Shown: piece after piece, positions 1 through 64,000 of the stretch
Numbering within the stretch: the stretch's first letter is position 1
Layout of the letters: each line of letters starts with the position of its first letter
Translations under genes and position numbers: made by a program
The notes under the pieces: model-generated
Database searches by the model: none
Seen by the model: the letters and a program-made list of their open reading frames with translations, nothing else
What the model was told of the DNA's origin: nothing
Assembly: GCA_029858255.1 (NCBI GenBank)
Contig: JAOUFJ010000004.1
Location: 30,936-94,935 of the forward strand
Length of the DNA: 64,000 nucleotides
Origin: a candidate division WOR-3 bacterium
GTDB lineage: Bacteria > Hydrothermota > Tepidihabitantia > SM23-42
Direction: 5' to 3'

Positions 1-378
1 TACAGCCGCGACGTGTTATCGGTCAAACATACCATTTCATACAACAATCTATATTTTCCGTTCTTTCTTTCATTAAAAGCGGGCATGTTACCACTGATAT
101 CCCCTTATGTTGGTGCCGGTGTCGGTATCAATGTCCAATTCAACGGTACGAACAGGCTTGAGTCTAACGGTCTCGTTGTGGAAACGCCCATCGAGGGTTC
201 TAACACAAATGTCTTTTTGATACTCGGACTCGGTGCTGAGATAAAACTACTCAAATTCAGAATCATGCCTGAATTCACTGCAAACATCAATGCCCAGGCC
301 GATGATGCGGCTACCGAAACCCGCACAGAAGAGAATGTTGATTATCATTTTTCAGTCGGCTTTTATTACGCACCATAG
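1..378 (+). CDS. outer-membrane beta-barrel protein, C-terminal fragment (5' end lies upstream of the window)
   Basis: Frame is open from base 1 to TAG 376-378. Alternating Gly/aromatic beta-strand pattern (YVGAGVGINVQF, FLILGLGAEIKL, HFSVGFYYAP) is typical of small OMP barrels. No specific family recognised. Confidence 0.5.
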   Translation, partial: YSRDVLSVKHTISYNNLYFPFFLSLKAGMLPLISPYVGAGVGINVQFNGTNRLESNGLVVETPIEGSNTNVFLILGLGAEIKLLKFRIMPEFTANINAQADDAATETRTEENVDYHFSVGFYYAP

Positions 379-386
379 TCCTCTTG

Positions 387-3300
387 ATGCACGAATACGG
401 CATCGATATTGGTTCAGTGAGTATCAAGCTCGCCGAATTCTCAAACGGCAGGCTTGTTCAGACCCGATACATAAAACACCAAGGGCAGCCTTATAATCTG
501 CTGCTCAGTATATTAAAGTCAGCAGAAAAGATTGACCGGCTTGTCATGACCGGCAGTCTGGTCGAACCCCTGACCGATCTGCTCGGTGCAGTGCGTATTA
601 ACGAAGTTGAAGCTACTGCAGCCGCGATAATGCATTTCCATCCCGAGGTGAGATCGATCATCGAAATCGGCGGCGAAGATTCTAAACTCATCAACGTCAA
701 CGGAGGCATACGGGATTTTGCATCAAATACGATATGTGCTGCCGGGACCGGCATATTCCTGGATCAACAAGCCAGAAGATTATGCTATGATATTGATGAT
801 TTAGGTGACGTCGCACTGCGGGCGAAGAAGCCGGCCCGCATTGCCGGGCGCTGTTCAGTCTTTGCCAAGAGCGATATGATCCATTTACAGCAGATTGGAA
901 CCGCCCCCGACGATCTGATCGCCGGGCTGTGTCTTGCCCTGGCCCGCAATTTCAAGAGCGTGATCGCCAAAGGAAGAGAGATCGAAACACCCGTAGCATT
1001 CGTCGGCGGCGTGGCCGCAAACAAAGGTATGATAAAGGCATTCCATGAAACACTGCAAATTTCACCAGGGCAATTGCTGGTCCCTAAACACCATAACTCC
1101 GTAGGTGCAATAGGCGCCGTGCTCGCCGCAAGAAAATCGAATCTTCAATCGACATATAGGGGTCATGACAAACTGGCCGAATGGCTTGCCCTGCCAAAAA
1201 TAGTGAAACGGCTGCCACCGCTGGATGGTAAAATGCGCAGGCCTCCTACGCTATCTTCGACCATCCCGGCTCAAAAAACAACTGCCTATCTGGGCATAGA
1301 TGTGGGATCAATCTCGACCAATCTTGTACTTATCGACGAAGAGGGAAACGTCCTGGGACGCAAATACCTCTGGACCCGAGGACGGCCGATCGAGGTGGTA
1401 CTGGAAGGACTGGCCGAACTGAGCTCCGAGATCGGGGACAAGGTTGATATTGCCGGCGCCGGGACCACGGGCTCTGGAAGGTATCTGATTGGCGAGTTCA
1501 TAGGTGCCGATATCATCAAGAATGAAATAACTGCCCAGGCAAGGGCGGCATTCGAGATCGATCCTATGGTCGATACGATATTCGAGATCGGCGGGCAAGA
1601 TTCCAAATTCATAAGTCTGCGCAACAGAACGATCGTCGATTTTGAAATGAATAAAGTCTGTGCCGCAGGTACTGGTTCGTTCCTCGAGGAGCAGGCCGAA
1701 ATTCTCGGCGTCGAGCTGAAAGAATTCGGTGACCTTGCACTACAGGCAAAATCACCGATCAATCTCGGTGAGAGATGCACAGTATTCATAAATTCTGAAG
1801 TAATACATCAACAAAAAGATACACAAGAGCGCGAAAACCTGCTTGCCGGCCTGGGCTATTCGATAGTGTACAATTACCTCAACCGCGTTGTCAGCGGCAA
1901 GGAAATAGGCAAAAAGATATTCTTCCAGGGTGGGGTAGCAGCGAACAAATCCGTTGTCTCAGCATTCGAGGAAGTACTGCAAAAAGAAATCGTAGTTCCT
2001 CCCAACTACGATGTGACCGGTGCGATTGGCATAGCCCTGATCGTGCGCGACTCAAGCATTAAGCGCACCAAATTCAGAGGCCTCAATCTTGCATCGAAAT
2101 CATACACCTCGATTTCATTCACATGCAAGGACTGTAGCAACGCATGTGAAATAAATGAAATAGCTATCGCCGGCGAGGAGATTATCCATTATGGCGGTCG
2201 CTGCGGAAAATATGAAGAAAAAGAGAAAAAAAATGACAAGGTAATTCCAGATCTATTCAAACTTCGCAATGATATCTTTTTCAGAACGGAACAAACGACC
2301 GGACCCGAAATCGGTGTGCCGAGATGTCTGATCATGTATGAATTGTTTCCCTTTTTCTACGAATTTCTCAAACAACTGGGATTTAATCCGGTCCTGTCCG
2401 AACCGACGACACGCAAGGTGATTGAATATGGATCTGAACTGGCGCTTGCCGACACTTGTTTGCCGGTCAAGGTTGCCCTCGGTCAGATACAAAGCCTGCT
2501 CGGCAAGGGAATTGACCGGCTCTTCATACCAAGCGTCATTACCATGCAGCCCCAGGATGAGATTTTTCCGCGCAGCTATGTCTGTCCGTACGTCCAAGCA
2601 CTCCCTTACCTCACGAGGGCCGTGTTTGGCGAAGAAGTCGTAGTCCATGCACCCTATCTGCATTTCGACCGGGGGCAGGCAGGCGTCGAGGAATCCCTGG
2701 TACAGTTCGGCAAGGATGTCGGCAAAACAAAAAAAGAGGTAAAAAGGGCGATAGAAAAAGCCCTGAATCACTGGGTCAATATTCAAAACGAGATCAAGAA
2801 ACTCGGCAGAGATGTAATGGAGCAAATAGAACACACGGCATTTGTTGTGTGTTCAAGACCATACAATGGTTTTGACGTGGGAATGAACCTGAACTTACCA
2901 AAGAAACTTCGCGATCTCGGAGTACTGGCTATACCGCTCGATTTTCTTGATCTGGACTACAAATCAATCAAGACAGATTTCAGCAACATGTACTGGCATT
3001 ATGGCCAACGTATCATGTCGGCGGCCGAACTGATCAGAAAAGATGAACGTCTTTTCCCGGTATATTTATCTAATTTCGCCTGCGGGCCCGATTCCTTCCT
3101 CACCCGGTTCTTCCGAGAAAAGCTCGGGGCCAAACCATTCCTGCTGCTTGAAATAGATGAGCACTCCGGTGATGCCGGGTTCATAACGAGATGTGAAGCA
3201 TTTTTGGATAGCATCAGAGGCGCGAGTAGATCCGGCGCGCCAAGAAAAATAAATCAACGCAGCGAAGTAAAAGAGGGAAGAACAATATACGTGCCATATA

Positions 3301-4460
3301 TGTGCGACGGCGCGCGTGTCCTTGCCGGCGCAATGAAGCGTGCTGGCATCGATGCTGAGGTTCTGCCCAAGCCCGATGAAGAATCTATCAGCATTGGCCG
3401 GCAGTATACCTCGGGTCGAGAATGCATCCCGGCCATCATCACGGCTGGTGACATGGTAAAGAAGATAAACTCACCTGACTTTGACCCACAGAGCAGCGGA
3501 TTCTTTATGGCTCAAGGTTCTGGTCCCTGTCGCTTCGGACAGTACTACAGACTGCATCGCATCATTCTCGACGAGCTGGGACACGGAGATATTCCGATCT
3601 ATGCACCGAATCAGGGTCCGAGCTTGTTTGATGACCTCGGCACAATGGGAATCACTTTTCTCACGTCGGCATGGGACGGCGTATGCGCGGTCGATGCGTT
3701 AGAGGCGAGGGCAAGAGAGATAAGACCATACGAAGCACATGCCGGACGAACAGAGGAGATATACAATAGATACCTCGACGATTTATGCATGCTGATCGAA
3801 AGGGGAAAAAGTATTGTTCCTTTGATTCGTGAGGCAAGAAAAGATTTTGATGCAATTCGGGTTGACCGCATCGATAAACCGAAGATTGGTATTGTTGGGG
3901 AGATCTACGTGCGCTCTCAGGAATTCAGCAACAATTTTGTGATCAGACGGCTTGAAGGCCTCGGCTGCGAGATAGCTTTACCGTCCATCGGTGAGTGGTT
4001 TCTATATCTGAATTTCACCAGAGTACGTAACTGTCGTTGGTTCCGACAATACCGCAGGGTAATATTCACGAAAATATTCGACCGCTATATGAAACACCGT
4101 CAGAAAAAGATATTTGGCATTCTCGGTCTCCAACCGGAGGCTTCGGTGCATAAACTTTTCGATCATGCCAGTTCTTATATGCACTCAACCCTGGAGGGTG
4201 AAGCGGTCATGACTATCGGCAAAACCATTGATTTCATCAAGGAAGGATTCGATGGTGTCGTGAATGTAATGCCGTTCACCTGCATGCCGGGGAATACTGT
4301 CACGTCTATCTACAAGAAGATCAAAGATGATTACCGTGATTTTCCGCTCTTTAATCTATCTGTCGATGGTCTCGACCATGCGGTCGACACCATGCGGCTG
4401 GAAACCTTCGTTGCACAAGCCAGAACGCACCAGCGGGTGGTAACCTTGACAACCAGTTAG
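387..4460 (+). CDS. giant acyl-CoA dehydratase activase-related fusion protein: two BadF/BadG/BcrA/BcrD-type ATPase modules plus a DUF2229 / 2-hydroxyacyl-CoA dehydratase-like C-terminal region
   Basis: ORF track 384-4460 (TTG 384 immediately followed by ATG 387). Duplicated ATPase motifs GIDIGSVSIK..AAGTGIFLD and GIDVGSISTN..AAGTGSFLEEQA. Cys-rich linker CKDCSNACE. Long C-terminal domain as in the ~1400-aa CoA-enzyme activase fusions. Confidence 0.8.
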   Translation: MHEYGIDIGSVSIKLAEFSNGRLVQTRYIKHQGQPYNLLLSILKSAEKIDRLVMTGSLVEPLTDLLGAVRINEVEATAAAIMHFHPEVRSIIEIGGEDSKLINVNGGIRDFASNTICAAGTGIFLDQQARRLCYDIDDLGDVALRAKKPARIAGRCSVFAKSDMIHLQQIGTAPDDLIAGLCLALARNFKSVIAKGREIETPVAFVGGVAANKGMIKAFHETLQISPGQLLVPKHHNSVGAIGAVLAARKSNLQSTYRGHDKLAEWLALPKIVKRLPPLDGKMRRPPTLSSTIPAQKTTAYLGIDVGSISTNLVLIDEEGNVLGRKYLWTRGRPIEVVLEGLAELSSEIGDKVDIAGAGTTGSGRYLIGEFIGADIIKNEITAQARAAFEIDPMVDTIFEIGGQDSKFISLRNRTIVDFEMNKVCAAGTGSFLEEQAEILGVELKEFGDLALQAKSPINLGERCTVFINSEVIHQQKDTQERENLLAGLGYSIVYNYLNRVVSGKEIGKKIFFQGGVAANKSVVSAFEEVLQKEIVVPPNYDVTGAIGIALIVRDSSIKRTKFRGLNLASKSYTSISFTCKDCSNACEINEIAIAGEEIIHYGGRCGKYEEKEKKNDKVIPDLFKLRNDIFFRTEQTTGPEIGVPRCLIMYELFPFFYEFLKQLGFNPVLSEPTTRKVIEYGSELALADTCLPVKVALGQIQSLLGKGIDRLFIPSVITMQPQDEIFPRSYVCPYVQALPYLTRAVFGEEVVVHAPYLHFDRGQAGVEESLVQFGKDVGKTKKEVKRAIEKALNHWVNIQNEIKKLGRDVMEQIEHTAFVVCSRPYNGFDVGMNLNLPKKLRDLGVLAIPLDFLDLDYKSIKTDFSNMYWHYGQRIMSAAELIRKDERLFPVYLSNFACGPDSFLTRFFREKLGAKPFLLLEIDEHSGDAGFITRCEAFLDSIRGASRSGAPRKINQRSEVKEGRTIYVPYMCDGARVLAGAMKRAGIDAEVLPKPDEESISIGRQYTSGRECIPAIITAGDMVKKINSPDFDPQSSGFFMAQGSGPCRFGQYYRLHRIILDELGHGDIPIYAPNQGPSLFDDLGTMGITFLTSAWDGVCAVDALEARAREIRPYEAHAGRTEEIYNRYLDDLCMLIERGKSIVPLIREARKDFDAIRVDRIDKPKIGIVGEIYVRSQEFSNNFVIRRLEGLGCEIALPSIGEWFLYLNFTRVRNCRWFRQYRRVIFTKIFDRYMKHRQKKIFGILGLQPEASVHKLFDHASSYMHSTLEGEAVMTIGKTIDFIKEGFDGVVNVMPFTCMPGNTVTSIYKKIKDDYRDFPLFNLSVDGLDHAVDTMRLETFVAQARTHQRVVTLTTS

Positions 4461-4473
4461 TTTAGCATATAAT
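4446..4473 (+). promoter_or_regulatory. sigma70-type promoter for tRNA-Gly (TTGACA-16-TATAAT)
   Basis: TTGACA 4446-4451 (overlaps the stop of the upstream CDS), 16-nt spacer, TATAAT 4468-4473. The tRNA starts 12 nt downstream. Confidence 0.55.
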
Positions 4474-4484
4474 TTTCGGACGCT

Positions 4485-4556
4485 GCGGGTGTAGCTCAGT
4501 GGTGGAGCATCGGCTTCCCAAGCCGAGGGTCGCGGGTTCGAATCCCGTCGCCCGCT
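4485..4556 (+). tRNA. tRNA-Gly (anticodon CCC)
   Basis: Manual cloverleaf: acceptor GCGGGTG/CGCCCGC, D arm GCTC..GAGC, anticodon stem TCGGC/GCCGA with loop TTCCCAA, T arm GCGGG-TTCGAAT-CCCGT. No encoded CCA. Confidence 0.9.
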
Positions 4557-4585
4557 TTAATTTTTCTCATTGACGAGGAGGTATC

Positions 4586-5365
4586 GTGCGAAATACGTTT
4601 ATGTTCTTGATAATTGTCGCCACTTCTGGACAAATTTGCTTTGCCGAAATGGATTGGGAGAATTATGTTCTTAAGGAATCCGCGACCCATCAGGAGCAAG
4701 CGTTCGATCTGCTGAAAAATGAACTCTACAGTTTGCAGTATGATGCAACAAGCACGGTCGGTGAATTCCTCCTCGCTTACGACCGCGGGGAACCCCTGAC
4801 TGAACATCTCCACCGGTATAAGATGGACCAGTACTATCTCACGGACGGCACGACCGAATTTGGATTCCATCTGGCGCTGAAACCTTCGATCATTTCTTTG
4901 ATCCTCCCCGAGAAAAAGCCAGTCCAGATGGTGGTACCGGTGCTTTGTCCAACCTGCGGACAAGAATGGCCGGCCGACAAGAAACATCCCGCAGGATTAC
5001 AATTGAAGCCAAAGGAAATTGAGACGGCAAAATATACGAGTATCATTATCGATTGCAGCAGGTTGAACATTGCCTCCTGTTTTTTCCCGAGAGTCTACAA
5101 TGAGAAATTTCAGGAGGTATACTCTATCGACTTTGCCGACTCTCACCACGTTATAGATAGAGGGTTAGTGCAATACATCGAATCCGGACTTTCTGATAAT
5201 CCATTAATTGGCGAAAACCCGCTGAGAATCAAAGCCCTCGCAACAATGGGTCCTCACCGCACCGATATCAAGATCTCATCGCCTGATGCCAGGCGTGTAC
5301 ATGGTTCTCAGAGTAATTTGGAACTGCTAAGAGAATGCCGTGTCGTTATTATATCTGGGCAGTAG
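4586..5365 (+). CDS. hypothetical secreted protein
   Basis: GTG start 4586 preceded by GAGGAGG. N-terminal signal peptide (MRNTFMFLIIVATSGQICFA). No family recognised. Confidence 0.5.
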   Translation: MRNTFMFLIIVATSGQICFAEMDWENYVLKESATHQEQAFDLLKNELYSLQYDATSTVGEFLLAYDRGEPLTEHLHRYKMDQYYLTDGTTEFGFHLALKPSIISLILPEKKPVQMVVPVLCPTCGQEWPADKKHPAGLQLKPKEIETAKYTSIIIDCSRLNIASCFFPRVYNEKFQEVYSIDFADSHHVIDRGLVQYIESGLSDNPLIGENPLRIKALATMGPHRTDIKISSPDARRVHGSQSNLELLRECRVVIISGQ

Positions 5366-6105
5366 TTGTCTTATTCGCAAGCTGCGCCTCGCTTTTTGAC
5401 CGCAAGACCGATTTTGAGCGAGGGTTGATTTCATACAAGAACGGCCAATTCCGCGAGGCAGCCAACTATTTCAATGCCTATCACAAAGAGCATCCTCATT
5501 CAGATTCTACGCTCTACTACTTATTCAACTGCTACACCAAACTCGACGAACCTGAGAATCAAATACTTACTCTGGAAAAACTGGCCGGCCGTGGCATTAA
5601 CGATCCGAACATCTATCTGAATCTGATATTTCTCTGCCGCAAGCACGCGAAGTACGATCTATTATACGCAGCGCTGCTGAAAAGCCCGCAACCGCTTGCC
5701 GATGATATGGACAAGCACCTTACCCTGACCCGTAGGTTCCTGGCGGAATTGATTTCTGGCGCCTCGAGACAAAGGTTAAAAACCGACGCAATGGTCTTTT
5801 GCATATCAAGAGGCTATCTGCCACTATTCCCTGATGGTAAGACATACGAAGAAGATACGCTCACGATAGCCAACCTCATTGTGCTCTTAGACCGCCTCGT
5901 CGACCCTCTCTATCCTCGTAACCTTTTTCCAATGAAGGAGATAAGCACAAAATCCTACCTATATCTCCCTTATATGAGGCTCGTCGAACTCGGAGCAATG
6001 GATTTCGATCCCTACCTCAAGCCTGATCACACCGCCAGCGTCCTTGCAGCAACCAGGGCACTCGATCTATTGGTCACAAAAGGATACCTTGATAAGGCTC
6101 ATTGA
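5335..6105 (+). CDS. hypothetical lipoprotein, TPR-like N-terminal region
   Basis: Lipobox-like VVLFASC near the N-terminus. Helical repeat-like sequence. Overlaps the upstream ORF by 31 nt. Confidence 0.5.
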   Translation: MPCRYYIWAVVVLFASCASLFDRKTDFERGLISYKNGQFREAANYFNAYHKEHPHSDSTLYYLFNCYTKLDEPENQILTLEKLAGRGINDPNIYLNLIFLCRKHAKYDLLYAALLKSPQPLADDMDKHLTLTRRFLAELISGASRQRLKTDAMVFCISRGYLPLFPDGKTYEEDTLTIANLIVLLDRLVDPLYPRNLFPMKEISTKSYLYLPYMRLVELGAMDFDPYLKPDHTASVLAATRALDLLVTKGYLDKAH

Positions 6106-7336
6106 TCGCTACCTCATCAGAGAATTCATACCTCCCTTCATATTCTCAACGATTGCGCTGACCTTCATCCTTCTCATGAACGAATTGTTCCGGCTAATCG
6201 ACCTCTTTGTCAGAAAAGGCCTGCCAATAGGGATTGTAGGACAGATACTCATCTACACCCTCCCCCTGATCCTGTCGTATAGCGCACCCATGGCAATCCT
6301 CGTAGCAATCATCATGAGCTTCGGCCGGGCTGCGCAGGACAATGAGATACTTGCTCTTAAGACAAGTGGTCTTCCTTTTCGTTCCATCATGCGCGTTCCA
6401 TTTGCGATAACGCTGACTTTCACGCTGTTCCTCGGATTCTTTAATAATTACCTGCTGCCCGAATCGAATCATCGCGTCCGAAATTTAATGTTGGACGTAA
6501 CACGCAAGAGGCCGGCCGTGCGTTTACCCGAAGGTATCTTTACGAATGAATTTCCTGGCTACACCATATACATTGGCGAGAAAGATGAAGGCCGTTCAAT
6601 CATTCGTGACATAACTATTTACGACGCGCGTGATGGCGTGCTCATAACTGCCCCGCGCGGTGAGTTAAAGAGTTTTGACGAGGAGGATGTTCTTCGATTC
6701 ACGCTGTTTGACGGTGAACTACATCAGCTGGTCGACAGCGCCAAATACCAGAAGACTCAATTTGACAAACAAATAATCAACATGAAACTCGACACCGATC
6801 TGGTAAGAAAGGAACGCAGTTACCGAAATGAAAATGAGCTGACCGTTGACGGGCTGGAAGATATGATCCGGGAAACGAAACAGAAGATCGCCGGCCTGCG
6901 GCTCGAGATCATTGGTATCGGCACAACCGCGATTGAGAGCTATCTTCAGGGCGATGTTTTCGGTTTCGACAGAGCAAACTTTGAGATCGAGCGTCGAATA
7001 AAGACGATCGAAGGTGATTCGAGAAAGCTTTCACGCTATGAGGTCGCTTATTACAAGAAGTTTTCCCTCGCCTTTGCCTGTATAGTATTTCTGATAATCG
7101 GCGCGCCCCTCGGATATATATTCAAGCGTGGCGGAATAGCCGGTATCCTGGTGGGCGTTCTGTTATTCTCTTCCTATTACATCCTCGTCATTGCCGGCGA
7201 AGAGTTTGCCGATCGCAGGAATTTTCCTGCCTTCTGGGGCATGTGGCTCCCCAATTTCATTCTGCTCGGCATCGGTTTATATATGTTCCTGATGGCAGAA
7301 CTTGACCGCTCCCCATTACGGAAACTGTTCAAATGA
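6089..7336 (+). CDS. lptF: LptF/LptG-family LPS export permease (YjgP/YjgQ)
   Basis: ORF track 6044-7336. The in-frame TTG at 6089 gives the family-typical N-terminus (M)IRLIDRYLIREF. Six TM segments with a large periplasmic insert. F versus G is assigned only by gene order. Confidence 0.75.
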   Translation: MIRLIDRYLIREFIPPFIFSTIALTFILLMNELFRLIDLFVRKGLPIGIVGQILIYTLPLILSYSAPMAILVAIIMSFGRAAQDNEILALKTSGLPFRSIMRVPFAITLTFTLFLGFFNNYLLPESNHRVRNLMLDVTRKRPAVRLPEGIFTNEFPGYTIYIGEKDEGRSIIRDITIYDARDGVLITAPRGELKSFDEEDVLRFTLFDGELHQLVDSAKYQKTQFDKQIINMKLDTDLVRKERSYRNENELTVDGLEDMIRETKQKIAGLRLEIIGIGTTAIESYLQGDVFGFDRANFEIERRIKTIEGDSRKLSRYEVAYYKKFSLAFACIVFLIIGAPLGYIFKRGGIAGILVGVLLFSSYYILVIAGEEFADRRNFPAFWGMWLPNFILLGIGLYMFLMAELDRSPLRKLFK

Positions 7337-8412
7337 GCATCATCAACCGCTACGTACTCAGGCAATTCATCCGCTACGGGGTTATCTGCCTTGGCGTTTC
7401 CATATTCATATATGTGGTGATCAATCTGTTCGATAATCTGGGCAAGTTCCTGGCAAAAAATGCCTCGGCACTGGACATAATGTTATACTATGTGTATCTG
7501 ACGCCCTCCTATGCCATACTACTCATCCCGGTTGCATCCATGATCGCAGTATTTCTCGTGTTCGGAATCATGACGAAGAACCGGGAACTGCTTATCTTGA
7601 AGACAAGCGGATTCAGCATCAATAATCTCTTCTACCTCCTGTTGCTGACAGGGGTCGCTATCGCCATCGGTACATTCATTTTTCAGGAAACAATAGGGGT
7701 CTGGGCTCAAACGAGGTTGATCGAACACGAACAGGTAAGAATAAACCGGCGTCCAAAGAGAGAAGATCTGTGGCGCCGTAATTTCTTCTACTACGGTGAG
7801 GACAACTGGATATATTTCGTCCGCAAGTTCGACGGCAGGATCAACACCATGGATGATGTGATCCTGTGGAAGACGACCCGCGACAACAAGGTCAAAAAAC
7901 GGGTCGACGCGCCACACGGCCGGTTTGACGGCATCTGGGTATTTGAAAATGCAACCCTGCGCCAATTTGACACCCTGGAACACGAAATTGTGACCAGACA
8001 CTCGCTCCTCACGATGCCCGAACTCGCAGAAAAACCCACTGATTTCCTGAAGAGAATTAAACCGGCCGAGGAAATGAATTTCCTCCAGATATCCGCATTT
8101 GTGAAGAAAAGGCAACGCGCAGGGCAGGATGTCGCAAAAGAGGAGGTTGAACTGAACTACCGTTTTTCTTACCCCATAATCACTCTCGTGCTGCTTCTGA
8201 TAACCCTCCCGATTTCAGTGGTCCTGCGCAGAGGCGGGATCGCCGTCGGCCTGGGCATAAGTATCGGCCTATCATTTGTCTACTGGGGGTTCATTCAATC
8301 AAGCCGCGCCTACGGCGTTGCCGGCATCCTGAACCCGTTTCTCGCCGCTTGGCTACCCAACATAGCATTCGGTGTCATCGGCCTAATATTGTTTCTCAGG
8401 GCACCTCGCTGA
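7333..8412 (+). CDS. lptG: LptF/LptG-family LPS export permease (YjgP/YjgQ)
   Basis: N-terminus MSIINRYVLRQF, same TM/periplasmic-domain architecture as the upstream paralogue. ATGA overlap with its stop. Confidence 0.75.
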   Translation: MSIINRYVLRQFIRYGVICLGVSIFIYVVINLFDNLGKFLAKNASALDIMLYYVYLTPSYAILLIPVASMIAVFLVFGIMTKNRELLILKTSGFSINNLFYLLLLTGVAIAIGTFIFQETIGVWAQTRLIEHEQVRINRRPKREDLWRRNFFYYGEDNWIYFVRKFDGRINTMDDVILWKTTRDNKVKKRVDAPHGRFDGIWVFENATLRQFDTLEHEIVTRHSLLTMPELAEKPTDFLKRIKPAEEMNFLQISAFVKKRQRAGQDVAKEEVELNYRFSYPIITLVLLLITLPISVVLRRGGIAVGLGISIGLSFVYWGFIQSSRAYGVAGILNPFLAAWLPNIAFGVIGLILFLRAPR

Positions 8413-8437
8413 GCAAAAGCCTCAGAAAATAGCCATG

Positions 8438-8466
8438 TTGACATTTCTCCAAAATTAAGTTAGAAT
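8438..8466 (+). promoter_or_regulatory. sigma70-type promoter of accD (TTGACA-17-TAGAAT), leaderless configuration
   Basis: TTGACA 8438-8443, TAGAAT 8461-8466. Only 6 nt (AGAACA, no SD) precede ATG 8473. Confidence 0.55.
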
Positions 8467-8472
8467 AGAACA

Positions 8473-9303
8473 ATGTGGTTCAAGAAAAAGATCGAAGCCA
8501 AGGCGGAAGACAAGCTGCAATTGCCTGACGGGCTATGGGCAAAGTGCGAGGCCTGCGGTGAAATTCTATACCGAAAGGAACTCGAGAAGAACCTCTGGAT
8601 TTGCCTAAAGTGCCAATTCCATTTCCGTATCAGCTGCCGCGACTATATCAACCTGCTTCTGGATAATGCGCAATTTGAGGAGCTGGATGCAAACCTTGAA
8701 CCAATGGACCCCCTGGAATTCCCCAACTACAAGAAAAAACTGAAAGAAGCGCAACAGAAAATGCAGATGACAGATGCAGTCGTCTATGGATTGGCAAAGA
8801 TCGGGGAAACGCCCATTGTCTTCACGGCAATGGACTTTGGCTTCATGGGGGGAAGCATGGGTTCTGTCGTTGGCGAAAAGGTCGCCCGAGCCATCAGGCG
8901 GGCATACGAGGCAGAGATCCCGCTGATAATACTCTCCGCATCGGGTGGAGCACGCATGCAGGAAGGCATTCTTTCTCTCATGCAGCTGGCAAAAACCTCT
9001 GCCGAATTGGCCCTATTGAACCAAAAGCGAATCCCATACATTTCAATTCTTACTCATCCAACAACCGCAGGGGTGATGGCGTCCTATGCGTCACTCGGTG
9101 ATATCATAATCGCTGAACCCGGAGCGTTGCTCGGATTCACTGGCCCGCGCGTAATTGAGCAGACCATTGGCAGCAAATTACCCCCGGGCTTCCAGCGGTC
9201 AGATTTCATGCTGGATCACGGGCAGGTAGACATCGTTGTGTCCAGAAAAGACCTGAGAAATACCCTGATCAAAATCCTGAATATTATCTGGAAGCATGCC
9301 TAG
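8473..9303 (+). CDS. accD: acetyl-CoA carboxylase carboxyltransferase beta subunit
   Basis: N-terminal zinc ribbon CEACGEILYRKELEKNLWICLKCQFH followed by the carboxyltransferase domain (FMGGSMGSVVGEK, ASGGARMQEG). Confidence 0.9.
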   Translation: MWFKKKIEAKAEDKLQLPDGLWAKCEACGEILYRKELEKNLWICLKCQFHFRISCRDYINLLLDNAQFEELDANLEPMDPLEFPNYKKKLKEAQQKMQMTDAVVYGLAKIGETPIVFTAMDFGFMGGSMGSVVGEKVARAIRRAYEAEIPLIILSASGGARMQEGILSLMQLAKTSAELALLNQKRIPYISILTHPTTAGVMASYASLGDIIIAEPGALLGFTGPRVIEQTIGSKLPPGFQRSDFMLDHGQVDIVVSRKDLRNTLIKILNIIWKHA

Positions 9304-10366
9304 ACTCCTTCTGGAGAATGTTACAAAAGTATATGACCGGGAAGTCTATGCGGCAAAGGATATCTCATTTGCCGTCGAGCCCGAGGAGTTCACGGTGCTC
9401 GTTGGGCCCTCAGGTTGCGGTAAGACCACAACACTGAGGCTGATCGCCGGTCTCGAAGAGTTAACGTCTGGCGATATTTACATAGATGGCCAACGCGTAA
9501 ACGATGTATCGCCAAAGGATCGAGATGTGGCCATGGTCTTTCAGAACTACGCCCTGTACCCGCACATGAGCGTCTACGATAACATGGCATTTGGATTGCA
9601 GGTGCGTAAATACCAGAAGCAGGAAATCAAAGAACGCGTAGTTGCAACCGCGGAGACCCTTGGTATCTTGAGTCTATTGGAGAGAAAACCGCGCCAGTTA
9701 TCAGGAGGTCAAAGACAGCGAGTTGCCCTTGGCCGTTCGATCGTGCGCAACCCAAGGCTGTTCCTGTTTGACGAACCACTCTCTAACCTTGACGCCAAGA
9801 TGCGCGTGCAAATGCGCGCCGAATTAGCGCGCCTTCACAAAAAAATTCATGCTACAATCATCTACGTAACTCACGACCAGGTGGAAGCAATGACCCTCGG
9901 GCAAAAGATCATCGTGCTTAAAGATGGAGAAGTACAGCAGGTTGCAGACCCAATGCAACTCTACAAGGACCCGAGAAATAAATTTGTTGCCGGTTTCATT
10001 GGCAGCCCGCCAATGAACTTTATCGGCGGTACAATTGTCAAAAAGAATAGGACAATTGTCTTTCACAGCAGAGACTTGAATCTTATTCTCAACAAGAGAA
10101 GTGAGAAAATGGCCGATCACAAATTAAGTATAGGCATAAGACCAACTGATTTTTCAATTGCCAGGGGCTCTCAAATAGAAATTGTCGTAGATGTCATTGA
10201 ACCAATGGGCACTGAGCTATACGTGCACGGGCGGACCGGTAGCACAATGTTGTCAGCCCGGGTTCCCGAGGATGCCGCGCCGCAAGTCGGCAAATCGTTT
10301 ATCCTCAAGATCGACCCGGGAAAGATCTACTTCTTCGATGAAAAAACAGAACAAAAAATTCAATAA
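9296..10366 (+). CDS. MalK/UgpC/MsmX-type sugar ABC transporter ATP-binding protein (orphan, no permease nearby)
   Basis: Walker A GPSGCGKTT, signature LSGGQRQRVALGR, Walker B LFLFDEPLSNLD. C-terminal TOBE-like regulatory domain. Confidence 0.85.
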   Translation: MPRLLLENVTKVYDREVYAAKDISFAVEPEEFTVLVGPSGCGKTTTLRLIAGLEELTSGDIYIDGQRVNDVSPKDRDVAMVFQNYALYPHMSVYDNMAFGLQVRKYQKQEIKERVVATAETLGILSLLERKPRQLSGGQRQRVALGRSIVRNPRLFLFDEPLSNLDAKMRVQMRAELARLHKKIHATIIYVTHDQVEAMTLGQKIIVLKDGEVQQVADPMQLYKDPRNKFVAGFIGSPPMNFIGGTIVKKNRTIVFHSRDLNLILNKRSEKMADHKLSIGIRPTDFSIARGSQIEIVVDVIEPMGTELYVHGRTGSTMLSARVPEDAAPQVGKSFILKIDPGKIYFFDEKTEQKIQ

Positions 10367-12431
10367 AAAGATCTTGCGCCTGGGGCTTGTCAGCATGATC
10401 CCGCTCTGTTTGGGGCTCGGGATCGGTGCTTATTACTCAGTAGTAAGCGGGCTCCCGCCGGCAGAATCGATTTCTTTCTTCGCACCACCCATTTCTACCA
10501 AAGTATTCGATGATCAGGGAAACGTGATAAGCCAGTTCTTCATCGAGCGACGGGAACTAACGAGTCTCGACCGCGTGCCCCAGTACCTGAAAGACGGATT
10601 CATAAGCATCGAAGATAAGAGATTCTACAGCCACTGGGGTGTGGATATGCTGAGGTTTTTCAAATCGATGTTGATCAATGTCGTGAACATGCATATCGTA
10701 CAGGGCGGGAGCACAATAACCATGCAGCTCGCCCGGAACATGTTCCTGACAATGGAACAGACGATCATGCGTAAATTGAAAGAAATGGCACTGGCGATAC
10801 GGATTGAACGCGCTTTTACCAAAGATGAAATACTCGAGATGTACCTCAACCAGATCAATTTCGGACAGGGGCATTATGGCGTCGCCACCGCTGCCGAATA
10901 CTATTTCGACAAAGACATATCAGAACTCAACCTCACCGAATGCGCACTGCTCGTCGCCCTGCCGAAAGGAGAAGGTTATTCTCCATACAAACGGCCCGAA
11001 CGTGCAATACAACGGCGTGACCTCGTCCTGAAAGCGATGCTCGATAACAAGGTCATTTCCTCCGAAGATTACACGCGTGCAGTGAATGAACCGCTCGGTG
11101 TTGTCGAACAGAAGAAGGAAAGGCGCGTGGGCGAATATTTTCTCGAGGAAATAAGACGTTATCTTGAGCTTAAATACGGACCGGAATTTCTCTATCGAAG
11201 CGGCGCAAATATCTACACGACGATGAATACGCGCATGCAAAAGGTCGCTGAAGAGGTACTGGAAAAGCATCTCACAAAACTGGAGAAAGACCAGAGATTA
11301 CCCCATCCGAAATCTGAGTTCGATTCGATCGGTCTCGCCGATACGATAACCGCGATACCCTATCTTCAGGGTGCGTTCGTTCTGCTAAATTACCACACGG
11401 GCGAGGTCAAAGCGATGATCGGCGGCCGCAATTTCACCCAGAGCCAGTTCAACAGGGCAACCCAAGCGCGCCGCCAGGCAGGGAGCGCATTCAAGATATT
11501 CGTCTTCACAGCAGCCGTCGATAATGGCTTCACGCCGACCGATATAGTACTTGACCTGCCGATCGTCCTCGAGATTCCCGGCATGGACAGCATTTATCGT
11601 CCCTCTAATTACGACCGTACATTCCTGGGACCGATCACCGTGAAGAATGCCCTGAAACATTCAAGGAATCTCGTTGCGATACGACTCATCAGGAGCATCG
11701 GTCCGGAACTGGTAGTGAGTTACGCTCACAACCTCGGCGTTGCATCGCCCTTGCTTCCGGTCGTATCACTGGCCCTGGGCGCTTGCGAGGTGAATTTATT
11801 GGAAATGGTCAGTGCCGCCGGAACGATCGCCGATCTGGGTGAAAGGGTCGAACCGATAATGATCAGAAAGATAACCGACAACGACGGCACCTTGATTGAG
11901 ATCAATAACCCGCTTCCGGAAAGAAGAATTTCAGCACAGACCAGCTATATAATGACCGACATCATGAAGTCCGTGGTGAATGGAGGAACTGGCTATCGGG
12001 TTCGTGAATTCTACAAAGGAAATGCTGCGGGTAAGACGGGGACGACCAATAATTACAGTGATGCCTGGTTCATCGGCTACACGCCCGAATACGCTTGCGG
12101 GGTATGGGTCGGGTATGACAATAACGACAGGATATTCCGTGGCGCCACAGGCGGTTTCACATCCGCGCCGATATGGGGCGATTTCATGGCACGCATCGAT
12201 ACCTTGCAGAACAAGGAATTCCCCAGGCCTTCATCCGGGCTATCCTCAACCCGCATTTGCTCACAAACCGGGCTCCTGGCAAGACCATCCTGTCCTGAGG
12301 TGATCGACCAGGTATATATTGAAGGCACTGAGCCCACCGAATTGTGCGACACCCACGTATTCAGGGATCGGTTCCGCCAGTATGAAGAGGAATTCGAAAA
12401 GATCGACGAGTCAATAATCGAAGGTTACTAG
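10338..12431 (+). CDS. class A penicillin-binding protein (PBP1A-type transglycosylase/transpeptidase)
   Basis: ORF track starts at 10191, but ATG 10338 gives MKKQNKK plus a TM anchor. GT51 motifs EDKRFYSHWGVD and GGSTITMQLARN. Transpeptidase motifs SAFK, SRN, KTGTT. Confidence 0.9.
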   Translation: MKKQNKKFNKKILRLGLVSMIPLCLGLGIGAYYSVVSGLPPAESISFFAPPISTKVFDDQGNVISQFFIERRELTSLDRVPQYLKDGFISIEDKRFYSHWGVDMLRFFKSMLINVVNMHIVQGGSTITMQLARNMFLTMEQTIMRKLKEMALAIRIERAFTKDEILEMYLNQINFGQGHYGVATAAEYYFDKDISELNLTECALLVALPKGEGYSPYKRPERAIQRRDLVLKAMLDNKVISSEDYTRAVNEPLGVVEQKKERRVGEYFLEEIRRYLELKYGPEFLYRSGANIYTTMNTRMQKVAEEVLEKHLTKLEKDQRLPHPKSEFDSIGLADTITAIPYLQGAFVLLNYHTGEVKAMIGGRNFTQSQFNRATQARRQAGSAFKIFVFTAAVDNGFTPTDIVLDLPIVLEIPGMDSIYRPSNYDRTFLGPITVKNALKHSRNLVAIRLIRSIGPELVVSYAHNLGVASPLLPVVSLALGACEVNLLEMVSAAGTIADLGERVEPIMIRKITDNDGTLIEINNPLPERRISAQTSYIMTDIMKSVVNGGTGYRVREFYKGNAAGKTGTTNNYSDAWFIGYTPEYACGVWVGYDNNDRIFRGATGGFTSAPIWGDFMARIDTLQNKEFPRPSSGLSSTRICSQTGLLARPSCPEVIDQVYIEGTEPTELCDTHVFRDRFRQYEEEFEKIDESIIEGY

Positions 12432-12451
12432 TGACTCTCAGCCGCGCACTT

Positions 12452-12949
12452 TTACAATACCAATAGCACAAGAAACCCAGCGTAAACAAATACCAACACC
12501 AGCCACGTGGAAATTTCTCCTCTAAGGTTACGCAGCCTGTAACAAGCTTCACGCACTGGTTTTCCTTTCAGGTAATCCATCTCGCCGAGAAGAATACTCA
12601 CGTAAATTAACAGGAACAAACCCAGGTACAACAAACCCATCCATCGCGGCGGGTTGTAGAGGATCAAAACACCGACCACGAGAAAGAAATTACCGATATA
12701 TAGCGGGTGTTTCAAATACCTGTAAGGTCCATTTCTGATGATATGTTCCGCTTGAAATTCTCGGCGCCGGGCATCACCACCTATGTAACCTGCAGCCCAG
12801 ATCCTGATCGTCAAACCAAGCACGACCGCAGCGTGGCCAGCCATCGAGTGGCGAGGATTTGCAGCAATAACAAGAAGCACAAAGGCGACAGCAGCGATTG
12901 CTGCGCGATACCGGAATAAATGGCGGCCTATTTTGAAGAGAGTCCTCAC
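12452..12949 (-). CDS. isoprenylcysteine carboxyl methyltransferase (ICMT/PEMT) family membrane protein
   Basis: Polytopic membrane protein with the family motif RNGPYRYLKHPLYIGNF. GTG start 8 nt downstream of tRNA-Leu on the same strand. Confidence 0.7.
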   Translation of the reverse strand: MRTLFKIGRHLFRYRAAIAAVAFVLLVIAANPRHSMAGHAAVVLGLTIRIWAAGYIGGDARRREFQAEHIIRNGPYRYLKHPLYIGNFFLVVGVLILYNPPRWMGLLYLGLFLLIYVSILLGEMDYLKGKPVREACYRLRNLRGEISTWLVLVFVYAGFLVLLVL

Positions 12950-12957
12950 ATGAATAA

Positions 12958-13041
12958 TGCCGGGAAGGGGATTTGAACCCCTATACCCTTGCGGGCGCTA
13001 GGTCCTGAACCTAGTGCGTCTGCCAATTCCGCCATCCCGGC
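12958..13041 (-). tRNA. tRNA-Leu (anticodon CAG)
   Basis: Reverse complement folds as GCCGGGA..TCCCGGC acceptor, anticodon stem CTAGG/CCTAG with loop TTCAGGA, long variable arm, T loop GGGG-TTCAAAT-CCCC. 84 nt. Confidence 0.9.
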
Positions 13042-13100
13042 CTAACCTGATAACTGATAACAGTCAACAGATATCTGGTATCTGTTATCCGTCAAGAGTT

Positions 13101-13128
13101 AGTATACACAGAGAAAGGTTCAAGTCAA
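13101..13128 (-). promoter_or_regulatory. candidate sigma70 promoter for tRNA-Leu (TTGACT-16-TATACT on the minus strand)
   Basis: Minus-strand TTGACT = 13128-13123, TATACT = 13106-13101. This would give a ~55-nt leader containing an 8-bp hairpin (13066-13086). Confidence 0.4.
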
Positions 13129-13162
13129 CGGAACAACTGGAATTCTGGATATTGCGATACGA

Positions 13163-14638
13163 TTAAGGAGCAGGAACTTCCTTCACCCGCGGGTACTGTC
13201 CATACAAACGCCGGTAGATCTCTGGATAATCAGATTTGCCGCCGAGCAGCATTGTCGTTATGGGAAATGCCTTCTTGGCCAGAACCGACATCTGATGGGC
13301 TATGCTACGGATATCCCACTGCGCAGTCGGATCTTCCCGGAGTCGAGAAATGTGATACAACTCCCGCAGATTCACTTTCATGAGCACCCGCCTGCGGTGC
13401 GCGTTGGTCAGGATATAACTGCCGATACGGGGAAGTTTTTTTTCGAGTTTATCGTAAAAACGCTCGGTCATGTCTACCACCTGGAGAAACCCGTTCTCCT
13501 CTCTGACTGCCTTAACCGACTGCGGCACGGTTACGCCAAGATTCGGATCATAATCACTCCAGACAATTGAAGCCACACGGTGGCGCTTCAGTTGTCCAAA
13601 ACATCCTGCAGACACGATCAGCGAGTAAGAAAGATCAGCATATTCGAATTCTCTGAGCAAAACATCATATAGCTCAACCCGACCGCATGCCTTTTTGAAG
13701 AGATCCAATTTCTTTCTTCTGGACATTGTCCTCACCGTCCTCAAGCAAGCAAGATAATTCCCGCCCGACACACTGAAGAGCAACGTGGCCAGTATTTTGT
13801 TATCACCATCATTCGTATGGTCGACAAGCTGCACCTCATGCTCTCGTCTCAATTTGCCGGTGCTATTGATACCAGCCGTATGGTCCAGCAATTCTTCGTA
13901 GGTTTTCTGGTCGTAATCATTTGCCTCGTAAAAGAGAATGATCGAAGGTGAGATCTTTTTTACACTGCCAAAGAGTTTCCTGCCCAGTTCCCGTATCTCG
14001 GCCAGATGATGTGAAGCGAATCGCCGTATCATCAATTCCAGATTACGCGCGTTCACGGTCGCGCCAACCTGAGTCTGGGTCGCAAGGGATAGTATATAGC
14101 GCGCGTCCTCCTTCGCCAAATTTTCCAGGAGACGTCGGTCCTGAAAATTTTTGTCCAGTCTCGGCAGTCTGGTGAAGTTGTAGTTCTTTATTTTTTCAAA
14201 CAGCAATTTATAGAGCTCATTCTGCAGGCGGATCATATCTTTGAATTCCACGCGCAAATTCTTGTTCTGCATCTCTTCCGGCACTACATAATCACCTTCC
14301 AGGGTCACGTAGCGTTGTGATTTCTCTGTATACGAACACAGGCGGAACTTCTCGAATTCCTCGACAGCTTTACGGGAAATATCAAGGATATCGAAATTAA
14401 AAACTGCGTGCTCGGCCACTGAATGATGCCCCATTTCAAAAATGATCTTCTGATTCGATGCCCTTGCCCTGGCGACCTCATGCCTCGCATTTTCTCTGAG
14501 TTCATCGATAGATTTAGGACTGCGGCTGATCCGCGCGTAGGCAGCGGATATGGATTCGGGGGTCAACACGATATTTCCTTTTCTGTATTCTTTCAAGGCG
14601 TCGAGGTCGATATTGTAGCCCGCCAGGATAACCCGCAT
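13163..14638 (-). CDS. thyX: FAD-dependent thymidylate synthase, tandem double-ThyX-domain form
   Basis: 491 aa, about twice a normal ThyX. N half has HHSVAEH and KFRLCSYTEKSQRY (S..SxRY kept, RHR degraded). C half has KRHRVASIVWSDYD (RHR..S kept, SxRY lost). Confidence 0.75.
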   Translation of the reverse strand: MRVILAGYNIDLDALKEYRKGNIVLTPESISAAYARISRSPKSIDELRENARHEVARARASNQKIIFEMGHHSVAEHAVFNFDILDISRKAVEEFEKFRLCSYTEKSQRYVTLEGDYVVPEEMQNKNLRVEFKDMIRLQNELYKLLFEKIKNYNFTRLPRLDKNFQDRRLLENLAKEDARYILSLATQTQVGATVNARNLELMIRRFASHHLAEIRELGRKLFGSVKKISPSIILFYEANDYDQKTYEELLDHTAGINSTGKLRREHEVQLVDHTNDGDNKILATLLFSVSGGNYLACLRTVRTMSRRKKLDLFKKACGRVELYDVLLREFEYADLSYSLIVSAGCFGQLKRHRVASIVWSDYDPNLGVTVPQSVKAVREENGFLQVVDMTERFYDKLEKKLPRIGSYILTNAHRRRVLMKVNLRELYHISRLREDPTAQWDIRSIAHQMSVLAKKAFPITTMLLGGKSDYPEIYRRLYGQYPRVKEVPAP

Positions 14639-14643
14639 AGGTA

Positions 14644-15723
14644 TTACCTTCTCCCCCGAAATCTTGCTTCGATATCTTTGGCCAAACGTTTTAATGTTGG
14701 ATACATCTTCACCGCCGCCTGCTGATATGCAACAAGGTCACGGCCAACCGGGTCAGGTACTTCGGTATATTTTGTCTTGCGTCGGTACTCCCGAAGGAGA
14801 AAGGTCCTTACCACCGCATCAGGGTTGATTTCCAGCACCGTTTCATAATGTTTGAATTCCATCACCAGTACTAGATCGGCCCAGTCAATCAGTTCCCGGT
14901 CAAGGTAGTTGCTCCGGTGGCGGTCGATCGAACCGCCGTATTCCTTGACCACTTGCCTCGCATAATGTGCAGACTGCAAACCACCCATCGCAATCGTCCC
15001 GGCCGACCTTACTTCACAGTACTTAGGGTTGATCAACGTCTTCAACATGCCCTCGGCCATCGGACTGCGGCAAGTATTCCCACTACACACAAACAGCACA
15101 TTGAATTTCAGTGAAGCCTTCAGCGTCACTCTACGCCCGTAGACCTTTTCGATCGCCAGTATCGGAACCGCGCCCTTACGCATTACCATCGGCGGCGTCG
15201 CCGTAAGATCAAGCACCGTTGAAGGCGGTGAGTACAGCATACCGCCATCGACGACAAGTCCCACTTCCGTGAAATGTTCAATAATGTCATAAGGTGATAT
15301 CATTGGCGGCTCGCCGCTCTTGTTGACGCTGCTTACGGCAAGAGGTCTGCGGTACTCTGCGAGTAACTTCAGCACGAAATCATTTTGAGGAATTCGAATG
15401 CCGATCTTATCAGTGATATACGGCAGTGAAATGTCGGATTTCTTCTTGACGATAATGGTCAACGGGCCGGGAACAAAAAAATCTATTATCTTCTTCTTCA
15501 CGGGGACCGCGAATTTGTCTATGTCACCCCTGCTTATGAATAGGGTAAATGGTCTTTCTTCCCGTTGTTTTGTATCAAAGAGTTTCCTGACCGCTGCTTC
15601 ATCACCGCCGTCGACTGCAAGGCCGTAAACCGTATCAGTTGGTATTGCTATTATCCCCTTATTCTCCAATATCTGGGTTATGCGCCTGAGTGAATTGAAT
15701 GCCTCGGCAAGTTTGATGATCAT
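14644..15723 (-). CDS. fusion of L-threonylcarbamoyladenylate synthase (TsaC/YwlC, YrdC domain) and a low-molecular-weight protein phosphatase
   Basis: N-terminal YrdC motif IAIPTDTVYGLAVDG. C-terminal LMW-PTP P-loop VLFVCSGNTCRSPMAEG and the DP motif (EVPDPVG). Confidence 0.8.
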   Translation of the reverse strand: MIIKLAEAFNSLRRITQILENKGIIAIPTDTVYGLAVDGGDEAAVRKLFDTKQREERPFTLFISRGDIDKFAVPVKKKIIDFFVPGPLTIIVKKKSDISLPYITDKIGIRIPQNDFVLKLLAEYRRPLAVSSVNKSGEPPMISPYDIIEHFTEVGLVVDGGMLYSPPSTVLDLTATPPMVMRKGAVPILAIEKVYGRRVTLKASLKFNVLFVCSGNTCRSPMAEGMLKTLINPKYCEVRSAGTIAMGGLQSAHYARQVVKEYGGSIDRHRSNYLDRELIDWADLVLVMEFKHYETVLEINPDAVVRTFLLREYRRKTKYTEVPDPVGRDLVAYQQAAVKMYPTLKRLAKDIEARFRGRR

Positions 15724-15749
15724 AGATATTGAAACAGCAGTCTAAGCTG

Positions 15750-16160
15750 CTACTTTATCTTCAGTTGATTATACAGACGGCTGGCGAATAACGCCGCGTT
15801 CTTGGCACCAGATTTACCAATGCCAAAGGTCGCTACCGGCACTCCGGAGGGCATCTGGGCAATTGACAGCAGAGAATCGAGCCCGCCCAGGGTCGAAGCC
15901 GGAATGGGTACCCCAAGCACCGGTATTTCGGTCATCGACGCAATGAACCCGGGTAGATGTGCAGCCAGCCCCGCGCCAGCAATGATCGCAATGACCTCCT
16001 CATCTTTCGCCCTGGCGATCAATTCTCTGATCTTGTCAGGTTCACGGTGAGCCGAGTGGATAAATACTTCGTGTGGAATAGATCCTTTTTTTAAATACTC
16101 TTCAGCCGGTGCCATCGTTTCGGTGTCGGACTTGCTGCCCATGAAAATCCAGACTTTCAT
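15750..16160 (-). CDS. purE: 5-(carboxyamino)imidazole ribonucleotide mutase
   Basis: FMGSKSD.., IIAGAGLAAHLPG, GVPI..LGGLDSLLSIAQMP are typical PurE motifs. Confidence 0.85.
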   Translation of the reverse strand: MKVWIFMGSKSDTETMAPAEEYLKKGSIPHEVFIHSAHREPDKIRELIARAKDEEVIAIIAGAGLAAHLPGFIASMTEIPVLGVPIPASTLGGLDSLLSIAQMPSGVPVATFGIGKSGAKNAALFASRLYNQLKIK

Positions 16161-17443
16161 TTTCGCCTCCTCCGCTTCATCTTCTTCATGCCAGTGTTGC
16201 CAATATCCTTACGATAGTACATACCCTTGAAATGTATTTTCTTGATCTCCTCGTAGGCGCGTTGCTTGGCGACTTTCAGATTATCACTTACCGTAACGAC
16301 ATTCAGTACTCTTCCCGACGCGGTGACTAATTTCGATTCATCTATTTTGGTACCAGCATGAAATACCAGCGTGCGGGAATCAAGTTTCTGCTTGAATTCA
16401 ATTTCTTCACCAACCCGGTAATCATTTGGATATCCGGCTGATGCCAAAACTACACACAGTGACCATAGATTCTTTGCTTTTATCGGCTCGTCAGAAAGCT
16501 TACGTTCAGTCACTGCGACCATAGAACCGAGCAGATCGCTTTCCACAAGAGGAAGAATCACCTGTGTTTCTGGATCTCCGAACCGACAGTTGAATTCTAA
16601 TACCTTGGGGCCGGTTGATGTTATTATCAACCCTGCATAAAGCACACCTTTATAATCAAGCCCCTGGTCCCGCATCGACAGAACCGTAGGCTGGATAATT
16701 ACATTCTCGATGATGTTCGAAATACGTTTATTCACCGGATACGGGGCGTATGCTCCCATGCCGCCGGTATTTGGTCCACGGTTCCGGTCATACAACTTCT
16801 TATGATCCTGCGACGAGGGAAGATAGCTGACCGAAAGGCCATCGGTTAGCACAAACACGGATGCTTCCTGCCCGGTCAGGAATTCTTCAACCACGATACG
16901 ATTTGCTGCCTCGCCAAGTTTATGTTGCACCAGAAGTTGATCGACAATTTTCTCGTATTCACGCTTATTGTTGGCTGCGAAGACACCCTTGCCAGAAGCT
17001 AGGCCAGCGGCCTTTACCACAACCGGAAATTTGTTTATCGTCTTTATATATTTCAATGCCTCAGATGCCGTTTCATATATTTGAAACTTCGGTGCCGGGA
17101 TGCCAAACTTACCCATGAATTCCCGGGCAAATGATTTATCGGCTTCGATACGGCTGGCGTTCTTATTCGGCCCGAACACTTTAAGCCCGGCGTTTTCGAA
17201 TTCATCAACAATACCCATTGCCAGAGGTAATTCGGGCCCGATGATCGTGAAATCTATCTTTTTCTCCTGGGCAAAATGTAGAAGGCCCGGAATGTCCGAT
17301 GCTAAGATATCGACACAGGTCCCTACCTGGGCAATACCCGGGTTACCTGGCGCGGCGTATATCTTCCTGACTCTTTTTGCCTTGCTGAGTTTCCAGGCAA
17401 GAGCGTGTTCGCGTCCGCCACCACCAACGATCAAAATTCTCAT
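16157..17443 (-). CDS. purD: phosphoribosylamine-glycine ligase
   Basis: MRILIVGGGGREHALAWKL N-terminus, ATP-grasp core, 428 aa. 4-nt overlaps with both neighbours. Confidence 0.9.
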   Translation of the reverse strand: MRILIVGGGGREHALAWKLSKAKRVRKIYAAPGNPGIAQVGTCVDILASDIPGLLHFAQEKKIDFTIIGPELPLAMGIVDEFENAGLKVFGPNKNASRIEADKSFAREFMGKFGIPAPKFQIYETASEALKYIKTINKFPVVVKAAGLASGKGVFAANNKREYEKIVDQLLVQHKLGEAANRIVVEEFLTGQEASVFVLTDGLSVSYLPSSQDHKKLYDRNRGPNTGGMGAYAPYPVNKRISNIIENVIIQPTVLSMRDQGLDYKGVLYAGLIITSTGPKVLEFNCRFGDPETQVILPLVESDLLGSMVAVTERKLSDEPIKAKNLWSLCVVLASAGYPNDYRVGEEIEFKQKLDSRTLVFHAGTKIDESKLVTASGRVLNVVTVSDNLKVAKQRAYEEIKKIHFKGMYYRKDIGNTGMKKMKRRRRK

Positions 17444-18168
17444 CGCAATCTCCTCATTATGTCTTTGAATTTGGTTTCGGATCGCTCAATGATGCTGCCC
17501 AATACTACGAAATCCGCGCCAGCGTCCAATGCCTTCCTGACTTCATCATACTCTCTAAGCCCCCCACCGACGATCAAAGGAATATCGACATTATGTCTGA
17601 CCTTCTCGACCATGGTATGGGGCACTGGATTCTGAGCGCCACTGCCCGCTTCGAGATAGATGTATTTCATACCGAAATACTGTCCAGCCAGTGCGTGGGC
17701 AACCGCGATTTCAGGCTTGGCTCGCGGTATCGGCTTCGTATTTGATATGTACTCAACCGCCGTGAAATTTCCGGACTCGACCAGTATGTAGCCAACCGGG
17801 ATTACTTCCAGGCCGCAGTCTCTTATAAGAAATACCGCCTTAACCTGCTCGCCGATGAGAAATTCCGAGTTCCGGCCGCTCAATAAGGACAAGAAGAAAA
17901 TCGCATCAGCGCTTGAGCAGACCTGATGTGAACCACCCGGGAACAATATCACCGGACAATTTGCATTACTGCTTACTGCGTGAACAAATTTGTCAAAATG
18001 CGGGGTCACCAAGAGAGACGAACCAATTAGAATTCCTTTGACACCGTTATCACACACAAATTTCGTCACGGTGCCGACATCCTCTGTCGATATACGGTCC
18101 GGGTCCAGGAGGCCCAAAACACCCGGTTTTACACTATTCAGTTGGTCATAGATCGACCGATTATTCAT
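17440..18168 (-). CDS. pcrB: (geranyl)geranylglyceryl / heptaprenylglyceryl phosphate synthase (PcrB / group II GGGPS family)
   Basis: LLDPD.., ILFPG, ADAIFFLSLLSGRN, YIYLEAGSGA, PLIVGGGLR, GADFVVLGS match the TIM-barrel GGGPS/PcrB pattern. Confidence 0.8.
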   Translation of the reverse strand: MNNRSIYDQLNSVKPGVLGLLDPDRISTEDVGTVTKFVCDNGVKGILIGSSLLVTPHFDKFVHAVSSNANCPVILFPGGSHQVCSSADAIFFLSLLSGRNSEFLIGEQVKAVFLIRDCGLEVIPVGYILVESGNFTAVEYISNTKPIPRAKPEIAVAHALAGQYFGMKYIYLEAGSGAQNPVPHTMVEKVRHNVDIPLIVGGGLREYDEVRKALDAGADFVVLGSIIERSETKFKDIMRRLR

Positions 18169-18176
18169 GTTGCCTG

Positions 18177-18204
18177 ATTATACTTATCTCAGGCGAAAAA
18201 TCAA
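18177..18204 (-). promoter_or_regulatory. sigma70-type promoter of the pcrB-purD-purE-tsaC-thyX operon (TTGATT-16-TATAAT, minus strand)
   Basis: Minus-strand TTGATT 18204-18199, TATAAT 18182-18177. 8 nt to ATG 18168 with no SD. Confidence 0.5.
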
Positions 18205-18222
18205 GGGGGAAAACGGGGAAGC

Positions 18223-18250
18223 TTGACAATTCTAAAATAATGCGTAAAAT
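18223..18250 (+). promoter_or_regulatory. sigma70-type promoter (TTGACA-16-TAAAAT), leaderless configuration
   Basis: TTGACA 18223-18228, TAAAAT 18245-18250, 6 nt to ATG 18257. Divergent from the pcrB promoter. Confidence 0.55.
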
Positions 18251-18256
18251 CATGGT

Positions 18257-18772
18257 ATGAAAGAGCTGGAGAAAGTCAGGCTTTTTAAATACATGACACC
18301 CCAGGAAGTCAGCTGGATGCTGGTCAGGTGGCAAACCAGGGAAGTGCCAGAGGGCTCTGTAATAACAAAAGAAGGAACGATCGGTGACGAGATGTTCATC
18401 ATTGAATCAGGGCGCGTAGAGATTTACCTTATGCGTGGTGATGTTGTCTTATTATTGACCGAGCTTCAGGAATCCTTCTTCTTCGGAGAAATGTCGATCA
18501 TGACCGACAAAACGAGATCGGTCACGGCAAAGGCCAAGACCGATACGAGGCTGCTTGTATTGAAAAAGCGTGATTTTATGGATGTTGTGAACGAAAATCC
18601 GAAGGTTGCCGCCAAATTCCTGCTGGCGATGACCGAGGATTTGTGCAACAGGATACTCACAACAAACAAGAATTTAGAGAATTATTTCCTTATAAATCAG
18701 GCAATTGTCGATAACAAATCGTTCAGAGATCTTTACATACTTGCCCAGAAGGCCCCATCGTCTAGTGGTTAG
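18257..18772 (+). CDS. cyclic nucleotide-binding domain protein
   Basis: cNMP-binding beta-roll with FFGEMSIMTDKTRSVTAKA. The last 22 nt of the ORF run into tRNA-Glu. Confidence 0.7.
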   Translation: MKELEKVRLFKYMTPQEVSWMLVRWQTREVPEGSVITKEGTIGDEMFIIESGRVEIYLMRGDVVLLLTELQESFFFGEMSIMTDKTRSVTAKAKTDTRLLVLKKRDFMDVVNENPKVAAKFLLAMTEDLCNRILTTNKNLENYFLINQAIVDNKSFRDLYILAQKAPSSSG

Positions 18773-18825
18773 GACATCACTCTTTCAAGGTGGAGACACG
18801 GGTTCGAGTCCCGTTGGGGCCACCA
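18751..18825 (+). tRNA. tRNA-Glu (anticodon UUC), CCA encoded
   Basis: GGCCCCA/TGGGGCC acceptor, anticodon loop CTTTCAA, T arm CACGGG-TTCGAGT-CCCGT(T), followed by ACCA. Confidence 0.9.
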
Positions 18826-18843
18826 TTTGAACAAGGAGAGGTT

Positions 18844-20874
18844 ATGAAAAAGATATTGTTTGTAATTACACTGACGACAATCGCTGCATCGGCCCAGGAA
18901 ATATCTATCTATGGCAACCGGGGTATGTTCAAGCTGCAATATGCGCAACCTCATGATATGGGCATGCTATCATTTCATCTGGCTGCCATGGAAAGGTTCG
19001 AGCAAAACAGGGTGGAGATTGCAGGCGATTCTGTGAACGACCGGAGACATTTCCTGGAAACTGTGGTCGGCATATCCTACGCGATAAATGACTACGTTGA
19101 AACGCGATTTCACGCAGCACCGTTAGTCAAATATTACGAGGCAAACGATTATCCGATTGCGCGTGGCGACCCGGATCCTGTTTTCGGAATCACCACATAT
19201 GAAATCGGCCTGAAATTGGGTTATCCGATTATCGTCGATGAGCTCACTCCTACGTTGTATGCATTCGGCATTGACTCCCGCGTTGATTTTGGCCCTGGGC
19301 TTTCAACTGAATTTTTCGGCAACGCATTGAACAAGGACCGGCTACTCTACGAGGATTCCATGTACCGTATGCCGCCTTACATACCGCACGATCCGGATTT
19401 CGGGTTCACAGCGCTTTTTGATTTCCGGACAGGACCTTTCGCGACCCATCTCAATATCGGATATGTCATCACGGGCGACGATCAAAATCCTGGGTATGTA
19501 ACGCCAACCGATTTTGCAGCGCTACAGCGCCCTAACTTTGTTCCCCATGGTATTGGTATCGAGATAGTTCCTTCAGAAGGGTTGAGGCTCCTGTTCGAGA
19601 CTTACGGTTATACGACCCCGGACTTTGAATCTGAATCCCTTTGGGTAACGCCCGGCCTGCGGTTCGGTTCCAAGAGCGTCGCATTTGATCTCGGTTGTGA
19701 ACTTGGATTGGTCGGTACGTGGTATTGGAAAGCATTTTTTAACTTTTCCGGCGGATACGACCTGGCAAAGAAACCCAAGGTGCCGATCGCGCGAGTTTTC
19801 GGGAGAATCTCGGACGCAAAGACAGGAACGCCCTTGGCCGGAACTATTAGCTTCCCTGACATCCAGCGCGAACCGGTACAGACATCGGCTGACGGTACCT
19901 ACGAATTATCTCTGGCGCCTGGCAGCTACCGCATCCGCGGTGATGCACCGGATTACAGATGGCGCGAACAGGGACTCGTTCTGAAAGATGGCGATAAGAT
20001 CATGCTTGATTTTCAACTGAACAAGAAACCGGTCGCAAAGATAGCAGGCAGAATATACGACGCCGAAACCAATGCCCCGCTGGTCGCGACGATTACCTTC
20101 CCCCAGACTGAATTTCAAAAAGTCATCACTGATACATCGGGGTTCTACACTGTCACGCTGCTGCCGGGAACTTTCCGGATGCGCATAGAAGCCACCAACT
20201 TCCAGCCGTTGGAAAAAACCATTAATCTGGCTGACGATGAAACAAAGGTCGTTGATATTGCCATGCACACCGGTGGTATCCTCACCGGTAAAGTATCCGA
20301 ATACGAAACTGGCAAGGCTCTGCTGGCGCAGATAACCTTCGTCAACACGAGCGTCCCGCGAATAACAACCGACGCAACCACGGGTATATACAAAGTGGCA
20401 GTACCACCGGGTACGTACTCGGTCATGGTTGAAGCAGAAGACTACATCGCCGAAAGTGTACCAGTCGTGGTGGCAAAGGATGAAACAAAAATTCAAAACT
20501 TCGTGCTGAAGCCGGTTCCTAAGGTGGGAGAAAGGGTCGTCTTGAGAGGCATCACCTTCGATTTCAATTCAGCCGTTATCAAGCCGGTTTCCTATCCTGT
20601 ACTGGATGATGCGGCAAGGGTATTCAAGGCAAAGCCAACGATGAGAGTTGAAATAAGCGGGCATACCGACAGCATCGGCTCTGATTCTTACAACATGACA
20701 CTCTCCAATCAGCGCGCGAGTGCGGTACGCGATTATTTCATACGATATCATAGTATCGACCCCAGCCGTCTCATCGCAGCAGGTTATGGGGAGACCCAGC
20801 CCATCGCTGATAATCGAACACGCTCGGGTCGCGATATGAACCGCCGCATTGAATTCAAGGTACTCAGTTGGTGA
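18844..20874 (+). CDS. OmpA-family outer membrane protein with CarboxypepD_reg-like repeats
   Basis: ATG 18844 preceded by AAGGAGAGG (the ORF-track start at 18790 would lie inside the tRNA). Signal peptide. Three repeats (GRISDAKTGTPLAGTISF / GRIYDAETNAPLVATITF / GKVSEYETGKALLAQITF). C-terminal OmpA domain (ISGHTDSIGSDSYNMTLSNQRA, NRRIEFKV). Confidence 0.85.
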   Translation: MKKILFVITLTTIAASAQEISIYGNRGMFKLQYAQPHDMGMLSFHLAAMERFEQNRVEIAGDSVNDRRHFLETVVGISYAINDYVETRFHAAPLVKYYEANDYPIARGDPDPVFGITTYEIGLKLGYPIIVDELTPTLYAFGIDSRVDFGPGLSTEFFGNALNKDRLLYEDSMYRMPPYIPHDPDFGFTALFDFRTGPFATHLNIGYVITGDDQNPGYVTPTDFAALQRPNFVPHGIGIEIVPSEGLRLLFETYGYTTPDFESESLWVTPGLRFGSKSVAFDLGCELGLVGTWYWKAFFNFSGGYDLAKKPKVPIARVFGRISDAKTGTPLAGTISFPDIQREPVQTSADGTYELSLAPGSYRIRGDAPDYRWREQGLVLKDGDKIMLDFQLNKKPVAKIAGRIYDAETNAPLVATITFPQTEFQKVITDTSGFYTVTLLPGTFRMRIEATNFQPLEKTINLADDETKVVDIAMHTGGILTGKVSEYETGKALLAQITFVNTSVPRITTDATTGIYKVAVPPGTYSVMVEAEDYIAESVPVVVAKDETKIQNFVLKPVPKVGERVVLRGITFDFNSAVIKPVSYPVLDDAARVFKAKPTMRVEISGHTDSIGSDSYNMTLSNQRASAVRDYFIRYHSIDPSRLIAAGYGETQPIADNRTRSGRDMNRRIEFKVLSW

Positions 20875-20893
20875 TTATCTGAATCATAGTAAT

Positions 20894-20919
20894 AAAAAGG
20901 GGGCTTAGGCCCCCTTTTT
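20894..20919. terminator. bidirectional rho-independent terminator between convergent genes
   Basis: AAAAA-GGGGGC-TTAG-GCCCCC-TTTTT, lying between the OmpA stop (20874) and the stop of the minus-strand gene (20918-20920). Confidence 0.75.
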
Positions 20920-23900
20920 ATTCACTCCTGGTGCCGGCGATTTCCTGTTCTATCTTGTCAAGATATCTTAGATTGCCGACAATTTTGAAGATTTTATCGG
21001 CTTCGAGGAACATCTTCAATGCGTCCTTGAACCGACCTACACGCTTGTAGGCGACGCCTCTCAGGTAGAAAATCTCACCGGATATTTTGTTTGCTGGCAG
21101 ACCCCGAAGATAAGTCTGAGCGTGTCTGAACAAAGTCTGCCCCATCGAATTTTTGCCGGATGCAACCAGGATCCGGGCGCGGTACATCAAATTGTAGATA
21201 TTATACAAAACATTACTCTCCATCTTGAGTTGCGCGGTCATTCGCTTTACGAGACCAGCAGCTTTTCTGTTTTGCCCTGCGCTTAGGTAATACTCCACCT
21301 CTTCCATCAGGCAATCAATATTGAGGAACTTGACGTTTATTTTCGCGGCAACACCGCGAGCTGCATGAAGATATTTACTTCCCTTTTTGATCTTTCCTTT
21401 CTCGCGATATAATTCACTCAGGCTTATACTGGCAAAAATAGTACCTTCATAGAAGGATATTTGCTTTGCGAGCTTTAACGAACGCCGGAAATATTCCAAT
21501 GCCTGATCACACATCAACCGGTTGTGGCTGATCATACCCAGGTTATTGTAAAGAAGTACAATTGTTCTTTTAGCGCCGATCAATTTCGCTTTCGCCAGCG
21601 CTTCCAGACAGTATGCTTCAGCTTTCGGTAAATCGTAATTTGCATACATTACTCCGAGATTGTTTAAGGTTATCAGAATACCTTCCTGGTAACCAACCTC
21701 CTGATAGATACCGAGGGCACGGTTGAAGAATTTCTCACTCATCGTGATATTGAATTTCCCCTGGTAGTTAAGCCCGAGGTCAACGAAGCAGGCAGCGATA
21801 TTTTTCTTATCGCCAATCGACCTTCTTATCCGCAGGCTTTTTCTGAAATACTGTTCTGCATTGTTGAATTTACCCATCCTCAGAAGGACGACGCCGAGTA
21901 TGACGTATGCATCACCGAGTGTTTGCCTGTTCACGTGCTTCTTTTTTTTCAATATGTCCACACACTCTTCTCTTGCCCGAACATACTGGCCCATTCTTGT
22001 ATACAACCACGCGATTGAGGTCCTGAATATGTATACGGCATTCGTTCCCCGGGTAATCTTTATTCCTTTTTCGTAGTATCTCAGACTTCGTCTGTACTGT
22101 CCCATTTTCTCGTGGACATTTCCGAGCTTTTCGTATATGCGATAGGCATGAGGGTTTATCTTCAAGCACTTGCGTAATAGATCCAGCGCCTTATTATAAT
22201 TACCGATTGAAATATGTATATCCGCAAGTGCAAAATTGATCTGAAAGATCTGCTCAATATTATCTTCGTATTTCAAAGCGGTTTCGTAGAATTGAACGGC
22301 CAGGCTGTGAGCATAGTTATCCCGTGCCTTCAGGGCAGCTTTCTTTGAATAGCCGAGTGTTTTCACAGCATCTCTTGCATGAGCGAAATGATTTGCCAAT
22401 TCTTCATAGTAGTCTGAAATATTGCCGTGGAACGTTGTCTCAATTGCCTCACCCACTGCATGATGGTAGTTTCGTAGATTGCCGCGGGATATATTCTTGT
22501 ATACAATCTGTCGCACTATGTCCTCTGAGAAGAAGTAAGTGTCAGCCGTTCTATTTTTCAAGAACCCCACTCTGCAGAGTTCATCCAGCGCTTCCAGTAT
22601 CTGGCCCACGTTCCGCTTGCTGGCAATCGCAATGATCTCGGGAGCGAATTCCTGACCAAAAACCGCGGCGATTTCAAGGAACCCCCGCGTTTCGGGATTG
22701 AGCATTTCGATCTTTCTTTTTATCGTTTCCTCAATTGTCGGGGGGATGGAAACTGCACTGCCTTTCGCCAAATTCCACCCGTCTTCATCCCAGTACAGTC
22801 TCTTGTTCCGTTGATATCCTTTCAGAATTTCTTCGATGAAGAAAGGGTTACCGCCACTTTCTTTGTAGATCAGTTTTGCCGCGGCCGGTGGAACCTTACC
22901 CATTACAGATTCCAGAAGCTGGCTGGTCTGTGCATCACTCAAAGGGCTGAGCGTGATCTGAGTATAGAGACGTTCCCGTGCCCATACCCCGAGGTAATGC
23001 GAAAGGGATGAATTCTTCCTCTCCTCTACACGATACGTGCCGAAGATCGCCAGGCTGTTTCTCGTGCTGCGCATGAGAAAATCCAAAAGCTCAATGCTCG
23101 GCCGGTCAGCCCAATGCAAGTCGTCGATAAAAAGAATTGTCGTGCCCGGGTAGACTGCTTCGGACAACTTGCCAAGAAACTCGCTGATCGCATGATACAG
23201 ACGGTATTTGTCTAATTCCTCGATCTGGACAGTACGAAGCATTCCAGACATGGGAAGGAGTTTCGCCAACTCACTCTGGTAGATATCAGCCATCCTCTTA
23301 AATGTTTGCTGCACCAGAGAAAAATCATTATTGAGCATGTCGCGCAACATGTTCTTGAACGGATGATACGCGACCAACGCGAGGGCTTCGTAGGCATTGC
23401 CCCTTGCAACGATTTGCGTGTTCAAACGGTCTTTTATCTCCATCACGAAGCGAGTTTTACCGATTCCTACTGTGCCGGCAACGAAAATCGTGCCGAATTC
23501 CTTCAGCTGGTTGATACACCAATTGGTTTCATCTTCCCGGCCGATCGTCACCGGTGACGGTATTCTCAATCTCCTGACAGCTGCGTGCTTCACTCCTATT
23601 CGGTTCTTTCCCTCTCTTTTTGCCTGATACATCAGACCATCAGCATGATTGACGAGGCTCTCTGCCTTGGCTCCATTATCCGGGAAGACTGCGAATCCCA
23701 TACTACACTGGATCTTATGCGCCCGCATTTCGATGTTAGAAAGGGCTTCGATGATACGACGACCCAGCTCCATGACCCCGCCAGCAGAACTATTGGGCAT
23801 GAGCACGAAGAATTCGTCACCACCGTAACGCACAACGCTGTCGACTTCCCTTACGCTGCCGCGCAAGAACTCGCCAAATTTCGCCAGAACGCGGTCACCT

Positions 23901-24070
23901 TCAAGGTGGCCGAAGTTGTTATTTATTCTCCTGAAATCATCTATGTCGACCAATATCAGCGCGAATTTCGTGTCAAATCTCTTGGCGCGTTTGATCTCAT
24001 TGTCGATCCAATAATGCATATAGCGTCGGTTGTAACAATTTGTGAGGTCATCACGATATATTTCCTTCAT
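20918..24070 (-). CDS. diguanylate cyclase (GGDEF) fused to a STAND/AAA_16 NTPase and a long TPR array
   Basis: N-terminal GGDEF domain with intact RYGGDEF and I-site REVD 5 aa upstream. Walker A GTVGIGKTRF, Walker B ILFIDDLHWAD. About 500 aa of TPR-like repeats. The ORF track starts at GTG 24076. ATG 24070 fits the promoter better. Confidence 0.85.
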   Translation of the reverse strand: MKEIYRDDLTNCYNRRYMHYWIDNEIKRAKRFDTKFALILVDIDDFRRINNNFGHLEGDRVLAKFGEFLRGSVREVDSVVRYGGDEFFVLMPNSSAGGVMELGRRIIEALSNIEMRAHKIQCSMGFAVFPDNGAKAESLVNHADGLMYQAKREGKNRIGVKHAAVRRLRIPSPVTIGREDETNWCINQLKEFGTIFVAGTVGIGKTRFVMEIKDRLNTQIVARGNAYEALALVAYHPFKNMLRDMLNNDFSLVQQTFKRMADIYQSELAKLLPMSGMLRTVQIEELDKYRLYHAISEFLGKLSEAVYPGTTILFIDDLHWADRPSIELLDFLMRSTRNSLAIFGTYRVEERKNSSLSHYLGVWARERLYTQITLSPLSDAQTSQLLESVMGKVPPAAAKLIYKESGGNPFFIEEILKGYQRNKRLYWDEDGWNLAKGSAVSIPPTIEETIKRKIEMLNPETRGFLEIAAVFGQEFAPEIIAIASKRNVGQILEALDELCRVGFLKNRTADTYFFSEDIVRQIVYKNISRGNLRNYHHAVGEAIETTFHGNISDYYEELANHFAHARDAVKTLGYSKKAALKARDNYAHSLAVQFYETALKYEDNIEQIFQINFALADIHISIGNYNKALDLLRKCLKINPHAYRIYEKLGNVHEKMGQYRRSLRYYEKGIKITRGTNAVYIFRTSIAWLYTRMGQYVRAREECVDILKKKKHVNRQTLGDAYVILGVVLLRMGKFNNAEQYFRKSLRIRRSIGDKKNIAACFVDLGLNYQGKFNITMSEKFFNRALGIYQEVGYQEGILITLNNLGVMYANYDLPKAEAYCLEALAKAKLIGAKRTIVLLYNNLGMISHNRLMCDQALEYFRRSLKLAKQISFYEGTIFASISLSELYREKGKIKKGSKYLHAARGVAAKINVKFLNIDCLMEEVEYYLSAGQNRKAAGLVKRMTAQLKMESNVLYNIYNLMYRARILVASGKNSMGQTLFRHAQTYLRGLPANKISGEIFYLRGVAYKRVGRFKDALKMFLEADKIFKIVGNLRYLDKIEQEIAGTRSE

Positions 24071-24079
24071 CTCCACACG

Positions 24080-24108
24080 ATTATAATCACTGAACGAGCC
24101 GAAGTCAA
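24080..24108 (-). promoter_or_regulatory. sigma70-type promoter of the GGDEF-STAND gene (TTGACT-17-TATAAT, minus strand)
   Basis: Minus-strand TTGACT 24108-24103, TATAAT 24085-24080. 3 nt to GTG 24076 and 9 nt to ATG 24070. Confidence 0.55.
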
Positions 24109-24120
24109 CTTGTGAAAATA

Positions 24121-24228
24121 CGTTAGGTTCGTTATTCTCGTTAATATCGTTACTCCCGCTAATCCCGCTATACTCGTTATTTGGGTTAGTCTCGCTATTC
24201 CCGTTAATATCGTTATTTACGTATCTTC
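24121..24228. repeat. array of 12 tandem degenerate 9-bp units (CGYTANNNN)
   Basis: cgttaggtt cgttattct cgttaatat cgttactcc cgctaatcc cgctatact cgttatttg ggttagtct cgctattcc cgttaatat cgttattta cgtatcttc. Begins 13 bp upstream of the -35 of the GGDEF promoter. Confidence 0.8.
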
Positions 24229-24461
24229 TGTTTTTCTCCCTTTCTCCGTGTCACCGTGTCTCCCGGTATCCGTTTCACAGCGCAGCGTATCTTCAGGAGC
24301 GATCTACTTACCTCCCATCACTGTTTGCGACTTTGATATTTGAATTTTGGATTTGTCCCGCTCTGCGAGGATTCTCGCAAATGCGATCAAATCACAGATT
24401 CAGAGCATTTGCGGAATTTAGGATTTAGTGCTTCGGATTTCGAATTTCCCCCGGTAGGGGG

Positions 24462-25712
24462 TTATTCGTACCGCAGTGCTTCTATCGGGTTCAGGCCGGC
24501 AGCACGCCGTGCCGGGTAAATTCCAAAGAAAATTCCCACCGCAGCAGAAAACCCGAATCCGAGCATGACCATCCAGGGCGATACCGAAGCCTTGAGCGGA
24601 GATACAACTGAAATAAGCCAGGCAAGGATCAGCCCGAAAATAATACCAATGACCCCGCCAATGAGGGCGAGGAACACAGATTCAACCAGGAATTGTGAAA
24701 GAATGTTCTGGTTCGATGCGCCGACCGCTTTTCGTATGCCGATTTCCCGGGTTCGCTCGGCAACGGAAACGAGCATTATATTCATGATCCCAATGCCGCC
24801 GACCACAAGAGAGATCGCCGCGATCGCCACAATTGCGATGAACCCCACGCGGGTGATATTTTGATATATCTCCATTAACATCTGCTGGGTGCCCAATTCG
24901 AAATCATCCTTTTTGTCGAATGAAAGTCCGTGCCTTCGACGCATTAGTTCTCTCACTTCATCTATGGTTTTCTCGGACTGACCTGATTTTGGCTTGATGT
25001 CCACTGAATATCCAAAAAAGGCACGTTCGATTACCGACTCACCTTGTGGGAATATTTTTTCAAAGAACGTATAAGGCATCACCAGCATGTTGTCCATGCT
25101 TTGGCCCAGAAACGCGCCCTTTTCTCTGAATACGCCGATTATTTTCAACCGGTGGCCGCGAACGTTCAATTCTTTGCCTACGGGTGAGCCTTCGGGGAAA
25201 ATATTTTTGGCAACGTATGATCCTATTACACAAACACTGCGGCGATGCGTGACGTCATCGCGAGTGAAGTCACGCCCGCTTTCGACAAAACGGTTGTTCA
25301 CCTTTGAAAAATTTTCGGTTGAACCAATGATACGTACTGAAGCAAGTTCCTTGTCTCTGTAACTGAGCTTTGTCAGCTGCTGAGATATTTCAGGGATTGC
25401 TATATCAACCGATGGCAGTTGACTGATAGCCTCAGCATCGTCGGGTGTAAGATCGGGACGATTGGCGATCTCCTCAATGTTCTGTGGCCCGGCCATGACC
25501 ATTGGTGATTTGCTCAGGAAAACCAGGTCCGATCCGATCGACTGGATCTGTTCGGCGACCGAGCGGTTAAGTCCTTCGATCAGTGAAAGGATCGCGATCA
25601 CCGTGCTGACACCGATTATGATGCCAAGCGCCGTGAGAAAAGAACGCAGGCGGTGGGTCTTGAAGGTCTGTAAAGAGAGGGATATTTTGATCAAAAAGTC
25701 ATTCATCTTCAA
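24462..25712 (-). CDS. MacB/FtsX-family ABC efflux permease
   Basis: N-terminal TM, large periplasmic MacB_PCD-like domain, C-terminal FtsX module (GGIGIMNIMLVSVAERTREIGIRKAVGA). Confidence 0.85.
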   Translation of the reverse strand: MKMNDFLIKISLSLQTFKTHRLRSFLTALGIIIGVSTVIAILSLIEGLNRSVAEQIQSIGSDLVFLSKSPMVMAGPQNIEEIANRPDLTPDDAEAISQLPSVDIAIPEISQQLTKLSYRDKELASVRIIGSTENFSKVNNRFVESGRDFTRDDVTHRRSVCVIGSYVAKNIFPEGSPVGKELNVRGHRLKIIGVFREKGAFLGQSMDNMLVMPYTFFEKIFPQGESVIERAFFGYSVDIKPKSGQSEKTIDEVRELMRRRHGLSFDKKDDFELGTQQMLMEIYQNITRVGFIAIVAIAAISLVVGGIGIMNIMLVSVAERTREIGIRKAVGASNQNILSQFLVESVFLALIGGVIGIIFGLILAWLISVVSPLKASVSPWMVMLGFGFSAAVGIFFGIYPARRAAGLNPIEALRYE

Positions 25713-26382
25713 TCATCCCGTCTTTCAGCCGAACTATTTTCTTGGCGTGCGAGGCAACATTTGAATCGTGTGTAACCATAACTACAGTATTGCCTTCCTC
25801 AACAAGTCTATCGAAAATCTCCATGATCTCCGCGCCTGTCTTCGAATCGAGATTACCGGTCGGCTCATCGGCAAAGATGACCTTAGGATCGTTTATCAAC
25901 GCTCTGGCAATAGCAACACGCTGACATTCACCGCCCGACATTTCATTCGGCCGGTGGTTCATTCGATCGCCCAGCCCGATATTCTCCAAGATCTTGCGAG
26001 CCTTAATGACACGCTCTTTTTTGTTGACCGCGGAGTAGATAAGCGGCAATGCTACATTTTCGGTCGCCGTTAGCCTGGGCAGTAGACTGAAACTCTGAAA
26101 GACAAAACCAAAAAAAGTGTTTCTCACCTTTGCCAGTTCCAGGTCTGTGTAGCTGGATACAAGCTTGTCCTCAAGAAAGTATTCCCCAGATGTTGGCGTA
26201 TCGAGACAGCTCAGAATGTGTATCAGAGTGGACTTGCCAGAGCCGGAAGCACCCATGATCGATATGTAATCATTGGTCTTTATATCGATGGTCACACCGC
26301 GTAAAGCATCCACTGACACCTTCCCACGCCAGTATGTCTTACGGATGTCGAGTGCCCGGCAGATGACCTGGTCTCTCTTCAT
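25699..26382 (-). CDS. ABC transporter ATP-binding protein (MacB/LolD type)
   Basis: GASGSGKSTL, MSGGECQRVAIARAL, IFADEPTGNLD. Confidence 0.9.
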   Translation of the reverse strand: MKRDQVICRALDIRKTYWRGKVSVDALRGVTIDIKTNDYISIMGASGSGKSTLIHILSCLDTPTSGEYFLEDKLVSSYTDLELAKVRNTFFGFVFQSFSLLPRLTATENVALPLIYSAVNKKERVIKARKILENIGLGDRMNHRPNEMSGGECQRVAIARALINDPKVIFADEPTGNLDSKTGAEIMEIFDRLVEEGNTVVMVTHDSNVASHAKKIVRLKDGMIEDE

Positions 26383-27539
26383 CAGGAGCGTCCGCGAATC
26401 GTCCTCACTAATCTTCTGGGCCCAACGCCGCTGTTTGAAGACAGGGTATCAGACTCCAAACCGGTGAAACTCACCTTTTGTCCGTCTTTCAGTCTGCTCA
26501 GTACGCGATAGGGACCGATGATCACCGTATCGCCTTCCTCAATGCCCGAGATGATTTCAGTTTCTTCATCGCTCGACACACCCGGCACGATTTCCTTCAG
26601 AACCGCTTTGCCGTTCTCGATTAGAAAAACGGTCTCCACCAGCTCATCATCGATCTCCCGCTTGCCCGAAGCTTGGATAGGGATCTTCAAGGCATCTTTT
26701 TTCTCGCTCGTTATGATGTCAGACTTGACATTCATCCCCGGTCTCAAAAGCGAAGAGACCGCATGGAGTTCGATCTCTACCTCAAAATCGGTTACTTCAT
26801 CAGTGCTGAGTTGGCTCTGGATAGGCATGAGACCAACCCTAACGACCGTACCATTGTAGGCTGAATCAGGCAAAGCATCGGCAATCACCTCTGCATGCTC
26901 GCCGACCCTTACATCCGGAACATCGGTTTCGTCTATTTTGACAACGGCAATCATCTGGGACATATCGGCAACAGTCATCATCACCGTTCCGCCATAATTG
27001 AGAGCGCCCATGACCGCTGTCTCACCTTCCTCCACGTTTACCTTCATTATCTTACCGGAAATTGGTGAGTATATCCTGGTCTTGCGATAAGCATCCAATG
27101 CTTGTTCGTAAGAAGCCTTTGCCGTTTTGTGGCTCAACTCCACCCGCTCGAAACTCTCTCTTGAAATCAAATTTTGTTCGATCAATTTCTCGGCTCTTTG
27201 AAGATCCTGCTCTGCCTGCTCCAGATTGGCGAGCGCCAGACCGCGCGTTGCACTAGCCTGGACATCATCGAGTTCGATCAGCAAATCACCCTTCTTAACA
27301 TGATCACCCTCTCGATAAATTATTCTCTTCACCCGCGCGATCGTTTCGGCCGATATGTCGATCTGCGCCTTTGCCTTGAGTTCACCCGAGGCCGTAACAA
27401 CTGACGTTATGTTGCCCCGCTTGACCAGGCTCACGTTAACTTTTTCCCCCGAATCTCCCTGGTTTAGATTCAACACAATAATTATTACGACAACCACAAT
27501 GGCGCCGATAATTATCAGTAATCTCTTTCTCTTCATCAC
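26382..27539 (-). CDS. efflux periplasmic adaptor (HlyD/MacA family)
   Basis: N-terminal TM anchor, coiled-coil hairpin flanked by lipoyl/beta-barrel segments. Operon context with an ABC pump and TolC. Confidence 0.8.
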   Translation of the reverse strand: MMKRKRLLIIIGAIVVVVIIIVLNLNQGDSGEKVNVSLVKRGNITSVVTASGELKAKAQIDISAETIARVKRIIYREGDHVKKGDLLIELDDVQASATRGLALANLEQAEQDLQRAEKLIEQNLISRESFERVELSHKTAKASYEQALDAYRKTRIYSPISGKIMKVNVEEGETAVMGALNYGGTVMMTVADMSQMIAVVKIDETDVPDVRVGEHAEVIADALPDSAYNGTVVRVGLMPIQSQLSTDEVTDFEVEIELHAVSSLLRPGMNVKSDIITSEKKDALKIPIQASGKREIDDELVETVFLIENGKAVLKEIVPGVSSDEETEIISGIEEGDTVIIGPYRVLSRLKDGQKVSFTGLESDTLSSNSGVGPRRLVRTIRGRS

Positions 27540-28777
27540 TGCTCCTTATCGAGTGCTAACGTACCCAGTAAGTAAGAAAATGTTGCCTGCTGCACGTAGT
27601 AATCGCTCAGCGCTGAGGAATACGAAACACGCGCATCGTAGACGGATTTCTCGGCAGTCAAGAAATCCAGAAATGACGTAACTCCCAATGCGTAACGCTC
27701 ACGGGAAATAACCGCAGCTTCATTTGCCGCATCGAGACTCTTTTTGGCGTACTGCAGTTTATCAAACGACTCACTTATTAAGTAGTATGTCGTGCGCAGC
27801 TGCTTCTCGGTTTCCAACTCTGCCCTGAGCTCGGCAAATTCGCTGCGTCTCAAATCATTCTTAGCATTCAAATATCTGAACACCAGATTTTTGATCTCGA
27901 ATATCGGGAAACTCACACTGATCCCGTAATTCTTCACCGCATTATCTCTGTAATATTGGAAATCAAATAGGAATGAATCACTGGTAACATTGTAGCCGTA
28001 AAAAAGAGAGATACGGGGTAAGAATGCGAGGTAAGAAGAAATAAGATTGATCTTCGAAAGGTCCTTCAGTTGCCTGGCGATACGCACTTCGTAGTTCACC
28101 GCACGTAGAATTTCCGTCAAGGAATCCAGGTCGGGCATATCGGTCAATTCCGGAGCAGCAAGCGTGTCGGTCGGGTAAATATATCCAGCCGTGCCCAATA
28201 TCGACCTGAGCTCTTCCTGTGCCGATATCTCCAGTGTTCTTGCCCTCGACCTGTCCTGCTGAGCATTGAGATAAAACACCTCACCCTGCAGCAGCTCGAG
28301 CCTTGATGCAGAACCCAGCTCGTACTTTGCCTGGACCAGATTCAGATTCTCCTGCGCCCTCTCGATCGTTATCTCCGAAGAGCTCAACAGTTCGAAAGCG
28401 TTGATCAGATTGTAGTATGCTGTTTTTATCCGGAGGATGAGGTTGGATATATCAACCTGGTGCTGTATGTTATTACCACCCAGTTCGCCACGCGCAACGA
28501 GAACTGAACTTATTATATCAAGGTCGAACAAGGGCATATTAATGCTCATCGCGCCGGTATAATCACTACTCGTGATGCTTTCAAACTCGCTCTTTGTATA
28601 TGTGCCAGTGACACTGATGGTTGGAAGGAGATTCGCAAGACTCTGGTAGAATTGAATGCGAGATTTATCAAGAGCAGCACGTGACTCGTGGTAGATCGGG
28701 CTGTTCTCGAAAGCAATATCGATTGCCTGCGACACCGACAGTGAATCGACCTGCAAGAATAGTGCTAAGATAATCAT
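27536..28777 (-). CDS. TolC-family outer membrane efflux protein
   Basis: Two-fold repeated long helical/beta pattern, 413 aa. First gene of the efflux operon. Confidence 0.75.
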   Translation of the reverse strand: MIILALFLQVDSLSVSQAIDIAFENSPIYHESRAALDKSRIQFYQSLANLLPTISVTGTYTKSEFESITSSDYTGAMSINMPLFDLDIISSVLVARGELGGNNIQHQVDISNLILRIKTAYYNLINAFELLSSSEITIERAQENLNLVQAKYELGSASRLELLQGEVFYLNAQQDRSRARTLEISAQEELRSILGTAGYIYPTDTLAAPELTDMPDLDSLTEILRAVNYEVRIARQLKDLSKINLISSYLAFLPRISLFYGYNVTSDSFLFDFQYYRDNAVKNYGISVSFPIFEIKNLVFRYLNAKNDLRRSEFAELRAELETEKQLRTTYYLISESFDKLQYAKKSLDAANEAAVISRERYALGVTSFLDFLTAEKSVYDARVSYSSALSDYYVQQATFSYLLGTLALDKEQ

Positions 28778-28807
28778 AATTGTATTAATTCAGACTACGG
28801 ATGGCGT

Positions 28808-29482
28808 CTACATCCCTCGGCCGAATATCTGTCCGAGTCCGATCCCGACAAATATCGACACCAACCAGATCACAAAGACGAGCACGTAGGCGTTTTTCTT
28901 GGCGATACCATTGGTGATACTGATGCCCATGCCGACCAATATCATCTCCCAGATAATGAAGAAGTCAAACCCGGCGAGCAATTGGTAGGTGAACGAGTCC
29001 CTCCCAAGGGCCGGAGCGAGAAGTGCAAGGGATGTCGTTACGTATGGCGATTTCGTAATCGCGATCATGATCAGTTTCAGGATCGCTGAGGGTACGACCA
29101 CCAATGATGAAAAGCATATGACCGAAAATATCTTCTTGAACCCGCTCTCGCCGCCGAAAAGGGGCACGAAGAGATTGGTCACGACGGTAAAAACAAGCAA
29201 TAGGATAACGGTAAAAAGCGCGGCACTGAGGGCGCCCGAAATTACGGCAACCGGGCCCGAAGTGAACTGTCTCGCCTGTTCCATTTGTTCCTCGGTCATG
29301 CCTCTTTCTCTCATCACCTCTTCCTGACGCATCGTTATTTCTTCCCGTGCGAGATTCACGGTCAGTACAGCAGTCAGCGCTACGATCACTAGAACGATCA
29401 CTAACGGCAGAACCCACTTGGTTTTTTCTTTCAATGCAGTGAATACCTTGCCCGGAGCAAAGTATATATCCAATATGCCCAT
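28808..29482 (-). CDS. Yip1-domain membrane protein
   Basis: Short cytoplasmic N-terminus followed by five TM segments, as in Yip1/DUF1282 proteins. SD GGAAAGGAG upstream. Confidence 0.55.
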   Translation of the reverse strand: MGILDIYFAPGKVFTALKEKTKWVLPLVIVLVIVALTAVLTVNLAREEITMRQEEVMRERGMTEEQMEQARQFTSGPVAVISGALSAALFTVILLLVFTVVTNLFVPLFGGESGFKKIFSVICFSSLVVVPSAILKLIMIAITKSPYVTTSLALLAPALGRDSFTYQLLAGFDFFIIWEMILVGMGISITNGIAKKNAYVLVFVIWLVSIFVGIGLGQIFGRGM

Positions 29483-29559
29483 TTTGTCTCCTTTCCAACT
29501 ACTTTATAGTACGTGTTAACAAGGGAATATGTTTCAGTAGAGAATTACTGAAATCCGCT

Positions 29560-29576
29560 CGTTACTATTAGTAACG
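29560..29576. promoter_or_regulatory. perfect 8-1-8 palindrome, candidate operator
   Basis: CGTTACTA-T-TAGTAACG in the divergent intergenic region between the Yip1 gene and the small membrane protein gene. Confidence 0.3.
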
Positions 29577-29669
29577 ATTTTACGCATAAATTTCGTGATG
29601 TCAACGGATTGCTCGGCATGGTATTGACACGACAGATCATATCAATATCCTTATTGTCGAGGAGGAAAT

Positions 29670-30020
29670 ATGGCTAATAAAAAGCGCCTGTTTATTGCCA
29701 CTGTATTCGGAGTGCTTTCCGGCATTGTTTGCTGGATTCTGGCGTCCTCTGAAGGACCCACTCCCTGGTTTTTCGCCCTTTCAACCATCCTCAGCCGCAC
29801 GCTTATTGGATTCGCTATCGGCATCAGTGTACTCAAGATCAGATGGTGGCTGCATGGCATAATCATGGGCTTTATCTTCAGCATTCCCATGGCCCTGCAG
29901 GGTTTTTATGTGCCAGGTAAAGAACTGTTCATTCTATTGGGAACGTTGATCATGGGTGTGATCTACGGTTTCTTTATCGAACTCTTTACGACCGTAGTCT
30001 TCAAGGCTGGAGCGAAATAG
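29670..30020 (+). CDS. small four-TM membrane protein, unknown function
   Basis: SD GAGGAGG 8 nt upstream. Hydrophobic 116-aa ORF. Confidence 0.5.
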   Translation: MANKKRLFIATVFGVLSGIVCWILASSEGPTPWFFALSTILSRTLIGFAIGISVLKIRWWLHGIIMGFIFSIPMALQGFYVPGKELFILLGTLIMGVIYGFFIELFTTVVFKAGAK

Positions 30021-30038
30021 CAAGGTAGAGTACGATAA

Positions 30039-30356
30039 TCAGTATTCACGGCTTCTGAGGCGCTTGACCAGAAGCTCTAGCTGACCAAGGACCTGCGCTA
30101 TCTTATTGTCCTTTATGAAATAGACCTTACCCTCGCGGAGATTCTCATAACGAACCAGATCGATCTCCCTTAGGTGCCTCAAGACCGTGCTGACCGTAGT
30201 GACTGAAAGCTTCAGCTTCACGGCTATGGCCGATGGAGTACAACCGCCCCGCATCAGAAGCTTGACAATCTGGTACGCTGTGGGATTACCCAGCACCCTG
30301 CAGATACGCGAACTCCGGTAATCGATTTCGGGTACTCTTCTCTTTTCGTTTCTCAT
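30039..30356 (-). CDS. ArsR/SmtB-family winged-helix transcriptional regulator
   Basis: HTH region RICRVLGNPTAYQIVKLLMRGGCTPSAIAVKLKLSVTTVSTVLRHLREIDLV. The ORF track extends to 30464, but the N-terminal 36 aa look non-native, so the start is taken at ATG 30356 (uncertain). Confidence 0.6.
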   Translation of the reverse strand: MRNEKRRVPEIDYRSSRICRVLGNPTAYQIVKLLMRGGCTPSAIAVKLKLSVTTVSTVLRHLREIDLVRYENLREGKVYFIKDNKIAQVLGQLELLVKRLRSREY

Positions 30357-30546
30357 CTTGTCTGTACATATATTACAAATTCCATCCATTACGTTACAAC
30401 AGTAAATTCGTGAATTCGCCAATTGGCGAATTCGGAAATTGCGAGTATACTTCAAATCACTCACAGTTCAGACACGTTTCAAAGACCATGTGAACAGACA
30501 TCATTGCGCCAAAGAAAACGGGTCAGTGGAACACACGCTATTTACG

Positions 30547-30574
30547 TTGAATTTCTGTTCGGGCTGTATATAAT
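30547..30574 (+). promoter_or_regulatory. sigma70-type promoter (TTGAAT-16-TATAAT), leaderless configuration
   Basis: TTGAAT 30547-30552, TATAAT 30569-30574, 6 nt to ATG 30581. Confidence 0.5.
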
Positions 30575-30580
30575 TACGCC

Positions 30581-31267
30581 ATGATCGGGACGATCGTAAA
30601 TACGGTACTCGTCATTGTGGGCAGTCTCCTGGGGTTGCTCCTGCGAAAGGGTATCCCTGAAAATTTCAGCAGGATGATCATGGTCGGGCTAGGCCTCTTC
30701 ACCTGCGTGTTGGGTGTGAAGATGGGTATCCAGATGGAACGGCCGCTCGTTGTCGTCTTGAGCCTGATACTTGGTGGTGTGTGCGGTGAACTATTACATG
30801 TCGAGGAATTCCTCGAGGGCATCGGCGAGAGACTGAAGCGGCTGGTCAAGAACCAGGGGGAAACATCATTTGCTCAGGGTTTTGTTTTTGCCAGCCTGCT
30901 TTTCTGTGTCGGTCCCATGACCATACTCGGGTCGATCCAGGCCGGGCTTCAGAACAAACCTGAATTGCTTTTTGTCAAATCACTGATGGATGGCGTGTCG
31001 TCGGTCATCCTCGCCTCGGCAATGGGTCTTGGCGTCATCTTCTCGGCAGTTACCGTGCTCGTGATCCAGGGCGGCCTGACATTGCTCGCCCAGCAGTTCA
31101 GTTTTCTTACCGACCCGGTCTACCTCAACGATTTTACCGGTGTCGGCGGCATCATGATCTTTGCCATCGGGCTTAAGCTGCTTGCTGTCAAAACCATCAA
31201 AGTCGGCAATCTACTGCCGGGTCTGGTTATTGTAATAATCCTCACTTTTATTGCTGGATTGATTTAG
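30581..31267 (+). CDS. DUF554-family membrane protein
   Basis: N-terminus MIGTIVNTVLVIVGSLLG and the overall polytopic pattern resemble YdfK/DUF554 proteins. Confidence 0.7.
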   Translation: MIGTIVNTVLVIVGSLLGLLLRKGIPENFSRMIMVGLGLFTCVLGVKMGIQMERPLVVVLSLILGGVCGELLHVEEFLEGIGERLKRLVKNQGETSFAQGFVFASLLFCVGPMTILGSIQAGLQNKPELLFVKSLMDGVSSVILASAMGLGVIFSAVTVLVIQGGLTLLAQQFSFLTDPVYLNDFTGVGGIMIFAIGLKLLAVKTIKVGNLLPGLVIVIILTFIAGLI

Positions 31268-31301
31268 CAGAAATACCAAAACCTCAGTATCCGAAATTTC
31301 C

Positions 31302-31330
31302 TTGACAGATCTCTTCGTAAAGGATATACT
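31302..31330 (+). promoter_or_regulatory. sigma70-type promoter of the riboswitch-btuB unit (TTGACA-17-TATACT)
   Basis: TTGACA 31302-31307, TATACT 31325-31330. Confidence 0.6.
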
Positions 31331-31495
31331 CAATCGGCTGGTGGATTCAAGGGAAGCGCCGTGAGAATCGGCCGCGGTCGCCGCCACTGTGATTCCATCT
31401 TTTCTCTGATCAACGAAAGCCACTGTTGCCGCACCCCAGGCGTGCGGACGGGAAGGCTGGTCAGGGCAGGATAAGCCAGGAGACCTATCCCCAGT
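31331..31495 (+). promoter_or_regulatory. cobalamin (B12) riboswitch
   Basis: GGTGGATTCAAGGGAAGCGCCGTGAGAATCGGC, GCCGCCACTGTGA, GAAAGCCACTG, GGGAAGGC and the B12 box AAGCCAGGAGACCT (31473-31486). Lies upstream of a TonB-dependent receptor. Confidence 0.85.
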
Positions 31496-31531
31496 CACAC
31501 GAAGATATACCTTCGGACGAAAGGAGGATGT

Positions 31532-33520
31532 ATGCTGCTTTTGTTATTATCACTGATGATCAGCCAAATCACGTATGAAATGGATGAGGTCGTGGTCACG
31601 GCGCACCGCTATCCTGCCCTCTTGAAGGACGTCACGGTTGCGGTCATGATCATAGAACGCGAGGAAATAGACAAGCTAAATGCCCTCAATCTTGGTGAAG
31701 TACTCAACGCTGCTGCCGGCATCGATTTCAAAGACTACGGAACAACTGGCGGGGTGACCAGCGTGTCCTTGCGCGGAGTGCCTTCCAATGGCACCCTGGT
31801 TCTCATCAACGGACAGCCGTTGAACGCCGTCACCAATGGCATGGCTGACCTTAGTATGATCGACATAAACACGGTCGAAAGAATAGAGATCGTCAAAGGA
31901 CCGGTTGCAAGTCTCTACGGCGCGAATGCGCTTGGCGGCGTCGTCAATATTATAACACACCGTGAACTGAGCAAACCAGACATCGCGATAAAGTTCACGC
32001 CTTCAACAACGGTAATAGACGATCCTCTTCACACAAAAGACATATCGATCAAACTTGGATTGCCGATACGGAAAACACAGTTTGACCTCAGTGGCAATTA
32101 CGGCAATTCTGATGGGCACAGGAGCAACAGCGATCTGACAAAATACCATATTACAGGCTCAATTGTTCACAAGGCCAGAAGCGCAGAATTGCGAGCGTTC
32201 ATAAACTACAGTGACAAAGAGTACGGCATTCCCGGACCTCTGCCATTTGTCGACAGCCTTCATCCAATGCCACAATTTGGCGACAGTACCGCAACCTCCC
32301 TTTTTGACCGGGAAATAGATCACTCGCTAATGGGGAATTTAGGTGCCGATTTGCAGGTTACTGACAACGTACGGTGGTACAGCAAGATTTTTGCAGACCG
32401 GAAGCATACTGTATTCAGCACTACTTACGGCGGGTGGTTGGGTGATACCATCAGCGAAAAATATGATTACCTGACTCACACGCTCGGCTTAAACACAATG
32501 CTGACAGTGCGCGCTGAGAAATTTGCTTTCGCGCTCGGTCTTGACGCCACTTATGATACCCTTCTCACGAATACTACTTCAACGCAGACCGGAGATACCG
32601 CCTGGCGTGCCAGTTCAAGCAACATAGGAGTGTGGACTGAACTGCAACTACACCTGACCGATGCGGTATCGGTTACGCCCAGCATCCGCTACGACCGCAA
32701 TTCGGCTTTCGGCGATTTCTTGTCACCCGGGATCGGTATTTCCTATATGCCGAACGAAATACTCTGGCTCAAGTTCTCGGCGGGGAAAACGTATCGCGCA
32801 CCGACCTTCAATGACCTATACTGGCCGCAATCCGGCAATCCCGACCTCGAACCAGAACACGGCTGGGCATATGAACTCCGTGCCGAGAGTTCGCCGCGAC
32901 CAAATCTTTTTGCGGCAGCGTCTCTCTTCCTGCGCAGCGTGAAGGACCGGATCGCATGGTTGCCCGAGGCCAATAACTTATGGCAGCCGCAGAACGTAAA
33001 TTTTCTGACGATAAGAGGTTTCGATCTGGAATTGAAGCATCAGATAGCCGATTTTGTCGAGCACAACCTTGAATTCACTTACTTGAATGCACGCCAGAAG
33101 AACGATGAGATCGTGTATGATTATTATGACTGGGTAGCAGATACTTCACTGACGATTTCCGAAGAGATCGAACGGTCAGCTGCCTTCACACCAGAGTACA
33201 GCGTGTCCTCAACGTTCAGTTTTACATTGCCAGGGGACTTCGGGCTCAGTATTTCGGGTCAGTATGCTTCACGTCGGATCAATTATTATGCAAATTATGA
33301 TGATTATCCGGCTGTGTACATGGATATGAAGACACTTGATGATTATTTGGTCGTCAATGCTGCGATCAGCAAAAAAATATTCAAAAATACTCGGCTGACT
33401 GTTGGTGTAAAAAATATGTTCAACAAAGAGTATTCGCTGCAATTTGGCAATGCAGTAGAAGACCGCGATTATCCTATGCCAGGGAGAGTTTATTTTGCTC
33501 AATTTAACGTAAAATATTGA
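31532..33520 (+). CDS. btuB: TonB-dependent receptor, BtuB-like cobalamin transporter
   Basis: SD AAAGGAGGA. TonB box DEVVVTA, plug motifs (GVTSVSLRG, RIEIVKGP), 22-strand barrel length, C-terminal aromatic residue. B12 riboswitch control. Confidence 0.8.
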   Translation: MLLLLLSLMISQITYEMDEVVVTAHRYPALLKDVTVAVMIIEREEIDKLNALNLGEVLNAAAGIDFKDYGTTGGVTSVSLRGVPSNGTLVLINGQPLNAVTNGMADLSMIDINTVERIEIVKGPVASLYGANALGGVVNIITHRELSKPDIAIKFTPSTTVIDDPLHTKDISIKLGLPIRKTQFDLSGNYGNSDGHRSNSDLTKYHITGSIVHKARSAELRAFINYSDKEYGIPGPLPFVDSLHPMPQFGDSTATSLFDREIDHSLMGNLGADLQVTDNVRWYSKIFADRKHTVFSTTYGGWLGDTISEKYDYLTHTLGLNTMLTVRAEKFAFALGLDATYDTLLTNTTSTQTGDTAWRASSSNIGVWTELQLHLTDAVSVTPSIRYDRNSAFGDFLSPGIGISYMPNEILWLKFSAGKTYRAPTFNDLYWPQSGNPDLEPEHGWAYELRAESSPRPNLFAAASLFLRSVKDRIAWLPEANNLWQPQNVNFLTIRGFDLELKHQIADFVEHNLEFTYLNARQKNDEIVYDYYDWVADTSLTISEEIERSAAFTPEYSVSSTFSFTLPGDFGLSISGQYASRRINYYANYDDYPAVYMDMKTLDDYLVVNAAISKKIFKNTRLTVGVKNMFNKEYSLQFGNAVEDRDYPMPGRVYFAQFNVKY

Positions 33521-33545
33521 CATAAATGTCCAGCGCGGCTATAAT
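33517..33545 (+). promoter_or_regulatory. perfect consensus sigma70 promoter of rnpB (TTGACA-17-TATAAT)
   Basis: TTGACA 33517-33522 overlaps the btuB stop. TATAAT 33540-33545. The RNA P1 helix starts at 33551. Confidence 0.7.
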
Positions 33546-33672
33546 TTCAAGTGGGGTAATCGGATAGCCGCTCCATGTGAGAGGAAAGTCCGGGCTTCAT
33601 AGGGCAGGATGCTTCCTAACTGGAAGCCGCGCACCTAAGGTGCGGGAGGAAAGTGCCACAGAAAATATACCG

Positions 33673-33883
33673 CCCAGCACCTTTGGTGACACATGAGATC
33701 GATAGAATGTGTCTGCACACGGAATGTTGACGTCCTTCAGAGAACCGGAGGCAGTAATCCGTTGAGAACACTACAAGCGATCTCATAAGAATGGCTGTAT
33801 GTCATGGCTTAATGCTTTGTCAAACCGCTGCATTTCTGATAAAGCAACAATGTACAGCTTGTTGTATCACCAAAGGTGCTGGG
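33673..33883 (+). repeat. expansion module copy 1 (extended P12), 211 nt
   Basis: Closed by the perfect 17-bp helix CCCAGCACCTTTGGTGA/TCACCAAAGGTGCTGGG. Shares conserved blocks with 33995-34205. Confidence 0.75.
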
Positions 33884-33994
33884 TAAGGGTGAAATGGCGA
33901 GGTAAGAGCTCACCACTCTGATGGTGACATCAGAGGTACGGCAAACCCCATCCGAAGCAAAACCAAGCAGTTCCAGTAGAGGCGGCCCGCCTTC

Positions 33995-34205
33995 CCCCGC
34001 ACCTGTGGCGGCATATGAGATCGATGCAACGAGTGCTTAGAGGAAACATATCCGTCCTTCAAAGAATTGGAGGAGGAATTCTCTTGAGTGTTCTACAAGC
34101 GATCTCAGAACAATGGCTGCATCTTGCACCTTTGAGTTTTATCAACTTGTTGAGTTAATGATACAGCAACAGCGTGCAGCTTGTTATGCCACCAAAGGTG
34201 CGGGG
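33995..34205 (+). repeat. expansion module copy 2 (between P17 and the 3' strand of P16), 211 nt
   Basis: Closed by CCCCGCACC/GGTGCGGGG. Shares ATGAGATCGAT, GTCCTTCA.AGAA..GGAGG, CTACAAGCGATCTCA, AATGGCTG, CAGCTTGTT and CACCAAAGGTGC with copy 1. Confidence 0.75.
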
Positions 34206-34308
34206 CTGGAACGGGTAGGTTGCGCAGAACCCGGCAGTGATGCCGGGACAAGAGAAATGGCTATCTATTACAGAACCCGGCTTATAGATTACCCCACATC
34301 TGAAGCAG

Positions 34309-34337
34309 TTGACAAATAGTAATCACATAAGTATTAT
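34309..34337 (+). promoter_or_regulatory. sigma70-type promoter upstream of recJ (TTGACA-17-TATTAT)
   Basis: TTGACA 34309-34314, TATTAT 34332-34337. About 50-nt leader to ATG 34394. Confidence 0.5.
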
Positions 34338-34393
34338 ATACAAAGGTTCTGTCAATCTTTCGGAACCGGATTTTCATTTCACTGCATGAATTC

Positions 34394-36088
34394 ATGACCA
34401 AATGGCAACCTAAGAATAATAATGCAGAGGCAACCGCCCTGCAGATCAGAGGCAAAAGCGTGCCGCGAGCAATAGTCCAGATCCTTCAGAACCGCGGTTA
34501 CCACACTCCACAGGCAATAGAGAAATTCTTTGCACCATCTCTTTCTGACCTTCACGATCCTTTCTTGCTGCAAGACATGGAAAAAGCGGTCACACGCATC
34601 ATGCGTGCAGTAGATAACAAAGAAAAAGTGCTGATCCACGGCGATTATGATACCGATGGGATAACCGCAACTGCTCTGATGGTCAGGAATCTAACAAAAT
34701 TGGGTTTACGCATCCAGCACTACATCCCCCACCGCCTGGAGGAAGGTTATGGCTTATCTTCAAGTGGTATCAACCATGCCATAGAAGAAAGGTGCACATT
34801 GATCATCACCGTCGACTGCGGCAGCGGCGCACTCAATGAAATCGCATATGCAAACGAGCACAAGATCGATGTCATTGTCTGCGACCACCATCAACCGAAG
34901 GACCGCTTGCCTGATGCACTGGCTCTCATAAACCCCAAACTTCCGGGCAGTAATTATCCTTTCAAGGAACTGGCAGGAGTCGGCGTCGCCTTCAAACTCC
35001 TGGCCGCGCTCCAACAAAAAATGGGCAGGCCAATGGAAGAATTACATGGCGACCTGGACCTTGTCGCGCTGGGAACTGTGGTAGACGTCGTTCCCCTGAT
35101 TGATGAAAACCGGGTTCTCGTGAAATACGGCATGAAAAGAATCCTGCACAGCCGGAAAAAAGGCATCCAGGCGTTATTGAAAGAAACGGGCATAAGCAAA
35201 GAATTGAATTCATACCATCTCAGTTTCATAATCGGCCCCCGCATAAATGCCTGCGGCCGGCTGCACGATGCAAAACTCGCTCTTGAGCTTCTGCTCACCG
35301 AAGACATGTCCCATGCGCTGAAGTTAGCGCACGGTCTCACGGTCGATAACGAGGAAAGAAAAAAAATCCAGGATGAAACGTATGCAAATGCCATTTCGAT
35401 CATGAAAGACACAAAGCGAGACAAGGACCGTATCATAGTGCTGGCTAATGATGATTGGCATGAAGGCGTGCTCGGTATCGTTGCATCAAGAATCGCCTCC
35501 GAGCATTTCCGCCCGACCATAATATTGACCCTGAAACAGGAAACGGCAAAAGGTTCGGCGCGCTCTATTCCGGGTTTCGATATCACCGGCGCAATCGGGA
35601 CTTGCTCTGAACTGCTTGTAAAGTACGGCGGACACGCTCAAGCTGCCGGGTTGGAATTGAAGCAGGATAATCTTGAACGCTTCAGAACCTGCATCAACGA
35701 GAATGCGCAGAATTTCGACAGTTCGGTTTTCGAAAAGCAGAGTTATTATGACATCAAGCTCGGGTTGGATGAAATAACAAACGAACTGGTGTATTTCCTC
35801 AAATACTTTGAGCCGACCGGTATTGCCAACCCGCAGCCGGTTTTCCTTGGTGAAGATCTCGAGGTCGTCGGCGTACCGCGGGTGATCGGCACGAACCATT
35901 TGAAGATCGCCTTACGCCAGGGGAAAAAAGCATTTCCCGCCATCGCTTTCGAACGGGCTGAGGAAATTCTCGGTATCGAGATCGGCAAAACAAGGGTCAA
36001 TTGTCTTTACTCACTAGCCGAGGATTCTTACCTCGGCAAGAGAAAGACAAGCCTGAAGATAAAGGACCTGGAGAAGATAGTGTCATGA
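34394..36088 (+). CDS. recJ: single-stranded-DNA-specific exonuclease RecJ
   Basis: DHH-family motifs HGDYDTDGITA, VDCGSG, VCDHHQP and DHHA1 GGHAQAAG. Confidence 0.9.
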   Translation: MTKWQPKNNNAEATALQIRGKSVPRAIVQILQNRGYHTPQAIEKFFAPSLSDLHDPFLLQDMEKAVTRIMRAVDNKEKVLIHGDYDTDGITATALMVRNLTKLGLRIQHYIPHRLEEGYGLSSSGINHAIEERCTLIITVDCGSGALNEIAYANEHKIDVIVCDHHQPKDRLPDALALINPKLPGSNYPFKELAGVGVAFKLLAALQQKMGRPMEELHGDLDLVALGTVVDVVPLIDENRVLVKYGMKRILHSRKKGIQALLKETGISKELNSYHLSFIIGPRINACGRLHDAKLALELLLTEDMSHALKLAHGLTVDNEERKKIQDETYANAISIMKDTKRDKDRIIVLANDDWHEGVLGIVASRIASEHFRPTIILTLKQETAKGSARSIPGFDITGAIGTCSELLVKYGGHAQAAGLELKQDNLERFRTCINENAQNFDSSVFEKQSYYDIKLGLDEITNELVYFLKYFEPTGIANPQPVFLGEDLEVVGVPRVIGTNHLKIALRQGKKAFPAIAFERAEEILGIEIGKTRVNCLYSLAEDSYLGKRKTSLKIKDLEKIVS

Positions 36089-36711
36089 ACTGGCACATGT
36101 CTACACGTGGACAGATCCGCTATTTTCAATTTTCGTTGGGGAAAGCTTCAGCAATATATTCGATAAAGAACGGTCAGGACGATCTCATTCGTCACTTTGA
36201 ACCGGTTTTCTTGAAACAAATCCACTCCAATATCATCGTCGACATTGATGTGCAAGCAGAGCGAACGGGAGACGGTTTAATCAGCGCAGGAAAACGAAAT
36301 ATCGGCGTGAAGATCGCCGACTGTCTACCCGTTTACCTCTTCACGCCAGAGAAAACATGTCTTATCCACTGCGGGTGGCGTGGTATTATTGGCGGCATAG
36401 CCAAGGAAGCTGGCAGTTTGCTAAAGGAATTCCATTACGTGCTTGGAGCATCGATAGGATCATGCTGCTACGAAGTTAAGCAGGACGTTGTTGACCAATT
36501 TATTCAGAGTCACCCAAAAGCCTTGCGGCAGTGTAATAACCGATACTATCTCGACTTGAAGGCGGCGGTTATCAACGATCTTGGCTCCAGGAATCTACTG
36601 GGTTCACTTGATTTCTGCACAAAATGCCACCCTGAATATTTCTATTCACACCGACGCGGCGATCGTGAACGTAACTACGCGGTTATTACAAACAACCAGA
36701 CAATAGATTGA
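36085..36711 (+). CDS. pgeF: peptidoglycan editing factor PgeF (YfiH / DUF152 laccase-domain protein)
   Basis: ATG 36085 overlaps the recJ stop (ATGA). Motifs ADCLPVYLF, HCGWRG, CCYEV, CTKCHPEYFYSHRR. Confidence 0.85.
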   Translation: MNWHMSTRGQIRYFQFSLGKASAIYSIKNGQDDLIRHFEPVFLKQIHSNIIVDIDVQAERTGDGLISAGKRNIGVKIADCLPVYLFTPEKTCLIHCGWRGIIGGIAKEAGSLLKEFHYVLGASIGSCCYEVKQDVVDQFIQSHPKALRQCNNRYYLDLKAAVINDLGSRNLLGSLDFCTKCHPEYFYSHRRGDRERNYAVITNNQTID

Positions 36712-36735
36712 CACCACCTGGTTTCGGACTAAAAT
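36708..36735 (+). promoter_or_regulatory. sigma70-type promoter (TTGACA-16-TAAAAT), leaderless configuration
   Basis: TTGACA 36708-36713 overlaps the pgeF stop. TAAAAT 36730-36735. 6 nt to ATG 36742. Confidence 0.55.
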
Positions 36736-36741
36736 GACGCA

Positions 36742-38808
36742 ATGAAGAGCCTCTGTTTCTTTCTCTTGATCCCCCTTGCACTGTTCGCTCAAGATTGGAC
36801 AATGCTCGTATATGTCGCTGCGGACAATGACCTCGCGCAATGGGCGGATTCCGACCTGGTGGAGATGGAACTAATCGGCAGTAATCAGAATGTATCGGTG
36901 GTCGCTCAAATCGACAAACCATATATCGGCGCGAAGCGGATGCTCGTTAACCAGGGGTCATCTTATGTCATACAGGAACTTGGTGTCATCGACATGTGTG
37001 CATGGGAAACCTTGTATGACTTTCTCGCCTGGGGAATAAGTAGCTTCCCCGCCGACAGGTATCTGGTAATACTCTGGGATCATGGCTCGGGATGGAGCGC
37101 AATGCCCAATCGTTCTTTCGGCGCCGACTGGTCCAGCGGAAATGTTTTGAGCATAGCAAACGGCGATTTCGAAAAAGCACTGGATAACGCTTACCAGTAC
37201 ACCGGAGAGCGTATCGATCTTTTTGCCTTCGATGCATGTCTAATGCAGCAAATCGAGGTCGCCTTCGAACTCAAAGATTTCGCCCATATATTGCTCGCCC
37301 CCCAATCGATAATGCCGCTCCCGGGTTTCCGTTATGATGAAGTAATTCAAATCATCCACGCTGATCCGGGGATAAACGCCGCGGATCTTTCGCGTGGCAT
37401 CGCACAAAGTACCGTGAGCAACTATCAGAACATCCAACCCATCGCCATTGCATCAGTCAACCTGCTGAGATTGAACGAGATACAGAACGATTTCGTCAAT
37501 CTGGCCAGTGTATTGATGTATGAATCACCCGGTGCGGCATTGCGCGCCGTGAGGCAGAATGTTCAGACAATCCCGTCAATCGGCTGCACTCCTGATACCA
37601 GTGACGATTTCATAGACCTTGGAGATTTCATCCTGGGTCTGGACAACATCTACACCGGCGGCGAGATCGACCGCCTCATCGATTCCTATGACCTTGCCGT
37701 AGCATACACGTCATACTGGGGAGAAGCCTTTGCACAAACCACAGGCATGACTATCTGGTTCCCTGATGTGTATCGGCAATTCAAACAGCAGTTCTACGAT
37801 TATGATAACCTTGAGTGGAGTCGTTCGAATTGGCTCAGATTTCTCAACTGGTACTATGACAGCGACGACATCAGACCAACCAGACCGTCATTAGAGGCAA
37901 CTGCACCCGGCAATGACAATGAATTCACCCTCAGCTGGGCAGGATCTTATGATCTGGCACCATTGAAATATGATGTCTTTGAGATGTCCCGTTTGATGCC
38001 GGTTTTCAGTGATCCGTGCGAGGATTCAAGCCAGTGGAACTTTTCGGGGTTCGCCCTCACCTCGCTCAATCATTATACCGGTAGTTATTCTTTTTTCTCC
38101 GGGAATACCGGGAATCTGAACAACTATATCGAGACCAAGGACAACATCGAAATCGAAGGAATCGGAATGATGCATCTCTATCTCCATCATAATACCGAGG
38201 ACATGACTGATTCCCTGATCATCCAGTACGGACCATTCCAGGATGTGCATTACGGATATTCAGGGGGCTGGATTCAAAGAACGATTTTACTGCCACCAGG
38301 TGATTATCCCATCCGCATATTCTACCGAACCAATAGCGTCAATAACCTGGGCGGTTGCTACATCGATGATATCCAGCTTTACATACTGACGGATGCTCGT
38401 ACTGCTGGCAACGACCTCGACGAAACGCACCTCAGGCTTTTCAACGTACCGCGCGGTGTTCATCAATACTTGGTGTATGCCGAGGATTCCTATGGCAACA
38501 CGAGCAACCTCAGCAACATACTGGAAGTGGACATCGAACAGTATGCTGCTCCGTACTCGATCCCAAACCCCTTCCAGACATCGTGCTACATCGCTCTCGA
38601 TTACCCTGACACCCTTAACCCGACGGTAGAATTATTCTCGCTGCGTGGGGCACGTGTAAAGAAATTCTATCCCAATCAGATCGTTGATAAGAAGATCTTC
38701 TGGGACGGTAAGGACGAGGACAGCCGTGATATCGCGGCCGGCGTGTACTTTATCCTGGTGAAGGATGCCGGGTTCAAAAAGATCGGGAAGATCGCAAGGC
38801 AACGATGA
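36742..38808 (+). CDS. secreted clostripain-family (C11) cysteine peptidase with a FlgD-Ig/T9SS-like C-terminal domain
   Basis: Signal peptide. MLVYVAADNDL, His-Cys dyad contexts ILWDHGSGW and FAFDACLMQ. C-terminal beta-sandwich IFWDGKDEDSRDIAAGVYFILVK. Confidence 0.8.
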   Translation: MKSLCFFLLIPLALFAQDWTMLVYVAADNDLAQWADSDLVEMELIGSNQNVSVVAQIDKPYIGAKRMLVNQGSSYVIQELGVIDMCAWETLYDFLAWGISSFPADRYLVILWDHGSGWSAMPNRSFGADWSSGNVLSIANGDFEKALDNAYQYTGERIDLFAFDACLMQQIEVAFELKDFAHILLAPQSIMPLPGFRYDEVIQIIHADPGINAADLSRGIAQSTVSNYQNIQPIAIASVNLLRLNEIQNDFVNLASVLMYESPGAALRAVRQNVQTIPSIGCTPDTSDDFIDLGDFILGLDNIYTGGEIDRLIDSYDLAVAYTSYWGEAFAQTTGMTIWFPDVYRQFKQQFYDYDNLEWSRSNWLRFLNWYYDSDDIRPTRPSLEATAPGNDNEFTLSWAGSYDLAPLKYDVFEMSRLMPVFSDPCEDSSQWNFSGFALTSLNHYTGSYSFFSGNTGNLNNYIETKDNIEIEGIGMMHLYLHHNTEDMTDSLIIQYGPFQDVHYGYSGGWIQRTILLPPGDYPIRIFYRTNSVNNLGGCYIDDIQLYILTDARTAGNDLDETHLRLFNVPRGVHQYLVYAEDSYGNTSNLSNILEVDIEQYAAPYSIPNPFQTSCYIALDYPDTLNPTVELFSLRGARVKKFYPNQIVDKKIFWDGKDEDSRDIAAGVYFILVKDAGFKKIGKIARQR

Positions 38809-39692
38809 GGAAAAACATCGCGATCATTGCGCATGGTGGAGCCGGCGGAATAAATCATGCCCGCCGTCGTCTTCGCGGCCTTAAAGAAGCCGTGAGAGAA
38901 GGCTACGATATCCTCTACGGTGGAGGATCAAGCATTGATGCTGTTGAGAAAGCAGCCGTGATTCTCGAAGACGCCCCGATTTTTAACGCTGGGACGGGTT
39001 CCTATCTCAATCTATCAGGCGAGGTAGAAATGGACGCCTCGATCATGACCGGCGAACTGAAGTTTGGCGCCGTCGGGGTGATCAGAGACGTCAAGAACCC
39101 GATAAGTATTGCGCGCATGGTCATGGAGAAAACCGACCACCTTCTGCTGTGCGGTGACAATGCAATAAAATTCGCCCGCTATATGGGCATGCCATACCAT
39201 GATCCAAAGACAAGGGAGAAAGAACTCATCTGGCAAAGAGGAAAACGAAAGCGCGAAAGCAAATACTTTGAGAAAATATGGGAACTCAATGATTACTTTG
39301 GCACGATAGGAGTGGTCGCGATCGATATGAACGGACTGATTTCTGTCGCCACATCAAGCGGCGGGATAAATCTGCGTTTGCCTGGACGGGTTGGTGACAC
39401 ACCCATCATCGGCGCGGGAACTTATGCCGACCACAACGGTGGAGTCAGCACGACCGGACATGGCGAAGAGATAATGAGACAACTTCTTGCTTTTCGCGCT
39501 GTGACATTGATGTCAAAATCAAGAGCACTCGAGGCAGGAAAACAAGTACTGTCTCATGCAACAAAGTCAGGATGCCGATGCGGAATGGTCGGCATCGATA
39601 AGAACACCAACATACTCTGCCTCAACAACACCAAGGCAATGTCCTGGTGTTATATCAAAACCGGGAGAATGCGCGCTTTTCTTCATGAGTAA
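38805..39692 (+). CDS. isoaspartyl peptidase / L-asparaginase (Ntn-hydrolase, asparaginase-2 family)
   Basis: HGGAG N-terminus, autoprocessing nucleophile context FGTIGVVAID, TSSGG, GAGTYAD. Confidence 0.85.
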   Translation: MRKNIAIIAHGGAGGINHARRRLRGLKEAVREGYDILYGGGSSIDAVEKAAVILEDAPIFNAGTGSYLNLSGEVEMDASIMTGELKFGAVGVIRDVKNPISIARMVMEKTDHLLLCGDNAIKFARYMGMPYHDPKTREKELIWQRGKRKRESKYFEKIWELNDYFGTIGVVAIDMNGLISVATSSGGINLRLPGRVGDTPIIGAGTYADHNGGVSTTGHGEEIMRQLLAFRAVTLMSKSRALEAGKQVLSHATKSGCRCGMVGIDKNTNILCLNNTKAMSWCYIKTGRMRAFLHE

Positions 39693-39720
39693 TTGACAAA
39701 ACCGGTTCGCTATATATAAT
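39693..39720 (+). promoter_or_regulatory. sigma70-type promoter (TTGACA-16-TATAAT), leaderless configuration
   Basis: TTGACA 39693-39698, TATAAT 39715-39720, 5 nt to ATG 39726. Confidence 0.55.
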
Positions 39721-39725
39721 TCCCA

Positions 39726-39923
39726 ATGGCAAAGATCGATAATGTACTGTGCCCGGTGTGCTTATTCACCTCGAATTATATTAATCTGATAATCACCGAC
39801 GAGGAATTCTACATGTGCCCCAAGTGTAAAGCGACCTTCTCCTATGAGGAACTGATGCAGTTATATACGATCAGCCAGTTCAGCTACGACATCAGCAAAA
39901 CGAACCAAAAGCCAAGCCCGTAG
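39726..39923 (+). CDS. 65-aa zinc-ribbon protein (CPVC..CPKC)
   Basis: Two CPxC pairs 20 aa apart. Dedicated consensus promoter placed for a leaderless mRNA. Confidence 0.45.
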   Translation: MAKIDNVLCPVCLFTSNYINLIITDEEFYMCPKCKATFSYEELMQLYTISQFSYDISKTNQKPSP

Positions 39924-39947
39924 TTACAGCAGATTCAATTCTTGAGA

Positions 39948-40919
39948 TCAAAATAAATCTTCAATTTCCTGCGCGGATGGTAAGCGCTGGTTTTTGTAGA
40001 AAAAAATCTTGCGGTAGTCCTCTTGCGTATCGGCATGGTCTGCAATACAGCACCAATCAAAGGATAACAAACGTGCGTTGGCAATGATGCTGCCCACCAA
40101 CAACTCACCAATCAAGATTCCTGCTGCTACGGCAAGGGCAATCGGGGTCGCAAGGGTTTTTATGGATAATTTTATCTTTGGCTCCTTCTTCTTGACCGAA
40201 GGCTTTGCGTAAGCAACCTCAATTTGCCCCGTTGACTGCAGATGATAAAGACATGCATACGTATGAAACTTACCAAGCCCTGAGATCTCTAGAAGATCGT
40301 CAACACTGCGCCTCTCATCAATCAATGATAATACACGTGCTTCATCTTCTTTCAGTTGCAGCTTCAGCTCTGGACGATCGACCCGCCTAAAAACGATATC
40401 ACCAGAAGAAATAGCCTTCGAAATCCTTGGCCATTCATCGAGCCGGCGCGCCGATTCCAATATCAATCCTTCAGTATGCATCCTGATTTTTATCACGCTT
40501 TTCGGGTATATCAGCACACCCTCTTCAAATTTGAATTCGCCTTCATCCCACGTGAACAACTCGTCCATTACTTCCTGGATTTTGAACTTAATTGTACGCT
40601 CGATTTCTTCTATTGTCAGATATTTATCCTCAATGATGATATTTATGACCGGCCTCTTGGTCTCGCGATGAATGTCCTCGATCATCTCGAAAAGATTCTT
40701 ACCGATCATTCCTGATTTGACCAAATATGTTTCTAATCTTTCTACGCGTTCACCCACCTCAAAAAAGGCGCCTGCAACATCACCATCAATGAAACCCACA
40801 TCGGCTATTTCTGGATATTTCTTGATCTTAAGCACGCCGGTCAGCTGCTCGCGCGAAATCAGCTGCAGGACACTCGTGATATTAAGGCTCCTCAGATCGC
40901 CTTCAATCGCCATGCACAC
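39948..40919 (-). CDS. DUF4388 (PatA-N-like) domain protein with a C-terminal TM segment
   Basis: N-terminal GDLRSLNITSVLQLISREQLTGVLKI is the DUF4388 signature. A second DUF4388-like half is present. Hydrophobic C-terminus. Confidence 0.6.
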   Translation of the reverse strand: MCMAIEGDLRSLNITSVLQLISREQLTGVLKIKKYPEIADVGFIDGDVAGAFFEVGERVERLETYLVKSGMIGKNLFEMIEDIHRETKRPVINIIIEDKYLTIEEIERTIKFKIQEVMDELFTWDEGEFKFEEGVLIYPKSVIKIRMHTEGLILESARRLDEWPRISKAISSGDIVFRRVDRPELKLQLKEDEARVLSLIDERRSVDDLLEISGLGKFHTYACLYHLQSTGQIEVAYAKPSVKKKEPKIKLSIKTLATPIALAVAAGILIGELLVGSIIANARLLSFDWCCIADHADTQEDYRKIFFYKNQRLPSAQEIEDLF

Positions 40920-42627
40920 CCCTTATTGCCAAAAATGTATAAACATACGCGAATAAGGCAACTACTACAGCAATCACCACGAAGATGGACGACAGTGGAA
41001 GGCTTACCCACCCAGCCGGCTTGACGAAGAATTGAGGGAGCAGCAGCGGTGTGTAGGTAAGCATGACCAAATAAACAACACAGAGCCCTGAAAAATTCTT
41101 ATTCAGATAGATTAAACCGGCACCCGGGACAATGGCGTTAAGTAAATACGCGATCGTTCTTTTCATCCGGCGGTGGCGGTTGCCAACCGAGTGTCTTAAC
41201 AACTGTTCCATTTCCACATTTTCCGTCGTCTTCAATTTCGCAAAGCATTCCTTGCAGATAATTTCATCTGCCTCAGCTTCCTGACACTTCCTGCATATCG
41301 CCCGGCCACAGGTAGTACAATAAAATGGCGGAGGGAATCTATAGGGGAGAAACGATAGGACAAATATGGCCAGTGACGCAAAAAAGAATATCGGATTGAT
41401 CGCACCGAAAAGATCGAGTTTTTCGGAAAGAAGAATTCGATAAAATTCACTGGTGGAAGGCATGATATCAAGGGGTTCCGTGGATGAAGACGAAAACCCG
41501 CGGCGCCGGGCCTCGGCCATGTATCTTGATGATTCGCTGTACTCAAGACTTCTCAATTTCAACAGGCCCATGTTAAAGAAAGGCTCACCTTTACTTCCCG
41601 CCCTCATTGTGTAGCTATAGAGAGTCTCTGCTCTCGCAACCTCACCATAAATGAAATATATGTTCGCCAGATTGTTCACAACTGCGATTTCACGGCGCCC
41701 GGTATAGTACATTTCTTCGTACAGAGACATTGACCTTTCAAGATCACCCACCTGTTTCAAGGCATAAGCCTCGAAGAGCTTTTCCTGTTCATTATCCGAG
41801 TCAAGCGTCATGCTGTTGTCATAATGCACCATTTCGTAGAGTCTATAGCTCTTCGAATCTTTCGATAGAAACAGCATCAAATCGTGCAGCGGCAACGAAA
41901 AAACGAAAACAACAATCATGAAGCACAAAATACCTCTAAGCAAGTTCCGTTCGTGCTTGCTAAAAACAAAGAGCAGGAGAACTGCATAGCTCACAAAGAT
42001 CAGGAAAAGATTGCGGAACACCAGTACTGGGAAGAGCAGAGCGACCAGTCCGATTATTCCCTTCAACCTACCATGCTCCTGTATATCAATACGGTGACTG
42101 ATCACAGGAAGGTAATATACTGTCTTGGACGCGACATACACGAATCCACACATGAAGAACGCTAAAAAGACGAGAACAATTCCGTTGGCAATGAAGAATA
42201 TCTGGCTCCTGAAATCTGTAAAAACCGGAAGGGCGAGGGCCGATATCACCGGATCGACCTTCCGCGATTTGGCGGCCAGCGCAAGGAAGGAAAGAAAATT
42301 CTCGACCGCCGAGGAATCTAAATGACTGGCGAGATTGAGCTTGTTCATCGCTGTCTCGTAGTCATCGGCCTCTTTTGCCTCCCATCGCAATGCGGCTGAA
42401 ATATGGAAATTTCGCCTGAAATGAGTCCGCATTAGTAGCGAATCGGCCTGCGGGTCATTAGCAGTGTTGCGCCAGAACCAGAGCACAACCGGATCATCGG
42501 CAAAATCAGAAATTTTGTAACGGCCCTGCGTTAGACCAACGAAAACAGCCTCACTCCTGGGTGACTGGAGAAAGGCTTTGTAACTTGTGTCAAACTGAAA
42601 AACCACGAGTAAAACTACCGCCAGCAT
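40903..42627 (-). CDS. polytopic membrane protein with cytoplasmic TPR-like region and a zinc ribbon
   Basis: Multiple TM blocks, TPR-like segment (LFEAYALKQVGDLERSMSLYEEMYY..), CTTCGRAICRKCQ..ICKECF. 17-nt overlap with the DUF4388 gene. Confidence 0.5.
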   Translation of the reverse strand: MLAVVLLVVFQFDTSYKAFLQSPRSEAVFVGLTQGRYKISDFADDPVVLWFWRNTANDPQADSLLMRTHFRRNFHISAALRWEAKEADDYETAMNKLNLASHLDSSAVENFLSFLALAAKSRKVDPVISALALPVFTDFRSQIFFIANGIVLVFLAFFMCGFVYVASKTVYYLPVISHRIDIQEHGRLKGIIGLVALLFPVLVFRNLFLIFVSYAVLLLFVFSKHERNLLRGILCFMIVVFVFSLPLHDLMLFLSKDSKSYRLYEMVHYDNSMTLDSDNEQEKLFEAYALKQVGDLERSMSLYEEMYYTGRREIAVVNNLANIYFIYGEVARAETLYSYTMRAGSKGEPFFNMGLLKLRSLEYSESSRYMAEARRRGFSSSSTEPLDIMPSTSEFYRILLSEKLDLFGAINPIFFFASLAIFVLSFLPYRFPPPFYCTTCGRAICRKCQEAEADEIICKECFAKLKTTENVEMEQLLRHSVGNRHRRMKRTIAYLLNAIVPGAGLIYLNKNFSGLCVVYLVMLTYTPLLLPQFFVKPAGWVSLPLSSIFVVIAVVVALFAYVYTFLAIRGVHGD

Positions 42628-42633
42628 AGGGAA

Positions 42634-42661
42634 ATTATAGAAGAAATCCCATGCTTGTCAA
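42634..42661 (-). promoter_or_regulatory. sigma70-type promoter (TTGACA-16-TATAAT, minus strand), leaderless configuration
   Basis: Minus-strand TTGACA 42661-42656, TATAAT 42639-42634, 6 nt to ATG 42627. Confidence 0.55.
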
Positions 42662-42730
42662 TACTTAATCGATACTTAATTCTGATAATGCCGAATTATT
42701 CGCATAAGTGCCATGTTTCAAGCACTTTTC

Positions 42731-42758
42731 TTGACTTTTGGACTATATTGACTATAAT
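42731..42758 (+). promoter_or_regulatory. sigma70-type promoter of the oxidoreductase operon (TTGACT-16-TATAAT)
   Basis: TTGACT 42731-42736, TATAAT 42753-42758. About 65-nt leader with SD AAAGGAGGA. Confidence 0.55.
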
Positions 42759-42828
42759 AAATTAGAATTATTGATAACGTCCTGTACCATGTCGATGAAT
42801 CAAAGTAGCAATCAGAAAGGAGGACTTA

Positions 42829-43035
42829 ATGCCTCAGGTCAAGATTTTAGAGGAAGTTTGCAAGGGTTGCGGCCTTTGTTGCGATGAAGTCTGCCCGGTA
42901 AATATCCTGATTCTGGCGGATCGAATCAATGCCAATGGTTATCATCCAGCTGAAGTCACCGATAATAGCAAATGTATTGGTTGCGGATACTGCTTCAAAA
43001 TCTGCCCCGAACCAGCAATAGAAGTTTACAAGTAG
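42829..43035 (+). CDS. 2-oxoacid:ferredoxin oxidoreductase delta subunit (2x[4Fe-4S] ferredoxin)
   Basis: CKGCGLCCDEVCP and CIGCGYCFKICP cluster motifs. Confidence 0.8.
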   Translation: MPQVKILEEVCKGCGLCCDEVCPVNILILADRINANGYHPAEVTDNSKCIGCGYCFKICPEPAIEVYK

Positions 43036-43045
43036 AGGAGAAGAA

Positions 43046-44113
43046 ATGCCAGAAAAGAAATTAATGTATGGCAATCATGCAATAGTCGAGGGTGTGATCG
43101 CAGCCGGTTGTCGGTTCTTTGCTGGATATCCTATTACCCCCCAAAATGAAATCCCTGAACTCATGTCAATCAGGATGAACGAGATAGGAGGGGTATTCAT
43201 CCAAACCGAGAGTGAAATCGCAGCAATTAATATGCTCTTCGGTGCAGCCGCAGCTGGGAAGCGGGCGATGACTTCATCCTCTTCACCCGGTATCAGCCTT
43301 ATGCAGGAAGGGATTTCATATATTGCAGGTGCCGACATACCAGTGCTTGTTGTGAATGTCGTCAGAGGAGGACCGGGCCTCGGCAATATCGCGCCGGCTC
43401 AATCTGATTATTATCAGGCAACAAAAGGTGGTGGTCATGGCGATTACTTCACGATAACCCTGGCTCCGAATTCAGCTCAGGAACTGTATGAATTCCCTAA
43501 ACTGGCTTTTGAGCTAGCCGAGAAATACCGTAATCCAGCTCTAATCCTTGCAGATGGTCTGCTCGGACAGATGATGGAACCAGTGGAGTTCACGTACGAG
43601 GCGGTCGATCCCGACACACTGCCAGAACCGTCCTATGCCCTGAGCGGATGCAAAGGCAGGGAGCGTCGCGTGGTGCGGTCATACGATCTAAAACCCGGCA
43701 AGCTTGAGGAAATGAACTGGCAGAGGCTAAAAAAATACCGGAAGATACAGGAAGCAGAACAGCGGTTCGAAGCTACGGCATGCGACGACGCTGACCTCGT
43801 TATCATCGCTTACGGAACCTGCGCTCGCGTATGTGACGCGGCAGTCAGGATTGCCCACGCCAAAGGACAAAAGGTTGGGCTGCTTAGACCCATAACCCTC
43901 TGGCCGTTTCCCAACAAGATCATGGCTGATATGTCGAAAAAAATCAAGAATTTCCTGGTGGTGGAAATGAATATGGGACAGATGATCGATGATGTCAGAC
44001 TGGCCACTGAATGCAGGAGCAAGATACATTTCCATGGTCGACCCGGAGGCGGTGTGCCCACACCGCCCGAGATATACGAGAAGATCCAAACGATCTTGGG
44101 AGGTGCGCGATGA
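43046..44113 (+). CDS. korA: 2-oxoacid (probably 2-oxoglutarate):ferredoxin oxidoreductase alpha subunit
   Basis: N-terminus GNHAIVEGVIAAGCRFFAGYPITPQNEI. DABC gene order as in Oor/Kor-type enzymes. Confidence 0.8.
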   Translation: MPEKKLMYGNHAIVEGVIAAGCRFFAGYPITPQNEIPELMSIRMNEIGGVFIQTESEIAAINMLFGAAAAGKRAMTSSSSPGISLMQEGISYIAGADIPVLVVNVVRGGPGLGNIAPAQSDYYQATKGGGHGDYFTITLAPNSAQELYEFPKLAFELAEKYRNPALILADGLLGQMMEPVEFTYEAVDPDTLPEPSYALSGCKGRERRVVRSYDLKPGKLEEMNWQRLKKYRKIQEAEQRFEATACDDADLVIIAYGTCARVCDAAVRIAHAKGQKVGLLRPITLWPFPNKIMADMSKKIKNFLVVEMNMGQMIDDVRLATECRSKIHFHGRPGGGVPTPPEIYEKIQTILGGAR

Positions 44114-44859
44114 CACAGCTTTTTGGAAGACCCCAGGGCCTGACAGACGTTCTGCAACGATATTGCCCTGGATGCGGTCACGGTATCGTACATCGGATAA
44201 TCGGCGACCTCCTGGTTAAATTGGATATTCGAGAACGCGCCGTCGGCATCGCACCGGTAGGTTGTTCGGTATTTGCCGATGAGTACTTCAATTGCGATAT
44301 GATACAACCCCCGCACGGAAGGGGGCCTGCGGTTTCAACCGGAATAAAAAGAGCTCGACCAGACTCTTTTGTCTTCAGCTACCAGGGAGACGGTGATCTC
44401 GCGGCAATCGGCACGGCCGAGATTGTGCACGCGGCCGCGCGCAACGAGAATATTACCATTATCTTTATTAACAACGCTATCTTCGGCATGACCGGCGGTC
44501 AACTTGCACCGACGACTCTACCCGGGATGAAATCGACAACCTCGGTACAGGGGCGCGATGTCAAGAAACATGGGTATCCGATAAAAATCTGTGAACTGCT
44601 TGCCGGTCTTGACGGACCGTACTATCTCGTCAGAACCGCCGTCAACACGCCGAAACATGTGATCAACACGGAGAAAGCGATTAAAACGGCATTCGTAAAT
44701 CAGATTGAAAACAAGGGTTTTTCCATGGTTGAGATTCTGTCAATGTGTCCTACAAACTGGGGACTGACTCCGATACAGTCAAAGAAATGGATCGATGATA
44801 AGATGATAAAATACTTCCCACTTGGCGAGTACCGGAACCGGGCAAAGGAGGAGAAATGA
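44110..44859 (+). CDS. korB: 2-oxoacid:ferredoxin oxidoreductase beta subunit (TPP-binding)
   Basis: ATG 44110 overlaps the korA stop. CPGCGHG and the TPP motif YQGDGDLAAIG..NN..FGMTGGQ. Confidence 0.85.
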   Translation: MTQLFGRPQGLTDVLQRYCPGCGHGIVHRIIGDLLVKLDIRERAVGIAPVGCSVFADEYFNCDMIQPPHGRGPAVSTGIKRARPDSFVFSYQGDGDLAAIGTAEIVHAAARNENITIIFINNAIFGMTGGQLAPTTLPGMKSTTSVQGRDVKKHGYPIKICELLAGLDGPYYLVRTAVNTPKHVINTEKAIKTAFVNQIENKGFSMVEILSMCPTNWGLTPIQSKKWIDDKMIKYFPLGEYRNRAKEEK

Positions 44860-45389
44860 CAATGGAGATCATCATTGCTGGATTCGGTGGACAGGGAGTG
44901 GTTTCCTCGGGCATAATACTGGGACATGCCGGGCTGTCTGAGAACAAAAATGTCACATTCTTTCCCTCTTATGGCGCGGAAATGCGGGGAGGTACTGCCA
45001 ATTGTTCGGTCGTGATATCAACCCAACCGGTCGCTTCGCCAATTGTTGCGAGCCCGGACGTTGTCGTGATCATGAACGAACCCTCTCTTGCTCGATTTGA
45101 ACCCATGGTGAAACCAGGTGGCATTCTATTCTACAACAAAACATTGATCAAATCAGCTCCCAAAAGAACAGATATGACCGTGATCCCAATTGAAGCGAAC
45201 GCAATCGCTGAAGAGCTTGGTCAAGGCCGTATCGCGAATATGGTCATGCTCGGCGCTCTCATCAAGAAAACCGGGATCCTCAAAATCGAAACGCTGAAAA
45301 TGGCGCAACGCGAACGCTTCACCAAAGCAGGCGAAGAACAGCTATCATTAAATGACAGGGCGTTGGACCGCGGCTATGAACTACTATGA
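44856..45389 (+). CDS. 2-oxoacid:ferredoxin oxidoreductase gamma subunit
   Basis: IAGFGGQGVVSSG..YGAEMRGG pattern. ATGA overlap. Confidence 0.85.
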   Translation: MTMEIIIAGFGGQGVVSSGIILGHAGLSENKNVTFFPSYGAEMRGGTANCSVVISTQPVASPIVASPDVVVIMNEPSLARFEPMVKPGGILFYNKTLIKSAPKRTDMTVIPIEANAIAEELGQGRIANMVMLGALIKKTGILKIETLKMAQRERFTKAGEEQLSLNDRALDRGYELL

Positions 45390-45464
45390 CCGGGGACATT
45401 TTGATCGCGTTGTTCATATAGTTCTTGCCGTCGACACAGGCAGATTTCTTTGCACACTATAAAC

Positions 45465-47879
45465 ATGCTGGATGAATTCTTACCTCTGGTAAGAAAACCG
45501 ATTCGCTACACCGGTGGCGAATACAACATTACGCTGAAGAAAAACCCGAAAATAAACATCGGGCTCATCTTCCCTGAAATCTACGAACTGGGCATGTCGA
45601 ATCTCGGGATAAAGATTGTATACCATCTCTTCAACCGCAAAAAAAACATACAATGCGAAAGGATCTTCGCTCCGTGGCCAGACTTCGGCGACAAAATGCG
45701 TGAATATCGCATTAAACCCTACGGGCTCGAGACCAGGCGAGAAATCGATGATTTCGATCTCTTGGGTTTTTCGCTGCAGAGCGAACTATGCTACACTACC
45801 GTACTGCATATTCTCGATCTGGCAGACATCCCATTTCGCGCTGCCGATCGTGGATCCAAACATCCCATCCTCATCGCCGGAGGTCCCGCCACGCTGAACC
45901 CGAGACCCATGTCCTCCGTCTTTGACGCGATTGTAGTTGGTGATGGTGAAAACGTAATCAGGGAAATCACCGAAATGCTCGAGGATATTCCGGCGGTGAA
46001 AAAAGACGACCGGCTCCGTGCCATGTCAAGATTGCCGGGTGTTTGGGTGCCACTAATCCACGGATACACAGCCAAAATACAAAAACAAACTGTCAGTTCG
46101 CTCGATGAAGACGCGGTACCCTTCCCCCCGATTCTGCCAACATGTGATATAACGCATGACCGCTACGTTGTCGAAGTCATGCGCGGCTGCACTTGGGGCT
46201 GTCGCTTTTGCCAGGCTGGTTATGCTAATCGGCCGGTGCGGATCAGACCCGAATCTGAAATATTGAGGATCGTAGAAAAAGGCATACGGCAGACCGGCTG
46301 GGAAGAAGTTTCGCTGCTATCATTTTCAATACTCGATTATCCTGATCTGCTTAATCTCATAAGGAAACTCAACGAAATGCTCAGGAAGAGAATGGTCAGC
46401 ATCTCGCTACCGGCTATGCGTGGTGAATTGTTCACCGAAGACCTGGCACTATTACTGAAGGAAATAAAGAAGAGCGGCCTGACCTTTGCTCCAGAAACCG
46501 CTAGCGACGAATTGAGGCGCCGGCTGAACAAATCCTTTTCAAATGAACGCCTGATCAATTCAATTCAGACGGCTTACCGCACGGGGTGGAAACAGGTCAA
46601 ACTATATTTCATGGTCGGATTGCCATTCGAAACCGATGCTGATATCAGAGAAATAAACAGATTGAGTGAGACCATACTCAAGGCTTGCCCGAGGGGAAGC
46701 CTTAAACTTTCGGTGAGCTCATTCGTTCCCAAGCCGCACACACCATTCGAATCCGTCGAATTTGCACCAATCGACGCACTGAGGAGAAAAATAGAACTGC
46801 TCAGAGCACACAAGAAACGCCGGGTTGAAGTGAAATATGAGTCTCCTGAAGTTTCGTATATCGAGGCACTACTGTCTAGGGCAGACGAGAAAATATTTCC
46901 TGCTATCGAAGCCGTATACCGGGCCGGCGGCAAATTCGAGGAATGGCGTGAGGGTTTCGATTTCTCGCGTTGGGAGAAAGCTCTGCAGCAGCACGGGATA
47001 GCGCCAGCGGATTACCTGAAACCAAAGACGGAAAATCCATGGGACATCGTTGACGTAGGGATCAGCAAAGAATTCCTGAACAAAGAATTCCAGAGATCCC
47101 GGCTTGCCCTCAAGACCGAAAACTGCTTCTACGAAAAATGCGTGAAATGCGGGGCATGCGACGGAAATCGACCGACTCATTACCAGGGCGATGACAAATA
47201 TCTCAGTGTCACGCCTGCAGCAAAAAGCGCGGGGAAGCAGGTGATATACAGGGTAAAATACTCTGTCGGCGAGGATTTCAGATATGCATCGCACCTCGAC
47301 ATTGCCAGGGCGATTTACCGTGGACTGCGCAGGTCAGATCTTCCGATAAAATTTACGCAGGGGTTTTCGCCAATACCCAAAATCTCCTTCTGCCCGCCGA
47401 AGAGTGTTGGACAAATATCAAAAGGTGATTTCTTCGATCTCTATCTCGATACAGAATACATCGGAAATATCTCAAGAGAATTGAACGCTCGATTCCCGTC
47501 GGGAATTCGGGTGTTGGACATTCGTGCTATCGAACCAAAAACTCTTTCTCTTTCCAGCTCCATTAATCTCATCAACTATGAGGTTAACATCAGAAGAGAG
47601 GATTTGAAGAAGTCGATCGATCCGACTTCAGAAGCGCCGGTCTACGTGAATACGAAGTCCGGCGAGAAGAACATCATGACCGGGGTTGATTCCATATCGA
47701 TCGACAACGGCAATCTTTCATGTGGTCTTTTTTATGGTGGGGGGCAGATTAACATATACGACCTTATTTCGTATTTGACAGATCTCCCACCTGATCAGGC
47801 TAAACGTTTCAAGGTAACAAGAACCACCATGTTCATAAAAAGAGAGAGTGAAAAATTTTCTCCAATGGAGGTCAAGTGA
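45465..47879 (+). CDS. B12-binding-domain radical SAM protein fused to a DUF2344 (radical SAM-linked) domain
   Basis: ORF track starts at TTG 45450. ATG 45465 gives MLDEFLPLVRKPIRYTGGE. Radical SAM cluster MRGCTWGCRFCQAG. C-terminal ~230 aa resemble DUF2344 (FRYASHLDIARAIYRGLRR). Confidence 0.8.
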   Translation: MLDEFLPLVRKPIRYTGGEYNITLKKNPKINIGLIFPEIYELGMSNLGIKIVYHLFNRKKNIQCERIFAPWPDFGDKMREYRIKPYGLETRREIDDFDLLGFSLQSELCYTTVLHILDLADIPFRAADRGSKHPILIAGGPATLNPRPMSSVFDAIVVGDGENVIREITEMLEDIPAVKKDDRLRAMSRLPGVWVPLIHGYTAKIQKQTVSSLDEDAVPFPPILPTCDITHDRYVVEVMRGCTWGCRFCQAGYANRPVRIRPESEILRIVEKGIRQTGWEEVSLLSFSILDYPDLLNLIRKLNEMLRKRMVSISLPAMRGELFTEDLALLLKEIKKSGLTFAPETASDELRRRLNKSFSNERLINSIQTAYRTGWKQVKLYFMVGLPFETDADIREINRLSETILKACPRGSLKLSVSSFVPKPHTPFESVEFAPIDALRRKIELLRAHKKRRVEVKYESPEVSYIEALLSRADEKIFPAIEAVYRAGGKFEEWREGFDFSRWEKALQQHGIAPADYLKPKTENPWDIVDVGISKEFLNKEFQRSRLALKTENCFYEKCVKCGACDGNRPTHYQGDDKYLSVTPAAKSAGKQVIYRVKYSVGEDFRYASHLDIARAIYRGLRRSDLPIKFTQGFSPIPKISFCPPKSVGQISKGDFFDLYLDTEYIGNISRELNARFPSGIRVLDIRAIEPKTLSLSSSINLINYEVNIRREDLKKSIDPTSEAPVYVNTKSGEKNIMTGVDSISIDNGNLSCGLFYGGGQINIYDLISYLTDLPPDQAKRFKVTRTTMFIKRESEKFSPMEVK

Positions 47880-49351
47880 GAAAAAAGGATATCATTGTTA
47901 ACATTTCACATTCCGAAACGAGAATAGCGGTGATGCAAGACGGCAGTTTCGCGGAATTCTATCTCGAACGCGCCGAGCGAACCAGTATTGTCGGCAATAT
48001 CTATAAAGGTAAGGTCCTGAATTTAATTTCTGGATTGAAGGCTGCCTTCGTGAACATCGGCATCGAGAAGAATGGATTTCTGCCGCTCAATGAAATCCCG
48101 TTTGAGGAATTCTCACAGGTCTTTGAGAGTGAAATCGAAATGGAACAGGAACGCCGTCCCGAAGAGATAAAATTACGTGAGAACCAGGAAATAGTAGTCC
48201 AGGTCACAAAGGATTCCTACGGGATAAAGGGTCCGCGCATCACGTCGTATATTTCTATCCCGGGCCGATATGTAGTATTGCTAGTGAATGCCAAGAACAT
48301 AGGCATTTCACGCAAGATTCGTCAAAGGCGCGTGCGGGAGATGCTCTTCAGGTCCACCAAGCACGTCAAGCCGCCCGGTATGGGGTTGATAATCAGAACA
48401 GCGGCGGCGCGCGCAAAGCCTGAAGAAATCAGAAAGGAAGTTGAAGTTCTGAAACGCGATTGGGATAGAAACATGGAAAAGGCCAAAAATCCGGCTCCCA
48501 TTCTCATCTACGAAGAACCGGATGCACTTATAAAGACCGTACGCGATATATTTAATAATGAAGTCCGGAATTTGTTCGTAGATTCGGCACCGGCATACAG
48601 TAAGATAATAAGTTATCTTGGCAAGGTATCGCCGCGTATGCGATCGCGTGTTAAATTATACCGGGATTCACAACCAATATTCGAAAAATACTCGGTAGAG
48701 GAAAAACTCAAGAGCATACTGGAAAGAAAGATCTGGCTGCCGAGCGGCGGATACATTGTGCTCGACCAGACCGAGGCACTGGTGACCATTGATGTTAACA
48801 CCGGCAAGTCTTCAAAGGAAAAACAAGCAGAGAAACTGGCTCTGTCTACAAATCTTGAAGCACTGAAGGAAATTGTGCGTCAATTACGGCTCCGCGATAT
48901 AGGAGGGTTAGTTATCGTTGATCTGATCGACCTTACAAAGAGAGATAATGTTGACCGGATGTTACGGGAATTCAAGTCCATGATCCGCGAAGATAAGGCA
49001 CGTTATCGAATAGGCGGAATCAGTGAATTCGGTCTCCTTGAATTCACACGCGAACGATCGCGGTCCAGTATTACCTCAAGCCTGAGTGAGGCATGCCCGA
49101 CCTGTAAAGGAAGAGGCAGAACGATGTCCCGGATGAGCGCATTCGGTTACATTGAACGCTGGTTCATGCACAACGGGCAGAATATTAGAGGAAAAATGGT
49201 CGAACTGCAGACGTCCCCAAGGCTGGCAGATTTCCTCAGTCTACAACAATCGGGAACGATAGCTACAATTGCTAAAGAATACAATCTTATTCTGCGCATC
49301 AAAGCGGATTACGCCTTTAATGAAGGGGATTTCAGGGTCGTGGTGCTCTGA
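47876..49351 (+). CDS. rng: Rne/Rng-family ribonuclease (RNase G-like)
   Basis: S1 domain GNIYKGKVLNL, catalytic core (DVNTGK), zinc-link CPTCKGRGR. GTGA overlap with the radical SAM gene. Confidence 0.85.
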   Translation: MRKKDIIVNISHSETRIAVMQDGSFAEFYLERAERTSIVGNIYKGKVLNLISGLKAAFVNIGIEKNGFLPLNEIPFEEFSQVFESEIEMEQERRPEEIKLRENQEIVVQVTKDSYGIKGPRITSYISIPGRYVVLLVNAKNIGISRKIRQRRVREMLFRSTKHVKPPGMGLIIRTAAARAKPEEIRKEVEVLKRDWDRNMEKAKNPAPILIYEEPDALIKTVRDIFNNEVRNLFVDSAPAYSKIISYLGKVSPRMRSRVKLYRDSQPIFEKYSVEEKLKSILERKIWLPSGGYIVLDQTEALVTIDVNTGKSSKEKQAEKLALSTNLEALKEIVRQLRLRDIGGLVIVDLIDLTKRDNVDRMLREFKSMIREDKARYRIGGISEFGLLEFTRERSRSSITSSLSEACPTCKGRGRTMSRMSAFGYIERWFMHNGQNIRGKMVELQTSPRLADFLSLQQSGTIATIAKEYNLILRIKADYAFNEGDFRVVVL

Positions 49352-49375
49352 TACGATAAGGGAAGGGATCGAAAA

Positions 49376-51271
49376 ATGCAGGTATTCAATGGCGGTATTA
49401 CCGACAGCGAAATAGAAAAACTAAAGGAAAATGCCCGGCTCTGCCGTGGTGATATTATCAAGATGACGACCGTCGCGGGTTCCGGGCATCCGGGCGGCTC
49501 GATGTCTTCAATTGACATTTATCTGACACTGTATACGCACGCGCGAATCTCCCCGGATACCGTGCACGACATTACTCGTGACCGTATAATCGTCAGCCAC
49601 GGCCACACATCTCCCGGCTTGTATGCATGTCTTGCGCGGCTGGGGTTTATAGACCGTGATGACCTGCTGTCTTGTTTCAGAAAAGCGGACAGCCCGTACG
49701 AGGGGCATATCGAACGGAATGTTCCAGGCGTCGAATGGACAACGGGCAATCTTGGACAGGGACTTTCTGCCGGCTGCGGGTTCGCTCTGGGTGCTCGGCT
49801 GAATGGACTTGACTACCATACCTTTGTCGTAATGAGTGATGGCGAGCAGGCAAAAGGGCAGGTTGCAGAGGCAAGGCGGTTCGCCCGTAAGTATGAACTG
49901 AATGCGCTCACCGTGATCATCGACCACAATCACATTCAAATATCAGGCAGAACCGAGGAAATCATGCCGGTCAATATCAAAGAGAATTTTCTCGCTGACG
50001 GATGGCGGGTACTGGAGATCTCCGGGCATGACTTCGCAGAAATCCACGAAGCGGTACGACAATCGATCTCGGACAAAGACAATCCATGCGTTATCATTGC
50101 CGAAACAGTAATCGGCAAAGGCGTTTCATTCATGGAGAACAAGAGGGAATACCACGGACGCGCATTGAACACGGAGGAATGCAGTAACGCCTTGAAAGAG
50201 CTGGGCATCGAGAATGATGTCGATGTTATCCGCAAGTCTCGCAACACGAGGAAGGTCAGGAATTACAATCATTATACAACACCACTGCCTTCATTGAATA
50301 CGGGTTCACCAAAACGATACGAGAAGGAAACACATCCAAGGGTCGTGTTCGGCAATGTCTTGAAAGAACTTGCGCAGGCCAATCCCCATACACCGATTGC
50401 CGTGTTCGACTGCGACCTGGCCGAATCGGTCAAATCAAATGAGTTCGCCGAGATACGGCCCCAGAATTTCTTCGAGGCGGGCGTTAGCGAGCACTCAACA
50501 GCGACGACGGCAGGCGCGTTGTCGATCAACGGCGTAATCACTCTCTGGGCAGATTTTGGCGTTTTCGCAATCGACGAAGTCTACAATCAACAGCGGCTCA
50601 ACGACATCAATCATACAAATCTCAAGGTCTGCGCCACACATCTCGGATATAATGTCGGCCCCGACGGTAAGACTCACCATTGCATTGATTATATTGGTCT
50701 CCTCAGAGGACTCTTTGGTTTTAAATTGATAATTCCAGGTGACCCGAATCAAACTGACCACGCAGTCCGCTATATGATGTCGCAAGCCGGCAACTATGCG
50801 ATCGGTATCAGCCGGTCGAAATTGCCGGCGCTTACGACGATCGACGGAAAGTTATTTTATGACGAAAACTACAAATTCGAATACGGAAAGTGCGACTTGC
50901 TGAGACCTGGCAAGGACTGCACGCTATTCACTTACGGCATCATGCTTCCAATTGCGGTGAGCGCCTGGGCTAAGCTAAAGGAGGACGGCATCAGCGCGGC
51001 CGTATACAATATCCCGTGTCCTCTTGATGTCGGCAAAGACACGCTGACAAAAGCGGCCTCTACGGGATTGATCATCACCTGCGAAGACCACATAGTAGGC
51101 ACCGGCTTGGGCAGCACGATCGCTCAATCTATCGTGCGCAACAGACTAACGACGCCTGTGGTCGAAATCGGCATCGGACAATATGGTGCTTCAGACGAGC
51201 ACGACAATCTTCTCAGGAAATACGGGTTGGATGTGGACTCTCTGGTTAGGACCGTAAAAGAGCATATTTGA
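49376..51271 (+). CDS. tkt: transketolase
   Basis: GSGHPGGSMSSIDIY, HGHTSPGLY, GNLGQGLS, MSDGEQ.KGQ, followed by Pyr and C-terminal domains. Confidence 0.85.
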   Translation: MQVFNGGITDSEIEKLKENARLCRGDIIKMTTVAGSGHPGGSMSSIDIYLTLYTHARISPDTVHDITRDRIIVSHGHTSPGLYACLARLGFIDRDDLLSCFRKADSPYEGHIERNVPGVEWTTGNLGQGLSAGCGFALGARLNGLDYHTFVVMSDGEQAKGQVAEARRFARKYELNALTVIIDHNHIQISGRTEEIMPVNIKENFLADGWRVLEISGHDFAEIHEAVRQSISDKDNPCVIIAETVIGKGVSFMENKREYHGRALNTEECSNALKELGIENDVDVIRKSRNTRKVRNYNHYTTPLPSLNTGSPKRYEKETHPRVVFGNVLKELAQANPHTPIAVFDCDLAESVKSNEFAEIRPQNFFEAGVSEHSTATTAGALSINGVITLWADFGVFAIDEVYNQQRLNDINHTNLKVCATHLGYNVGPDGKTHHCIDYIGLLRGLFGFKLIIPGDPNQTDHAVRYMMSQAGNYAIGISRSKLPALTTIDGKLFYDENYKFEYGKCDLLRPGKDCTLFTYGIMLPIAVSAWAKLKEDGISAAVYNIPCPLDVGKDTLTKAASTGLIITCEDHIVGTGLGSTIAQSIVRNRLTTPVVEIGIGQYGASDEHDNLLRKYGLDVDSLVRTVKEHI

Positions 51272-51400
51272 TCTGAAAATCTAACACGTGTACTCTCTTC
51301 GACTGATTATTTCGCATCACTGCAGTACGAGTCGTTTTCAAGTTTTTCCTCGATCCCCTTGACCGTAAAAGGATATGGCAAAACGCAGCGCAATAAGTAG

Positions 51401-51814
51401 ATGAAAAAACCTTACCGGTACCTTGACCACACCGCCGATCTGGGCATTGAAATCTCCGGACATGGGCTCGAGGATCTATTCGCGAATATCGGACGGGCGA
51501 TATTTGAGACCCAGATCATCGGCACCATCCGGGCAAGTAAAGAAAGATCGATAGATCTCACTAGCGACTCGCTCGACGAACTTACCATCGATTGGTGCCG
51601 GGAATTACTCTATGTTTTCTCGGTTGAAGGTTTCATTCCCAAAAAATACACGATCCGAATAAAGGAACAATCGTTACAGGCCCACCTGTTCGGTGATGAA
51701 TTCGACACAAAACGCCATCGCGTGAGAATCGAAATAAAAAAACCCACTTACCATAATTTTTTACTGGAAGAAAAAAAGGGTGTGTACAAAACCAGTATCA
51801 TTTTTGACGTATGA
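51401..51814 (+). CDS. archease
   Basis: N-terminus YRYLDHTADLGIEISG and length of 137 aa are typical of archease. Confidence 0.8.
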   Translation: MKKPYRYLDHTADLGIEISGHGLEDLFANIGRAIFETQIIGTIRASKERSIDLTSDSLDELTIDWCRELLYVFSVEGFIPKKYTIRIKEQSLQAHLFGDEFDTKRHRVRIEIKKPTYHNFLLEEKKGVYKTSIIFDV

Positions 51815-52374
51815 AGGGAAGCACAAGGGGTCATATTGTATCCGTCCTCCTGTTCCTCATGCTCATCACCCCTGTATCACAGGCGGAGAAATCAGATGCC
51901 GGTGATGACAGTAAATGCACAGAGGCAGAGTGCCACAAGAAATTCGCTATTGAATGCAACAATGAGGTCTGGGGTCTACTAACAAGAGAATCCAGAACCG
52001 AGCAGGAAGATGAGAACATGATCCACGCTGCCCATGCTTCACACTATCACTGGAGCAAGATCGGAAAACCAATAAACATACAGCGGGGACACTGGCTGAT
52101 CTCCCATGTTTACGCGGTCTTGAATAAACCTGACCAGGCTTTATACCACGCCAAAAAATGTTTGTCCCTGACCGAAGAACACGGCTTTGTCGACTTTGAC
52201 ATGGCTTACGCCTATGAAGCGATGGCAAGAGCGAATGCAGTAGCAGGCAATGAATTAGAGGCAACCAAATACCTGAAAATGGCGCGCGATGCGGCTGAAA
52301 AGATAAAAGCGGAAGACGACCGCCAGCTCTTCAACAGTGATCTCAAGGCAGGACCGTGGTACGGAGTGGAATAG
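51811..52374 (+). CDS. hypothetical secreted protein
   Basis: Signal peptide. Helical, TPR-like C-terminal half. ATGA overlap with archease. Confidence 0.45.
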   Translation: MKGSTRGHIVSVLLFLMLITPVSQAEKSDAGDDSKCTEAECHKKFAIECNNEVWGLLTRESRTEQEDENMIHAAHASHYHWSKIGKPINIQRGHWLISHVYAVLNKPDQALYHAKKCLSLTEEHGFVDFDMAYAYEAMARANAVAGNELEATKYLKMARDAAEKIKAEDDRQLFNSDLKAGPWYGVE

Positions 52375-52417
52375 AACTACACCGCATCACAAATATGGCA
52401 AACAGAGCTATAAAAAT

Positions 52418-53707
52418 ATGATCACCGGCCAAAGATCAAAAAGGACGACCCTGCTCAATCTTTCATCATTCCAGATCCTGACAATGTTCCGAAGAGGTCT
52501 GTTCTACAGCTATCTTTCGATATATCTCCGGTTTTTCCTCGGTTTGAGCGTGACCGAAACGACTCTCTTTGCCACCCTGCCTATGGTGCTCAACGTGGTC
52601 TTCCAAAGATTCGTGTGGGGAGCACTTTCGGACAAGTATCAAAAGAGAAGAACATATATTATTATGGGCGAGGTGCTGGCAGCAGTCGGCACGCTGCTTG
52701 TCTGGTATCTTCATAAACTCCCGGAATCCAGGTCTACCGCAGGGTATATCATCATCATCGGCCTGTCAGTGGTCGAGATATTCTGGTCTATGTCCAACAT
52801 CGGATGGAGCGCGATCATCTCCGACCTGTATCCGGAAGGTGAACGTACCGGCGTCCAGGGTAAACTTTCCAGTCTCGGCGCCATTGGTAGAATAGTCGGC
52901 GTACTGATCGGCGGCCTGGCATATGACGGGCTTGCCCGCTATTACGAGGGATGGGGGTTTGACAACGGATTTCTCTTCTTCGTCGCATCCGGGATAATGC
53001 TCGTATCGACCATTCCCATGTTCTTCGTACCAGAAGGCGGCGTAAGTGCCGGGCAGCCACAGAGTTCAAGCACGCATACCCACGCAAGGACGCTCTCGCG
53101 CGTGTTCGCGGTATTCATGCTGGCGATGATCTTCATCAATTTCGGCCGTAATTCGATCGCTATCATAAAGGCACAATACCTGTCCCTCGACACCGGATTC
53201 AACGTATCGAGCCAGGTCCTCAGCTACATAGTGAATATGGAGTCACTTGCCATCTTCATCGTTGGATTGTTCATTTCGCGATTGTCGAAATCGTACAAGG
53301 ACGCTACCCTGCTGTTCGCCGGTGCGACGGTCGCAATCTTCAGCCTAGTCGGGTTTGCGCTAGCTTCAACATTGCCCCTCATCTACGTGTGCAACTTCCT
53401 TCTCGGTGTCTCCATGGTCATCATTCTATCGGCATCATACTCCTACGCCTCACAATTGATCCCTCCGGACCGTCGCGGCAAACAATTCGCCTGGTTCAAT
53501 GCTACGTTCTTTCTCAGCTGGGGCATGGCAGCGACCATCGTCTCCGGGCCAATCGTTGACCTGCTGATAAGGTCTGGCGCCTCCGAGGTGTTCGCCTACC
53601 GGATGTCATTCTTTGCTTCGGCGCTGCTGGTGGTGATCGGATTGCTGATACTATTCCTTGCCGACCGCATGAGGCGACACGCAATAGAAGATCGCCCGCA
53701 ATCATAG
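52418..53707 (+). CDS. MFS transporter
   Basis: ORF track starts at 52337 (overlapping the upstream gene). ATG 52418 precedes 12 predicted TM segments. Confidence 0.7.
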   Translation: MITGQRSKRTTLLNLSSFQILTMFRRGLFYSYLSIYLRFFLGLSVTETTLFATLPMVLNVVFQRFVWGALSDKYQKRRTYIIMGEVLAAVGTLLVWYLHKLPESRSTAGYIIIIGLSVVEIFWSMSNIGWSAIISDLYPEGERTGVQGKLSSLGAIGRIVGVLIGGLAYDGLARYYEGWGFDNGFLFFVASGIMLVSTIPMFFVPEGGVSAGQPQSSSTHTHARTLSRVFAVFMLAMIFINFGRNSIAIIKAQYLSLDTGFNVSSQVLSYIVNMESLAIFIVGLFISRLSKSYKDATLLFAGATVAIFSLVGFALASTLPLIYVCNFLLGVSMVIILSASYSYASQLIPPDRRGKQFAWFNATFFLSWGMAATIVSGPIVDLLIRSGASEVFAYRMSFFASALLVVIGLLILFLADRMRRHAIEDRPQS

Positions 53708-53774
53708 TTATTGCCCAAATTCTTTATACCAAGGCCTGTTAGAGGCCACAATTGTCTGTAGAACGCAGTCTGTC

Positions 53775-53802
53775 TTGACTTTGTTCCATTTCTGCATACA
53801 AT
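53775..53802 (+). promoter_or_regulatory. sigma70-type promoter of the V-ATPase genes (TTGACT-16-TACAAT), leaderless configuration
   Basis: TTGACT 53775-53780, TACAAT 53797-53802, 5 nt to ATG 53808. Confidence 0.55.
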
Positions 53803-53807
53803 AGGGT

Positions 53808-54128
53808 ATGAAATTGATCGAAGAAATCAAGAAAGCCGAAGAAAAAGCCGAAATTCTGAAGAAAAATACCGTGAGCGAGGGGCAGTCACTTGTCGAAAAA
53901 GCACGGGAAAAAGGCGAGAAAGACCTTGCGGCTCTTGATGATTTGAGGGAAAAACAACTGGGAAAGGCGCTGGATAAGGCTCAGCAGATCGTTGGCAGCG
54001 AAGTCGCCAAAATCGACGCGGAACATGAACAAGCATCAAAAGAAATCAATGAGTCATATAAAAAAAACAAAGATAAAACTATCAAAAGAATCCAAGAAAT
54101 AATCCTCAAATGGCCGTCCTCCCAGTAG
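53808..54128 (+). CDS. V/A-type ATPase peripheral-stalk subunit (NtpF/G-like coiled coil)
   Basis: 106-aa charged coiled coil (IEEIKKAEEKAEILKK..). Position ahead of subunit I as in ntpFIKE. Confidence 0.55.
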   Translation: MKLIEEIKKAEEKAEILKKNTVSEGQSLVEKAREKGEKDLAALDDLREKQLGKALDKAQQIVGSEVAKIDAEHEQASKEINESYKKNKDKTIKRIQEIILKWPSSQ

Positions 54129-56197
54129 AAAAAATACACATTGTTGTTTACAAGGGTATAAAGGATAAATTCCTTCAAGAATTGCAGAAGGAAGGAATAA
54201 TCCATATTACAGAACAGGAGGAATCAACCACCGAGGTGTCGACCGACCTGAGCCGTATCGATGATGTACTCAACCAGCTGACTAGTTATAAGAAACGCAG
54301 CCCGCTTTCGATGTTCTTCAACGTAAGACGCCCCATGCCCTATGCCATGTTTGTTGAAACGACCCGATCTTATGATCACAAGAAAACCGTTACCCAACTT
54401 GAATCTATCAGAACCGAACGGGACAAGATGTTCAGCCGCACCAAACAGATTGAGGATGAGATATCATTACTTACACCGTGGAACCCATTCAGTTCAGACC
54501 TGGCGACCCTGAAAGAATTCAAACAGACCGATAGTATCCCCGTAATGATTCCTTCTTCAGAACTACTCGAGCAGATGGCCGACGCAATTGCTGATATACC
54601 ATATTCCGAGGAAAAAGTGAACACTGTGAGTACGGTCCAATATCACCTTTTCTTCGTAAAAAAAGAACAAAGTGCACAACTACGCGCCCGACTCATAGAG
54701 AATGGATGTGAAATTGTGGATTTCCGCTCCCTCAAGGGTATTCCCGGAGAATTGCTAAAGAAACTCGAGAAGGATTTGGTGGCGGCGCGAAGAAAAATAG
54801 AGGACTTGAATGAACTGGAAAAGAGTCTGGCCCATGAGATCGACAAAATAGAAGCAACGGCTGACCTTCTTTCAATCGCCAAGAAGAAAGAAGATCTGGC
54901 CGGGGCACTGCCGGAGACAATAAGCACAACGAACATAATCGGTTGGGTGCTCAAACGCAACTTGAAACGGCTGGACAATATCGTTGATAGGTTTGGGCTC
55001 GTCTTTTACGAAAAAATCGAAAGAGATCCGGATGAAAAACCGCCGGTAGCATTACGAAATGTGACCCTTAGCAGGCCATACGAAATGTTAGTAAAACTCT
55101 ACAGCATGCCCGACCCGAAAGAGTATGATCCAACACCGTTTCTAGCGTTTTTCTTCCCGGTCATGTTTAGTCTATGCATTACCGATGCCCTATATGGAAT
55201 TCTGTTGATACTTATTTCGCTGTATCTGATGCGCCGTGTCACCGGTGATAAGAGTCTTTTCAGAATACTCCTTGTCGGCGGCATCCTTACGATATTCGCG
55301 GGCGCCATGGTTGGAGGCTGGGGCGGTGATATCTTTGAGTACATTGGCTTCCAGCCGCTCATCAGGTTCCGCAGGGCGCTTATGCTGTTCGATCCGGTGA
55401 CCGATCCGATGATCTTCATTGCCATAGCACTTGGCTTGGGTTTCATTCACATGATGCTCGGCATCGCTATTGAAATCTATGATGATATTAAGAACGGAGA
55501 ATACGAACAGGCGATATTTGCCAACCTCACGTGGTTCATAATCCTACCGTCCATCATTCTGTATTTCAGCATCTTCTCATCATCGCCTACGGCAAAAATG
55601 GCACTTGAGGTAATAATCTGGACCTGCATCGTAGGGGTCGTCCTTGCTTCTCATCCGGAAGGAAGCCCCAAGGTTATTGACCAGATCATATGGGCACCGA
55701 TAATGTTTCTGCTATGGTATGCGGTAACCAGCTTTGCCTTCGGATTCCTTGGCATTGAATACGTCATCAAAGTTCCGGCATTTGCCTACTTGCTAGCCCT
55801 CCCGTTGCTCATATTGGAGTTCACGCGCATAAAAGCGATGAAACAGGTGTTGGGTAAAGCCGCCTGGGGGTTATACAACTTATACGGCATATCAAGTTAC
55901 CTCGGTGTTCTCCTGTCATATGTAAGGTTGATGGCCCTGGGCATGGTTACCGGTGTGATCGCAATTGCCATTAATAAAATCGCATGGATGATAACAGGTA
56001 TACCGGTTCTGGGTATTATACTGGCAATCGTCATTCTCATACCAAGCCATCTATTCAATCTCATCATCAATACACTGGGTGGTTTTATTCACACTATGCG
56101 CCTTCAATATATCGAATTCTTCGGCAGATTTTACAGCGGCGGAAGCAAACCATTCAAGCCATTTCAGATGGAAACCGACTATGTTGAAATTAAGTAA
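54110..56197 (+). CDS. ntpI: V-type ATPase subunit I (a-subunit)
   Basis: About 330-aa hydrophilic N-domain plus a polytopic C-domain with the conserved Arg context (LSYVRLMALG). Confidence 0.85.
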   Translation: MAVLPVEKIHIVVYKGIKDKFLQELQKEGIIHITEQEESTTEVSTDLSRIDDVLNQLTSYKKRSPLSMFFNVRRPMPYAMFVETTRSYDHKKTVTQLESIRTERDKMFSRTKQIEDEISLLTPWNPFSSDLATLKEFKQTDSIPVMIPSSELLEQMADAIADIPYSEEKVNTVSTVQYHLFFVKKEQSAQLRARLIENGCEIVDFRSLKGIPGELLKKLEKDLVAARRKIEDLNELEKSLAHEIDKIEATADLLSIAKKKEDLAGALPETISTTNIIGWVLKRNLKRLDNIVDRFGLVFYEKIERDPDEKPPVALRNVTLSRPYEMLVKLYSMPDPKEYDPTPFLAFFFPVMFSLCITDALYGILLILISLYLMRRVTGDKSLFRILLVGGILTIFAGAMVGGWGGDIFEYIGFQPLIRFRRALMLFDPVTDPMIFIAIALGLGFIHMMLGIAIEIYDDIKNGEYEQAIFANLTWFIILPSIILYFSIFSSSPTAKMALEVIIWTCIVGVVLASHPEGSPKVIDQIIWAPIMFLLWYAVTSFAFGFLGIEYVIKVPAFAYLLALPLLILEFTRIKAMKQVLGKAAWGLYNLYGISSYLGVLLSYVRLMALGMVTGVIAIAINKIAWMITGIPVLGIILAIVILIPSHLFNLIINTLGGFIHTMRLQYIEFFGRFYSGGSKPFKPFQMETDYVEIK

Positions 56198-56207
56198 CAT
56201 CTGTTTA

Positions 56208-56803
<596 letters not shown>

Positions 56804-56804
56804 C

Positions 56805-57368
56805 ATGTCAACCCAACAGGTTACAGAAAAAATTCTCCACGACGCAGAGAACAACGCGCAAGAAATCCTTGCAGAATACAAGAATGAGGCGGAAAAGATC
56901 ACGACTGATTTCGCCCAACGCATCGAGCAGAAAAAGCAGCAAATCAATAAAGAGGTCGAAGAACGGAAAGAAACTGAAATAATGCGGGGATTGTCTCAGC
57001 ACCGCCTTGCACTTAATAGAAAGCAGACCGAGCACAAGCAGAATCTCATCAAAGTAACTATCGACGAGGCAATATCAAAACTCAACGATCACGATGAATA
57101 CCCCACGTTTCTGAAGGCTCTGATAAAGAAAAGCGACGAGAAGAAGGGCGAACTGTTGCTCAGCAAGGCCGACCTAAAAAAATTTCGCGGCGATCTGGAG
57201 AAATTCCTCGCCACGGAAGAAATGGAATTGAAAGTCATTGAGGATGATAGCATCAGAGGTGGACTCATAATCAAACGAGGGACAACTAGCTACATTGGCT
57301 CACTCGACATAATTCTCGAATTGCTGAGCGAGGAACTGGCCATCGCGATTTCAAAATCAATGTTTTAA
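56805..57368 (+). CDS. ntpE: V-type ATPase subunit E
   Basis: Long N-terminal charged helix and a globular C-terminus (RGGLIIKRG). Gene position after K. Confidence 0.7.
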   Translation: MSTQQVTEKILHDAENNAQEILAEYKNEAEKITTDFAQRIEQKKQQINKEVEERKETEIMRGLSQHRLALNRKQTEHKQNLIKVTIDEAISKLNDHDEYPTFLKALIKKSDEKKGELLLSKADLKKFRGDLEKFLATEEMELKVIEDDSIRGGLIIKRGTTSYIGSLDIILELLSEELAIAISKSMF

Positions 57369-57380
57369 AGGAGGTTATCC

Positions 57381-59414
57381 ATGGCTGAAAATGATATCAG
57401 GAATATCGGATTATTCGGGCATGCGGGAAGCGGCAAGACGACGATAGCCGACGGACTTCTTTATCTTGCGGGAGCCAACACAAGATTCGGTAAAGTCAAC
57501 GAGCAAACATCGGTTTTTGACACCGAACCCGAAGAGCAAGAGAAAATTTGCAGCCTCAACCTCGGGCTCGCATCGTTCAAACACAAAAATGTTCTCATCA
57601 ATCTGATCGACACGCCTGGCTATGCTGACTTCGTTGGCGAGGCAATAAGTGGGATCGAGTCCATTGATTGTGCAATAGTCGTCGTGGATGCCGTCGGAGG
57701 TATCGAGGTCGGAACCGAAAGGTTGCTGGGTGAAATAACCAAGAAGAAAATACCAGTCGTGTTTTTCATCAATAAATTGACCAAAGAAAATGCGGATTTT
57801 CAGAAAACTCTCTCAACGATCGGCGAAGCATACAAGAAGAGTGTTGTTGCCGTGACAATACCCATAGGAGAAACGAGCAAATTGAGCGGTGTAGTCGATG
57901 TCATAAATGGCAAAGCTTTTGAGGCCAAGGGTAAGGAAATCCCAGTTCCGGATGAGATGAAGGATGCTATCCAGAAATACCGCGACAAGTTCATCGAAGC
58001 GGCTGCTGACCTTGATGAAGGACTGATGAACAAATACATCGAGGGCGAAAAAGTTGAGTTACCGGAATGCCTCGACCCGGTTAAAAAAGGTGTTACCGCC
58101 GGCAAGATCGCAATATGTCTTGCGGGCGATGCAATGGAATTGATCGGTGTAAGCAATCTGCTTGATATTGCCGTTGAGTTTATACCGACCCCGCAAATGC
58201 TACCTGACATTCAGGTGGGGGGCAAGAGCATCAAAAGGGAAGATTCTTCACCATTTCTTGGTTATGTATTCAAAACCGTAGTTGAACCACACCTCGGTGA
58301 AGTATGCTACACCCGCATATTCAGCGGCAAGGCTAAGAGTGGGGATGTCGTTGACAACACAACAAAATCTTCAGAGGAAAAAATCAATCAGATATTCCTG
58401 ATAAAGGGAAAAGAGAAGACCGAAATCGAGGAACTAAATACCGGTATGATAGTCGGCTTGGTCAAACTCAAGAACACCAATACCGGCGATACTCTCACGA
58501 AGGGGGTGAATGTCACTCTGCCGCCAATAGTATTCCCGACGCCGTCGATATCCATGGCAATCGTGCCAAAAGAAAAAGGTGACGAGGAAAAGATCTCAAC
58601 AGGACTCACTCGCCTCCACGATGAGGACCCGACATTTGCTTTCGCTTTTGACCCGGAGATCAAACAATTGATAATCTCTGGCATTGGTGAACTGCATCTC
58701 GATATCATACTCTCACGATTGAAAAGGAAGTACAGTGTCAGCGTTGACCTCGTGAAACCGCGCATAAAGTATCGCGAGACCTTCACCAGGAAAACCAGCG
58801 CTCAAGGTAAGTATAAGAAACAAACCGGTGGGCACGGTCAGTATGGTGATTGCTGGTTGAAAGTCGAGCCCAGGGAAAGAGGAGCTGGCTTTGAATTCGT
58901 TGACGAGGTCGTGGGCGGCGCCATACCTTCACGTTATATACCATCGGTCGAGAAAGGAGTCAAAGAAGATTTGGAGCACGGTTTTCTTGCCGGCTACCCG
59001 CTAACCGATATAAAGGTCATCGTTTATGATGGTTCGTATCACCCCGTTGACTCGTCGGACATCGCTTTCAAAATCGCGGCATCGATGTCGCTTAAGTCGA
59101 ACGCCGAAAAGGGTGGCGTAGTATTGCTTGAACCGATCCAAGAAGTGGAAGTCTTTGTGCCCGAGTCTTTCATGGGAGATGTCATCGGTGACCTGAACAG
59201 CCGCCGTGGTAAAATAATGGGAATGGAAGGGGAAGGCAAGATACAAAAAATTAAGGCTCTCGTTCCCATGGCAGAAATGTACAAATACTCGACCAGTCTC
59301 CGCTCGATGACACAGGGCCGGGGTTTTTTCAACATGAAATTCAGCCATTATGAGGAAGTTCCGCGCGACGTGACCCAGAAGATTGTGGACGAAGCAAAAA
59401 AATCTAAAGAGTAG
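57381..59414 (+). CDS. elongation factor G paralogue with a non-canonical G domain
   Basis: Five-domain EF-G length. G1 GHAGSGKTT, G3 DTPGYADF (Tyr in place of the catalytic His), G4 NKLT (Thr in place of Asp). Domain IV GGHGQYGDCWLKVEP. Confidence 0.85.
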   Translation: MAENDIRNIGLFGHAGSGKTTIADGLLYLAGANTRFGKVNEQTSVFDTEPEEQEKICSLNLGLASFKHKNVLINLIDTPGYADFVGEAISGIESIDCAIVVVDAVGGIEVGTERLLGEITKKKIPVVFFINKLTKENADFQKTLSTIGEAYKKSVVAVTIPIGETSKLSGVVDVINGKAFEAKGKEIPVPDEMKDAIQKYRDKFIEAAADLDEGLMNKYIEGEKVELPECLDPVKKGVTAGKIAICLAGDAMELIGVSNLLDIAVEFIPTPQMLPDIQVGGKSIKREDSSPFLGYVFKTVVEPHLGEVCYTRIFSGKAKSGDVVDNTTKSSEEKINQIFLIKGKEKTEIEELNTGMIVGLVKLKNTNTGDTLTKGVNVTLPPIVFPTPSISMAIVPKEKGDEEKISTGLTRLHDEDPTFAFAFDPEIKQLIISGIGELHLDIILSRLKRKYSVSVDLVKPRIKYRETFTRKTSAQGKYKKQTGGHGQYGDCWLKVEPRERGAGFEFVDEVVGGAIPSRYIPSVEKGVKEDLEHGFLAGYPLTDIKVIVYDGSYHPVDSSDIAFKIAASMSLKSNAEKGGVVLLEPIQEVEVFVPESFMGDVIGDLNSRRGKIMGMEGEGKIQKIKALVPMAEMYKYSTSLRSMTQGRGFFNMKFSHYEEVPRDVTQKIVDEAKKSKE

Positions 59415-60173
59415 ATGAGACCCGTTTTGATAGAGGTTGGCGGGATCGCGATCCCGGCTTACGGCGTAATGCTTGCGGTCTCTTTTCTCGCCGCACTCTG
59501 GTATGTAAAACGTAAAGCCCCAAGGTTCGATATCTCGCCAGTGATAATCGAAAATCTGGCATTCTATGTTATGCTCGGTGTCGTTATCGGGGGCCGTCTG
59601 CTCTATGTGATATTCCACTGGACGCAATATCAGAATGACCTGCTCGGTGCAATCCGGATATGGGAAGGTGGAATGATGTTCTTCGGAGGATTCCTTGGTG
59701 GATTCATGCTCGGCGCACTGTATATGCGGAAACAGAAAATCTCCATTTACAGAATGTCGGATTTGGTTGCACCGTCGCTGGGCCTCGGGTTGTTCTTCAC
59801 GCGCATCGGATGTTTTCTTAACGGCTGTTGCTTTGGTGAACCATCGGTACTGCCTTGGGCAATGCGTTTCCCGCCCGAATGCGTGGCCGGGACTTCGCCG
59901 ATCGGCACACAGCCGCTCCATCCTGCACAACTCTACGAATCAGCCTTCGGTCTGGCGCTGTTCTTCTTTCTGAACAACCGGCTTGGTAAATCTGAGCGCA
60001 AGGGCGCTGTTTTTGCCCAGTTTTTGATATTCTACGGCGTTTTCCGTTTCGGAATCGACCTGATACGTTACTATGAAAACAGCGCTAATTATTGGATTAA
60101 TCAAGTCATCGCCCTGGGGTTGATCATCGCTGGAATAGTAATGTTCATCCGTCCCGTCAAAAAACCGTCTTGA
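59415..60173 (+). CDS. lgt: prolipoprotein diacylglyceryl transferase
   Basis: WEGGMMFFGGFLGG, RIGCFLNGCCFG, HPAQLYES. Confidence 0.9.
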   Translation: MRPVLIEVGGIAIPAYGVMLAVSFLAALWYVKRKAPRFDISPVIIENLAFYVMLGVVIGGRLLYVIFHWTQYQNDLLGAIRIWEGGMMFFGGFLGGFMLGALYMRKQKISIYRMSDLVAPSLGLGLFFTRIGCFLNGCCFGEPSVLPWAMRFPPECVAGTSPIGTQPLHPAQLYESAFGLALFFFLNNRLGKSERKGAVFAQFLIFYGVFRFGIDLIRYYENSANYWINQVIALGLIIAGIVMFIRPVKKPS

Positions 60174-60934
60174 CCCTTCTGTCAGATGTTCTAAAAGCAG
60201 TATTCGACTTCATCTTACCGCAATCCTGTATCCTATGTAACGAAGAAATACAGCGTGGGGTAATTTGTGATAACTGCCTTGATTATCTGCCGCTTGTAAA
60301 CCCGCCGCTTTGCGTCGTATGCGGACGACCGATAAAGAACGGCAAGCAGTGTGCTTTCTGCGACAGTGAATCACCGGTCGACCATGGACGCGCCTGGATA
60401 CTCTTCATCCCTCCGTCAGACAAGGTCATTCATCATTTCAAATACCGACGGAAAACTCGCCTCGCACAACTACTTGGCCGGGCGATGGCAGGAATGATCA
60501 ATGCCGATCATATCTTATCAGGTGCGGACACTATTACGCCGATCCCTTTGTTCTGGTGGAAGAGAATGCGCCGGGGCTACAACCAATCAGAGATTCTATC
60601 GCGCATCGTAAGCACGGAAACGGGTATCGGGCAAGAGCGACTGCTGAGAAGAATCAAGCATACCCGAACGCAGACACGACTCAGCACCGAAGAACGCAGG
60701 AAAAACGTCCTGAACGCCTTTGCGCTGAGCAATGATAGTGTTCACGATAAAAAGATACTGCTGATCGACGACGTGCTCACCACTGGTGCAACGGCGAGGG
60801 AATGCGCCCGTGTTCTGAAAGAGCACGGTGCGGCTGCGGTCTATTCATGTGTCGCGGCGATCACGCCGGATAAACCCAACACTTTTTCTCGTCATCGTCC
60901 GGTTCACCCGGACGATCCAGAAACGCCAGAATGA
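60170..60934 (+). CDS. comF: ComF-family protein (phosphoribosyltransferase domain)
   Basis: N-terminal Cys pairs (CILCNEE..CDNC, CVVCG..CAFC) and PRT motif ILLIDDVLTTGAT. The last ~44 nt are supplied by a structured repeat, so the true C-terminus is uncertain. Confidence 0.8.
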   Translation: MTLLSDVLKAVFDFILPQSCILCNEEIQRGVICDNCLDYLPLVNPPLCVVCGRPIKNGKQCAFCDSESPVDHGRAWILFIPPSDKVIHHFKYRRKTRLAQLLGRAMAGMINADHILSGADTITPIPLFWWKRMRRGYNQSEILSRIVSTETGIGQERLLRRIKHTRTQTRLSTEERRKNVLNAFALSNDSVHDKKILLIDDVLTTGATARECARVLKEHGAAAVYSCVAAITPDKPNTFSRHRPVHPDDPETPE

Positions 60935-60977
60935 ACGCCACAAACTCTGGATCCTCTGGTTAAACCAGAGAATGACA
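60891..60977 (+). repeat. structured three-hairpin repeat, copy A (87 nt)
   Basis: GTCAT-CGTCCGG-ttcac-CCGGACG; ATCCAGA-24 nt-TCTGGAT; CTCTGG-ttaaa-CCAGAG; AATGACA. Confidence 0.7.
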
Positions 60978-61037
60978 AAATCTCTCTCACCACCCTCCAA
61001 CCTGATCCTACGGCTGTCGTCCAGCCCACCCCCTCCT

Positions 61038-61139
61038 GTCATCGTCCGGCTTGCTTGTCCGCCTCAGGCGGGACCGGACGATCCAGAGCAAAAACCGTAC
61101 CACAGAACCTGGATTCCCCGGCTAAACCGGGGAATGACA
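61038..61139 (+). repeat. structured three-hairpin repeat, copy B (102 nt)
   Basis: GTCAT-CGTCCGG-(loop with CCGCC-tca-GGCGG)-CCGGACG; ATCCAG-22 nt-CTGGAT; CCCCGG-ctaaa-CCGGGG; AATGACA. Confidence 0.7.
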
Positions 61140-61159
61140 GAATAATGACCTCTGTAGCG

Positions 61160-61188
61160 TTGACACAGGTGCAGTTTCCGATTAATAT
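61160..61188 (+). promoter_or_regulatory. sigma70-type promoter of fba (TTGACA-17-TAATAT)
   Basis: TTGACA 61160-61165, TAATAT 61183-61188. About 14-nt leader to ATG 61209. Confidence 0.5.
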
Positions 61189-61208
61189 TACATTCTGAGA
61201 GAAATGGT

Positions 61209-62129
61209 ATGTTAGTTAATCTAAATAAAATCCTTCCAAAAGCGCGCAAAAATGGCTATGCCGTGGGCGCGTTCAACACCTCAAACCTGGAAATCACCCA
61301 GGCGATCATCAGTGCATCCGAGGCACTAAAAGCGCCGGTGATCGTCGCCACGAGTGAGAAGGCGATCAGGTATGCCGGGATCGAAAATATCTCCGAGATG
61401 ATCATCGGCATGGCAAAGCGAACAAAAATCCCGGTTGTGCTACACTTAGATCATGGCAAATCCTATGAACTGTGCAGGGAATGCATAAAGCATGGCTACA
61501 CATCGGTCATGATCGATGCCTCACATCTGCCATTCGGCGAAAATGTGAAGCTGACAAGAAAGGTCGTGCGCTACGCGCACGCAAGGCGGTTGACAGTCGA
61601 AGCGGAGATCGGGAGGCTTGCGGGCATTGAAGATGACGTTGACGTCACGGAAAAGGAAGCCCTGTATACGGAGCCGCACGAGGCAAAGAGATTTGCCGAA
61701 GAAACCGAATGCGATGCACTGGCGATCGCCATCGGGACTTCGCACGGCGCGTATAAGTTCAAGGGCAAACCAAAATTACGCATCGACATACTAAAGGAAA
61801 TCGCCGGGTTGATCCGAATACCGCTCGTGCTTCACGGTGCATCCGGCGTTAAAACTAAATGGATCAACCGTGTGAACAAACACGGCGGTGCGCTGGAGCA
61901 CGCGCGCGGTGTGCCGGACAACCTCATCCGCCAGGCCGTTAAGAATGGCATAGCCAAGATAAACACCGACACTGATTTGAGGATCGGCTTCACGGCAGGG
62001 CTTAGGGAATATCTTGAGGAGAACCCTGCTGATTTTGACCCAAGAAAGATCACGGGCCGTGCACGAGACCTGGTCGCCGAAGTTGTAACAGACAGAATAC
62101 AAGTGTTTGGCACAAAAGATCGCTTGTGA
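61209..62129 (+). CDS. fba: class II fructose-1,6-bisphosphate aldolase
   Basis: VVLHLDHGKS, VMIDASH, EAEIGRLAG, GTSHGAYK, LVLHGASG. Confidence 0.9.
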   Translation: MLVNLNKILPKARKNGYAVGAFNTSNLEITQAIISASEALKAPVIVATSEKAIRYAGIENISEMIIGMAKRTKIPVVLHLDHGKSYELCRECIKHGYTSVMIDASHLPFGENVKLTRKVVRYAHARRLTVEAEIGRLAGIEDDVDVTEKEALYTEPHEAKRFAEETECDALAIAIGTSHGAYKFKGKPKLRIDILKEIAGLIRIPLVLHGASGVKTKWINRVNKHGGALEHARGVPDNLIRQAVKNGIAKINTDTDLRIGFTAGLREYLEENPADFDPRKITGRARDLVAEVVTDRIQVFGTKDRL

Positions 62130-63088
62130 AAAAACCTTTTCTCATCACACCAGCCGTTCTTTGCATTCTGTTAATGTTCGTTTTATGCGGCGTGCCACCG
62201 AAGGAGTACAGTTACAGCAATTTTCTGTTTGGTGCACAGTGTAACGTGAAATTTCAATTCATTCATGAATACCGTGCAAAAGAGATTATTGATGTTCTCG
62301 ATCTGGAACTCACGCGGCTTGATTCGCTGTTGAATTACTTTAGTGACAAAAGTCTGCTGAGTGAACTGAACCGCAATTCGCGGGTAAAGGCTCCGAGTGA
62401 CATAGTCTTTCTTGTTACACTTAGCGACTCGGTCTCGCGGCTGACCGGCGGTCTTTTCGATATTACAATAGCCCCGTTACTCGAGATTTGGGGTTTCTAC
62501 CTTGGAGAGCCAAAGATGCCCGGTGCGGGCGAAATTTCCCGCGCAATAGGTCTCGTTGATTACACAAAAATCCAGATAAAAGAAGATTCAATTATCATCG
62601 AACCAGGTATGCGCGTTGACCTTGGCGGCATTGCCCAAGGGTTTGCCGCGGACCGTGCCGCGGATATTCTCAGGCAGAATCATGTGAAGTCGGCAATAAT
62701 AGACATCGGCGGTGAGATCATTACAATAGGACGATCGCCCGAGAAGAGACCGTGGCGTGTGGGCATCCGCAACCCGCGTGGTGGAGGTGTGATCGAAACC
62801 ATTGATATGAAAGATTCTGCCGTCTCTACGTCCGGTGATTACGAGAAATTTTTCATCATCGGCAACCAGCGTCACCCGCACATCCTGAATCCGCATACTG
62901 GTCTACCAGCAAAGGAGTTCGCTTCGGTAACCGTGTGCGCTGACAATGCCGCATTTGCTGACGCGATGTCAACGGCGATCGCCGTCATGGGCGCGACAAG
63001 AGGCATTCAATTCCTTGATTCACTCGGAATAAAAGGTATAATATATTATGAGCGCAATGGTGAACTGGAGAGACTTTCCAACAGATGA
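62126..63088 (+). CDS. apbE: FAD:protein FMN transferase
   Basis: Lipoprotein-like N-terminus. GGLFDITIAPLLEIWGF, DLGGIAQGFAAD, STSGDYEKFF. Confidence 0.85.
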   Translation: MKKPFLITPAVLCILLMFVLCGVPPKEYSYSNFLFGAQCNVKFQFIHEYRAKEIIDVLDLELTRLDSLLNYFSDKSLLSELNRNSRVKAPSDIVFLVTLSDSVSRLTGGLFDITIAPLLEIWGFYLGEPKMPGAGEISRAIGLVDYTKIQIKEDSIIIEPGMRVDLGGIAQGFAADRAADILRQNHVKSAIIDIGGEIITIGRSPEKRPWRVGIRNPRGGGVIETIDMKDSAVSTSGDYEKFFIIGNQRHPHILNPHTGLPAKEFASVTVCADNAAFADAMSTAIAVMGATRGIQFLDSLGIKGIIYYERNGELERLSNR

Positions 63089-64000
63089 AGGTTGAAGCAA
63101 AACACTATAGAACCAAAACAGATCATGTTGAATGCACAATGTGCCCACACTTGTGCAAAATCAAATTGGATAAGTGGGGACTCTGCCGCGGGCGTAAGAA
63201 TGAAGCGGGTAGATTGTGGGCGACCAATTACGGCGAAACCACTTCGATCGCAATGGACCCCATAGAAAAGAAACCGCTGTACCATTTTCATCCCGGGTCG
63301 CAGATACTCTCCATTGCGTGCAACAGCTGCAACATGCGGTGTCCGTTCTGTCAGAACTGGGAAATCTCACAAGTTGAAGTGCAAACCCAGTATCTATCTC
63401 CCGAAATACTTCAGAAAATGTCGAGGGACCACGAGTCAATGGGTGTTGCATATACGTACACCGAGCCTTTAATGTGGTTTGAATATTTGATAGACGCAGG
63501 AAAGGCTATTCATGAAATTGGTGGCAAGAATGTACTTGTGACCAATGGACTGATCAACGAAGATCCGCTGCGTGAGCTTATACCGCTGATCGATGCTATG
63601 AACATCGACCTCAAAACAATGAATCCGGATGTGTACAAAAAAACATTGAAGGGAGACCTGGCCGCAGTTAAGAGAACTATCGAAACTGCACACAAGAATT
63701 GTCATATTGAAATCACGAATCTCCTTGTCACTGGATTGAATGACAAGAAAACGGATATCGACAGCTTGGTCGATTATGTCTCTTCCATAGACCCAAATAT
63801 ACCTCTTCACTTTTCGAGATACTACCCCAATTATGAATACACGAAACCTCCAACTTCGGTAAAGATGATCGAATACGCATATTCGAAGGCTCGCGAAAAA
63901 CTGGCTTATGTCTACATTGGAAACCTGCCATCTGAAGAGGGTGCCCATACGGTCTGCCCGAAATGCGGGAACATGCTCATAGAACGGATGTATTTTCAGG
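63085..64000 (+). CDS. AmmeMemoRadiSam-system radical SAM enzyme (3' end beyond the window)
   Basis: Not in the ORF track because no stop is reached. My translation from ATG 63085 (ATGA overlap with apbE) gives MKVEAKHY..CTMCPHLCKI..GLCRGR..EKKPLYHFHPG..CNSCNMRCPFCQNWEIS..TNGLI..CPKCGN, the typical AmrS/PflA-like pattern. Confidence 0.8.
   Translation, partial: MKVEAKHYRTKTDHVECTMCPHLCKIKLDKWGLCRGRKNEAGRLWATNYGETTSIAMDPIEKKPLYHFHPGSQILSIACNSCNMRCPFCQNWEISQVEVQTQYLSPEILQKMSRDHESMGVAYTYTEPLMWFEYLIDAGKAIHEIGGKNVLVTNGLINEDPLRELIPLIDAMNIDLKTMNPDVYKKTLKGDLAAVKRTIETAHKNCHIEITNLLVTGLNDKKTDIDSLVDYVSSIDPNIPLHFSRYYPNYEYTKPPTSVKMIEYAYSKAREKLAYVYIGNLPSEEGAHTVCPKCGNMLIERMYFQ

What the first reader, a model, noticed from the sequence alone, without database searches (positions are those of the whole stretch)
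33551..34297. RNase P RNA of 747 nt: type-A core carrying two paralogous 211-nt structured expansion modules (in P12 and at the P16/P17 junction)
Seen in the sequence:
- A perfect TTGACA-17-TATAAT promoter (33517-33545) drives an RNA with all type-A hallmarks. These are the P1 11-bp helix (33551-61 with 34287-97), GAGGAAAGUCCGGGC, P8 with a UAACU loop, GUAAGGGUGAAA, P14 with GGUGAC, P17 with a GCC loop, GGGUAGG, P18 and ACAGAACCCGGCUUAU.
- Two segments, 33673-33883 and 33995-34205, are each exactly 211 nt.
- Each segment is closed by a long helix. In copy 1 this helix is a perfect 17 bp.
- The two segments share conserved blocks: ATGAGATCGAT, GTCCTTCA.AGAA..GGAGG, CTACAAGCGATCTCA, AATGGCTG, CAGCTTGTT and CACCAAAGGTGC.
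- One internal helix is kept by a compensatory change (GGCTGTA/TACAGCT versus GGCTGCA/TGCAGCT).
- Copy 2 sits between P17 (33979-33994) and the 3' strand of P16 (34206-12, which pairs with 33970-76).

Established knowledge: bacterial RNase P RNAs are normally about 330-450 nt. P12 length is variable, but I know of no second copy of the same module at the P16/P17 junction.

Inference, three possibilities:
- A duplicated structured RNA module kept as expansion segments.
- RNase III-excised intervening sequences, giving a fragmented ribozyme.
- A small helix-targeting mobile element.
Basis: partly seen in the sequence, partly recalled or inferred. Interest (0 to 1): 0.85.

Follow-up and report, generated by a model that had tools for sequence, protein, structure and literature searches.

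The report
Repeated insertion modules inside RNase P RNA
The gene for the essential tRNA-processing ribozyme RNase P in this uncultured WOR-3 bacterium carries two related ~211-base inserts; relatives carry up to three copies in three different hairpins or none at all, which makes this an undescribed, gene-specific family of intervening modules in a bacterial ribozyme.

Summary
Window 33552-34300 (+) is a full-length type-A RNase P RNA (Rfam RF00010, 237.9 bits). It carries two gapless, ~70%-identical 211-nt inserts: one in the P12 loop, one in an extra hairpin 3' of P17.

Comparative data add most of the story.
- In 13 syntenic rnpB alleles from WOR-3 relatives, the same module occupies three sites (P9, P12, P17-adjacent).
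- Copy number is 2-3 in six alleles (749-945 nt) and 0 in seven (369-440 nt), including the window's sister lineage.
- Copies cluster by genome, not by site.
- rnpB cores are mosaic relative to the RecJ tree.
- No copy was found outside rnpB, and there is no Rfam, phage or literature match.

Only the 21-bp basal helix covaries strongly. An invariant 8-bp helix, a possible pseudoknot and several sequence blocks are conserved. The interior is not unusually stable.

Unexpectedly, all 15 copies keep a stop-free, codon-like 31-codon frame from a conserved AUG, without peptide conservation.

Best reading: an rnpB-specific, IVS-like module family spread by recombination and probably excised. Excision and the role of the frame are untested.

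The parts
33517..33545 (+). sigma-70-type promoter of rnpB (TTGACA, 17-nt spacer, TATAAT)
   Evidence: 12/12 consensus match. The -10 hexamer is conserved in relatives.
33552..34297 (+). RNase P RNA gene (rnpB), bacterial type A, about 746 nt including two inserts
   Evidence: RF00010, 237.9 bits, model positions 1-367. P1 is 33551-61 paired with 34287-97. With the inserts removed the core is about 366 nt and differs from the module-free sister allele L001 at 1 of 276 compared columns.
33627..33647 (+). P9 hairpin (CCGCGCACC-UAA-GGUGCGGG), an unoccupied module site in this genome
   Evidence: The same hairpin carries a module in L002, L003, L059, L063 and L065.
33673..33883 (+). Module copy 1, in P12 (211 nt including the proximal stem CCCAGCACC/GGUGCUGGG)
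   Evidence: Insert in the P12 loop in the covariance-model alignment. nhmmer 195.9 bits; CM R1 209.9 bits. Closest relative is the site-C copy of L063, at 83% identity.
33995..34205 (+). Module copy 2, in the extra hairpin 3' of P17 and inside P16 ('site C')
   Evidence: 207-nt insert in the covariance-model alignment. nhmmer 185.0 bits; CM R1 186.6 bits. It replaces the short native hairpin seen in L002, L057 and L069.
33673..33693 (+). Copy 1, 5' arm of basal helix H0; pairs with 33863-33883
   Evidence: Alignment columns 1-21 with 193-213: 95% of cells paired, and 8 of 20 pairs change on both sides.
33863..33883 (+). Copy 1, 3' arm of basal helix H0
   Evidence: As above.
33694..33701 (+). 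Copy 1, helix H1 5' strand (UGAGAUCG); pairs with 33778-33785 (CGAUCUCA)
   Evidence: Columns 22-29 with 107-114: 97% paired and nearly invariant, with no covariation.
33773..33777 (+). Copy 1, ACAAG; candidate pseudoknot partner of 33858-33862 (CUUGU)
   Evidence: Columns 102-106 with 188-192: 96% paired, with one covarying pair (A:U to G:C in 5 copies, probably one event). A nested alternative pairing is 78% paired.
33693..33788 (+). Copy 1, stop-free frame from the conserved AUG (31 codons plus stop)
   Evidence: 0 stops in this frame in 15 of 15 copies, against 33 and 34 in the other two forward frames. Codon-like G periodicity. No peptide-level conservation.
33995..34015 (+). Copy 2, 5' arm of H0; pairs with 34185-34205
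34016..34023 (+). Copy 2, H1 5' strand; pairs with 34100-34107
   Evidence: sequence read.
34095..34099 (+). Copy 2, ACAAG; candidate pseudoknot partner of 34180-34184 (CUUGU)
   Evidence: sequence read.
34015..34158 (+). Copy 2, stop-free frame from the conserved AUG (47 codons plus stop)
   Evidence: The only database relative is a 45-aa called ORF that looks like another module copy.
33970..33994 (+). P16 5' strand (33970-76) and P17 hairpin (33979-94, GGCCC loop); the P16 3' strand is 34206-34212
   Evidence: Sequence read; covariance-model alignments.

Best explanation
These are members of an undescribed, rnpB-specific family of intervening or expansion modules, analogous to the intervening sequences (IVS) of 23S rRNA.

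Anatomy (shown). Each module is a ~190-213-nt hairpin-shaped unit that sits on a peripheral hairpin of the RNase P ribozyme: P9, P12, or an extra hairpin beside P17. It extends that hairpin with a 21-bp helix (H0). H0 is capped by a conserved 8-bp helix (H1), a possible H-type pseudoknot and two ~72-nt variable regions. The whole unit is transcribed from the rnpB promoter as part of the precursor.

Processing (inferred). The long basal helix is cut by a double-strand-specific endonuclease of the RNase III type. That removes the module and leaves a ribozyme in pieces, held together by the remaining stems and the tertiary fold.

Population behaviour (partly shown). The modules spread and disappear mainly through two routes. 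One is homologous recombination between rnpB alleles, with the highly conserved core acting as homology arms. The other is copying or gene conversion among the three sites, which share the same proximal stem sequence (CCCNGCACC/GGUGCNGGG).

Open point. The conserved internal blocks and the conserved open frame mean the interior is under selection for something not yet identified.
For: Shown:
- A full type-A core with inserts only in terminal hairpins.
- 15 distinct copies in 6 of 13 syntenic WOR-3 rnpB alleles, at three sites. Seven alleles have none.
- Sister lineages differ. The window has 2 modules and L001 has 0, yet their cores differ at 1 of 276 positions. L065 has 2 modules and L064 has 0.
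- Copies do not cluster by site. L059 P9 and P12 are 96% identical, L003 P9 and site C 85%, and window P12 and L063 site C 83%.
- rnpB is mosaic relative to the RecJ tree. The L059 core is 6 differences from the window but 22-25 from its RecJ relatives. L001's P16/P17 resembles L065's.
- L069 has the module-type stems without any insert: GCACC-TTT-GGTGC in P9 and CAGCGCC-TCT-GGTGCTG in P12.
- Copies were found only in rnpB. This covers the closed CP070802.1 chromosome and 185,579 species genomes by pattern, viral contigs, the 64-kb window, and 158-559 kb of loci by HMM or CM.
- H0 is a 21-bp helix with 8 covarying pairs.
- Module interiors are lower in GC than the core: 0.40-0.52 against 0.55-0.60.

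Precedent from the literature:
- The P12 expansion of Thermodesulfatator indicus RNase P RNA is excised in vivo, giving a fragmented P RNA (PMC9945441).
- 23S rRNA IVSs are sporadic stem-loop inserts, and some carry an ORF (PMC4990558 abstract).
Against: - There is no RNA-level evidence here, so excision is inference only.
- A three- or four-piece RNase P RNA would be unprecedented.
- If the modules were merely excised junk, only H0 should be conserved. Instead AUGAGAUCGAU, CGUCCUUCAGAGAA, UACAAGCGAUCUCA and CAGCUUGUUGU are conserved in copies whose variable parts are near saturation (30-60% identity).
- All copies keep an open, codon-like frame.
- In H0, G-U pairs (6) are not commoner than C-A mismatches (7; counted). 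So H0 alone does not show whether the constraint acts on RNA or on DNA.
- How the first copy reached a second and a third hairpin is unexplained. There is only a 4-nt GGTG microhomology and no clear target-site duplication.
Confidence: 0.5

Rival explanations
1. Retained functional expansion domain. The modules stay in the mature RNase P RNA (750-945 nt) and act as folded appendages, for example as protein-binding platforms, folding aids or tertiary struts. The conserved blocks would be their functional core.
For: - Internal sequence blocks, H1 and the candidate pseudoknot are conserved in all 15 copies over long divergence.
- The insertion sites are peripheral hairpins that should tolerate additions.
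- From my own knowledge, not checked here: some yeast RNase P RNAs, such as Candida glabrata's, retain very large insertions.
Against: - Seven closely related alleles, including the sister lineage with an almost identical core, work without any module.
- Copy number varies from 0 to 3.
- The interior is not thermodynamically unusual: mean z is -1.4 overall, and -0.8 and -0.4 for the two variable domains.
- Internal helices are only 67-78% paired.
Confidence: 0.22
2. ORF-bearing mini-cassette. Each module carries a real, translated short gene of at least 31 codons, starting at the conserved AUG behind a GGUGA Shine-Dalgarno-like motif. It would be expressed co-transcriptionally, or after the module is excised as a small mRNA. 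The act of translation, or a fast-evolving peptide, would be the selected feature.
For: - No stop codons in this frame across alignment columns 21-113 in 15 of 15 copies, against 33 and 34 stops in the other forward frames.
- Shuffling the variable segments gives a joint probability of 5e-5 (8 divergent copies) to 5e-7 (12 copies).
- In the variable columns G is 44%, 32% and 10% at codon positions 1, 2 and 3. G at position 1 is at least as frequent as at position 3 in 15 of 15 copies and higher in 14.
- Several substitutions inside conserved blocks are synonymous, and two of them break H1 base pairs.
- As an internal control, no frame is stop-free downstream of column 113.
Against: - There is no amino-acid-level conservation beyond the nucleotide level: mean BLOSUM62 of differing codons is -0.23 in this frame, against -0.27 and +0.24 in the others.
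- pN/pS is only about 0.4-1.0.
- Four copies have 1-nt indels, so the conserved block TACAAGCGATCTCA is read in two different frames.
- ORF lengths range from 31 to more than 64 codons.
- The AUG and the SD-like motif are buried in H0 and H1.
- There is no Pfam family. The only protein-database hits are ORFs called on other module copies.
- The AlphaFold model is a single generic helix and is uninformative.
Confidence: 0.15
3. DNA-level mobile element of the MITE, REPIN or IS-derivative kind, which targets palindromic GCACC-NNN-GGTGC hairpins and is moved by a transposase encoded elsewhere.
For: - The ends are 17-21-nt inverted repeats, and each arm is itself partly palindromic.
- Occupancy is patchy and copies hop between sites.
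- Near-identical copies occur within one gene: L059 P9 and P12 are 96% identical.
- G-U and C-A counts in H0 show no RNA-strand bias.
Against: - Copies were found only in rnpB. None turned up elsewhere in the closed 2.37-Mb chromosome or in 185,579 species genomes by pattern; 12 of the 15 known copies match that pattern.
- None turned up in the 64-kb window or in other WOR-3 DNA by HMM or CM.
- The GCACC-N(2-6)-GGTGC motif is not a genome-wide repeat.
- There is no clear target-site duplication.
- At P12 and site C the native hairpin is replaced rather than simply split.
Confidence: 0.08
4. Self-splicing or self-cleaving ribozyme, that is an intron-like element. The order H1 (5') - domain - PK (5') - H1 (3') - domain - PK (3') is the same as the P3/P7 pseudoknot of group I introns.
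For: - The topology matches, and the pseudoknot 5' strand runs directly into the H1 3' strand.
- The size is similar to the smallest group I introns (own knowledge).
- The element sits in the loop of a structured RNA.
Against: - No Rfam family matched the modules, including Intron_gpI and all self-cleaving ribozymes, even at E up to 10 (window) or 1 (loci).
- No P1 with a U-G pair at a 5' splice site can be drawn, because GGUG lies only 3 nt from CACC (reading).
- The two ends pair with each other in a covarying 21-bp helix, which is unlike an intron.
- The pseudoknot rests on one covariation event, and a nested alternative exists.
Confidence: 0.03
5. Assembly artefact or pseudogene.
For: None found.
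Against: - The same architecture appears in independent assemblies from NCBI (including a closed chromosome), JGI and ENA. Identical alleles appear in 2 and in 4 separate metagenomes.
- The core is intact and nearly identical to module-free alleles.
- Synteny and the promoter are conserved.
Confidence: 0.01

Closest known systems
P12 expansion segment of Thermodesulfatator indicus RNase P RNA (Goessringer et al., RNA 2023; PMC9945441)
   Same: [quoted passage not shown] A close relative lacks the segment. It is excised in vivo, leaving a fragmented RNA.
   Different: That case is a single site with ~70 nt removed, and no paralogous copies are described in the passages I read. Here the modules are 200-213 nt, occur at three sites with up to three copies per gene, carry conserved internal blocks and an open frame, and their processing has not been tested.
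Intervening sequences (IVS) of bacterial 23S rRNA (helices 9, 25, 45), e.g. the Coxiella burnetii IVS (PMC4990558)
   Same: Both are extended stem-loops that replace the terminal loop of a conserved helix in an essential stable RNA. Both are regarded as selfish elements, and some carry an ORF. The IVSs are removed by RNase III without religation (abstract and own knowledge). From my own knowledge, IVSs are also sporadic among close relatives and lower in GC than the host RNA.
   Different: The host RNA here is RNase P RNA, not rRNA. The same module family occupies three different helices of one gene. Excision is not shown.
Large RNase P RNAs with retained insertions (e.g. Candida glabrata RPR1) and STRR repeats in P12 of heterocystous cyanobacteria (own knowledge, not checked here)
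   Same: Peripheral helices of RNase P RNA tolerate large, lineage-specific additions.
   Different: Those additions are not, as far as I know, paralogous copies of one conserved module that differ in presence between sister lineages.
MITEs and REPINs (e.g. Correia elements)
   Same: Small size, inverted-repeat ends, a long RNA hairpin when transcribed, and patchy occupancy.
   Different: MITEs are dispersed in many copies. This module was found only in rnpB and has no clear target-site duplication.
Group I introns
   Same: A small structured insert in a structured-RNA gene, with a P3/P7-like pseudoknot order of strands.
   Different: There is no match to RF00028, no P1 or U-G splice site, and the two ends form one long helix.

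Membership tests
Bacterial RNase P RNA, class A (RF00010) | Covariance-model score above the curated gathering threshold over the full model | tested here: met
   237.9 bits against a threshold of 100, model positions 1-367, E=4e-76.
Bacterial RNase P RNA, class A (RF00010) | Conserved core regions (GAGGAAAGUCCGGGC, GUAAGGGUGAAA, ACAGAACCCGGCUUA), with P1 closing the 5' and 3' ends | tested here: met
   The blocks are aligned with high posterior probability. P1 is a perfect 11-bp helix.
Bacterial RNase P RNA, class A (RF00010) | Catalytic 5' processing of pre-tRNA | not testable with these tools
   Inferred only. The core differs at 1 of 276 columns from a module-free sister allele.
IVS-type intervening sequence of a stable RNA | An extended stem-loop replaces the terminal loop of a conserved helix | tested here: met
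   Filled and empty sites were compared at P9, P12 and site C.
IVS-type intervening sequence of a stable RNA | Sporadic presence among close relatives | tested here: met
   Six alleles carry modules and seven do not. Sister pairs differ.
IVS-type intervening sequence of a stable RNA | Post-transcriptional excision by RNase III without religation, giving a fragmented RNA | not testable with these tools
   Only the substrate-like 21-bp helix is shown.
MITE / dispersed mobile repeat | Many copies dispersed through the genome | tested here: not met
   Only the rnpB copies matched in the closed CP070802.1 chromosome and in 185,579 species genomes (12 of the 15 known copies match the pattern). No extra copies were found by HMM or CM in the window and loci.
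MITE / dispersed mobile repeat | Terminal inverted repeats flanked by a target-site duplication | tested here: inconclusive
   Inverted-repeat ends are present and coincide with H0. Only a 4-nt GGTG direct repeat sits at the junctions.
Group I intron | Match to the family model (RF00028) | tested here: not met
   No hit at E up to 10 on the window inserts or up to 1 on four other loci.
Group I intron | P1 with a U-G pair at the 5' splice site, and a terminal G at the 3' end of the intron | tested here: not met
   No P1 can be drawn sterically, because CACC and GGUG are separated by only 3 nt. The two ends instead form a covarying helix.
Group I intron | P3/P7 pseudoknot core | tested here: inconclusive
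   H1 and the pseudoknot have the same strand order. The pseudoknot is 96% paired but rests on one covariation event, and a nested alternative is 78% paired.
Protein-coding gene (small ORF) | Open frame kept in all homologues, with codon-position composition bias | tested here: met
   0 stops against 33 and 34 in the other frames. Shuffle probability 5e-5 to 5e-7. G is 44%, 32% and 10% at codon positions 1, 2 and 3.
Protein-coding gene (small ORF) | Amino-acid-level conservation, indels in multiples of three, and homologues elsewhere | tested here: not met
   No BLOSUM advantage for this frame. There are 1-nt indels in 4 copies. No Pfam match and no independent homologues.

The most novel reading that the evidence does not exclude
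The modules are a new kind of selfish cassette that lives only inside the gene of an essential ribozyme. Each one is a hairpin-borne unit with a pseudoknotted core and a translated mini-ORF. It is cut out of the RNase P precursor, leaving a three- or four-piece ribozyme and releasing a small mRNA. It copies itself between hairpin loops of the same RNA gene and between lineages. That would mean a protein-coding or translation-dependent element nested in, and dependent on, RNase P RNA.
Probability: 0.15. Interest if true: 0.9.

Novelty: new variant of a known kind. Interest (0 to 1): 0.72.

Why it matters
Bacterial RNase P RNA is a textbook conserved ribozyme of about 330-450 nt. Here natural alleles range from 369 to 945 nt within one clade, because a single module family has been inserted, copied and lost at three hairpins.

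If the modules are excised, this would be a multi-piece natural RNase P. It would extend the single T. indicus precedent and the rRNA IVS phenomenon to a new RNA. If they are retained, these are among the largest bacterial RNase P RNAs, and they offer a natural test of how much a ribozyme periphery can carry.

The conserved open frame inside a non-coding RNA gene is unexplained. It can be tested directly with metatranscriptomes.

There is also a practical point. Such inserts lower covariance-model scores (202-243 bits against 260-272 bits for module-free alleles), and gene callers place spurious ORFs on them.

Tried and rejected
- Known RNA families inside the inserts. Rfam at E up to 10 on the window inserts and up to 1 on four other loci found nothing but RNase P itself. 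ARAGORN found no tRNA-like gene.
- Phage origin. There was no blastn match in 50,697 phage records and no pattern match in IMG/VR viral contigs.
- Generic repeat. No other copy exists in the window. In the genome-contig scan 49 of 50 loci were chance matches in unrelated high-GC genomes; the module HMM finds nothing in them. The metagenome-contig scan gave one chance hit. That collection evidently lacks the JGI contigs that do carry modules, so this negative result is weak.
- tRNA-like CCA end in the 3' arm (CACCA). Rejected, because it covaries away in the L063 copies.
- Hammerhead-like CUGAUGA. It is present in only one copy (reading).
- Kink-turn next to H1. The required GA is not in place.
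- Group I intron. See the membership test.
- Real conserved protein. The profile search, phmmer against 1.84 billion representatives and Pfam found only ORFs called on other module copies. The AlphaFold model is one generic helix.
- Resemblance of CGAUCUCAGAACAAUGGCUGC to P18-J18/2-P2 of RNase P. Rejected as chance, because AAUGGCUG is specific to the window copies.
- Target-site duplication. The repeats flanking the insert are inverted, not direct, apart from GGTG.
Full report
**Check of the observation.**
- A 12/12 sigma-70 consensus promoter (TTGACA at 33517-22, a 17-nt spacer, TATAAT at 33540-45) precedes the gene.
- Rfam's bacterial class-A RNase P model matches 33552-34300 (+) end to end, at 237.9 bits against a gathering score of 100, E=4e-76. 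All conserved core blocks are aligned at high posterior probability.
- The same alignment shows two large inserts. One of ~200 nt lies in the P12 loop. One of 207 nt follows the small P17 hairpin (33979-94, GGCCC loop) and lies inside P16 (33970-76 paired with 34206-12).
- The segments 33673-33883 and 33995-34205 are both 211 nt and align without a gap at ~70% identity.
- Each folds into a long closing helix. MFE z-scores are -7.0 and -5.6.
- No Rfam family other than RNase P matches the inserts, even at E up to 10. There is no tRNA-like gene and no phage match. No other copy lies in the 64-kb window.

**Organism and relatives.** RecJ, encoded 97 nt downstream, places the window in candidate division WOR-3. 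The order cobalamin riboswitch, TonB-dependent receptor, rnpB, recJ is conserved, so I used RecJ relatives to fetch 12 further distinct rnpB alleles.

| Locus | RecJ identity to window | rnpB length (nt) | Module sites |
|---|---|---|---|
| window | 100% | 749 | P12, C |
| L001 | 90% | 386 | none |
| L002 (closed chromosome CP070802.1) | 87% | 791 | P9, P12 |
| L057 | 86% | 372 | none |
| L069 | 84% | ~408 | none |
| L058 | 83% | 372 | none |
| L063 | 72% | 938 | P9, P12, C |
| L003 (= L004) | 71% | 945 | P9, P12, C |
| L064 | 70% | 369 | none |
| L059 | 67% | 917 | P9, P12, C |
| L065 (= L066-68) | 67% | 752 | P9, P12 |
| L060 (= L061-62) | 66% | 372 | none |
| L005 | 63% | 440 | none |

Lengths come from Rfam and module calls from a module HMM; site C is the hairpin 3' of P17. 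The module therefore has a third site, the P9 loop. There are 15 distinct copies in six alleles, and seven alleles have none. Identical alleles recovered from two and from four separate metagenomes, together with a closed chromosome, rule out an assembly artefact.

**Is it a general repeat?** No.
- A pattern that 12 of the 15 known copies satisfy was scanned over one genome from each of 185,579 species. It hit 50 loci, and only the rnpB of CP070802.1 is real. The module HMM finds nothing in the other 49. In that closed 2.37-Mb chromosome the only matches are therefore the two rnpB copies.
- IMG/VR viral contigs gave no hit.
- The metagenome scan gave one chance hit. This negative is weak, because that collection evidently lacks the JGI contigs that do carry modules.
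- A covariance model built from the 15 copies finds only those copies in 158 kb of WOR-3 DNA. Scores are 164-222 bits on the + strand and 33-49 bits on the - strand.
- The palindrome GCACC-N(2-6)-GGTGC is not a genome-wide motif.

**Population behaviour.**
- On the RecJ tree the window is sister to module-free L001, and L065 is sister to module-free L064, both with 100% bootstrap support.
- Over 276 core columns outside the three variable hairpins, the window and L001 differ at one position. The gain or loss is therefore recent relative to core divergence.
- Copies do not cluster by site. L059 P9 and P12 are 96% identical, L003 P9 and C 85%, L063 P9 and P12 78%, and window P12 and L063 C 83%. 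Copies have moved or been converted between sites, and related copies occur in distant hosts.
- rnpB itself is mosaic. The L059 core is 6 differences from the window but 22-25 from its RecJ relatives L003 and L063. L001's P16/P17 resembles L065's rather than the window's.
- Exchange of whole or partial rnpB alleles by homologous recombination, with the conserved core as homology arms, is thus a sufficient route for the patchy distribution.
- L069 carries the module-type stems with no insert: P9 is GCACC-TTT-GGTGC and P12 is CAGCGCC-TCT-GGTGCTG. This is what a deletion between the two GGTG repeats that flank the insert would leave, or alternatively what the target looked like before insertion.
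- At P12 and at site C the native short hairpins of module-free alleles have different sequences. They are replaced rather than split.
- All filled sites share the proximal stem CCCNGCACC/GGUGCNGGG, which is the native P9 stem of the clade. I infer that the unit that was copied is the P9 stem plus the module.

**Anatomy of the module** (alignment A4, 213 columns).
- The basal helix H0 (columns 1-21 with 193-213) is 95% paired, and 8 of its 20 pairs change on both sides. G-U pairs (6) do not outnumber C-A mismatches (7), so H0 alone does not say whether RNA or DNA is the selected level.
- H1 (UGAGAUCG with CGAUCUCA, columns 22-29 with 107-114) is 97% paired but essentially invariant.
- ACAAG (columns 102-106) can pair with CUUGU (188-192). 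This pairing is 96% paired, with one A:U to G:C covariation that is probably a single event.
- With H1 this forms an H-type pseudoknot whose strand order is the same as P3/P7 of group I introns. A nested alternative (columns 126-132 with 186-192) is 78% paired.
- Other internal helices are weak, at 67-73% paired. The interior is not thermodynamically unusual (mean z -1.4).
- The blocks AUGAGAUCGAU, CGUCCUUCAGAGAA, UACAAGCGAUCUCA, UCAAACCG and CAGCUUGUUGU are conserved even though the variable segments are only 30-60% identical. The interior is therefore under selection.
- Module interiors are lower in GC (0.40-0.52) than the core (0.55-0.60).

**An unexpected coding-like signal.** The frame that starts at the conserved AUG (columns 21-23, 3 nt after a GGUGA motif in most copies) has no stop codon through column 113 in any of the 15 copies. 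The other two forward frames have 33 and 34 stops.
- Shuffling only the variable segments gives a joint probability of 5e-5 (8 divergent copies) to 5e-7 (12 copies).
- In the variable columns G makes up 44%, 32% and 10% of codon positions 1, 2 and 3. G at position 1 exceeds G at position 3 in 14 copies and ties in one.
- Downstream of column 113 no frame is protected, which serves as an internal control.

Against a real protein:
- The frame shows no amino-acid-level advantage, and pN/pS is 0.4-1.0.
- Four copies have 1-nt indels, so the conserved block TACAAGCGATCTCA is read as ITSDL in some copies and as LQAIS in others.
- ORF lengths range from 31 to more than 64 codons.
- There is no Pfam match.
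- The only database relatives are ORFs called on other module copies.
- The AlphaFold model is a generic single helix.

I record this as real but unexplained. The act of translation may matter more than the peptide.

**Interpretation.** The closest known things are two.
- The P12 expansion of Thermodesulfatator indicus RNase P RNA is excised in vivo to give a fragmented P RNA and is absent from a close relative (PMC9945441).
- The 23S rRNA intervening sequences are sporadic stem-loop replacements of helix loops. They are removed by RNase III, and some carry an ORF (PMC4990558, plus my own knowledge).

I found no description of paralogous modules at several RNase P sites.

My best explanation (confidence about 0.5) is an rnpB-specific, IVS-like module family. 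It is transcribed within the precursor, probably excised at the 21-bp helix, and spread and lost by recombination between rnpB alleles and conversion among sites. The anatomy, the distribution and the restriction to rnpB (as far as could be searched) are shown. Excision, and the way the first copies reached new hairpins, are inferred.

The rivals, in order:
- a retained functional expansion (0.22);
- a translated mini-cassette (0.15, and it could coexist with excision);
- a transposase-driven DNA repeat (0.08);
- an intron-like ribozyme (0.03);
- an artefact (0.01).

**Verdict.** The finding is real and richer than reported. It is a new variant of a known kind: intervening or expansion segments in stable RNAs. 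Its unusual features are three sites, paralogy, restriction to rnpB as far as could be searched, and a conserved open frame. Interest 0.72.

Noticed in passing
window 33693-33788 and 34015-34158 (and all 13 other module copies in L002, L003, L059, L063, L065): Every module keeps a stop-free frame of at least 31 codons from a conserved AUG, with codon-like G periodicity but no peptide conservation. It ends exactly where helix H1 closes.
   Followed up: yes
window 31325-31506 and 31532-33520: A cobalamin riboswitch (RF00174, 64.4 bits) lies directly upstream of a 662-aa TonB-dependent receptor (BtuB-like). The arrangement is conserved in relatives.
   Followed up: partly
window 34309-34337: A second near-consensus promoter (TTGACA, 17-nt spacer, TATTAT; 11/12) lies 12 nt after the end of rnpB. 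It presumably drives recJ (34394-36088).
   Followed up: no
L002 ~3700-3740, L069 ~1740-1780, L005 ~3190-3230 (rnpB, between P14 and the 3' strands of P11/P10): A separate ~40-nt, two-hairpin insertion (CCCGUUAAAUCGGG and CGUCCUAAUAGGACG) is present in three alleles and absent from the window, L001, L003 and others. L005 also has a 37-nt extension in P13. rnpB in this clade is variable at several further points.
   Followed up: no
L059 versus L003/L063; L001 P16/P17 versus L065: The rnpB core phylogeny conflicts with the RecJ phylogeny. L059 is 6 differences from the window but 22-25 from its RecJ relatives. L001 has a P16/P17 segment like that of a distant lineage. Both point to recombination between rnpB alleles.
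   Followed up: partly
window 24122-24215: A run of 9-nt-periodic imperfect repeats (GTTANNNNC-like units; family D1 in the repeat scan). It may be a 3-residue protein repeat. Not examined.
   Followed up: no
L065 1389-1601, L059 2311-2520, L066 1332-1613 (-): Automatic gene callers placed hypothetical ORFs of 69-93 aa across the modules and the RNase P core. This is an annotation hazard caused by the inserts.
   Followed up: partly
window 33629: The window's unoccupied P9 stem has C to G at its third position (CCGCGCACC instead of the CCCCGCACC seen in most of the clade), which gives a G-G mismatch with the 3' strand.
   Followed up: no
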